Assembly: GCF_001194135.2 (NCBI RefSeq)
Contig: NC_068998.1
Coordinates: 32,720,295 to 32,784,294, forward strand
Reading direction: 5' to 3'
Source: Octopus bimaculoides
Taxonomy: Eukaryota
DNA length: 64,000 nt
Shown: piece after piece, positions 1-64,000 of the stretch
Layout: each line of letters begins with the position of its first letter
How positions within the stretch are numbered: the first letter of the stretch is position 1
Notes under the pieces: model-generated
What the model was told of the DNA's origin: nothing
What the model saw: the letters and a program-made list of their open reading frames with translations, nothing else
Databases searched by the model: none
Program-made: the position numbers and the translations under genes

Positions 1-659
1 GGAGGCATTTCAGTAGCTGAGAATAATACAGCTCTGTCATGGTGTGACTCTTTTCAAGGTAATCGATCAGCAAGACACCTTGAGAATCCAAAAAAACTGA
101 CGCCATGACCTTGTCAGCTGAAGGAATGACCCTGGCCTTCTTTGGGGTAGGAGAAATTGTGTGCTTCCACTGCTTTGATTGCTCTCTGGTTTCAGGCTGG
201 TAGTGATGAACCCAACTTTCATCCATAGTAGTGAAACGAGCAAAAAAATTCTCTTCACTGGCTTCAAACAGTTCCAGATTGCTCGTGGACAAAGTGCACC
301 TGCTGCATTTCTGTTCAGGAGTCAAAAGGCAAGGGACCAACCTTGCAGAAACCTTTGAGAATCCAAGTTCTTTTGTCACAATGTTGTCTGCTCTTTCAGT
401 TGAGATGCCCAGTCTCTTGGCTATCTGATGACATGATATTCGATGATCTTGCATCATCATACCAAGAGCAAGGTCAATATCGTCCTCGGTGGTTGCAGTT
501 GGAGGTCTCCCTGGTCTGTGATCATCTTCCACACTCTCCCTGCCACGCTTGAATTCATTTACCCTGCGTTTGACTGTTGCATATGAAGGAGCATTGTCTG
601 TTAAGGTTCTCACTATATCTTCATGGATTTCTGATGGAGTCATGCCTTTCAAATGAAGG
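1..659 (-). mobile_element. Mariner (DD34D-type) transposase fragment, N-terminus cut by an RTE insertion, runs off the window edge
   Basis: Manual translation 658->2 gives LHLKGMTPSEIHED...APSYATVKRRVNEFKRGRESVEDDHRPGRP...VSARLVPCLLTPEQK...TMDESWVHHYQPETREQSKQW...KVMASVFLDSQGVLLIDYL. This has the HTH, GRP, WVPHEL-like and first catalytic D (TMDESW) motifs, with no stop in ~219 codons. Confidence 0.93.
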
Positions 660-1816
660 CTTAGGTAGAAACTCCATAAGATGTGCCTGGTGTAAGCTAT
701 GAACACATAAGAGGTGCAGCAATATCAAAGGAAGGATAACTGGGAAGATAGCTTGTGTGTGTGGCAAATGCTCAGAAGCAATAATCACTGAAAATGTGAA
801 GAAAACAACTTCCGTCACATTCCAGGGTGAAAAGCTAGAAGTAGTTGATAGCTTCTGTTAACTAGGTGACCAAGTCAGTAGCAGGGATGGTTGCTTTAAG
901 AGCGCAGCAGCTAGAATAAGAATAGCCTGGGTAAAGTTCAGAGAACTCCTACTATTGTTGGTGACAAAGGGCCTCTCACTCAGATTAAAAGGTAGACTGT
1001 ATGATGCATGTGAGCAAACAGCCATGCTACATGGCAGTGAAACATGGGCCATGACTGCTGAAGACATGTGTAAGCTTGCAAGGAATGAAGCTAGTATTCT
1101 CTGCTGGATGTGTAATGTCAGTGTGCATACACAACAGAGTGGAAGTGCCCTGAGAGAAAAGTTGGACTTAAGAAGCATCAGAGGTGGTGTGCAAGAGAGA
1201 CAGCTGTGCTGGTATGGTCATGTGTTGTGTATGAATGAAGACAGTTGTGTGAAAAAGTGCTACACCCTAGCAGTTGAGGGAACCTGCAGAAGAGGTAGAC
1301 CCAGGAAAACCTTGGATGAGGTGGTGAAGCACAGCCTTTGAATATTGGGCCTTACCAAGGCAATTACTAGTGACTGGGACCTTTGGAGATATGCAGTGCT
1401 TGAGAAGACCCAGAAAGCCAAGTGAGATTGTAACTGTGGCCTATGCCAGTGCAGCATAACCAGCCCATTTAAGAATACTCTTCAATCATTGGGCAATAAA
1501 ATGCACTTGTGAAAACTTGTTGAGGTAAGTGAAGTCATTGTCATGGCTGATGACAGTGCCGCCTGACTTTTGAGTGTTGATGCCATTTGAGTGTTGATGC
1601 CAGTGCCGGCTGATTTGTCCCATGCTGGTGGCACGTAAAAAGCACCATTTAAGCATGGCCGATGCCAGTACCACCTGACTGGTCCTCATGCCAGTGGCAT
1701 GTAAAAGGCATCCACTACACTCTTGGAGTGGTTGGCATTCAGCTGTAGAAACATTGCTAGATCGGATTGGAGCCTGTACAGCCTTCTGGCTCACCAGCCC
1801 TCAGTCTCTCCAACCC
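660..1816 (+). mobile_element. RTE-clade LINE, 5'-truncated: Cys-rich insert, RT C-terminus and 3' UTR
   Basis: ORF 955-1341 reads LKGRLYDACEQTAMLHGSETWAMT...WYGHVLCM...RGRPRKT. The 3' UTR matches the copies at 6.3, 9.8, 31.4 and 47-48 kb. The (GAT)n tail is missing. Confidence 0.92.
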
Positions 1817-2323
1817 ATGCCAGCATTATGTCTCCATTCATCTTCCCACAGAGCGTGAAGCTAAACATGGAGGCCTACATCAAGTGCCTGGAGGAGGTAG
1901 TGCTGCTGAAAGACCCTATGTCTGACAACAGGACACTGCAACATGCCACACAAGCAGGAGAACCCAGTCATGGCTGCCAGACAATTTCTGTGGCTACATC
2001 ACTCCTAACATCTGACCACCTAACTTCTCAGACTGCAACCCCCTTAATTGTTATGTGTGGGGTGAAGTTGAGTGAGAGACCAACAAAATTCTCTATCTAA
2101 CATTGAAGATGAACTGAAGGCAAGGATTATAGCAGCATTCACTAACTTAAAACAAGGAAACTATCCAGAAGAGTTGCGGGAGATTCTGAAGTCATCTGAA
2201 GGTGGTGGTTGAAGCCAATGGTGATTTTATTGAATAAATTTACTCTTTAGCATTTCAAGATATTTTTTATGTTATTTTCATTTTTGTGTAATTTAGATGA
2301 CAATATATTCACCACACCCTGTA
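1817..2323 (+). mobile_element. Tc1/mariner maT-like (DD37D) transposon, 3' half with right TIR
   Basis: Frameshifted MSPFIFPQSVKLNMEAYIKCLEEVVL...QQD...CHTSRRTQSWL...PPN.SDCNPL...VVEANGDFIE*. About 37 residues separate the 2nd and 3rd catalytic positions. It ends CACCCTG followed by TA (2322-2323). Confidence 0.85.
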
Positions 2324-2519
2324 TGTATATATATATATATATATATACATATATGTATGTATAGAGGGTGGACAGTATGGTGGGTGAATACATGTGGTTG
2401 GATATATGGAAAGAAATATGATGAAAAAACATAGAAGATTTGTTTTACAAGACTAAAGAATATGTTAAAATTATAATAGCAAAAGTATTATAGAATATTG
2501 TACAAAATAAAACTTTTCT

Positions 2520-3275
2520 CTTCCAACATAATAACCGGTTTTGCTGTTGCTTTTCAAATTTGGAGTTTTGGATGCAATTCTGACATTTGGTTTGCTGGGT
2601 TGATAATTGGTAACCAAAGTATATTTCAGTGAAGGGGAGGTAAATCTGTAATTTATAGTATTTTATCTATATTTGATTCTGGCTTATATCTTACAATAGA
2701 TGGGGTAAATCTTTAATTTTCAATATGGGTTTATATTTAATTCTGGCTTATATTTTTGGTAAATGAGACCTCTTTATATAGTCATACTTGTGTTGCAGTC
2801 CAAATAGCAAATTGATATACTGGGAAGATTAGGAATTTGGTTGCAGTTGTTCTGCACATCTCTCAGTGTCTTCACTGAGATATATCTGGTGATATTATGG
2901 GGAAGATATCTGTTGTCTGTGGACTGTATATCTCCATTTGGTCGACATTCTTGTTGATTCTATATAGTTTTTATGGCAGCCCGAGCATCTGATTACATAA
3001 ATGAGGTTTACAGTGGTGTAAGTTAAGTTGGATTTAATTTTGAATTTTTGCCCTCATCTAAAAGGGAATTCTGGGATATCAACACCAGTATGACTAAATG
3101 AAGAGGCCTCATTTATTGAAAAATATAAGCCAGAATTGAATATAAACACATATTGAAAATTAAAGATTTACCCCATCTATTGTAAGATGTAGACTAATAT
3201 TAAAAATTACAGATTTACCACCCCTTTATTGAAAAATACCTTTGTTACCAATTATGTCCCCCTAGCAAACAAAGT
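2520..3275 (-). mobile_element. Penelope-like element: GIY-YIG endonuclease C-terminus and 3' tail on minus, with an inverted pLTR copy on plus
   Basis: Minus translation gives GQKFKIKSNLTYTTVNLIYVIRCSGCHKNYIE..., a GIY-YIG-like pattern. The plus copy ends KYKPELNINTY*. 2603-2795 and 3080-3255 are inverted copies of each other. Confidence 0.8.
2525..2565 (-). ncRNA. Degenerate minimal hammerhead motif (U3-A8 core, G12A) in the Penelope tail
   Basis: Minus strand reads CUCCAAAU-UUGAAAA-GC AACA GC-AAAA-CCGGUU-AUUAUG, the same family as 62757-62795. Confidence 0.6.
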
Positions 3276-3994
3276 GCTTTTCTATTTTATTCTTCATATT
3301 TTATGTTTGATTTTGATCAATGACATTTACGTTCATTACCATATAAATAAGTACAACATTTTCTTATTGGTTGACTATGTATTTACAATAAAGAGCCATT
3401 GCAGCAACATAAAATAGTGCATGAAACAAAACTGGATAGAAAGACATTAGTTGCTAATACTACCATCCTAGATAAAATTCCACAAAAATGAACTAGATTT
3501 GATGTGGAAGCTTTATTAATAGCACAATATAACTAAAAACAAAAAATCAACACACAGCGATACTATTTGTGGAATAAATTACATAAGTAACCTAGGGCTG
3601 ACTGTTAAAGAGTCTTAGCTCCAATGATAATGGTTTTTATCGGTTTTACCATAATTTTCATAATTACTTGCTACCTATTATATAAATATAGCTTTAATGG
3701 CATCATCACTGCTTGATTGGGAAGATGAGACCAAGAGGTTATTGCAATGTTAAAGTTAAGAAAGCTATTGTTCTAAATTAAACTTAAAGAATAATTCATT
3801 AATCGAAAAGATTGAACTTGAATAATCTCTTGTTTTCAATATTATATGTATGCAGAAAGAAGGGTTTTCTCTCTTCAAATTTATTTGTATAAATAGAGAG
3901 CTGCATGGTTGTAGGGTAGAGGTGAGAATATGATTGTGAGAGCCTTCATGTTGATTGCTCAAGTAGCCTTTCCCTGGAAACAGTTGAAGATTTT

Positions 3995-4770
3995 GTCTGT
4001 ATGGCAGCAGCAGTGTCCCATATGATGGAGCAGTACTCCATTAACTTTATAGAAAGTTAATGGTTGTCTGAGAGCCGAAATATTTTCTAATACTGAAGTG
4101 AAAAGCTAATCTCTAAATGTAATTTTTGCTGTGTTGAAGCTATGTGTTCACCAAGGGAGATCCTTAGTGACAGCAAAGCATAACATTTGAAGTATCTATG
4201 AGTTACCTGATTGTATTGCTCATGTTTAAGGTGGAATCAGTAGTGGTGGAAGGTAGAGTGTGGAAAATGTTTTCTTGATATGTGCAGAGACTGTGCTTTT
4301 TTGCTGTTGGAGGAGACAAGGTTGGCATGACCTCATTGGAAGATATTTTCAAGTTTTCTGCTAATGGAATCATTGTACATTTTGTGTAAGGTTTTATGTT
4401 GCATGGAGATGATGTTTTAGTGTGACAAATTAGGAAGGAATGAAGGCTATCTTTAGTATACGAGTGGGTATTGTTTGAGGTGGCAGTAAAAAGATCATTG
4501 ATACATAGATAGAAGAGTATGGACAAACTGAACATTGGGATGTATCCGATTTGATAAAGTGGAAGTTAGAGAGATCTTTAGCAGTATACAATATGATCGT
4601 ATGATTAGATAAGAAGCCACTACTTTCTCAATGCTGAGTGCTTCCTCGTAAGAGACATGAGAGAATAGTTCACCAATGGATCTTTGGTAAGCTGTGATGT
4701 ATAGAACAACACTCACCCTACCATCAGTATTCCTGGGAAATCTGAGGGGATATCCATTTATCATTGCAAA
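3995..4770 (-). mobile_element. CR1/L2-group LINE reverse transcriptase remnant
   Basis: Minus-strand LFYLCINDLFTATSNNTHSYTKDS (decayed INDL...YADD region) followed downstream by MEYCSIIWDTAAA; heavily frameshifted. Confidence 0.75.
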
Positions 4771-5505
4771 CATTTATCATTGCAAATTTATCCGGAACTA
4801 GTTTCAAGTGATTAATTTTAAAATTAATGCCCAGGAAAACTGATGAGTTAATTCTGTAATGAGCAAAAGTTAATCGCCACAGAGATGCTATGTCTCCATC
4901 CTAGTTGTCCCTTAAAGTGATTTTCACCCGCAGTCTACAACAATTTTCATCAAGTGTTCAGATTCATGTAATGGAAATTAATGTTCAGATCAACCTGAAA
5001 GTATTAAGAATGAATATGCATGTCAGCCTCTTGATTCTGTCTGTCTTATGAACACATGATCATACATATTCAATTTGGCAGACATCAACATAATTTGTTT
5101 ACTGAATTCTAAAAGCAACAATAACTATTCTTGTTTACAGTCATTGGTTTAGGAAGGAGGCTTTAACTCTGATGATATACAACCAAGTTGAAACACTTGT
5201 GTCTCAAAATCACCCTACATTAATGAATTGATGTTCTTAACACACATCATTTGAAAGGAGATGGTGTTATCTGCAGGTGAAATAGAACAGCAATTAGCAT
5301 TTCCTAATTCAAATCTACCAGAATGTATTAAGTGTGAATATGCATGTTATTATTTTGATTCTCACTGTTTTACATGCATTTGATAATTTATTACATATAT
5401 ACATATGTATGTATATACTATATACTATACACATAAACACCCACACCCACACTCACAAATACACACACACACATATATGTAATGCGAATGTGTGTGTATG
5501 TGAGC

Positions 5506-5541
<36 letters not shown>

Positions 5542-5625
5542 CTACATTGCTAGAAATAAGAGCTAAAATGCTCTAATGCTGTAGTTAATGCACATGAATG
5601 AAAGCATGAAAGCATATACACTAAC

Positions 5626-5740
5626 CATATTTGTCTAAAAAATGCCAACCAAGAATTCTCAAGACTGATGTCATTTTCGGCAATTTCCATTGCCCCATCA
5701 GTTAAGCCAGCTTGGTGTTTGGCTTTTTCTGGACCTGTTT
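5626..5740 (-). CDS. Candidate internal exon (E)TGPEKAKHQAGLTDGAMEIAENDISLENSWLAFFRQIW; product unknown
   Basis: AG acceptor (5741-5742), GTTAGT donor (5625-5620), open frame with protein-like composition. The ending loosely resembles the 'xxFKKIW' loop-TM7 junction of equilibrative nucleoside transporters. Unverified. Confidence 0.3.
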
Positions 5741-5744
5741 CTAT

Positions 5745-5985
5745 ATTAGTACATATGTTTTTGTCATCCAAGTTAACAGATGATTTAGTGATTTGCTAAT
5801 GTGTATACATAAAATTAATATAAACAGCAGGCTGAAATGTTTTACCAAAAAGGAGAATTTAGTGACAATTACAATTTTCGTTTTTGGTGAAATAGTGCAA
5901 CCAGCTGTTTATATTAATTTTGTGTATACACATTAGTGAATCACAAATCATCCATTAATTTGGATGACAAAATCATATATATTAA
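5745..5985. mobile_element. Foldback MITE-like element with ~100-bp imperfect inverted arms and a ~30-bp spacer
   Basis: 5750-5850 is the reverse complement of 5881-5985 (e.g. GCTGTTTATATTAATTTT(A/G)TGTATACACATTAG and TTGGATGACAAAA). Confidence 0.75.
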
Positions 5986-6317
5986 TAGAGAAAGATTATG
6001 CAATGCTACATACCAAATTGTAACATGTCACAATAAAGATTCTTAATGAAATAATTGTAGCAGTAACAGATAACCTATTCATCTGTTTTTATTATGTTTT
6101 CATGCCAGAGTTAAGGTTCTATCCATCTTTGGATACTATTGGAGTTTCAAATTACCAAACTCAGTAAACTTCCCTTCATTGATGCATTCCATGCTATGAT
6201 AATGGATTACTTAACTGGCTGATTTGTGTCTTTCTGTCTAGTCATTTATTATAGTGTCCTTCACTTCCATATGCCTCAATCTTTATGGATCCCTTTAATC
6301 AAATATAAATAAAAGCT

Positions 6318-7195
6318 TAATGGCAGTGAAACATGGGCCGTGACTGCTGAAGACATGCATAGGCTCGCAAGGAATGAAGTCAGTATGCCCCGATGGATGT
6401 GTAATGTCAGTGTGCATACTAGACAGAGTGTAAATACCTTGAGAGAAAAGTTGAATCTAAGAAGCATCAGTTGTGATGTGCAAGAGAGACAATTGCGCTG
6501 GTATGGTCATGTGGCGAGAATGGATGAGGATAGCCGTGTGAAAAAGTGCCACAGCCTAGCGGTTGAGGGTACCTGTGGAAGAGGTAGACCCAGGAAGTCC
6601 TGGGATGAGGTGGTGAAGCACGACCTTTGAACATTAGGCCTCACCGAGGCAATGACTTGTGACCGAGACCTTTGGAAATATGCTGTGCGCGAGAAGACCC
6701 GGCAAGCCAAGTGAGACCTAAATCCAAGGCCTCTGCCAGGGGTGTAACCAGCCCACTTATGCATACCTTTCCTTCATTGGACACGAAACTCAGCTTGCGA
6801 AGACCTGTTGGGGCAAGCGAAAGTGAAATCGTGATGGCACCTGTGCCCAGCGTCGCCTTCCTGGCACTTGCGCTGGTAGCACGTGTAAAGACATTCGAGC
6901 AAGACCGTTGCCAGTGCCACTGGACTGGCTCTTGTGCAGGTGGCACATAAAATACATCATTTTGAGCGTGGCCATTGCCAGTACTGCCTGACTGGCCTTC
7001 GTGCTGGTGGCACGTAAAAGCACCCACTACACTCTCAGAGTGGTTGGCATTAGGAAGGGCATCCAGTTGTAGAAACTCTGCCAAATCAGATTGGAGCCTG
7101 GTGTAGCCTTCTGGTTCAGCAGTCCTCAGTCAAATCGTCCAACCCATGCTAGCATGGAAAGCGGACGTTAAACGATGATGATGATGATGATGATA
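6318..7195 (+). mobile_element. RTE-clade LINE 3' fragment with full 3' UTR and (GAT)n tail
   Basis: ORF 6340-6630 reads ...WYGHVARMDEDSRVKKC...RGRPRKSWDEVVKHDL. It ends CGGACGTTAAAC(GAT)n. Confidence 0.93.
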
Positions 7196-7197
7196 TG

Positions 7198-7349
7198 TAT
7201 AAGAGTGGCTGTGTAGTAAGAAGCTTGCTTCCCAGACATATGGTTCTGGGTTCAGTCCCACTGTGAAGTACCTTGGGCAAGTTTCTTCTACTACAGCCTC
7301 AGGCTGACCAAAGCCTTGTAAGTGGAATTGGTAGACAGAAACTCTGTGT

Positions 7350-7393
<44 letters not shown>

Positions 7394-7592
7394 CTGTATA
7401 TCTGTGTTTGTCCCCCTCCCTACCATCACTTGACAACCAATGTTGGTGTGTTTGCATTCCAGTAACTTAGTGGTTCGGTAAGACCGACTGATAGAATAAG
7501 TACTGGGCTTACAAAGAATAAGTCCTGAGGTCAATTTGTTTAACTAAGTCAGTGCTCCAGTCAAATGAGTGAAACAAAAAGTGAAAAAAAGA
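7198..7592 (+). mobile_element. tRNA-derived SINE, family A (internal TG microsatellite)
   Basis: A-box-like GAGTGGCTGTGTAGTAAG and B-box-like GGTTCAGTCCC. Body and tail are shared with many copies in the window. Confidence 0.85.
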
Positions 7593-7838
7593 ATATTGTG
7601 ATGGTCATATTTTGGCTAATTAACCACAATTCAGCTTTGTTATTATTCTTATTTTAGTGTTTTTGCCTGAAGTCTTTTGTCACACATCCTGTGACCTCTT
7701 CTGAATAATAACAAAGCTGAAGTGAAAACTGAGTAAATAGTGTGTGGTTAATTGGCACAAATATGACCATCCCTGAAATACAACAATATCTGTTTCAATA
7801 CATGATTTCACATCAGGAATCTTGCAAAACAAAAACAT

Positions 7839-7902
<64 letters not shown>

Positions 7903-7907
7903 ATCTA

Positions 7908-7947
<40 letters not shown>

Positions 7948-7993
7948 TGTGTGTGTGTGTGTGTATACTATTTCAATAAAGTTGAAAAATTTT

Positions 7994-8042
7994 CACAACA
8001 GTTACTTAGCGTTTCATGTGACCATTCATCAGACAGTTTGTG
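7994..8042 (-). ncRNA. Minimal type I hammerhead ribozyme motif with intact core
   Basis: CACAAACUGU-CUGAUGA-AUG GUCA CAU-GAAAC GCUAA GUA/ACUGUUGUG: stem I ~8 bp (one mismatch, one bulge), stem II 3 bp, stem III 2 bp. Confidence 0.7.
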
Positions 8043-9344
8043 AAGCTTTTTGCTTTAATAAAATACTCCACTCTCTCTACTTTTTGGTATTCAAGTACTA
8101 CTTTTTCTATCTTGTTTTATGTGCTTACTTCTGTGTGTGTGTGAACTAATTATGTAAGCCTTATTGAGTAGGGGAAAGAGATGTGACCTATACATAGCAC
8201 TTTACCAAACATTTACATCAAAACACACATTAATTTATATGACACGAATAAGCCCTAAGATATTTATACAAACACAATAGGATCTTTAAGAGATATAGGA
8301 ATAATTCTTGATAGGCAATACCCCAGCAACAATTGAGCTTGATAAACAAATAGAATAACATAACCTAAACATAAAAATATTTAATAATCACCTTTAATAA
8401 AAACAAATACCCTACCCAATGTATAACACAAATCATGAGCAGCCCAGCCAAAACAAAAAAATGAATATAAACAAACAAGAAGCACTATATGTGAAATCAA
8501 AAACATAACACACAAAACCATTAAAACAAAAGAAGAGCCTTACAAAAGCAATAATCTCGATCTTGACCTATTTTTAGACCAACCCCTAACTTTGGTCAGC
8601 AACTGGAGTGATGTTGAGACAGCAGCACATACTTATAAACAACAACACCCCAAGTCTCACAGAACACTAACTAACAAAAATTTACTTCACTCAGTTCCCT
8701 TTGAGGATGATCAAATGGATGGAGCCTGATGAAGCTGCACCGACACAATATTGTAAGGCTGCATTTGCAACAGTGAGTAATTGCTGCAGTGGAAGCACAT
8801 GTAGGTCATTATGATATGCTGTATATAACTATAAAATAAATTTTGTGGATGTACAAGTCTTTATACTCTTTGTTATTATTAATATTAATACATATTGCAG
8901 ATAATTTTTACCACCCAGTGAAGAGTATACAGAATTACCCATGGAAAGAATTCACAGAGAGACTAACAACTAATTGTAGTCACAGAAATTAAATCATTAG
9001 ATACTGATCATTGTGGTTAGCCATCAACTGGAACTTAACTGAAAGCTAATACAGTATCTGCCCGGATAATATATCCTTCCAAATTCACTTGTGCACACAC
9101 ACACGCACACACACACACACACATATAAACAGGAAGTGACGGACAGTAATATATGAATATTTCATAAAACACATTTGATATTCGATTGTGGTGTTCCTGT
9201 GTGGGTCTCGGCAACTTGTATACCCATTAAATTGTCAATGATTCACTCAGTTTTGTTGATCCAAATGATGACAGCATCCATATGCAGACTATAGAAGGGT
9301 GATGGATGTTCATCAAGAAGAAAGGCGGCAATGTGGGATTAGTC

Positions 9345-9762
9345 CTTTACTTGTTTCAGTCATTTGACCGTGGCCATGCTGGTGCCTTTGAACATCAGGA
9401 CTTATTTTTATACTGTTGGTGCCTTTCGCCAAACCACGAAGTTACGGAGAATTAGACACACCAACATCAATTGTCATGGGGAGACAAACAGGCACACACA
9501 CACACTCACACACACGCAAACACACAGACAGAGACACACACACAGAGACAGATAGACAGACAGACAGACAGACAGACACACACATACACAAACACACACA
9601 CACACACATGTACGACAGGCTTCTTTCAGTTTCCGTCTATGAAATCCACTCATAAGGCTTTGGTTGGCCTTAGGCTATAGTAGAAGACACTTACCTAAGG
9701 TGTCATGCAGTAGGACTGAACCTGGAACCATGTGGTTGGAAAGCAAGCTTCTTACCACACAG
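9345..9762 (-). mobile_element. SINE family A
   Basis: Reverse complement of the 7198-7592 head, body and tail around a CA/GACA tract. Confidence 0.85.
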
Positions 9763-9804
9763 AGATAACTGTGCCGGATGATGATTTATTTACACCATAT
9801 TTGG

Positions 9805-10440
9805 TGTGCAAGAGAGACGCCTGGTCTTGTGTTGCATATGGATGAGAACAGCTGTGTGAAAAGTGTCACACCCTAGCAGTAGAGGGAACCTGTAGAAGAT
9901 GTAGACCCAGGAAGACCTGGGATGAGGTGGTGAAGCACGATCTTCGAATGTTGAACCTCACGGAGGTGATGACAAGTGACTGAGACCTTTGGAGATATGC
10001 AGTGCTTGAGAAGACCCAGAAAGCCAAGTGAGACCATAACTGTGGCCTAAGCCAGTGCAGCATAACCAGCCCATTTAAGAGTACTCTTCAATCATTGGAC
10101 AATAAACTGTGCTTGCAAAGACCTGTTGAGTTAAGAGAAGTCATTATCATGGCCGATGCCAGTACCACTTGACTGGCACCTATGCCAGTGGCACATAAAA
10201 AGCACCATTCAAGTGTGGTCGATGCCAGTACTGCCTGACTGACCCTCATGCTGGTGGTATGTAAAAAGTACCCACTACACTCTCGGAGTGGTTGGCATTA
10301 GGAAGGGCATCCAGCTGTAGAAACCTTGCCAGATCAGGTTGGAGCCTTGGTATAGCCTTCTGGCTTGCCAGTCCCCAGTCAAACCGTCCATCCCATTCCA
10401 GCATGGAAAGTAGACGTTAAACGACGATGATGATGATGTT
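9805..10440 (+). mobile_element. RTE-clade LINE 3' fragment with (GAT)n tail
   Basis: GTGCAAGAGAGACG...GGATGAGGTGGTGAAGCACG...3' UTR...GACGTTAAACGACGATGATG. Confidence 0.92.
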
Positions 10441-10563
10441 GATATATATATACAAATATTAAATGAAACTAAAATACAATTGACAAACTAAAAATTCATT
10501 TACATTATAATATTATATACTATAAAAAGATATTATATAATATAACATATATATACTCATACT

Positions 10564-10595
<32 letters not shown>

Positions 10596-10621
10596 CATAT
10601 ACTTTATCTTCTGTATTTTAT

Positions 10622-10935
10622 CTTCTACTTGTTTCAGTCATTGGACTGTGGCCATGCTAGCACACTACCATGAAGGGTTTAGTCAAACAACTTGATCTCA
10701 GTACTTACTTTTGAGTCTGATACTACCACTCTCTTTTGCCAAACTCCTAAGTTAGGGGCATAAACAAACCAGTACTGGTTATTCAGTGGTGGTGGGAGCC
10801 AAACTCTGAGACACACACACACACACACACACACAATGTGTTTCTACCCAGCTTCAGTCTACAAAATTCACTCATAGTCGACTCAGGGCTGCATAGTGGG
10901 ACTGAACCCAAAACCCTGTAATTGCAAACCACACA
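10622..10935 (-). mobile_element. SINE family A (degenerate)
   Basis: TACTTGTTTCAGTCATTGG tail through GGGACTGAACCC B-box complement. Confidence 0.75.
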
Positions 10936-11039
10936 ACAAGAAGCTATGGCCTTGTTGGAGCACCACCATTAGTGTGATTACTTGTTATTTTAAACTCATT
11001 TCCCAGCCTCCTCTCCAGAATTGGTTCTGGTGAAGTAGT

Positions 11040-11310
11040 GTTTTAGACAAAGCTTCCTTTCTTTATATTTTTCACTGCGAGATGTGAATTCACATGGTAT
11101 TTCAGATAAAAATTTGTCTAAATGTCCTTCGAACACATTCACATGTACGCCACATAAATTCCCTGAGGATTTTTGACAAGATATTGAAAGCCTGTGGTCT
11201 CTTGTATCCTAATCTGTTATTCTAGATGGAGAGGGAGGGATCTTTGATACCATACTTTTGGACAGGTTTTGTTTTTTGTCCTGCAGGATTTCCATTGCAT
11301 CTTCCTTATC
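11040..11310 (-). mobile_element. CR1-like LINE 3' coding end
   Basis: Minus-strand NLCGVHVNVFEGHLDKFLSEIPCEFTSRSEK, preceded by a decayed LG.RGPQLFNILPK-like segment. Confidence 0.65.
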
Positions 11311-11856
11311 AAGCAGGCTTGGTAGTGTTGTTAGTTTACTTGCTTTTACTCTGACTATGCGACTGATTTTACTGGGTTACATGTCAATGACTTGACATAC
11401 GAACCTTCACTAAACATCTCTTGAAGTAAAACTCGGATGTAACACCTACAACTTCATTTGTGATCAATGATGTAGACTAGTTCTTCTTTTCAAGCAAATG
11501 TATACATTGTTTAGAGAACAAGATTGACCCTGTGCAAGGCCTTTCATCACTTTAAAAAAAAACTCCAAACACAAATATTTCTTGATTTTTAATATCTCTA
11601 TTATGTGTTGTATGCTATAGCTGGCTGTAGGCACACAAAAAGCAAAACGCTCAATGAAACAATTCTATTGAAAGTATAAAACATGTGTAGTTACTTACTA
11701 GGCCTGAAAAGCCACATTTGTGCTTCTTTAAGAGACCAATTGAATGATAGGCATTGCTTGAAATTGAGTTACAGCCATCATATGTGTGCGTGCATGCATG
11801 TGTGTATGCGTGTGTGTGTATGCATGCGTGCATGCGAGCATGCGTGTGTGTATAGC

Positions 11857-12066
11857 TTTTATCTTTCACTTGTTTCAGTTACTAGACTGTGGCCATGCTG
11901 GAGCATCACCTTGAAGAATTTTAGTTGGACAAATTGACACCAGTACTTATTTCTCTTTTTTGCCTGATACTTCTTCTATCGATCTCTTTTGCCAAACCAC
12001 TAATTTACAAGGATCCAAACACCCAAAAACCATTGTCAAGCAGTAGTAGGGGATGAACACAGACAT

Positions 12067-12105
<39 letters not shown>

Positions 12106-12115
12106 NNNNNNNNNN

Positions 12116-12155
<40 letters not shown>

Positions 12156-26620: not shown

Positions 26621-26737
26621 CTTCTCTTTCCATTTTCTTTCAGGTAAGTTCTCCAGTTGATAGCATTAACAACTGGAATCCTTGTTCTTTGGATTACAAA
26701 TATTACTGATGCAGCAAGATGAAAAATACGAGTGAGT
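26621..26737 (+). other. Juxtaposed 3' and 5' splice sites (recursive-splice-like) plus an 88-nt putative RS exon
   Basis: CTTCTCTTTCCATTTTCTTTCAG|GTAAGT (AG/GT at 26643/26644), with a second donor ACGA|GTGAGT at 26731/26732. All three frames of the 88 nt contain a stop. Confidence 0.5.
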
Positions 26738-27147
26738 GATATTATTTCATTTCCTAAACCTGAAAAATTGTACTTAAAAAAAAATCATTGATAAAAAAAG
26801 AAAAAAAAAAATGCATTTTATAACAGACATTGTCAAATCATATTGCTATGCAAAGTCTGAACTTTAGGTGTTCCAGTAGTGGACGGTGAAAGCAGGACAT
26901 ACACACATATGCAATTTTTTAGTGATAAGAAATATTACTGTTTGAAAATGTTAGAATTGGTTTTCTGCATATGATGCCTATCATGGAACAATAATATATT
27001 CTGAAGCAATTAAAAGTTGCTGGAACAACAATACAATTGATAACAAAGTTAATCTTTAATTCAATTTTCATTTAATATAACAACCTGCTAAAAACATTCA
27101 ACTAAAAGTCAAATAAATACTTATGTGATATATTATATCTATTTCCT

Positions 27148-27604
27148 TAAAGGTGACGAGCTGGCAGAAATGTTAGCACCCCGGGCGAAATGCTTAGTGG
27201 TATTTTGTCTGTCTTTATGTTCTGAGTTCAAATTCCGCTGAGGTTCACTTTGCTTTTCATTCTTTTGGGGTCAATAAGTTAAGTACCAGTTGTGTACTGG
27301 GGTTGATCTAATTGACTGCCCCCCTCCCCCAAAATTTTGGGCCTTTTGCCTAGAATAGTAAAGATTATATTTATTTCTTTATTGCACATGGGGAGGGGGA
27401 TAAACATAGAGGGGACAAACAAGGACAGACAAAAGGATTAAGTTGATTACATCAACCCCAGTGTGTAACTGGTACTTATTTAATAGGCCCCGAAAGGATG
27501 AAAGGCAAAGTCGACCTTGGCAGTATTTGAACTCAGAACGTAATGGCAGATGGAATACTGCTAAGCATTTCACCTGGTGTGATTCTGATTCTGCCAGCTC
27601 ACCT
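27148..27604. mobile_element. Tail-to-tail inverted pair of family B SINEs (+27148-27370; -27380-27604)
   Basis: Both copies have the GAGCTGGCAGAA head and the AAGTACCAGTT/AACTGGTACTT core, in opposite orientation. Confidence 0.88.
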
Positions 27605-28072
27605 ATGTGATATATTATGTTGCACTGAAATGGCTGATCTGCTGTTACCCGACTCATTTCAAGTATTAGATGCATTATACACTTAGTGATTTGCTATAAC
27701 TGGTGTAATTACCAAATACTTGTTTGAAATATTGAAATTTTGTTACTTTTTATTTTGGGATAAATTTCTATCTATGCTGAAACATCTGTCTGTCTCTCTC
27801 TCTCTCTCTCTTCTGTTATTGTGTGCATGTGACAGATAAATGTACATGATTTTTGGTTTAGTAAGTCATTCAATACAAAAGAGCAAACTTAAATTTAAGC
27901 TAAATATTAATTTTTATTAACAAGTCATATGCAATCACCAGCACGTTAAAAAAAAACAACAACGTGTTTTTTTATGTTTTTATGATACAGAAGATACCAA
28001 GAAAACTGGCAGAAACAACTGAACTAAAATTATTATACTCAGCATATACCATACACAACAAATACAATTGGT

Positions 28073-28275
28073 AAGATGGCAAGCTGCCAGAACTGCTAGC
28101 ATACTTAGAAGCATTTTGTCCATCTTTTTATTCTGAGTTCAAATTCCACCAAGGTCAACTTTGCCTTTCATCCTTTCAGGGCTGATAAAATAAGTACCAG
28201 TTGAGTACTGGGGTCAATGTAAATGACTTACCCTTCCCCCAAAATTGCTGGCCTTGTACCAAAATTTGAAACCAG
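28073..28275 (+). mobile_element. SINE family B
   Basis: Head GGCAAGCTGCCAGAA and core TTCTGAGTTCAAATTCC...AAGTACCAGTTGAGTACTGGGG. Confidence 0.85.
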
Positions 28276-29119
28276 TTAAGTACAACTGTCTCTCCTTATG
28301 CATACACATGTGTGTGTGTGCATCATTTTCATTAAATGTAATAGAAATTTTGATTTCATGTAATATAATACAATTTTGAATGAAAATGCTTCAGCGGTTA
28401 AAGTTTTGGGTGATCAGCTGATGTGGTTTTGATGGAATTCACTTTTGATAAGTTGATGTATTTCCTGGAAAGACCAGTTATTCTATTTGCTCCAGTTAGC
28501 TGTGGAGAATAGGTAACTGATTCTCGGCAAATATGTTTAAACTTTATGAAATGGTAGTTCAAAATTATTCCTGTATGACTGAAAGGATTGCTGTTTTAAC
28601 AAGAGTTTTAACAAGAGTTTTAACATCATTACTATTAATGAAAATTGTCTCAAACAATTAAAAATTAGTTGAAAAGAAATTTTTTCATTATAATAGTGGA
28701 GGAAGGAAAAGAAATTTTTGCTTCCAGTTTATCAGTATTAACTCTCTCAGATCTGGGTCCCCGTGTCTAGCTTTACCTTCCACCTGGGCTCTTGAACAAA
28801 AAATAAATAGTTGCATATACAGTTCAAGAGTAACTAATGCAAGTAAACTAATGGACAGAATCACAAGAAAATTCAGGAGAATAACAATAATATCTACACG
28901 CATAATAAAATAAGTATATAAAAAATAAAATCTCTCTCTCAGCAATTCTCTACTCATGAGGGAAATTTCTCCCCCTCTTCTATTTCTTAGCAAACCCTAT
29001 TTCTCTTTGTGGATTAAACTGAAAACAACAGCAGTGGCAGCAACAGCGGTCACCCGTCAAATTTCACACATGTGTGTTAAACAATAATAGGCTTATCTCT
29101 CAACTACCAATATTTGTTC

Positions 29120-29310
29120 ACCTTTTTGCTACTTTCCTCATGACTTTCACCTGTTTGGTTGTCAGAATCACTCTCATTGCTGGCATAAGTATAAACTCTT
29201 CATCCAAAGCATAAACATCATCAATAATTTCCTCAACTGCAAAGCATCTAGACCTTGCTTGTTTACAAGATGAAGTGCTGGGATCATCACTTGCCCATTT
29301 CATTGCAAAA
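29120..29310 (-). mobile_element. Possible decayed acidic N-terminus of a piggyBac-like transposase
   Basis: Frameshifted MKWASDDPSTSS...EEIIDDVYALDEEF / ASNESDSDNQTGESHEESS. Composition-based only. Confidence 0.3.
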
Positions 29311-29455
29311 TCAATTCCTTTTTTTTGATTAAAAACAAAAATAAACAACAGCTACAGGGATACAATTAACAAGGCTGTAATGTGATCAGTCATTTTATTT
29401 TAGTATTTTATCTTCTTTATCTATGTATGTTGTTCATTATCACTTTAGTGGCAAT

Positions 29456-29484
29456 CCAGCAGCAGCAGCAACAACAGCAGCAGC

Positions 29485-29557
<73 letters not shown>

Positions 29558-29558
29558 A
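29456..29558. repeat. Compound (CAG)n/(TAG)n microsatellite
   Basis: Directly visible. Confidence 0.95.
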
Positions 29559-29909
29559 TTCTTACTTAAAAGTGGATGCTGTGTTAGAACACAGAATACT
29601 GCATTATTTACCATGAGAGAATCTCTCGTATGGACTTGTGGTGCATAAAAGCACTTGTGTGTATATCATTGGTGAAAGAAAATCATCTGCTATCACTGTC
29701 TGAATTGCCAGGTTACATGATTTCAGCCTTCCTTGGCCTTGTCAGTGGTAGACACCTGTGGCTAGACATAGCAGTGATTCCCCCATCAGCAGTATACATA
29801 GATTCTCAGTGTCTATTCTGGCACTGCTGTTGCAAATATCTGGTGTAATGATCATGGGGAATATATAGTACCAAAAGTTTTTTCTTATCTCCTGTTTTGA
29901 TATGCATAC

Positions 29910-29942
<33 letters not shown>

Positions 29943-29957
29943 TGTATGTATGTATGT

Positions 29958-30150
29958 ATTCAGAGAATTGTTGGGCATAAGAGGAATCAAATGTAGCCTG
30001 AAAGAGAGAAGGCTATATTTGTTTGGACATGTGATGAGGATAGCTGCATAAAGAAATGACAATCGCTGAAAGTGGATGGTACCTGTAAAGAAGGAAACCC
30101 AAGAAGACATGGGATGAAGTGTTAAGGGCCAATCTCAGGATGTTGCTTAC
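29958..30150 (+). mobile_element. RTE-clade LINE C-terminal fragment
   Basis: GAAAGAGAGAAGGCTATATTTGTTTGGACATGTG...CCCAAGAAGACATGGGATGAAGTG, homologous to the other RTE copies. Confidence 0.75.
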
Positions 30151-30189
30151 TACTTGATCCATTTAGTCTGTTTGATTCTAGGATAGTAA

Positions 30190-30540
30190 AGAAAGAGGAT
30201 GAAAAGTCAAAAAAAAAAATACAATCCCTTAAAACTTGCAATTGCAGGAGTTTGGAGGATGAAAACTGTAAAGGTTGTGCTTGTAATGATTGGTGCAATG
30301 GGAACTGTGAGGAAAGATAGAGAGAAATGGTTGAACAAGATTGCAGAAGAATGTCCTGTAGAGCTTCTACAAAATGTTTGCCTTTTAGGGACAGGGAAGA
30401 TTATCAGGAGGGTTTTAAGCACTTGAAAGACTATTGAAAGTTTGTGGTTACCTAAGGTTACAGGTAGTAACCTGCTACCCATATAAATTCTACCAGGAAT
30501 AAGAATAAACCTGAGTCAAATCAACAACAACAACAGCAGC
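30190..30540 (+). mobile_element. R4/Dong-clade LINE 3' end
   Basis: KYNPLKLAIAGVWRMKTVKVVLVMIGAMGTV...VELLQNVCLLGTGKIIRRVLST*, the restriction-like endonuclease C-terminus, followed by a (CAA/CAG)n tail. Confidence 0.85.
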
Positions 30541-31407
30541 AGCAATAATGGCTTCTGGTTTAGGCACAGGGCTGACAATTTTTTAGTTGACTTCAGACTC
30601 TAATACTGGACTGCTACTGTATTTTATTAACCCCAGTAGGACAAAAGGTTAAGTTGATCTCAGTGGGATTCAAATTTAAGTATGTCAAATGTGAGAACAA
30701 ATAATGCAAGGTAATTTTTTGACTTTAGCAATGCTACCAGCTGAATGCTGATAATTTTTTACTTTGATACAATATCACAAAATTATAAGTGAATTAACTT
30801 CAGTATTTAACTGGTGTCTATTTTTTTTAACTCAAAATTTTCCTAACTACATAACAATGCCTGCATTCATGAGGATGTTATTTGTGCATAATATGTTCTT
30901 GGTTACTCTAGTTTATTATCAAATTGTTAGTAGACTCACATTTTTCCCTTTATCTTCTGCTGTTTGTGTTGCAATTTTTATCTTGTGACACAAACACATT
31001 TTTATCTTGAAATGTGTTTGTCTCATATCAAAAACTTTATAAATTCCTGATAAAATTTTATACTATAGAATACAATGAGCTGATAGAATAAAGTTTATTT
31101 AGTATAAAATTTATTTTTTTAATAGACAATCTGTTTCAAGAGAAATTCAATGAATCCTGTGCAAATTAGTGCAGTAGTTTAGTTGTGAATAAATCAGCTA
31201 CTTTAATTCAGTATTTAACTAGCATCTATTTTCTTTACTCAGCATTTTCTTAACTACATTCCTGCATTCCTGAGGATGTTATTTTTGCTAACACTATTGT
31301 GAAAATGATTGTATATCACAGTAGTGTAAAAATAAGATTTTTACACTGTAACTCAAAGGTTTAATTTAAAGAGATTTTTTTTCAACATTATTTGAGTTTA
31401 TATTATA

Positions 31408-32022
31408 CTGAGACCATAACCCGGGGGCCTATGCCAGTGGTGTATAACCAGCCCACTTATGAGTACCCTTCATTCATTGGACAATAAACTTTGCTTGCGA
31501 AGACCTGTTAAGGCAAGTGAAAACAAAATCACTGACATGGCCAATGAGAGTACAGCCTGATTGGCACTCGTGCCAGTGGAATGTTAAAAGCACCATCTGA
31601 GTGTGATCATTGCTGGGGCTTCCTTACTGGCTCCCATGCTGGTGGCATGTAAAACACACCATTCGAGTGTGATCATTGCCAGCGTCACCTTACTGGCACA
31701 TGTGCCAGTGGCACATGAAAAACAACATTTGTGTGTGGTCATTTCCAGTGCCACCAGACTGGCTCCTGTGCAGGTGGCATGTAAAAAAAACACTTTTTGA
31801 ACGTGATCGTTGCCCGTACCGCCTGACTGGCCCTCATGCTGGTGGCACGTAAAAGCACCCACTACACTCTCGGAGTGGTTGGCATTAGGAAGGGCATCCA
31901 GCTGTAGAAACTTTGCCAGATCAGACTGGAGCATGCTGCAGCCTTCTGGCTCACCAGTCCTCAGTCAAACCGTTCGACCCATGCCAGCAAGGAAAGTGGA
32001 CGTTAAACGATGATGATGATGT
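31408..32022 (+). mobile_element. RTE-clade 3' UTR-only fragment with five ~66-bp tandem units
   Basis: Matches the RTE 3' UTRs elsewhere in the window and ends GGACGTTAAAC(GAT)n. Confidence 0.88.
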
Positions 32023-32969
32023 ATTGACTTAGTTTTCCTCTCCTTCAGCGTCATTAAAATAAGTCACAATAATTTACTAGTGTTCAGTGAATGTAATTGG
32101 TATGCTTTTCCTAACCAACCAGGGAATCTTGAGTGTCAGCAAAATTGCTATTATTGAGATAAATCTAGTAAGGAGAAAGAAAAACTGGATTGTGGAATAA
32201 AATATCTTATAATTATTAGTTTCTTCTTTCCACATTCTGAGTTTAAATACCACTAAAATAAATTTGGCCTAGAATTGACAAAATAATCACCAGTTATCTA
32301 ATGAAGACAACCATTAGCTGCATCATACAATATTTAGCTCATTTTCTCCAAGGTCTTTGAAAAAGACACCAATCATGCACTGAAGTCATTTATAAGTTTA
32401 TAGCATTATATCAAAGTAGGAAATCATCATCATCATCATTATCATCATCATCATCATCATCATTAATGGTAGATTGATAGAATTGCTAAAACATCAGATT
32501 AAATGTCATACATATTTCTCCCAGCACTTTATGTTTTGAGTTCAAATTCCAATGAAATCAATTTTGTTTGTCATCCTTCTAAGGTTGATAAAATAAAGTA
32601 CGGGTCAAGTACTGGTGTTGATTGTACCAACTAAGCCTATCCTCCTGAAACTGCTGGTCTTGTGCCATGATGATGATTGTTATCTTTATTGCCCCCCCCC
32701 TCAAAATGGTTCTTATAACCTAGTCATTTTTCTACTTTGATAGCAGGCTGCAACCAATAGCAACCAACTTCCTTGTTTCTTTCATACTTTTTCGTCAATC
32801 TAATCATCAAGTGGGATATTTTTCCTCTTCCCAGTAAGCAAACTCTTTGCTAAAGCTCTATCTCACAATCTACTTTAATCTTTATCCATGTTACACTATT
32901 GTTCATCACTGTCTCTTATTCTCCTACAATTACTAGTGTAATGGGATTATAAAAGAGGATAAAAGATGA

Positions 32970-33915
32970 ATAAGGAGACTATTGAAGTCAAAGTTGAATA
33001 GTGGTAACACAGTATCAGCGATAAATTTGAGTGCAGTATCTATTATTAAATATGGAGTAAATCTAATTGAGTGGGGAGAATCAGATCAACTGACCCTAGA
33101 CTGTAAGACAAGAAAATTCTTAACAATGTTTGATATCCATCTCAAGGTGTTGTGCATCAATTATATGTGAAAAGAGAGACTGGTGGAATAGAATTTATCA
33201 ACGTAAAGGATTGTGTCAAGGCCAGTAATTTTGGGGGATGGGGTTAGTTGATTACATAAACCTTAGTGTTCAGCTGGTACTTCTTTTATCGACTCTGAAA
33301 GGTGAAAGGCAAATTTGGACCTTGGTGGAATTTGAACTCAGAATGTAAAGATGGATGAAACGCCTGGTGTACCAACGATTTTGATAACTTTCCACTTTTG
33401 GATTGTGTTAATTTTGAGAAGATCTGTTTACTGAGGTATCTAGAAGCAATGGAAGAAATGTTGCTACAGATGAGACCATCTCGGAGAAAATACGAAAAGC
33501 AATTGATAATGAGAACAAAGATACAATACATGATGGGCATCAAGAGAAAAATAGAAACAAGCCCTTAAGGAGCCATTTTGGCAGGTATCAAATGAAGTGA
33601 GGGGTAAGAATTCCTGGTATCAGCTTAGAAAAGATAAGTTGGGAAGAGAAACAGAGATAATGACAGTGAATATTGAAAGCCAATCTATTACAAATGCCAA
33701 GAGTAGACATGTTTTGGGGGAAGCACCATTGCCTGCATGTAGATCATGTGGTATGTATGATGAGACAGTGGTGGCACAATTAGTGTCTGAATGTCTGAAG
33801 CTTGCACAGAGAGCAAGAAAGTACAAGAAGTGGTGATGTGACCAAGTTATTAGGGTTATAATTGGAGACTTTGCCAGAAATAGGAGTCTGAGCACTTGAA
33901 GATAGTATGTTCATC
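32970..33915 (+). mobile_element. R4/Dong-clade LINE fragment interrupted by a minus-strand family B SINE (~33222-33380)
   Basis: RLLKSKLNSGNTVSAIN...LDCKTRKFLTM, then the CCHC-like finger CRSCGMYDETVVAQLVSECLKLAQ. Confidence 0.82.
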
Positions 33916-34504
33916 ATTTTTAGTTCAAGTTAAACCAGGATCAATTGTATCGTTCAACTCTCCACAGACAATATGTTTGCCATTGAAATACAATTCAATT
34001 CAATCATTTATAAGTACCCACTTCAACCTAATTCCAAAGTAAGAAATTACATGAATTAGGACTATCATCGAAATGTTGACAGTTTTATTAATGATAGCAA
34101 AATGACACAGCTGTTGAAAATGACAACAAAGGATATGTGTGTATAGATAGTACTGAAGTATGTGAACAACTAGAAATACTTTTTTTTATGTTTATGAGAG
34201 CTTTCCATTACATATGTTTGAATATAAAGGTATATCTATGTGTGTGTGTACGTATAGAATACACAAGGAGTTTTTGTCAACTGACGTAATGTAATAGGTA
34301 TGTACTACAAGTGCTCAGTTTGGTTACCACTAAAACTCTGGCTTGAACTGCAATTGAAAAGTGTGGTGTCAAGGACAACTACAAGTGGCTTCTCCTTGAG
34401 CAGGGGGATACAGATTAAAACGAAATAATGGAAAAGCATATTATTTTCCTTTGCTTTTTCATTTTTTATTTTAATCTGTCTGTCTATTTATCTATCTATC
34501 TATT

Positions 34505-35139
34505 CTTTTAGTTGTTCCAGTCATTTGACTGTGGCCATGCTGTAGCACCACCTTAAAGGGTTTTTAGTCAAAGAAATCAACCCCAAGACTTATTCTTTGT
34601 AAGCCTAGTACTTATTCTATCAGTCTTTTTTTAATGAACTGCTAAGTTCTGGAGATGTAAAAACACCAACATCAGTTGTTGAGTGATGGAGAGGGAACAA
34701 ACACAGACACAAGGATGTACTCACATAAATATATATATATATATATATATANNNNNNNNNNNNNNNNNNNNNNNNNNNNNNNNNNNNNNNNNNNNNNNNN
34801 NNNNNNNNNNNNNNNNNNNNNNNNNNNNNNNNNNNNNNNNNNNNNNNNNNNNNNNNNNNNNNNNNNNNNNNNNNNNNNNNNNNNNNNNNNNNNNNNNNNN
34901 NNNNNNNNNNNNNNNNNNNNNNNNNNNNNNNNNNNNNNNNNNNNNNNNNNNNNNNNNNNNNNNNNNNNNNNNNNNNNNNNNNNNNNNNNNNNNNNNNNNN
35001 NNNNNNNNNNNNNNNNNNNNNNNNNNNNNNNNNNNNNNNNNNNNNNNNNNNNNNNNNNNNNNNNNNNNNNNNNNNNNNNNNNNNNNNNNNNNNNNNNNNN
35101 NNNNNNNNNNNNNNNNNNNNNNNNNNNNNNNNNNNNNNN

Positions 35140-35218
<79 letters not shown>

Positions 35219-35420
35219 TTGTGTGTGTCAGTGTTTGTCCCCTCACCATCACTTGACAACCAATGCTGGTATGTTTAAGTCCCCGTTACTAAGCAGTTTG
35301 GCAAAAAAGACCGATAGAATAAGTACTAGGCTTACAAAGATTAAGTCCTTGGATCGATTTGTTTGATTGAAGGTGGTGCTCCATCATGGCTGCAGTCAAA
35401 TGAATGAAAAAAGTAAGAGA
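34505..35420. mobile_element. Two family A SINE tail halves in opposite orientation flanking (TA)n and an N-gap
   Basis: Minus-strand tail at 34505-34720 and plus-strand tail at 35220-35420. Confidence 0.75.
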
Positions 35421-35457
35421 ATGAAAGAATATATATATACATATATATATATACAAG

Positions 35458-35580
35458 GTTTCAAATTTATACATTTAAAAAAGAGAGATTTAACACCGGA
35501 GTTTAAATATCCACGTCTTCATTCAATGTAAACATTTCTCGGTGTTAAATCTCTCTTTTTTAAATGTATAAATTTGAAAC
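35458..35580. repeat. Perfect 41-bp inverted repeat with a 41-nt spacer
   Basis: GTTTCAAATTTATACATTTAAAAAAGAGAGATTTAACACCG (35458-35498) has its exact reverse complement at 35540-35580. Confidence 0.95.
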
Positions 35581-35718
35581 TTTGGATATATAAACAAGGA
35601 GAACGATCCTTAAGGAATCTAATTAATGATTCTTTGAGGTGAAATCTTATGCTATATTGGTAATGATTGCAGAGTTTACTTTGAAAAATTATATATATAT
35701 ATAATTATAATAATAATG

Positions 35719-35754
<36 letters not shown>

Positions 35755-36459
35755 TTACTCTTTTACTTGTTTCAGTCATTTGACTGTCATGCTGGAGCAC
35801 TGCCTTTAGTCGAGCAAATCGACATTAGGACTTATTCTTTGGAAGCCTAGTACTTATTCTATCGGTCTCTTTTACTGAACCGCTAAGTTACGGGGACGTA
35901 AACACACCAGCATCGGTTGTCAAGCGATGTTGGGGGGACAAACACAGACACACAAACAAANNNNNNNNNNNNNNNNNNNNNNNNNNNNNNNNNNNNNNNN
36001 NNNNNNNNNNNNNNNNNNNNNNNNNNNNNNNNNNNNNNNNNNNNNNNNNNNNNNNNNNNNNNNNNNNNNNNNNNNNNNNNNNNNNNNNNNNNNNNNNNNN
36101 NNNNNNNNNNNNNNNNNNNNNNNNNNNNNNNNNNNNNNNNNNNNNNNNNNNNNNNNNNNNNNNNNNNNNNNNNNNNNNNNNNNNNNNNNNNNNNNNNNNN
36201 NNNNNNNNNNNNNNNNNNNNNNNCATTGTGCCTCCTTAGGGATAAAAATCCAAATTTACAGGTAAAAACTCAATTAAATTCAATTTACCAAAAATTAAAA
36301 TTAAATTAAGTTTCACAGTATATAATATATAAATATATAATTTAGACATGAACTCATCCATGAAAATTCAGTCACATATAGAAAAAATTAATAAGTAAAT
36401 ACACTAAAAAGAAGTATAATAAAATACAAAGTAAAAATCATAAAATAATAATTATAAAA

Positions 36460-36571
36460 CGACTACACGTGTTTCATAACCAAATTTTCAATTAGAAAAT
36501 AAAATATAAACAAATCGATTAAATCAATCGAAAATCAATTCTATTCAAAAATATAGCTAATCTTCAGGTCA
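36460..36571 (-). ncRNA. Type I hammerhead motif with an AT-rich insertion in stem II
   Basis: UGAC-CUGAAGA-U UAGCUA [~71 nt] UGGUUA U-GAAACACGUGUA/GUCG: 4-bp stem I and palindromic stem III ACACGUGU. Confidence 0.55.
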
Positions 36572-36925
36572 AAATACAACAGTAATAATGATAAAATGAA
36601 TGTATATATCAACCAACAATAAATAACAAATGAATATATATAAAAATACTTATTATATCAATATAGAAAAATGTTAAACAATATTATTAAAAAGAAATGT
36701 AATACTAATTTTATCGAAAATTATAAACGTGACATTATTAACTTTACGTTTATTAGAATATAAACTAACAGAAATATTAAATGCAAATCTTATCTAAACG
36801 AATCTTTCATATAAAATATATATATATACGATGGACTTCTTTCAGTTTCTGTCCACCAAATCCACTCACAAGGCTTTGCTCAGCCCGAGGCTATAGTAGA
36901 AGACACTTGCTGAAGGTGCCACACC

Positions 36926-36980
<55 letters not shown>

Positions 36981-38254
36981 NNNNNNNNNNNNNNNNNNNN
37001 NNNNNNNNNNNNNNNNNNNNNNNNNNNNNNNNNNNNNNNNNNNNNNNNNNNNNNNNNNNNNNNNNNNNNNNNNNNNNNNNNNNNNNNNNNNNNNNNNNNN
37101 NNNNNNNNNNNNNNNNNNNNNNNNNNNNNNNNNNNNNNNNNNNNNNNNNNNNNNNNNNNNNNNNNNNNNNNNNNNNNNNNNNNNNNNNNNNNNNNNNNNN
37201 NNNNNNNNNNNNNNNNNNNNNNNNNNNNNNNNNNNNNNNNNNNNNNNNNNNNNNNNNNNNGGGGGGGGGGGGCAGTATGTAGAAGCCCATCCAATGGATT
37301 GCACCTATAATTCAAATGTCCACCCTTGTCACACTGTGTCCTGCTTGTACCTCCTGAGAATTAAATCAAGGAACATGTGTCTGCACAATAATTACTTATC
37401 ATCAGAAATTTCGAGATCCATTTATAACACGCACACACTCGCACACATGCGCACACACGCACACACACACACATACACACACAACTCACACACATGCATG
37501 AATGTACGCATGTATATACGTATATAAATACATATCAAAACAGGAGATTGGAAAATTAACTGGCTTTATTTATTCACCATTACACATATTTTATTTGCTC
37601 ATGGGTTTTGTATTCTCAATTCGAAATTCCAACCTAGAGTCAGGATAAGGTCAACCTCATAATAGTTTTTTGTAACCATATCAGATTTCCAAATCTTCCT
37701 CTCACATTTTTTGCACTCAAAAACTATAGTCCCCTAACAAATATAATTGTAGCTAAGCCTACAAACCCTTAGTTCACTTCAGACTACATCAGTGACTAGA
37801 CCTTGAATAAAGCTGCATAGGTTCATAATCAAATGAACGTAACTAGGTGCAAGTGCAATTACGAGATTTCTGTGCAATAGAAACGTGTGTCAGACACATT
37901 TAAATCAAATATGCAATATAACTGACTGTAGACAGAAAAAAATTGCAGATGTACTAATCTCCGTATTCATTATAATCGTCTTGGATATACATCCTGTAAA
38001 CTATTTATAATCCAGCAAAATGAACTAGGATTTACTCATTGGATGAAATACATTGGAAATGATTACCTCAAGTAATCTTAGGTGCTCTTTACCACTCAAT
38101 GCTGTTAGCCATAAACTGGATTATAACTGAGTGCTTGTACAGTATCTGCCTGGATACTTAAAACACTGAATCAAATTAGTATACAGATAGATACATACAT
38201 ACTTATGCAGGCACACACACACAAACACACACATACATGTTAAGGAAGTCTGAA

Positions 38255-39432
38255 GGATATCTCACTGGTTCACAAGGAAACAGAAATACCAAAATTACAC
38301 ACTGTTTCTTTGTGGATGATTTTAAAACTTTTTGCAAAGAATATGCATGAGATGAAAAAGATCCTTGACCTAGTTACAACATTTTCAAAGGATGTAGGAT
38401 TGGAGTTTGATCAGGATAAATGTCGTTACATGGTTGTGAAAAGGGGGAGAACTATAAACCAGACTAGTAACATCTCCATTAATGATTTGACTGTTTCCCC
38501 TGTATCTGATGAGGAATGTTACAGGTATCTAGGGGTGGATGAAAATATATCTTACAGTGGCACTTGTAACAAAACACGTGTCACTAAAGAATGTTACAGC
38601 CAAATAAAGAAAATTTGGACCTCAGAACCCTCTGCATTCAATAAAACAGTGGCCCACAATGTATTTGCAGTGCCAGAACTCATACCAACATTTGGGCTGC
38701 ATGATTGGACGCTTTATGAGATCCTAGCCATTACTGTGTAAACCTGAAAAATACTTACAAGCACACATAATTTCCACATAAACAGTGATGTAGACTGCCT
38801 CTATCTAGAACGAAAACAAGGTGGAAGAGGCTTATACATCGATCCAAAATACTTTTGAATGTCGCATCAACCATCAAGTGTCGAAGTGCATCCCTTGACC
38901 AAGTTTGCATACATGAGGCTAATAACATCATAAGACTTGGAAGGCAGCTCTTTGAGCAACACTATTTGACTGATAACCTAGAATACACACCCAAAGAAGT
39001 TGCATGACTCTACTGCAATGTATCATCAGATGAAAGGATGGGCCTATATGAGCAGAAGACTATGCATGGATATGTTAGTAGAAAGCTCCGTAATGATAGT
39101 AACATTGATCCTCAAAGCAGTTTATCCAGGGGCACCGGCAACGATCTCGCTTGAAAAATTTCATGTGTCACCTGCACAAGAGCCAGTCCAGGGGCACTGG
39201 CAACGATCTCCACTCATTATAAAAAGGAATACTGGTGGAATGTGCCAGTGAAGACCTCAATAAAATGTAAGCAGAACAGACCTCATATGATGATTTGGGA
39301 TAGAGAAGAGAAACTGTGCACAGTTGTGGAAATTAGCTGCCCAGTGGATGTTAACATAAAACTGAAGATCAGCAAAAAAGAGAATACCTACATTGAACTA
39401 TTGAGAAATCTGCAGCTACTCTATCCAGATTA
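38255..39432 (+). mobile_element. R4/Dong-clade LINE remnant (RT domains 5-7 to endonuclease, internally deleted)
   Basis: KITHCFFVDD..LFAKNMHEMKKILDLVTTFSKDVGLEFDQDKC and HMMIWDREEKLCTVVEISCPVDVNI. Confidence 0.85.
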
Positions 39433-39439
39433 CATATAT

Positions 39440-39525
39440 ATACGCACCTTGATGCAAGTTGACTGGGAACATGGGCCCACCAAAATTGTTCACAATTGGG
39501 CCCGGCACCTCCGAAGGCCAGCCCT

Positions 39526-39528
<3 letters not shown>
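39440..39528 (-). mobile_element. Single end of a hAT-like non-autonomous transposon
   Basis: Reverse complement begins CAGGGCTGGCCTTCGGAGGTGCCGGGCCC, a CAGGGCCGG-type terminus. Confidence 0.45.
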
Positions 39529-39587
<59 letters not shown>

Positions 39588-39636
39588 AATAAGCTCCTTT
39601 CTCAGAAAAAGAATTTCAATAATTGAAAACAGGAAA

Positions 39637-39667
<31 letters not shown>

Positions 39668-39788
39668 TGCACACACACACACACACACACACACACAACA
39701 CACATACACACACACACACAAACACACACATGCACACACACACACACACACAAACACAAAAGAAGAGTGTGTGTGTGAGTGTGTGTCT

Positions 39789-39830
<42 letters not shown>

Positions 39831-40747
39831 ATGAGTGCAATACAATGAAACAAAGAATTAATATGTAATTGCGAAGTCCAAATGATGTATTTGTAAATTA
39901 ATTCCCAAACGAAATAAATATATTGGATACTAATGACTAATACTTATTTATATTCTTTCTATGTCTGTCTGTAAGTGGAATGAAATATTGACAAAACATT
40001 CTGACAATTTTATAGCGGCCTAATTCTTTTGTCTTCACTGAGTTACCTTTAACTCTCTCCATTTGTTATTTCACTTTCTCATTTACCTGCAGAGTATTAT
40101 GCTTGATGAAAAAAAAAACAAAAAACAACAACAACAACAAAAACCATATAAAGACAAACAAAAACACAAATTTTAGCAACATGAGAAAATATAGGTGTGT
40201 ATGGGTGGGGGTTTGGTTAAAGTTTTCCTCCTGGTATGATGACAACATTCAAGATCCTATTCCATTTTGGGTTTTGTGAAACCAATAAAAGAAAAGAACA
40301 GTAACATGGTTTTGCATATCAAGCAAATATTCCGAAGTAAGCATTCCAGTTTCAGAAAGCCAGTCAAGATTATTGACAGAATCATTGTAAATAGACAAAT
40401 CAGGAAAAATTATTATAAGCAGAATACAATAGAAAAAGTAAAAGAAAACATTTCATACTCCTTGTGGGTAACATATTCATAGAAATAAAATGTTTATTTC
40501 AGATAAGATATTTGATAAGTTTTGATTTACTTAAAATAAATTGCAAATGCATGCCTTGTATGGTTTATGTGTACTTGAACGTAAAACACATTCAAAACAC
40601 TTCATAATGTAAGGGAGATAACTCTACATATAAAGCAAATTTCAGGGGGATAACTCCCAATCAAAATTATTTTTAATGTCAGCAACTATATTCTGTTTTT
40701 GTGTATATTATGAATACATGCGTGCGTATGCGCAGTAAACATATACG

Positions 40748-40951
40748 CTTATCTTTTATCAATTAATTGTTTCTGTCAGCAGACTGCAGCCGCGTTGAGG
40801 CACCGCCTCGAAGAATTTTAGTCGAACAAATCGGCCACAATACTTATTTTTTGAAGCCTTGTTCTTTTCCCGAACGACTAAGTTACGGGGACGGGAACAT
40901 ACCAGTACCAGGTGTGGGGCGGTGGTGGACGACAAACACAAAGACACAGGC

Positions 40952-41001
<50 letters not shown>

Positions 41002-41160
41002 GACAGGCTACTTTGAGTTTACGTCAACCAAATCTTCCCGTAAGGCTTTGGTCGGCCCAACGTTATAGTAAAAGACACTTACCTAAGATGCCTTATGGTA
41101 AGACCTGAACCGAGAACCATGTGGTTGGGAAGCAAAATTCTTACCACACAGGCACACCTG
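40748..41160 (-). mobile_element. SINE family A (CpG-rich, relatively young-looking)
   Basis: Complete reverse-complement copy retaining many CpGs. Confidence 0.85.
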
Positions 41161-41187
41161 CACCCAGCCACTCCTGTTTATAATATA

Positions 41188-41607
41188 TATATTGGGGTGG
41201 AGCGAAAAATGCAACTTTCGAAATTGGTAACCAAGAATTGATAATTTGTTGCGCATTAGGGTTACTTTTTTAGGCTCCACAACGCAATTGAAAATTTTTA
41301 AAATAGCTATTTTGGGTCAAATTTTGGATTTCATGGTTTATAGCTCATAACGAAAACATATTTCTACATAGCAGAATGCAAACAGTGAATCATCCAACTA
41401 TGGTAGTAGTTGAATAATATTCTTAAGGCCACAATTTACTCACACGCAGCATATCAGAGCTTTGTCGCTAATTCAGTTCTTAACCAAATTGAAAACTGTT
41501 TTATATTTAAGAAATGAGGAATTATGTACATTATTTACATTTGACTTTTTTTTTTCAAATGTAAATAATGTAAATAATGTAAATTGAAAACTTAACATTT
41601 TTGAAGA
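41188..41607 (+). mobile_element. Probable DNA-transposon end (TAGGGTG-like terminus, hATm-like, tentative)
   Basis: Begins TTGGGGTGGAGCGAAAAATGC directly after (TA)n; the partner end was not found. Confidence 0.3.
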
Positions 41608-42511
41608 NNNNNNNNNNNNNNNNNNNNNNNNNNNNNNNNNNNNNNNNNNNNNNNNNNNNNNNNNNNNNNNNNNNNNNNNNNNNNNNNNNNNNNNNNNNNN
41701 NNNNNNNNNNNNNNNNNNNNNNNNNNNNNNNNNNNNNNNNNNNNNNNNNNNNNNNNNNNNNNNNNNNNNNNNNNNNNNNNNNNNNNNNNNNNNNNNNNNN
41801 NNNNNNNNNNNNNNNNNNNNNNNNNNNNNNNNNNNNNNNNNNNNNNNNNNNNNNNNNNNNNNNNNNNNNNNNNNNNNNNNNNNNNNNNNNNNNNNNNNNN
41901 NNNNNNNNNNNNNNNNNNNNNNNNNNNNNNNNNNNNNNNNNNNNNNNNNNNNNNNNNNNNNNNNNNNNNNNNNNNNNNNNNNNNNNNNNNNNNNNNNNNN
42001 NNNNNNNNNNNNNNNNNNNNNNNNNNNNNNNNNNNNNNNNNNNNNNNNNNNNNNNNNNNNNNNNNNNNNNNNNNNNNNNNNNNNNNNNNNNNNNNNNNNN
42101 NNNNNNNNNNNNNNNNNNNNNNNNNNNNNNNNNNNNNNNNNNNNNNNNNNNNNNNNNNNNNNNNNNNNNNNNNNNNNNNNNNNNNNNNNNNNNNNNNNNN
42201 NNNNNNNNNNNNNNNNNNNNNNNNNNNNNNNNNNNNNNNNNNNNNNNNNNNNNNNNNNNNNNNNNNNNNNNNNNNNNNNNNNNNNNNNNNNNNNNNNNNN
42301 NNNNNNNNNNNNNNNNNNNNNNNNNNNNNNNNNNNNNNNNNNNNNNNNNNNNNNNNNNNNNNNNNNNNNNNNNNNNNNNNNNNNNNNNNNNNNNNNNNNN
42401 NNNNNNNNNNNNNNNNNNNNNNNNNNNNNNNNNNNNNNNNNNNNNNNNNNNNNNNNNNNNNNNNNNNNNNNNNNNNNNNNNNNNNNNNNNNNNNNNNNNN
42501 NNNNNNNNNNN

Positions 42512-42586
42512 AGAGAGTGAGTGACAGCATACATTTTTTCATTTATTTTTTCTCGCATCTTTTTTCAGTGTATGTGTGAGTGATTC

Positions 42587-42621
<35 letters not shown>

Positions 42622-42656
42622 GTGCGTTGTTGTTGTTGTTGTTGTTGTTGTTGCTG

Positions 42657-42688
<32 letters not shown>

Positions 42689-43025
42689 TAGAGAGAGAAA
42701 GTGATAGTGTCAATTTTACTTAGCTACTTATACATACATGCAAAAAAAAAATTGCATGACAACACACACTTTCACTCACTGGCTGACTTTTTCTCTCTCC
42801 CTCACAAGCACACATATAAAAAACACGTATGCATGTGTATTTATGCATGTATGTGTATATGACAAATAATGGGTGTATGTTTGTGTTTGTGTGCATGTGT
42901 GACTGACCCTAGCCATTTTACACATACATTGCAACAACTCTCTCTCTCCCTCTCTCAGTCAATCACTCACATCACACACTAAAAAAAGATGCGAGAAAAA
43001 GTAAAAAAATATAATTTATGCTATT

Positions 43026-43066
<41 letters not shown>

Positions 43067-43132
43067 CAATCACTCATGCACTCAAAAAAGATGTGAGAAA
43101 AAATAAATTAAAAAATGTATGCTGTCACTCTC
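42512..43132. repeat. Three copies of a ~75-bp unit (one inverted, two direct) among GA/CA microsatellites
   Basis: CAGTCAATCACTCA...AAAAAAGATG(C/T)GAGAAAAA...ATGCT at ~42955 and ~43062; reverse complement at 42512-42590. Confidence 0.75.
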
Positions 43133-43174
43133 TCCCTCACACACACACACACAATAACAACAACAACACACACC

Positions 43175-43237
<63 letters not shown>

Positions 43238-43344
43238 ACAACACACACTTTAAATTTGTTATTCACTTTTCAATAAGGTAAAATCTTAAATTATTAATTG
43301 ACACATTATTAATTAGCATAATAGCATAGCCTGGAAAAAACATG

Positions 43345-45432
43345 GATTACATGGGAAAATGCAAGCAAGAGAAATAGTATTCTTAAGATTATAAACCTGG
43401 AACAGTACAGGACAAGTTATTACACTTGGAAAAGTTCAAGACAAGTTATTACAGCTGATAAAGTACAGAACAAGAAAATTTTACTTAAAATATTGCAGCT
43501 AAGGATAAAATCTGAATATTAAAAATTATTTGATTTTAATTCACAAAGTAACATCTATATATATAAAAATGAGAATGTGTGTGTGTCTGTCTGTCTGTCT
43601 GTCTGTGTGAATCCCTAAAACTCGAGAACTACGCAACCAATTTCATTCAAATTTTACACATGCCTTACTTAGGGTTCCAGTTGTGTTTTAGTCAAAAAAG
43701 ATTATTAACTTCTTGCAGAGTTCGAGCACACAGCAACATAATATCTCCTCCACTATTTAAGTATTACGTGTCAAAAGTGAAACAAAAACACNNNNNNNNN
43801 NNNNNNNNNNNNNNNNNNNNNNNNNNNNNNNNNNNNNNNNNNNNNNNNNNNNNNNNNNNNNNNNNNNNNNNNNNNNNNNNNNNNNNNNNNNNNNNNNNNN
43901 NNNNNNNNNNNNNNNNNNNNNNNNNNNNNNNNNNNNNNNNNNNNNNNNNNNNNNNNNNNNNNNNNNNNNNNNNNNNNNNNNNNNNNNNNNNNNNNNNNNN
44001 NNNNNNNNNNNNNNNNNNNNNNNNNNNNNNNNNNNNNNNNNNNNNNNNNNNNNNNNNNNNNNNNNNNNNNNNNNNNNNNNNNNNNNNNNNNNNNNNNNNN
44101 NNNNNNNNNNNNNNNNNNNNNNNNNNNNNNNNNNNNNNNNNNNNNNNNNNNNNNNNNNNNNNNNNNNNNNNNNNNNNNNNNNNNNNNNNNNNNNNNNNNN
44201 NNNNNNNNNNNNNNNNNNNNNNNNNNNNNNNNNNNNNNNNNNNNNNNNNNNNNNNNNNNNNNNNNNNNNNNNNNNNNNNNNNNNNNNNNNNNNNNNNNNN
44301 NNNNNNNNNNNNNNNNNNNNNNNNNNNNNNNNNNNNNNNNNNNNNNNNNNNNNNNNNNNNNNNNNNNNNNNNNNNNNNNNNNNNNNNNNNNNNNNNNNNN
44401 NNNNNNNNNNNNNNNNNNNNNNNNNNNNNNNNNNNNNNNNNNNNNNNNNNNNNNNNNNNNNNNNNNNNNNNNNNNNNNNNNNNNNNNNNNNNNNNNNNNN
44501 NNNNNNNNNNNNNNNNNNNNNNNNNNNNNNNNNNNNNNNNNNNNNNNNNNNNNNNNNNNNNNNNNNNNNNNNNNNNNNNNNNNNNNNNNNNNNNNNNNNN
44601 NNNNNNNNNNNNNNNNNNNNNNNNNNNNNNNNNNNNNNNNNNNNNNNNNNNNNNNNGGAAAACAAGGAACATAATTTACAATGAGGTGTTATAATCACAA
44701 CAGCAAGAAAGTATGTACATGATCACCTTTTACGAAACTTCATTGACTTTCATATATTTATATTGATATACATATATATACATGTGTTTGGGTGCGTGTG
44801 TGTATATACATCTCTATATATAAAGATGATGCATAGTCTAGACGGCGTTTTTAGATTTCATTATTCTCTTTAACCCGGGGAACGCCGGGTATTTCTGCTA
44901 GTAATTAATAAAGATACCATCATTTGGTTAAAATATTGACACACTAGAATACTTTAAAAATGAGAGCCAGAAGTACCAATATATTTATGCAAAGTAGAAT
45001 AGTATATATGGTAGGCAAATTCATTATGTAGAAAATAGGCATTGGGTGAAGAGTAAAAATGTGAAGACTTGGCAATAACATAGGCAATAACTCAAGCAAA
45101 TTTTACTGTGAATTTCTTATAGGTAGATTTTACTGTAATATATAACTAATCTTTTATTATTCTATTTATTGTACTAACTAATTATGTACTACTATTATTT
45201 TTATTACCTATTTTCAAATTTCTAATTATTGATTAATAATTTTAAAACTGAATTTTTTTTAAAGTGCAAAAAATATTTTAATTGAGTTATTTTCAATAGA
45301 ATTAACAAGTAAGAACAAATTGAAGTAATAACTTGTTCTGGACTTTTCCAAATGTTATAACCTGTCGTGTACTTTTCCAGGTTTATAATCTTAAGAATAT
45401 TATTTTTCTTGTTCGCATTTTTCCATGTAATA
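43345..45432. mobile_element. Foldback-like element with >=110-bp TIRs built of ~25-30-bp subrepeats
   Basis: 43345-43455 is the reverse complement of 45325-45432 (TATTCTTAAGATTATAAACCTGGAA...ACAAGTTATTAC). Confidence 0.75.
43554..44901 (+). mobile_element. Non-autonomous Helitron (one element, or a long one plus a mini copy from ~44811)
   Basis: 5' A|TCTATATATATAAAAATG; 3' hairpin CCCGGGGAACGCCGGG then CTAG|T at 44898-44902 (AT target, no TSD). The middle is an N-gap. Confidence 0.8.
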
Positions 45433-45654
45433 TAGTATCCTCAAGAGGTTGCATACCAAGTTTCAATCCAATTGAATAATATCTTGGAGTTCCACATTGA
45501 CTATAAAAAGAACAGGAGCGTGAACTTCTGACCAGTGCCGCTGCAACGGTTGTTGCATGTGGGTGTACATTGTATGTGTGTGAAGTTTTCTGTTTTGTAC
45601 CTTGACTTTAGGGTATTGTATTAAATTTAGTGTTGTTTACATTTAGTGATGACT

Positions 45655-46190
45655 CATAAGCCAATAACGTGTCATGATACTGAATGCCCAATATTTGGTA
45701 CTCTATGTGATCTTAGTGAGTGGATTTTGCGAACTTACAAGGACGTACTAAAATGTGTTTCAATTGGAATGAGAAAAAGGAAAGAATGTAGTTAAGAAAG
45801 ATCATTGAATTATACAAGTTGTAAAGATTGTAGCAGAAAAGATAATTCTTCTTTGGCAAAAGGCAGCCATCCCTTGTGTTATGACTGAGTCAGTTAAACT
45901 GAAAATCTTAAACTTTTATCTAAAGTACCAAGCATTACTAAAATCTGTGAAAAATAGAAAAAATGTGTCATCATTTCAAACAAAGTGTAATGTGTTTAAA
46001 AACAATGCAACAAAAGATTTATTTCACATTTCCTGTTGCAAGTGCAACTCTTTTAAAAATTGCAGTGTAGTAGAGACAAAAAAGTACCATAGAAAGAACA
46101 AGATTTTTTACAGGATCAGCGGACAAATCAAAAAATGATCATTGGCAGAATAGATCAAGCAGTACCGAAAAAGAATGTTCATAAATTGAT
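45655..46190 (+). mobile_element. Decayed hAT (hATm-like) transposase N-terminal region
   Basis: TECPIFGTLCDL...VAEKIILLWQKAAIPCV...LFHISCCKC...EQDFLQDQRT..KMIIGRID, a pattern I associate with hATm-type transposases. Confidence 0.6.
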
Positions 46191-46736
46191 TATAAAGAAT
46201 TATCTTTGCTACTACAATCTTGACAATTTGCTTTATTTATTTCAATGTGTGTAATCTAGATCTCATGTAACACATATATTCGGTGACCTAGTATCAAAAA
46301 TAATAAAGAAAACAAAGTCAAAAATTCTTTTTATTTCACATATTTCAAAATTTCAGGAGCATTGTGGAACCTGAAGATATAAATTTTAGAGTTTAGGGCT
46401 GGAGTAATATTATTTTATTATGGATTAGTGCTTTCATTCTTTATGGAATTTTTCAAAGATTGTGCTTTTTGACACAGTGTGGACTGAGAGGCTGCTAGTA
46501 TTAAAAAGAGTGTTAAATACTTATAGTACACAAATTGATCACTCCACTTCTCTGAAGCTACTGGATTTCTGTGTATATAAATATAAATAGATTCCTTACT
46601 CTTCTGGGCTTGGTCAAGTGATGTAGACACCTGACAAGGAACCGATAAAGTTCAAAAATCGATTAAGACTGTTCATAGTTTATTTCAATCTACAGAGAAA
46701 TAATTAAATTTGCCCTGTTTGTTTGTCTATGTAGGT

Positions 46737-46767
<31 letters not shown>

Positions 46768-46983
46768 GGGCAACCAGATCGAACCGTCTCAAGTGTAACT
46801 GCCCGAAATGGTTGTGACGTCTGGTACTTGACTGAAGAAAGAAGGTCACGAATGACCCATCTTTTTTTGCCTGTCCTTCTAATTGTTGTTTCTCTTGTCT
46901 GCTTTTGTATCGTCTATCTGTCTGAATGTTTTTATTGTCCTCTATTGCATTTTTGTTCCATTTACATGTGTATATATATATAT

Positions 46984-48427
46984 ATGCCCCTGGGTGCTCC
47001 TCTATGCTGATGACCTTGCCCTAATTGCGGAGTCACTATCAGAACTAGAGGAGAAGTTTCAGGTGTGGAAGCAAGGTCTACAATTGAAGGGCCTTAGAGT
47101 CAACCTAGCTAAAAACAAAATCCTAATAAGTAGGAAGGTAGATAAAACACAAACCCCTTCAGGTAGATGGCCCTGCTCAGTATGTAGAAAAGGAGTAGGT
47201 AGTAACTCTATAAGATGTACCCGGTGCAAGCTATGGACACATAAGAGGTGCAGCAACATCAAAGGCAGGTTAACTAGGAAGTTAGTTTTTGTTTGTGGCA
47301 GATGTTCAGGTGCAATAAAGACTGTAAACAANNNNNNNNNNNNNNNNNNNNNNNNNNNNNNNNNNNNNNNNNNNNNNNNNNNNNNNNNNNNNNNNNNNNN
47401 NNNNNNNNNNNNNNNNNNNNNNNNNNNNNNNNNNNNNNNNNNNNNNNNNNNNNNNNNNNNNNNNNNNNNNNNNNNNNNNNNNNNNNNNNNNNNNNNNNNN
47501 NNNNNNNNNNNNNNNNNNNNNNNNNNNNNNNNNNNNNNNNNNNNNNNNNNNNNNNNNNNNNNNNNNNNNNNNNNNNNNNNNNNNNNNNNNNNNNNNNNNN
47601 NNNNNNNNNNNNNNNNNNNNNNNNNNNNNNNNNNNNNNNNNNNNNNNNNNNNNNNNNNNNNNNNNNNNNNNNNNNNNNNNNNNNNNNNNNNNNNNNNNNN
47701 NNNNNNNNNNNNNNNNNNNNNNNNNNNNNNNNNNNNNNNNNNNNNNNNNNNNNNNNNNNNNNNNNNNNNNNNNNNNNNNNNNNNNNNNNNNNNNNNNNNN
47801 NNNNNNNNNNNNNNNNNNNNNNNNNNNNNNNNNNNNNNNNNNNNNNNNNNNNNNNNNNNNNNNNNNNNNNNNNNNNNNNNNNNNNNNNNNNNNNNNNNNN
47901 NNNNNNNNNNNNNNNNNNNNNNNNNNNNNNNNNNNNNNNNNNNNNNNNNNNNNNNNNNNNNNNNNNNNNNNNNNNNNNNNNNNNNNNNNNNNNNNNNNNN
48001 NNNNNNNNNNNNNNNNNNNNNNNNNNNNNNNNNNNNNNNNNNNNNNNNNNNNNNNNNNNNNNNNNNNNNNNNNNNNNNNNNNNNNNNNNNNNNNNNNNNN
48101 NNNNNNNNNNNNNNNNNNNNNNNNNNNNNNNNNNNNNNNNNNNNNNNNNNNNNNNNNNNNNNNNNNNNNNNNNNNNNNNNNNNNNNNNNNNNNNNNNNNN
48201 NNNNNNNNNNNNNNNNNNNNNNNNNNNNNNNNGGCTGTTTTCGTGCGGGTGACACGTAAAAGCACCCACTACACTCTCTGAGTGGTTGGCGTTAGGAAGG
48301 GCATCCAGCTGTAGAAACTCTGCCAAATTAGATTGGAGCCTGGTGTTGCCATCCGGTTTCACCAGTCCTCAGTCAAATCGTCCAACCCATGCTAGCATGG
48401 AAAGCGGACGTTAAACGATGATGATGA
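46984..48427 (+). mobile_element. RTE-clade LINE, 5'-truncated, spanning an N-gap
   Basis: CPWVLLYADDLALIAESLSELEEKF...GRWPCSVCRKGVGSNSIRCTRCKLWTHKRC. The 3' UTR and (GAT)n tail follow the gap. Confidence 0.93.
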
Positions 48428-48466
48428 TATATATATATATATATATAAATATACATACATACATAC

Positions 48467-48504
<38 letters not shown>

Positions 48505-50025
48505 ACTCTTCTCAGGTCAATTTCATCCTCTTACATTTTTCTTTCTGTGATGGCTGTGGTAGTGAACTTGGAGGGCTAGAGGTCAGGAGCTCTTTTCAGA
48601 TCTTAAACACGGTGGACCTGGCCACATTTAACAAAGTTATATCCTCAGAATCACAATGGCTGATGTGTCATTGAAAACATAATGCCTTGTCATCACATAC
48701 ATTAGATTTTAAGCTTCCATTTTGGGGCTGAAAAAAAGAGAGGATATTTAGTTAAGGTTTGGGCCACATATAGTTTTTTAAAGTTTTGTTCTTAGATAGG
48801 TGACACACCCTGTATTCATGCATCTATATGTGTGTATGTGCATGTATGTGTGTGTTTCTGTCTCCTTGCTTTGACTTTGCATGATAGTTGGGAATGTGAG
48901 TCACTGCCATGTAAGTGGTGTCCTTCATTCCCAATCATCCATGAAAATATATCTGGTCATGGAAAAATATTACCTTACTTGGAAACAGATAAAGGTTGGC
49001 AACAGGGAAGGCATCTGGTCATAGTAAAATATGCTTCCACACATCTTGTTCAACTCATGCGAACATGGGAAAGTGGACATTAAAACAATAATGCTGATAT
49101 GTGCATGTGTATGAGAGAGAGAAGAGACAGAGAATGAGAGAGATGGCAGTTGATTGTTGAAAAGTGTCAGGAATTCAAATATTCTAAATAAATTTGTTTG
49201 CTTCTGTTTGGAGTTTGGATAGAGAATAAGTGGGTTTCAGGAGTGGCCCATTAAGATGTTTGAATTGCAGCTTCAACATTAACCAGATGATGCTGTCAAC
49301 AGTTACAGAAAATATTTTTGCTCTCTTTTGAATTAGCTTCTGCAGTAAAGAGACACCATGTAGTTTCAAAAAATTATCCCAAGTAGTTTATGTGTTGGAA
49401 CTGTTAAATCTAAAATTTCTGTTTAGTGGCAAAACTGGCTTCTTTAAAACAACTACAATATGAATGATCCCACAAGTTTGTCTCTGTACGAGTGTTGTAG
49501 ATGTTGTTGATATTTAAAAGAATTTTGTCACATGATATGAAATGTTTTTCTTCTATTAATTGTTCATTAAAATGTTAAAAGTCATCCACTGGCACAAACT
49601 CTTCTCTGAATTCGAACCTGGATGATCACTTAAATGATCATCTTTAAAAAGTTTAAAAACTTTAATATCTACAATTTTTTTATGAATATTTAACTTTTCC
49701 TTTCTTTTCCCTCTGACTGTTTGGACATGTAAACCTCCTTTTCATTGCAAGAACACTATTAAACACCTCCAGTTATCTAACTTTAGCAATTTCAAAATAT
49801 GTGACTCTCTGTGAGTATGTAATCCATTAATTTCTCCTAGCATCTTGAACATGCAAACATTCCTCTCTCATATCCAGGAAAATTTGTAGCTTCTCCAAAC
49901 ACTTTCCAGAACTGATTAAAGTACAGGAGATAAACAATTGCTAATATTTACAAGCTGCACAATTACAAAACCTGTAAATCACAGCAAAACTTGTAAAAAG
50001 AAGAGAAAATTCAAGAGTGTAAATA

Positions 50026-50082
<57 letters not shown>

Positions 50083-50454
50083 ATATATTATTTTCCTATT
50101 ATTTTTCTAATTAAAACAGAACAAGGTGAATTGTTTTTTTTTTTCCCAAGGTCACCACACCCATGCAGTAGTAAACACATATTTGACCTCTGCTTTAGGG
50201 AGTGCTTGCTCTTTTGTTTTTTGATCATGCAGGAATGCAAAGGCTCATTATTGATCTCATTGTCACCATCTGCTGAACCTATTTACAGACTATTGGTATT
50301 TGGTTGTGTCCACTAAGCTGCTTCTCTTCTTCCTACTATCCACTCCAGTCCTCACGTACTTATGATTGTCTCAAGGCAACATTTGAAACTAAGCAATATT
50401 TAATAATACTACACAGTAGTAGGAGCAGCTCTGTAACAGCTCGTAACAATGATG

Positions 50455-51235
50455 GGTACTTTTTGGTTATCTCACCCCCATTAAAAAATTGCTATTAAAA
50501 ATTGGGGTTATCTCCCCACTAAAACTTGGGTTATCTCCTATATATAAAAACCACTTTTTTTCAAGTGAGCTTTATATATATGTCTTATTAATTTTTCTTG
50601 AGATTAATTTACCTTTAGAACATTTTAAGAACTAATATAAATACTATCTTCATAATATAAAGCAAACATCACAATTTTTTAAAGATGTATTGTAGAGTTT
50701 AATCTTAATAAATATTCACCATTTGAGAAAGCTTTTCGAAGATAGTTCAATCGGGAAGAGTCCATTTGCAAACACACATAATAGAAGATGATATAAGACC
50801 GGGTACTACCATCATAAGTGACAAATGGTCAGCATATAAAAATATAATTGATATTAGTCATTGTCAACATCTCACTGTGAATCATTCTCTACACTTTGTC
50901 AGTTCTACTAATGGAGCTCGCACCCAAAATATTGAAAGACTTTGGAAGAGTGCTAAAGAAAAAAATAAAAGACAGAATGGCATTCACAGAAGTCTACTGG
51001 ATTCATATATGTGCGAGTTTATGTGGCAACAAGAGATTGGATTAAAAGGGTTAGATCCTTTTGATTCAATACTTCAACACATTGTTGAGTTTTGGCCTCC
51101 TCTCAAATGATTTGTTATAAAAATATTATCAGGTTCAATACGATGTTTCATTTTTTCGCTTCTCATGTTTATTGTGTGTGTGTGTGTGTGTCTGTCTGTA
51201 TCTGTGAGTGTGTGTCTAATATGTTAATATATATA

Positions 51236-51284
<49 letters not shown>

Positions 51285-52341
51285 GAGAATATACGAAAAA
51301 ACAACAACAGACGAGGACAGGTGGTGTAAATAACAAAAGGATGTATTAGTATGACGCTCGGGAATACGGAAAGTCTTTGACGTTTCGAGCTACGCTCTTC
51401 AACAGAAAGAATACGGAGACAAGGAGAAAAACACGGAGAAAAAAAAAAAAAAGCACGGGGAAAAAAATTGAAATATATATATATATATATATTTATATAT
51501 AAAAAATTGAAATATATATATATATATTTATATATATAAATCTATATACATATATACATACATTTATGTATGTATGTAGCTATACCTTTATATATTTGTA
51601 TACAAGCATGCATTTTTATCTGTGTGTGCATATGTGCCTATAAGGATGTTGACATGATTTATGGTGTTTTTTTTTTTTTTGGTAAGGAGAGTATTTTGTC
51701 TTCAGATTTTATTACCTAGGGAGATTAAATACTGACCAGTTTTTCAACCTCGTCAATCACCAACACCGGACTGTGTGTGTAAATATGTGTATGTATGTAT
51801 GTATGTATGTATGTATGTATGTATGTATATGCATGTGTGTGTATGTTTGTATGTATATACGTATAAGTATACACGCACACCTTTCATCATCGTTGTTTCT
51901 CTTTCTTGTCATTTCTGTTCTTGTAACGGTCATTGTAGTTCACATTATTCTTAGTTTCATTTTCTTTGATTTCTTTCATTTTTCTTTTATCTCCCTAGGG
52001 AATTCGTTGACAAGCTTCTTTCATTTACTTCATTTCTTTTAAACTTATTTAAGATACACCCTCGTATTTTTTTCCTTGTCTGGCTTGTGGGCTGCTTTAA
52101 CTTATAGGCCTTGGGCCACCGTCCTGGCTAACCTCACCTCTTCTCAGTGGGACTGTAAATATGTGTGTGTGTGTATGTGTGTGTGTGTGTGTGTTTGTGT
52201 GTGTGTGCGTTTGCAAATGGACTCAGCTCTTGAAAAAAGTGATGGTTTCATACATGGGAGATAACCCAAGATTTTAGAGGGGAAATAACCCTATTTTTGT
52301 AATGGCAATTTTTTAATGGGGGTGAAATGACCAAAAAGTAC
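50455..52341 (+). mobile_element. Merlin (IS1595-like) DNA transposon, internally deleted, with ~115-bp TIRs
   Basis: ORF 50766-51110 reads IRPGTTIISDKWSAY...HLTVNHSLHFV...TQNIERLWKSAK...YMCEFMW (DDE_Tnp_IS1595-like). TIR 50455-50575 GGTACTTTTTGGTTATCTCACCCCC is mirrored at 52225-52341. Confidence 0.88.
51374..51410 (-). ncRNA. Minimal type I hammerhead motif (A6U variant, loop-less palindromic stem III) in a short Penelope-type tail repeat at ~51281-51450
   Basis: UCUUU-CUGUUGA-A GAGC GUA GCUC-GAAACGUC/AAAGA: 5-bp stem I and 4-bp stem II. Confidence 0.65.
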
Positions 52342-52569
52342 ATGATGATGATAACAGCTACACTTGCCATGGCAATATTAGCGCTAACTAATGATGAACA
52401 CTGCTGCTGTAATGGTAATTTCGAAGTAATTATAATGGTAATAATGGGGGAGTTGATAGCAGTGACAGAGATAATAACCATTTCTACACCTGCCACACAG
52501 GGCTCCATATTAATAATTCTAATGTAGCACAAAAATGTCTGATGAAACAAACAGAAAAACTACAACAAA

Positions 52570-55500
52570 ACACTAAATTGCTTGTCCCATGGTTAATCTA
52601 GAAGTGCGTCCCCCAGGAGAGTGCTAGCCTGGGGTTGAAAAGTCATCCACTGGCACAAACTCTTCTCTAAATATGAACCTGGATGATCACTTAAACAGGA
52701 ACTGCCCCAACTCGAGCCCTCCAAGTTCACTACCACAGCCATCACAGAAATAAAAATGTAAGAGGATGAAATTGACTTGAGAAGAGCATACAGAAGTAAT
52801 ATACTTTTATTACTATGCATTAGGTAGGCCATCAGAAAAGAAACACACTGCACACTCTTATCAAAGATGGAGAACATGAAATCAAGGCAGCAGACTCTAT
52901 TTGGATGAAAACAAGTTAGCAAATGTTAGGAAGGATATCTTCAGAAATAAAAGACTCACACATAGTGAAATAACTGTGATCAAACACCCAACAGAAAATG
53001 GCCTAAATATAAGACAGAAAAGAAATAAAGAATCAGATGAAGAGAGCAACCCTCCCCAAGTCTCAATTGAAAGACTGTCACATGACCAGAATGCATAAAT
53101 GTCTAAAGAAATAAATTGTAATGAACCTGATAAAGATAGTGAGTAAAGTGTTAATGAACCAGTATTTGAAGACCACTCATTTGCTGAAGAACACAGTGAG
53201 TCTATGACAGAAATAAAGCATCAAATCCTTAATAAGCTTGCAGTTGTAAGACATGCCAATATGCATGATAGAGAACCACTTCATAAACTCTTAAATACCA
53301 TCTAAAATAAAAAAAACAGATTAAAATTGGCAACTATGTAACAGAATAAATCATACAAGAACTAAAACCTGATCTCATTGAGTTAAATGAAATTATTTAC
53401 ACATCTGCTAAGGCAATTGAAAGCAGTTGTAAGCTCCCCCACCAAAAAAAAAATAAATAAATAAAAACCAAAGAAATACAAACCTGGCAAGAATTTCAAA
53501 CTGGAGAAGTAAAATTGAAAAAGCGATTGAAATAATGAGACGTGGAAATAATTTGTTGAAACGATGTAAGATCCAGAAAAGGAAGAAAGATGAAAAGAAA
53601 ATATAGATTTTCACCAAGTGAAGAACTGCTTTCAACAAAAGAAACGGTGCAACAAAAAGTCTAAGCAAACACTCACAGAATACAAAGATATGTGCCGAGA
53701 AATAAGTTTTATAAGCAAAATAAGCTGTTCACATCCAATGTGAAAACATTCTTCAGAGAAATAGCGAAAGAAAAATTAATTGTTGAAGACCCCACTCTTA
53801 TGGAAGAAGTTGAAGACTTTTGGAAAAATATTTGGAGTGATGAAAAGACATACAATGAAAATGTAGACTGGATTAGACATACAGAAGAATCCTATAAAAA
53901 TTTACCAAAACAAGCATGGGAAGACATCGCAATAACAGACCTAAGAAGGACACTCATGAAGGTTCATAAGTGGAAATCCCTTGGTAAAGATAGGGTGCCA
54001 AATTTCTGGCTTGCATTGCTCCTGTGCGCACATGAAAAATTAGTTCAGCTATTCAATGAGATTATGAGAGATCTTACGAAAACACCTGATTGATTAGCAA
54101 GTGTTATCACTTACCTATTTCCAAAGAATAATGGAACCAGATTTCCCCAAAACTTTTGACCCATAGCCTGTCTATCTACCACATATAAAATTTTAACATC
54201 CATCCTCTTGGAGAAAACATATGCCTTTATAGAACAGAATGATATTTTCCCCACTGAACAAAAAAGTGTTGAAGGGGCTCATATGGACGCAAAGATCAGC
54301 TTCTAATCAATAGCATGATCCTTGAGAACTGTGATAACAAATGCAGAAATCTCAGTTCCACATAGATTGATTTGACAGCATATTGCATTCATGGATCTTG
54401 AAATCACTGGATATCTTCAAAATTTCTCCAGTGATTTCAAACTTCTTGAAGCACAATATGTCAGTGTGGAATATGAATCTCCAACTTTACCACTCTAATG
54501 GAGTACTAAATACAAACAATATTAATATCAACTGTGGTATTTTCCAAGGTGATACACTTTCACCTCTAATTTTTTGCATAACCCTAATACCCCTTACAAG
54601 TGAAGCTAACAGAACAGGGTATGGGTATATAACTGACTACAAGAAAATAAACTATCCATTCTATATGGATGACTTAAAACTCTATAGCAAAGATGATAAT
54701 GAGCTTGAAAGTCTATTGTGTATTGTGAAAGCACTCAGTGATGATATTGGGATGGAATTTGACCTTGATAAAGGTGCCAAGGCTACTTTCTAGAAAGAGA
54801 AATTGAAGACCTCACATTCAGTGGTGTTAGATGTTGGCAAAGTCATAAAACAACTTGAGCAGGAACAAACTTACAAATGCCTCAGAATAAATGAGGGCTC
54901 TGGCATTCAGCATGCAAGCATGAAAAAGAAGATCAAGAAGGAATGTTACAGAAGAGTCCCAAAATTTGAGCTAAATGTACGCAACAAGGATTTAGCCTAA
55001 ATTCCTTAGTAGTTCCAGTTGTTATTTCCAGTTTCAATTGAACTGGAATATGATTGAAATAATGAAGATTGACAGGAAAATACATAAGCTGCTGATTTGC
55101 AATAAGATGCACCACTCAAAGGCAGATGCAGATCAACTTTACCTTCCCAGAGCCCAAGGAGGTCAAGGCTTGGTCCAATTTGACTGGCCAATATTTCGAA
55201 ACATCTAAGGACTGGATACTAAAAGTTGTTAAAAACTATGAGAGACATAAGAAACTTCATTCTGTCATGAAGAAGACCAAAAAATTTACTAGCGAGTGGA
55301 TGTATAATATCCAGATTGAACGACATAATGGAAATGCAGCTGCTGTTGTTGCAAAGAAGGTGAAATCAATGGCAAAGCAAAACGCGTTTGAATAATTGAT
55401 GATAGGTGAGAACAAAAACCTCTGCATGGCGAATATGTGACCCATAGCAAACAAACTGATGTAGACCAGAAGTACACCCTATCAGTGGCTATGAAGCTGA

Positions 55501-56330
55501 GGGTTAAAAGTGGACAGTGAAGGCTTTATCTCAGCTGCTCAAGATCAGAGCTTATTGACCTAGAACTACCAAACCAACATGATGAAAAATGGAGTAGACC
55601 CAAAGTGCCAATACTGCAATGATGAGATTGAAACAGTGGACCACTTAATCTCTGGCTGTAAGGTTTTAGCACCAGTAGAGAATAAATCTAGATATGACAG
55701 AGTTGGCCAATATCTACACTGGATAATATGTTGGCTTTATAAAATCAAAACTGCTGACAAATGGTACAAGCACCATCCTGAGACTGTAAATGAGTGAGGA
55801 AATGTGATGATTCTCTGGGGCTTTCCATTACATACAGACCAAACTATAAAAGCTAATAAACCAGATATTGTTGTGATCAAAATATCTCAGCAAAAGAATT
55901 TGATAAGCTCAGAAAATATAAAGATTTGCGGCATCTCAAGACGGTTGCAATACCAGTGATTGTAGGAGCACTTGGAATGATCAAAAAGGGAACTGAAAAT
56001 TATTTGAGGATGATCCCTGGCTTACCATCCATGCAGGAAGTGCAGAAAATTGACGTAACTGGTATGTCACTTGTATTGAAAAGAGCATTATCGCTGTGAA
56101 TTTTCTTTCCTTTTCCCCCTTATTTTCTTTTTCATTTTGTTCTTTTCTTTCCCTTCTTTCCTCTGTCTTTCTTCCCTTTTTTCTATCACAGGACTTTGTA
56201 AATAAACAAGCTGGTGTATTTATTTTGATGGCCTACCAATGTATACAGTGAGTTTCTTAGCCCTAGGTTGAGATGACACTCAGCAAGAAATGGAAACAGA
56301 ATTGAAAGAAGATAACGATAATAATAATGA
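52570..56330 (+). mobile_element. Near full-length but decayed R4/Dong-clade non-LTR retrotransposon
   Basis: N-terminal FYYALGRP...DENKLANVRKDIFRNKRL; RT motifs GIFQGDTLSPLIF and FYMDDLKLYSK; CCHC finger CQYCNDEIETVDHLISGC; endonuclease motif KANKPDIVV; stop near 56098; (TAA)-like tail. Many stops and frameshifts. Confidence 0.93.
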
Positions 56331-56339
56331 TGAAGATAT

Positions 56340-56865
56340 GAAATTTTGGCACAAGGCTAGCAAGTTCGTCCTCAGGAATCTAGTTGATTATATTGATCCT
56401 AGTACTCAAATGGTACTTATTTTATCAACTGTGGAAGGGATGAAAGGCAAAGTCGACCTCGATGGAATTTGAACTGAGAATCTAAAGAGACAAAAGAAAT
56501 GCCTCTAAGTATTTTGTGTGACACACTAATGATAGACCAATGATTTTGAGGGGAAGATTTAGTTAGTTACATTGGCCATGGTATTCAACTGATACTTAAT
56601 TTTATTGACTCTGAAAAGATGACAGGCGAAGTTGATCTTCACATGATTTGAACCTAAAATGTGAAGAACTGGAAGGAATACTGCATGGTATTTTTCGGAT
56701 ACTCATACTATTCTCTCAGCTCAAGTCACTACACTAGCAAATTTGGGTGTAGTGGTCAGTCAATAACATCGACCTCAGTACTTGCCTGATATTTATTTTA
56801 TTGAGCTGACAGAAATATTGCAAGGCGTTTATCTTGATGCTCTAACGATTTTGCCAGCTCACCAA
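56340..56865 (-). mobile_element. Three consecutive family B SINEs (degenerate)
   Basis: Repeated TGGTACTTATTTTAT(C/T)GAC...GAAAGGCAAAGTCGACCTC core at ~56400, ~56590 and ~56780. Confidence 0.75.
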
Positions 56866-57105
56866 TAATAAGATAGTCAGATAGATTTAGGCCATAAATA
56901 TAATTGTCCAAAAAGATGGGCAATGTGGAACTCTGAGTAATGATTCATCTACCAATAAATTATATGTGTATGTTTGTGTGTGTGTGTGTGTGTGTGTGTT
57001 TGTGCGCCTGTATATGTTTCTAGAAATGGAAATTACAAGTTTGATTGTAATTTTCAATTCTTATCTTCATGTCTTGTAGGTTGTAGTGGTCCAAAAATTA
57101 CTTAC

Positions 57106-57147
57106 TGGCATAATTCTTGTTAATAAATTGGCTTTGAACATCGTCTT
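57106..57147 (-). other. Candidate 42-nt exon (EDDVQSQFINKNYA or KTMFKANLLTRIMP)
   Basis: CAAATTTTAG acceptor, GTAAGT donor, two open frames. No homology recognised. Confidence 0.25.
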
Positions 57148-57499
57148 CTAAAATTTGATTTTGATATCATAAAGCAATTTGAGATTGCTCAAAGCAAAAT
57201 TGATGTCTGCCTCTTTCACTGTCCCTTCCGGTCCTCCACCCCCACCCCATGCCACTGTCTCTCTTTCAGTCACTATCTTTGTTTTCTGAAATATCATGTC
57301 TGTCTGTTTCTCTCTCTCTCCCTTCCCCCTCTCTCCCTCTCTTTCTCTCTCTTTCTCCCTCTCATCTCTCTCAGCATCTTTAAAAACATGTCTGCTACAA
57401 CTGCTTTTACACAGAGAAAAATATTTCTCATGAAATATGTTGGAAATAAATAATTTAGCATTATCGCCATCGTTCTCATCACTGTTGTTGATGATGTCG

Positions 57500-57830
57500 T
57501 CATCATCATTGACGTGGTCATCATCGTCATCGTCATCATTGACGTGGTCATCATCGTCATCGTCATCATTGACGTGGTCATCATCGTCATCATCATCATT
57601 GACGTGGTCATCATCGTCACCGTCATCATTGACGTGGTCATCATCGTCACCNNNNNNNNNNTGGTCATCATCGTCATCGTCATCATTGACGTGGTCATCA
57701 TCGTCATCATCATCATTGACGTGGTCATCATCGTCACCGTCATCATTGACGTGGTCATCATCGTCACCGTCATCATTGACGTGGTCATCATCGTCATCGT
57801 CATCATTGACATGGTCATCATCATCATCAT
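57500..57830. repeat. 30-bp minisatellite (GTCATCATTGACGTGGTCATCATCGTCATC)n, >=10 units, with an internal N-gap
   Basis: Exact 30-bp period visible; derived from (CAT)n and rich in CpG. Confidence 0.95.
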
Positions 57831-58236
57831 CACAAACTTTCATAAAGATTTAACAAAAACTAACCTGTATAAAATGTGCATAACCAGAATTTCAACCTGT
57901 GGGTCTTAATTATTGAAATATATCCACCAATAGCAGACTAATTTATGACAAAAATTACATTTTAGATTTCATATATATATAAATATATTCATATATGCTT
58001 GTGTTTTCTTCAGTTTGGGATTTGTATTTTAATGTGGTTCTGTATCATATTTGTAACATATACATATGTGTTATATATGTAATTATTAAATTCAAAATCT
58101 CAGTCTTCATGGTCTATTTATGCAAAACATCAATTATAAGCCAAAAACTTGGCTTGATCTGTAAGAAAAACAAAATTATGATAATTTATTTATAGCCAAA
58201 GACTTCCACTTGCATCGATCAGGGCACTCCACTTAC

Positions 58237-58319
58237 CTGTATTGTTGTTTTTGTGAGTTCCCTAAATCTTCTACAAGGAGTTTCTGTATTTTATTGGGCA
58301 AGTGAGGGGGCTATGTTTT
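58237..58319 (-). other. Candidate non-coding exon with a perfect donor
   Basis: TATATTTCAGTTTTTCAG acceptor and CAG|GTAAGT donor; stops in all three frames. Confidence 0.25.
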
Positions 58320-59459
58320 CTGAAAAACTGAAATATAATATTTTATTAAGGTTCTTTTTTATGTTATTGAAAATGTGATCCCATTTGCTTCTGGAATCAT
58401 ACATTATCTGGATATTCTTTGAGTAATATTGTATAAGCATTTGATTAAAATTTTGTTATTCTTGTGAATTATTGTGAATATCATTTCATTTAAATAGGAA
58501 ATTTTATTTAACTTCACCTCACAGTACATGAGCTCTCCAAAAGTTATAGGCTCTTCATCAGTGAAGAGAATTTTTTCTTCACAGGTGTACTCCACCTCAC
58601 ATTTTAAAAGCCATTTTTATTTTTTCTTCTGTTTTTCATATATACATTTGGAGTAGCATGTCTAGGCTTACTGCTATTGTGTATATCCATTATTACTATT
58701 TTTACACCTGTCCACTCAGTCAGTTGAAATTCTATGTTAAATGAGTTTTTTATTGTTCGTTGGTACTATTAATAATTTGTGTTACTGAAAAATAATAGTC
58801 ATATACTGTTTGTTTTCGTGAATGTAAAGAACATTACATTGTATGTTTTCAGGTTTCTTAGGGGCTGACAAAAAATATTCATGAACATTTTTGGAAGAAA
58901 TAAATTTTGCTCTAAAATAAAACACAAACTTTATTTTTCTTTTGTCAGACTCTTTGGGGGAGGGGGGGAGAAATCAATCCTTTGGAGAATTTTTAGCAAA
59001 GAAGTATATTTTGGTAAAACAACTTGTAAATGACATCTAATAATAACGCTCAATACCAGAGATTTTCTTGTCAGTTGTTTGATCTTCATGTACATTGTTT
59101 TGTCTTGGTATAAAAGATGGGCTACAGAAAATATTCTGCTCAATACCACAGATTTACATGTCAGATGTTTGACCTTAACCAGTTGAGTATGTCCCTTAGT
59201 GGCTGATAATATGTGCATCATTGATCATGTGCAGAAGAAGTGGGGGAGCATCTCAGTCATGTGTTGAAGGGAATTCTTTTGGGTTTGGATAATTCACCCA
59301 TCCTTATGTTCTGAGTTCAAATTCTGTCATGGTCAACTTTGCCTTTCATCTTTTTGGGGTCGATGAAATAAGTACCAATTGCACACTGGGGCTGATGTGA
59401 TCTAATTACCCCATCCCCACAAATTTCAGGCCTTGTGCCTGTAGTAGAAAGGATTTTTT

Positions 59460-59766
59460 TTTTTCTTGAGAGCAGTGCATGCCATCAAAGTGACACTGGG
59501 GTAAAATATATGAAGCCCATTATACCCATCATGACCAACCGTCTGATAAGGGTACACCAGGCACATGCATCACAACCATATGTGCACGACATGGTAATCT
59601 CATATCAAGGTTAACAGCACATGACCTTGCAGGTGTGGCCAGTTAGAATTTTCTCCAGGATGAGCAGCCCATCTCACTCAAAAGGTTCCTGAATAAAGGT
59701 TGTTTAAGGATGTTGAATGAAACACCCATGTTTCCAGAGGTGAATTATCCAAACCCCAAAGAATTC
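59460..59766 (-). mobile_element. SINE-like repeat body whose apparent 5' part lies on the plus strand before 59298
   Basis: GC-richer repeat-like body; 28 bp at 59739-59766 is the reverse complement of 59271-59298. Confidence 0.55.
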
Positions 59767-60093
59767 TATCTACTGATAGAAAGATCTCTGCAAAGGAACT
59801 TGAAAAACTGTTGAAACATAAGGACCTTGATATTGAGATATGTAGGACGTGGCAACTAAAAACCAAAACTATCCCTGTTGTTGTAGGTGCCCTGGGAACG
59901 ATAAAGAAAGGTATTGACAAATTTTTGACCAGATTCCTGGGAAACCAACAATCTACGAGACTCAAAAAATTGTGTTGACATCAACTGCCCACATTTTTAG
60001 GATGTTTCTCTCCATCTAATATATATGTGTGTTAGGTCTGTCTGAGACCTGGTCAGAAGATGAAATAAAATGCAATTCAATCAGAAAATGATG

Positions 60094-60137
<44 letters not shown>

Positions 60138-60332
60138 CCTTTCTACTAAGGGCACAAGACCTGAAATATTGACTAGTCGATTACATTGACTCCAGTGTCT
60201 CACTGGTACTTAATTTATTGACCCCGAAAGGATGAAAGGCAAAGCCGACATTGGTGGAGTTTGAACTCAAAATGTAAAGATGGATGAAATGCTGCTAAGC
60301 ATTTTGATTGGTATGCTAACCATTCTGCCAGT
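59767..60332. mobile_element. R4/Dong 3' end (+59767-60085), (TAA)n tract, family B SINE (-60125-60332)
   Basis: KHKDLDIEICRTWQLKTKTIPVVVGALGTIKK...QKIVLTSTAHIFRMFLSI*, then (ATA)n, then the SINE reverse complement. Confidence 0.88.
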
Positions 60333-60744
60333 TCGATATGAGAGTAATGGATCTTGATGTGCAAATAATGAGGTTACCCTTAATCATAACGACCTTCAGG
60401 TCATCTTTGGGCAAGTAGTTGTACCTGTAAGCCCACTCCAACAATATGAAATACTAGATTGGCATCTAGCTGGATAAAGTCTGTTTCATGGAGTGTGAGT
60501 GCCTCTTTAGCCCTGATCAGCAACATCTCTAGAGATGGTATCTTAATAAAATCACTGGAAACACCGGTGGTTGTGTCACCTTATCACCACAACCCTCACC
60601 TTGAGTGAAAATGTCAAATACAAATGTATTATATGATGACGTGAATGAGGTCGGAACCAATAACAATGAAAGTCTCTTGCCTGGTAGGTAGTCTACTGTC
60701 CAGTAGGGTAAGCTCAGTCATCATCTAGCTACTGTAGTAGGAAA

Positions 60745-61045
60745 GAAAAGAAGAAAGATTGACTGGAACAGACTGAATGCAACAAATTGGACAGAATGAG
60801 AGGTAATTTCAGTTGTTATAGGTCCCTTAGGTACCATCACCAACAGATTTAGCAATCCCTTATTGAAATTGGTGTAACTATGAGAGTTGCATGATTTCAG
60901 AAATCTACTTTATTGGAAACAGTAAAGAATGTAAGAAAGGTCCTCGGTGTCAAAGGAAACTGGTTGTGACCCACTAGCAAGGACATTGATTCCAAATGTA
61001 AAACATTCATGCACACTATGAATAATAATAATAATAACCTAGCAA
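60745..61045 (+). mobile_element. R4/Dong 3' end (degenerate) with (TAA)n tail
   Basis: VISVVIGPLGTIT...FQKSTLLETVKNVRKVLGV, then AATAATAATAAT. Confidence 0.7.
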
Positions 61046-61234
61046 GTGGGGCCTCATATCAGTGAAATGAGGGTGGGGTTGGTGTGCATTGATGCCATTG
61101 AGAGGTAGGCCCCAAAATGGCATGCATTCTCTCCTAATGACTCCATACACTTGCTGGCTTCCAGTATGTGGAACCTTCAACTGGTAGCACTTGTATGTGC
61201 AAGTTGTTTGCAAAACATATAATGATGATAATAA

Positions 61235-61432
61235 TGTTTTCAAATATGGGCACAAGGCCGCAAATTCAGAGAAGGGTAAGTTGATTACATTGACCCCAAT
61301 GATTAACTGCTACTCTTTTTATTGACCCAGAAGGGCATGAAAGGTAAAGTCTACCTTAGCAGAACTTGAACTCAGAAAGTAAAGCTGAACAAATGCCGCT
61401 AAGCTAACGGCTTTGCTAGCTTGCCACCTTAA
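61235..61432 (-). mobile_element. SINE family B
   Basis: Reverse-complement core and head (GCTAGCTTGCCACC). Confidence 0.8.
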
Positions 61433-61477
61433 TAATAATAATAGTGATATAAGGCCTGGCTTTTATAATAATAATAA

Positions 61478-62250
61478 TAAAGGCCAGACATTATACCGAA
61501 GGATTTCAAACAAATAGCATACCTCCTCATTGATATGATTGTCCCAATCGACATAAATGTATCTGTCAAGATTTACCAAAAACTGAGCAAGTATAAAGAT
61601 CTTGAAATAGAAATTGATAAAATGTGGAACCTCAAGACTAAAACAATACCTGTTGTCATAGATGCCCTAGGAATGATAGCAAAAGGGGCTGAATGCTACC
61701 TAGCTCTGGTACCAGAAAATCCAAAAATAGTGCTCATGGGAACTGCCCGCATCTTATGTAAAATATTGTCTATGTAATTCCCAAAATAATTTAATCCGTA
61801 AACAGTGTCAAAATACTTTTAAATGTACATAACAATAAACACCTTTTATTGTCATCTTAACATCAGACTATCAAATAACTTTTAAAACAAACTTCTAATT
61901 TACTTATGTTTTGACAAACATTCTATAGAACAATACTCTGTGCAAAACTAAATATATGGCACCCTAGTGATAACACCAATCTGCTCTTCTAACTTGTTGT
62001 CTCTTGAGGTCTCTGGGTGAGACTTGGAGTCAACTTATACAAATACAAAGCAAAAACCAAACATATAACAACAACTGCAACAATGAAAATGATAATCCAT
62101 TCTACTATTGGCACAAGGCCTGACATTTGAGGGTCAGAGGCTAGTTGATTACATTGATTGCAGTGCTCAGCTGGTACTTATTTCATCAACCTCAAATGGG
62201 TGAAAGGCAAAGTTAACCTTGGTGAAATTTGAACTCAAAAAGTAAAATCA
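61478..62250. mobile_element. R4/Dong 3' end (+61478-62090) flanked by TAA/CAA tracts, then a family B SINE (-62095-62250)
   Basis: RPDII...LLIDMIVPIDINVSVKIYQKLSKYKDLEIEIDKMWNLKTKTIPVVIDALG...ILCKILSM*. Confidence 0.88.
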
Positions 62251-62251
62251 G

Positions 62252-62706
62252 ACACAGAATGTGCATCGTTAGCCAACCGGAGGAGATGTCTTGATTCCAT
62301 ATGTTATGATTTCGTATCGCTACTGTTTACATCTTGCTCAAAGATTTAATATAGCTTTTATCTCCTTTTTCGAGATCAGCAATGATTCATCGCTGGAAAA
62401 AGCATAAAGTATTTTGTGAGTGGGGTGAGTTTTCATCACTAGCTGATGATTAACACATGCTGAGGATGGGTAACCACCCAGAAACTTGAGTCCGTGTGTA
62501 TGCTGTAAGGCTAGGGGTGGGAGCAATGACCTCCCCTCACAAATACTAATTGAACACAGAATGTGCGTCATTAGCCAGCTGGAGGAGATGTCTTCCTGGG
62601 GCTATAAATATCAGCAGCACTGTCCTGTATAGGACACCACACTTGGTTGGCAATTGTATGTTACTATTCCGTATCGCTACTGTTTGCATCATGCTCAGAG
62701 TTTTAG

Positions 62707-62708
<2 letters not shown>
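62252..62708 (+). mobile_element. Partial tandem repeat (~1.4 units, 301-356 nt) carrying one hammerhead; candidate non-LTR retrozyme or Penelope pLTR
   Basis: 62252-62348 and 62553-62708 align in two blocks (37/41 and ~46/54 identical). Copy 2 has ~55 extra nt including GCTATAAATA. The hammerhead lies between the copies. Confidence 0.7.
62453..62499 (+). ncRNA. Minimal type I hammerhead ribozyme with a fully canonical core; predicted cleavage after 62492 (GUC)
   Basis: ACACAUG-CUGAGGA-UGGGU AACC ACCCA-GAAA CU UG AG UC/CGUGUGU: 7-bp stem I, 5-bp stem II, self-complementary stem III ACUUGAGU. Confidence 0.85.
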
Positions 62709-62737
<29 letters not shown>

Positions 62738-62756
62738 TTCATGTTACAATGAAGTA

Positions 62757-62795
62757 GAGAAATTTGAAAAGACAACACGAAACCGGTTATTTCTC
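62757..62795 (+). ncRNA. Minimal type I hammerhead-like motif with compensatory U3-A8 core; predicted cleavage after 62788 (GUU)
   Basis: GAGAAAU-UUGAAAA-G ACAACA C-GAAA CCGG UU/AUUUCUC: perfect 7-bp stem I, palindromic ACCGGU stem III, only 1 bp of stem II. Confidence 0.65.
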
Positions 62796-63769
62796 CAAAA
62801 TACAATGTTTATATACCAAAAAAAATTTTATAACATTTTTCTGACATAATTTAAATATATACTTTAACCATGTAACACAAGCCTTCTGTAGTTTTTTCAC
62901 TCTTATTATCTTTTATATATATATATATATAATGTTGTTTCAATACATTAAAGAATTGTGTGATAATGCATAGATAAAGGATTGAGTCTATCAAATAATT
63001 AGGATTTAGATTACTGATACTGTTAATTACAATATGTTAGATTTGGGTCTTCTCCAGCTGCAAGATAATTCATTTCACCATTGTATTGTACAACGTCCAG
63101 CTGACTGTTTGTTTTATACAATCTGTACTTGGTATCTGTCAACCTTGTCAAAATCCTGTCTGTAAATGACAAGAAACCATCTCACTGTGCATAGCAATAA
63201 CAATAGAACTCATGTATTGTCAACTTATTTCAAACACAGGTTTGTCACTCTTCAAACTGCTGAAAATTGGGTGTATCTAACTTCAAAATATTTGTCATTT
63301 ACTGAATGAAAACACTTAATTACAACCATTAAATTAGTGTTATTTATAATGAATTGGATATAATTTCCTTTTAATGTCTAATAATTATTATTTATAGTTT
63401 TAGCCTTGATTGGTACTGCATATCATTCCTACTAAGAACGCACTTCTCTTATATGTATGTATGCATGTATGTAAGTATATATGCATGTACACATATTTGT
63501 ATATAAGCATGGTTATCATTGCAGATACGGATCTTATTACATGCTACTTGTATATTTTACATATGAGAGTTGAATCAAAAGTAAAGCAGAAGTAGGCTGA
63601 ACTTTATTAATTAACAGAAATCATTGAAATTGCATCTGATTGTAAACTAACTTTTCTTATACAAATATGAGCTCCATAGCTTCCTTGACAAATGATGCAT
63701 TTGCACCACTGTTGAATTCAACACCCAAATCCTCTTTGAAGAGCAGATTTTTGTCTTTATCTTCTTCAA

Positions 63770-64000
63770 AAAGTGTGTCAACTACTGAGGTAACGACTTT
63801 GTATACATGTCCAAACACCTGAAGTCTTCTACTATCTCCTGTAATGTTTTGTGGTCACAATCCAATTGTGCAGTAAGCTCACGGAGTGTTATTTATCTGT
63901 CATGCAAATCAATTAATTCACTGCCTAGTGGTTCATGCCAATAGTTGAAGTTAATAGTTTCTCACTAAATGGTTTGTCTTTAATGTCATTTTCCCCTACT
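63770..64000 (-). mobile_element. Highly decayed mariner transposase fragment
   Basis: GENDIKDKPFSEK...TLRELTAQLDCDHKT...SLPQ*LT aligns loosely with mariner GD..LED.PRSGRP...ELA..L...WVPH.LT. Confidence 0.5.

What the first reader, a model, noticed from the sequence alone, without database searches (positions are those of the whole stretch)
62252..62708. Candidate cephalopod retrozyme: an intact hammerhead inside a ~300-356 nt partial tandem repeat
Seen: two direct-repeat blocks 301 nt apart flank a hammerhead with a complete core (CUGAGGA...GAAA...GUC), 7-bp stem I and 5-bp stem II, and there is no coding capacity. Established: metazoan non-LTR retrozymes are non-coding tandem arrays of few-hundred-nt monomers with minimal type I hammerheads that self-cleave into monomers and circularise; Penelope pLTRs also carry such hammerheads in partial tandems. 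The stem III here (ACUUGAGU, self-pairing with G.U wobbles) fits cleavage as a dimer. Inference: this is a fossil or member of a retrozyme or Penelope-derived family in an octopus-like genome; I know of no description of it there. The 10.1-11.1 pair is U-A rather than the usual G-C.
Basis: partly seen in the sequence, partly recalled or inferred. Interest (0 to 1): 0.85.

Follow-up and report, generated by a model that had tools for sequence, protein, structure and literature searches.

The report
Fossil hammerhead retroelement in octopus DNA
A real hammerhead ribozyme motif sits in a short, non-coding, one-and-a-third-unit retroelement insert next to a (TA)n microsatellite in an octopus genome; it is an ordinary, probably dead member of the known Penelope/retrozyme class, not a new kind of element.

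Summary
Direct repeats A/A' (62252-62292 / 62554-62594, 90% identical) and B/B' (62300-62353 / 62657-62710, 85%) flank a complete type-I hammerhead at 62453-62499. Its cleavage site lies between 62492 and 62493. It is the only descriptor hit in the window, against about 1e-4 expected by chance.

The locus carries one hammerhead in about 1.3-1.5 units. TRF does not call it a tandem repeat, so it fails the working definition of an active non-LTR retrozyme. No RT/GIY-YIG ORF lies within 10 kb upstream, so it is not a pLTR of an intact Penelope copy.

The insert ends exactly at a (TA)15 array, with an ATATA at the internal unit junction. That fits the AT/(TA)n target preference reported for Penelope-like elements.

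Three more short non-coding hammerhead elements abutting (TA)n turned up: two in this window and one in a 20-kb Octopus vulgaris locus. Two of them are copies of one ~245-nt family with shared ends.

Best reading: a fossil insert of a short Penelope-dependent hammerhead element. The copy number of this particular family could not be measured, because no octopus genome can be searched by DNA with these tools. It is a new member of a known kind, of modest interest.

The parts
62249..62353 (+). Upstream partial unit (blocks A 62252-62292 and B 62300-62353). It is a 5'-truncated copy of the 3' part of the element and carries no hammerhead.
   Evidence: Direct repeats D2/D3, BLAST self-hits, pairwise alignment.
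62349..62353 (+). ATATA at the junction between the partial unit and the full unit. It corresponds to the start of the (TA)15 tail that follows B'.
   Evidence: Alignment of copy 1 and copy 2; sequence.
62354..62710 (+). Full unit: X 62354-62553 (unique, carries the hammerhead), A' 62554-62594, an extra 55-62 nt 62595-62656, and B' 62657-62710.
   Evidence: GC is 0.44 and there is no ORF with homologues.
62453..62499 (+). Type-I hammerhead motif with a complete core, U10.1-A11.1, and a helix III of 2 bp plus a UUGA loop. The predicted cleavage site is between 62492 and 62493.
   Evidence: It is the only descriptor hit in the window. Chance expectation is about 1e-4 per window. Rfam RF00163 gives a full-length sub-threshold alignment at 15.3 bits. 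The dimer cofold forms the 8-bp intermolecular helix III.
62408..62548 (+). Long imperfect hairpin (rod) that extends helix I, with the hammerhead at its tip.
   Evidence: The + strand folds at -54.3 kcal/mol with z=-4.29, and 0 of 200 shuffles fold as well. The - strand gives z=-2.33.
62707..62737 (.). (TA)15 microsatellite directly abutting the 3' end of the element. It is the presumed target and tail.
   Evidence: TRF reports 62707-62735, 14.5 copies, 100% matches; sequence.
62076..62254 (+). Flanking copy of an abundant SINE-like repeat, cut off about 65 nt before the family's usual 3' end where the element begins. This is context, not part of the element.
   Evidence: At least 10 copies occur in the window on both strands. 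The alignment of 10 copies shows that the others continue with a different tail. Blocks A/A' are not significantly similar to that tail.

Best explanation
This is a decayed insertion of a short (about 300-360 nt), non-coding, hammerhead-bearing retroelement of the Penelope/retrozyme lineage. In practice it is a 'solo' or monomer-type derivative.

Inferred mechanism: an RNA carrying the hammerhead at the tip of a long hairpin was copied by the reverse transcriptase/GIY-YIG endonuclease of an autonomous Penelope-like element. Priming occurred at a nicked (TA)n microsatellite. Copying ran for more than one unit, either round a circular template or by a jump to a second template. This left [5'-truncated unit A-B]-ATATA-[full unit X-A'-B']-(TA)15.

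The hammerhead has a weak helix III and would need a second copy to cleave as a dimer. This locus has only one, so by itself it cannot release a unit-length RNA. The repeats are 10-15% diverged, which suggests an old, inactive copy.

Shown here: the motif, the repeats, the hairpin, the (TA)n junctions, the lack of any nearby ORF, and the presence of sister elements. Inferred: the mobilising enzyme, the template form, and the inactivity.
For: - The hammerhead is far beyond chance and is the only hit in the window.
- The hairpin around it is strand-specific, z=-4.29 on + against -2.33 on -.
- The 3' end abuts (TA)15, and the internal unit junction is ATATA.
- Penelope-like elements form partial tandems and prefer (TA)n or AT-rich targets (PMC8557442, PMC11167929).
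- No RVT/GIY-YIG ORF was found in 52-64 kb. The only hit is a non-LTR RVT_1 at about 54.4-54.8 kb. There is no GIY-YIG pattern anywhere in the window.
- Class-level support: every palindromic-helix-III hammerhead hit in 84 kb of octopus DNA lies in a short non-coding element within 300 nt of a TA array, and only 15-19% of the sequence is that close to one.
- The O. vulgaris element L004 19664-19421 (244 nt, intact hammerhead, (TA)n on both sides, hairpin z=-3.04) has a 75-80% identical copy at window 46495-46740. The two share the same 5' start and the same 3' (TA)n end. So discrete short hammerhead families with defined ends do exist in Octopus.
- The hammerhead architecture (helix I 7 bp, helix II 5 bp, helix III 2 bp plus a 4-nt near-palindromic loop) matches the 'canonical metazoan type I' description better than the Penelope min-HHR (PMC4209133).
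Against: - No second copy of this particular family was found. The octopus genome could not be searched by DNA, so 'family' is inferred by analogy.
- The Rfam score is well below gathering.
- U10.1-A11.1 departs from the highly conserved G10.1-C11.1 (PMC4209133). From my own knowledge, this should lower activity.
- In the anole Penelope element, reverse transcription starts about 90 nt 3' of the hammerhead cut site (PMC11167929). A severely 5'-truncated autonomous copy would therefore look much the same.
- The whole unit is not unusually structured, z=-1.1 to -1.6.
- TA arrays are common here, 19 in 64 kb.
Confidence: 0.55

Rival explanations
1. It is simply the 5'-truncated terminal piece (the pLTR/ORF-start region that carries the hammerhead) of an autonomous Penelope-like element. 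It was inserted in the usual partial tandem and is not a dedicated non-autonomous family.
For: - Most genomic min-hammerheads occur as single motifs 'probably related to truncated PLEs' (PMC4209133).
- Penelope insertions end about 90-120 nt past the hammerhead (PMC11167929). The elements here end 72-218 nt past it.
- Partial tandems and AT/(TA)n targets are Penelope traits (PMC8557442).
- Penelope is abundant in coleoids (PMC8967140).
Against: - No ORF or start codon opens at or after the hammerhead; there are stops within 10 codons.
- The hammerhead lacks the min-HHR traits: a bulged base after A9, G10.1-C11.1, and a long helix II (against PMC4209133).
- The sister family has the same 5' end in two unrelated loci, which random 5' truncation would not give.
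- No Penelope ORF lies anywhere in the window.
Confidence: 0.3
2. It is a live non-LTR retrozyme locus. A tandem array is transcribed, cleaved at successive hammerheads into about 300-nt monomers, and ligated into circular RNA.
For: Unit size, GC content, lack of coding and a type-I hammerhead with dimer-type helix III all match the family description (PMC7229834).
Against: - There is only one hammerhead.
- There are only about 1.3-1.5 units, and TRF is negative.
- The repeated blocks do not include the ribozyme.
- The blocks are 10-15% diverged.
- The monomer catalytic fold (-8.7 kcal/mol) is less stable than an inactive alternative (-14.8 kcal/mol).
Confidence: 0.04
3. It is a chance hammerhead-like string inside an unrelated local duplication.
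For: - About 4.5 motifs of this quality are expected by chance in a 2.7-Gb genome.
- Rfam is sub-threshold.
- No other copy was found.
Against: - The self-complementary helix III was not part of the descriptor. Requiring it lowers the chance expectation about 50-fold (108 to 2 hits).
- The motif sits at the tip of a strand-specific hairpin, z=-4.29.
- The exact (TA)n junction is the same as in three other hammerhead elements.
Confidence: 0.03
4. It is a composite SINE-plus-hammerhead element, like Schistosoma Sm-alpha, transcribed from the upstream SINE's promoter.
For: A SINE-like copy (62076-62254) lies immediately upstream in the same orientation.
Against: - None of the other 9 or more SINE copies in the window carries this tail, and they continue with a different 3' sequence.
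- A/A' are not significantly similar to the SINE.
- T-runs at 62357-62371 lie before the hammerhead. From my own knowledge, these would stop pol III.
Confidence: 0.03

Closest known systems
Metazoan non-LTR retrozymes (Cervera & de la Pena 2020, PMC7229834; Li et al. 2026 preprint 10.64898/2026.07.22.740005), specifically their dispersed 'monomer/solo' derivatives
   Same: - Non-coding unit of 150-450 nt with GC below 45-50%.
- Type-I hammerhead with a weak helix III and a palindromic loop that favours dimer cleavage.
- A more-than-unit-length insert, as expected from a circular or concatenated template.
- Presumed dependence on Penelope-like elements.
   Different: - One hammerhead only.
- No array that TRF can detect.
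- U10.1-A11.1 instead of G-C.
- Copy number and circular RNA were not shown.
- The unit ends in a (TA)n tail, a feature the retrozyme reviews do not report (PMC7761336 says no conserved motif points to the mobilising element).
Pseudo-LTRs and min-hammerheads of Penelope-like elements (Cervera & de la Pena 2014, PMC4209133; Craig et al. 2021, PMC8557442; Frangieh et al. 2024, PMC11167929)
   Same: - Partial-tandem layout.
- AT-rich or (TA)n insertion site.
- Hammerhead some 70-220 nt from the 3' end of the insert.
- Dimer-type ribozyme.
   Different: - No RT/GIY-YIG ORF nearby.
- The hammerhead is in the unique part, not in both repeats.
- No bulged base after A9, helix II of 5 rather than 6-8 bp, and helix I of 7 rather than 4-5 bp.
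- A different element in this window (51284-51472, minus strand) does show the min-HHR traits.
Amphibian satellite 2 / Schistosoma Sm-alpha type-I hammerheads
   Same: Short helix III with a palindromic loop, predicted dimer cleavage, and a SINE-sized non-coding carrier.
   Different: No sequence similarity, no pol III head, and no long array.

Membership tests
Hammerhead ribozyme, type I | Conserved core C3 U4 G5 A6 N7 G8 A9 / G12 A13 A14 / A15.1-U16.1 H17, with helices I, II and III and helix I open | tested here: met
   Descriptor scan and direct reading. Rfam RF00163 aligns over model positions 1-45.
Hammerhead ribozyme, type I | Score at or above the Rfam gathering threshold | tested here: not met
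   15.3 bits against 34. No hit in the window-wide scans.
Hammerhead ribozyme, type I | G10.1-C11.1 pair (highly conserved) | tested here: not met
   The pair is U10.1-A11.1 (62467/62480).
Hammerhead ribozyme, type I | Self-cleavage activity | not testable with these tools
   This needs in vitro transcription of monomer and dimer constructs.
Non-LTR retrozyme (active) | Tandem repeat with at least 2 consecutive units, each with a complete type-I hammerhead (10.64898/2026.07.22.740005) | tested here: not met
   One hammerhead, TRF negative, and about 1.3-1.5 units.
Non-LTR retrozyme | Non-coding unit of about 150-450 nt with low GC | tested here: met
   Units of 302 and 357 nt with GC 0.41-0.44. 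ORFs are at most 99 aa. The 77-aa ORF has no homologue and the 99-aa ORF has no exact record.
Non-LTR retrozyme | Multi-copy family in the genome | not testable with these tools
   No eukaryotic genome can be searched by DNA. There was no second copy in 64 + 20 kb and 0 hits in the viral, metagenome and prokaryote collections. A sister family does have 2 copies.
Non-LTR retrozyme | Expressed as small circular RNA joined at the cleavage site | not testable with these tools
   No RNA-seq data are available.
Non-LTR retrozyme | Highly self-paired predicted RNA | tested here: inconclusive
   The hairpin around the hammerhead gives z=-4.29, but the whole unit gives only z=-1.1 to -1.6.
Penelope-like element pLTR | Flanks or adjoins an RT + GIY-YIG ORF | tested here: not met
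   A Pfam scan of all ORFs of at least 55 aa in 52-64 kb finds only a non-LTR RVT_1 and a weak zf-RVT. There is no GIY-YIG pattern in the window. Only 1.3 kb downstream could be seen.
Penelope-like element pLTR | Hammerhead present in both terminal repeats | tested here: not met
   Repeats A/B and A'/B' lack it. It lies in the unique segment X.
Penelope-like element pLTR | min-HHR traits: unpaired base between 9 and 10.1, helix II of 6-8 bp, helix I of 4-5 bp (PMC4209133) | tested here: not met
   No bulge, helix II of 5 bp, helix I of 7 bp.
Penelope-like element (insertion signature) | Partial tandem copies and insertion at (TA)n or AT-rich DNA (PMC8557442, PMC11167929) | tested here: met
   The layout is [A-B]-ATATA-[X-A'-B']-(TA)15. 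The same (TA)n junction occurs in three other hammerhead elements.
Penelope-like element | Sequence homology to the pLTR of an octopus Penelope consensus | not testable with these tools
   No octopus Penelope sequence could be reached. The supplement of PMC8557442 is not held.

The most novel reading that the evidence does not exclude
Octopus genomes carry several families of SINE-sized, non-coding hammerhead elements with defined ends. They spread mostly as single units into (TA)n microsatellites using Penelope enzymes. Their ribozymes tolerate non-G-C 10.1-11.1 pairs (U-A here, G.U in the O. vulgaris family). The (TA)n tail would be the first sequence signature that ties animal retrozyme-type elements to the target preference of a particular mobilising enzyme, and these elements might seed some of the very numerous TA arrays.
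Probability: 0.35. Interest if true: 0.45.

Novelty: new member of a known kind. Interest (0 to 1): 0.3.

Why it matters
If confirmed genome-wide, it would add cephalopods to the animals known to carry hammerhead-bearing Penelope/retrozyme elements. It would also give a clean target-site signature, (TA)n, that links these non-coding elements to Penelope-type integration. That is useful for repeat annotation of octopus genomes, where much of the repeat fraction is short and unclassified, and for choosing candidates for circular-RNA searches. It does not change the current picture of how such elements work.

Tried and rejected
1. Reaching other copies through proteins.
- The 77-aa ORF across the hammerhead (minus strand) has no homologue among 5.8 billion proteins.
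- Exact look-ups of two window ORFs found nothing.

2. DNA pattern scans. The exact 26-mer and a degenerate 33-mer of the hammerhead gave 0 hits in the viral, JGI metagenome and prokaryote genome collections. None of these holds octopus DNA, so this says nothing about copy number.

3. Sampling the same genome through a LINE RT.
- The best hits were only 64% identical.
- Loci L001 and L002 shared just the RT with the window and no SINE. L003 could not be compared. I set all three aside as other organisms.

4. A second search with an RTE-like ORF gave the Octopus names and one 20-kb O. vulgaris locus. No further octopus proteins were available for look-up.

5. Are blocks A/A' the tail of the flanking SINE, and does the SINE continue after the (TA)15 (a long target duplication)? 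Local alignments are no better than shuffles, so I rejected both as unsupported.

6. Homology between the 62-kb element and the other hammerhead elements. It is not significant: score 41 against shuffles of 29 +/- 5, maximum 55, and there are no BLAST hits.

I redid it with concatenated ORFs.

8. ARAGORN finds no tRNA-like heads in the SINEs.

9. Bacterial promoter/terminator scan: uninformative.

Full report
**What is there**

The sequence at 62249-62737 has the layout [A 62252-62292][7 nt][B 62300-62353] - X 62354-62553 - [A' 62554-62594][55-62 extra nt][B' 62657-62710] - (TA)15 62707-62737. A and A' are 90% identical. B and B' are 85% identical.

Segment X holds a complete type-I hammerhead at 62453-62499: ACACAUG / CUGAGGA / UGGGU-AACC-ACCCA / GAAA / CUUGAG / UC / CGUGUGU. 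C17 is at 62492.
- a 7-bp stem I;
- a 5-bp stem II;
- U10.1-A11.1;
- a self-complementary ACUUGAGU with two G.U pairs.

**Is it more than chance?**

A structural descriptor run over both strands of the window finds this site and nothing else. None of 400 simulated windows had a hit. In 2.4 Gb of random sequence of the same composition, the expectation is 0.0011 per window for a relaxed descriptor and 1e-4 for a motif as good as this one.

On a whole 2.7-Gb genome that still allows about 4.5 chance motifs, so the motif alone is not proof. Three further features were not in the descriptor:
- Helix III is self-complementary. Requiring this cut the random hits from 108 to 2.
- The motif caps a 140-nt imperfect hairpin that is much more stable than shuffles on the + strand (z=-4.29, 0/200) and less so on the - strand (z=-2.33).
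- The element ends exactly at a TA microsatellite.

Rfam is weak here. There is no hit at gathering score or at E<=10 on 900 nt. Only a 73-nt search gives a full-length alignment to Hammerhead_1, at 15.3 bits against a threshold of 34.

**Ribozyme properties**

As a monomer, the catalytic fold (-8.7 kcal/mol) loses to an inactive fold (-14.8 kcal/mol). Two copies are predicted to pair through an 8-bp intermolecular helix III. This is the behaviour described for most metazoan type-I hammerheads, which have a short helix III capped by a palindromic loop (PMC4209133, PMC7229834).

The U-A pair at 10.1-11.1 departs from the 'highly conserved' G-C (PMC4209133). From my own knowledge, G10.1 helps bind a metal ion, so activity is probably reduced.

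**Surroundings**

Upstream, 62076-62254 is one of at least 10 copies of a SINE-like repeat. In the other copies the SINE continues with a different tail, so here it is cut off where the element begins. Blocks A/A' are not detectably SINE-derived.

All ORFs of at least 55 aa between 52 and 64 kb give only a non-LTR RVT_1 (about 54.4-54.8 kb) and a weak zf-RVT. No GIY-YIG pattern occurs anywhere in the window. So there is no adjacent Penelope ORF. Only 1.3 kb is visible downstream.

**Whose genome**

The only named homologues of a window RTE-like ORF are from Octopus bimaculoides and O. vulgaris. The O. vulgaris locus L004 (GCA_951406725.2, OX597824.1) shares many repeat families with the window at 70-96% identity. 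'Octopus-like genome' is therefore supported.

**Sister elements (found in passing, but they bear on the verdict)**

1. L004 minus strand 19664-19421 is a 244-nt non-coding element with (TA)n on both sides.
   - It carries an intact hammerhead, ACCU/CUGAUGA/GAACC-AAAUAA-GGUUU/GAAA/AUCGAU/UA/AGGU.
   - Helix III plus its loop is the perfect palindrome AAUCGAUU.
   - It also sits at the tip of a long hairpin, z=-3.04.
   - This locus was not chosen for ribozymes. The chance expectation for such a hit in 20 kb is 4e-5.
2. Window 46495-46740 (+) is a 75-80% identical copy of that element.
   - It has the same 5' start (CTGCT[T/A]GTATT) and the same 3' end running into a TA array.
   - Its core is dead (G8 to A, G12 to A).
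   - Shared ends at two unrelated loci indicate a discrete short family, not random truncation.
3. Window minus strand 51472-51284 is a ~190-nt element between two TA arrays.
   - It carries a Penelope-style minimal hammerhead, UCUUU/CUGUUGA/A/GAGC-GUA-GCUC/GAAA/CG/UC/AAAGA.
   - It has one core mismatch, the bulged base after A9, and G10.1-C11.1.
   - The null expectation is 0.0037 per 168 kb.

All palindromic-helix-III hits in the 84 kb lie within 300 nt of a TA array, although only 15-19% of the sequence does. Short hammerhead elements tied to (TA)n are therefore common in Octopus.

**How it most likely arose**

Penelope-like elements form partial tandems and insert preferentially into (TA)n or AT-rich DNA (PMC8557442). 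The purified anole enzyme nicks AT-rich DNA and starts reverse transcription inside the RNA, about 90 nt past the hammerhead cut site. Hammerhead cleavage is not needed for insertion in vitro (PMC11167929).

Non-LTR retrozymes are now argued to be non-autonomous derivatives of Penelope pLTRs. They exist as monomers, dimers and multimers (10.64898/2026.07.22.740005).

The layout here is [5'-truncated unit]-ATATA-[full unit]-(TA)15. It fits priming at a TA array and copying for more than one unit, either round a circle or by a template jump. The insert does not begin or end at the hammerhead cut site, so the template was not a cleaved linear monomer primed at its end. These mechanistic steps are inference.

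**What it is not**

By the working definition of an active retrozyme (a TRF-detected tandem with at least 2 consecutive complete hammerheads), this locus fails. It is also not a pLTR pair. The ribozyme is outside the repeated blocks and no ORF is near.

I cannot separate 'member of a dedicated non-autonomous family' from 'severely truncated end of an autonomous Penelope'. No octopus genome or Penelope consensus can be searched by DNA with these tools. I lean to the former for two reasons: the hammerhead architecture, and the sister family with defined ends.

**Novelty**

I found no paper describing hammerheads or retrozymes in cephalopods. The one paper that mentions both topics says cephalopod Naiad elements are old remnants and that Naiads lack canonical hammerheads (PMC8557442).

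Hammerheads are described as universal in canonical Penelope-like elements, and Penelope is among the enriched repeat families of coleoids (PMC8967140). The find is therefore an expected extension: a new member of a known kind, of modest interest. The (TA)n tail shared by four elements is the most useful by-product.

Noticed in passing
window 46495-46740 (+), with TA array 46737-46754: A degenerate copy (75-80% identical) of a ~245-nt hammerhead element. Its intact relative lies in O. vulgaris (L004 19664-19421, minus strand). The two share the same 5' start and the same 3' (TA)n end. The hammerhead core is dead here (G8 to A, G12 to A).
   Followed up: partly
window 51284-51472 (-), hammerhead-like motif 51374-51410; TA arrays 51250-51281 and 51474-51526: A ~190-nt element between two TA arrays with a Penelope-style minimal hammerhead. 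It has a bulged A after A9, G10.1-C11.1, an ACGU helix III and one core mismatch (A6 to U). A 14-nt piece of its 5' end (TATTTCAATTTTTT) is duplicated among the upstream TA repeats, which recalls the Penelope 'tail'.
   Followed up: partly
L004 19421-19664 (-), O. vulgaris OX597824.1: A 244-nt non-coding element flanked by (TA)n on both sides. It has an intact type-I hammerhead with G10.1.U11.1 and the perfect palindrome AAUCGAUU, at the tip of a hairpin with z=-3.04. No Rfam hammerhead model matches it, even at E<=10.
   Followed up: partly
window 62076-62254 and at least 9 other sites (e.g. 60120-60278, 61221-61383, 27206-27386, 28126-28270): An abundant ~200-260-nt SINE-like repeat (head ...GGCACAAGGCC..., tail ...GCTAAC.ATTCTGCCAGCT.GCCACCTT) on both strands, roughly one per 6 kb. 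ARAGORN sees no tRNA-like head.
   Followed up: partly
window, 19 sites (e.g. 2326, 5513, 7856, 12117, 15015, 16787, 35140, 40957, 48428): (TA)n arrays of 7 or more units are very frequent, about one per 3.4 kb. Four of them abut hammerhead elements. Whether such elements seed or merely target the arrays is open.
   Followed up: no
window 1-~720 (+), 50766-51110 (+), 53692-54793 (+), 955-1341 and 6340-6630 (+): Other transposon remnants: a mariner-type transposase ORF at the window start, an ISXO2/IS1595-like DDE fragment, a non-LTR RT (RVT_1), and two copies of an RTE-like RT C-terminus. The Pfam result covers only the 52-64 kb part; the rest is my reading of the translations.
   Followed up: partly
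L004 17500-18100: A 184-nt tandem repeat (about 3 units, 92-100% identical) in the O. vulgaris locus, apparently built from a SINE-like sequence.
   Followed up: no
L001, L002, L003 (ENA ERZ25067570, ERZ25067561, ERZ25067906): Long contigs in ENA 'metagenome' assemblies carry a LINE RT that is 60-64% identical in protein to the window's. For L001 and L002 the RT DNA is 66-71% identical and no octopus SINE is present. They probably come from other invertebrate hosts. L003 could not be compared.
   Followed up: no
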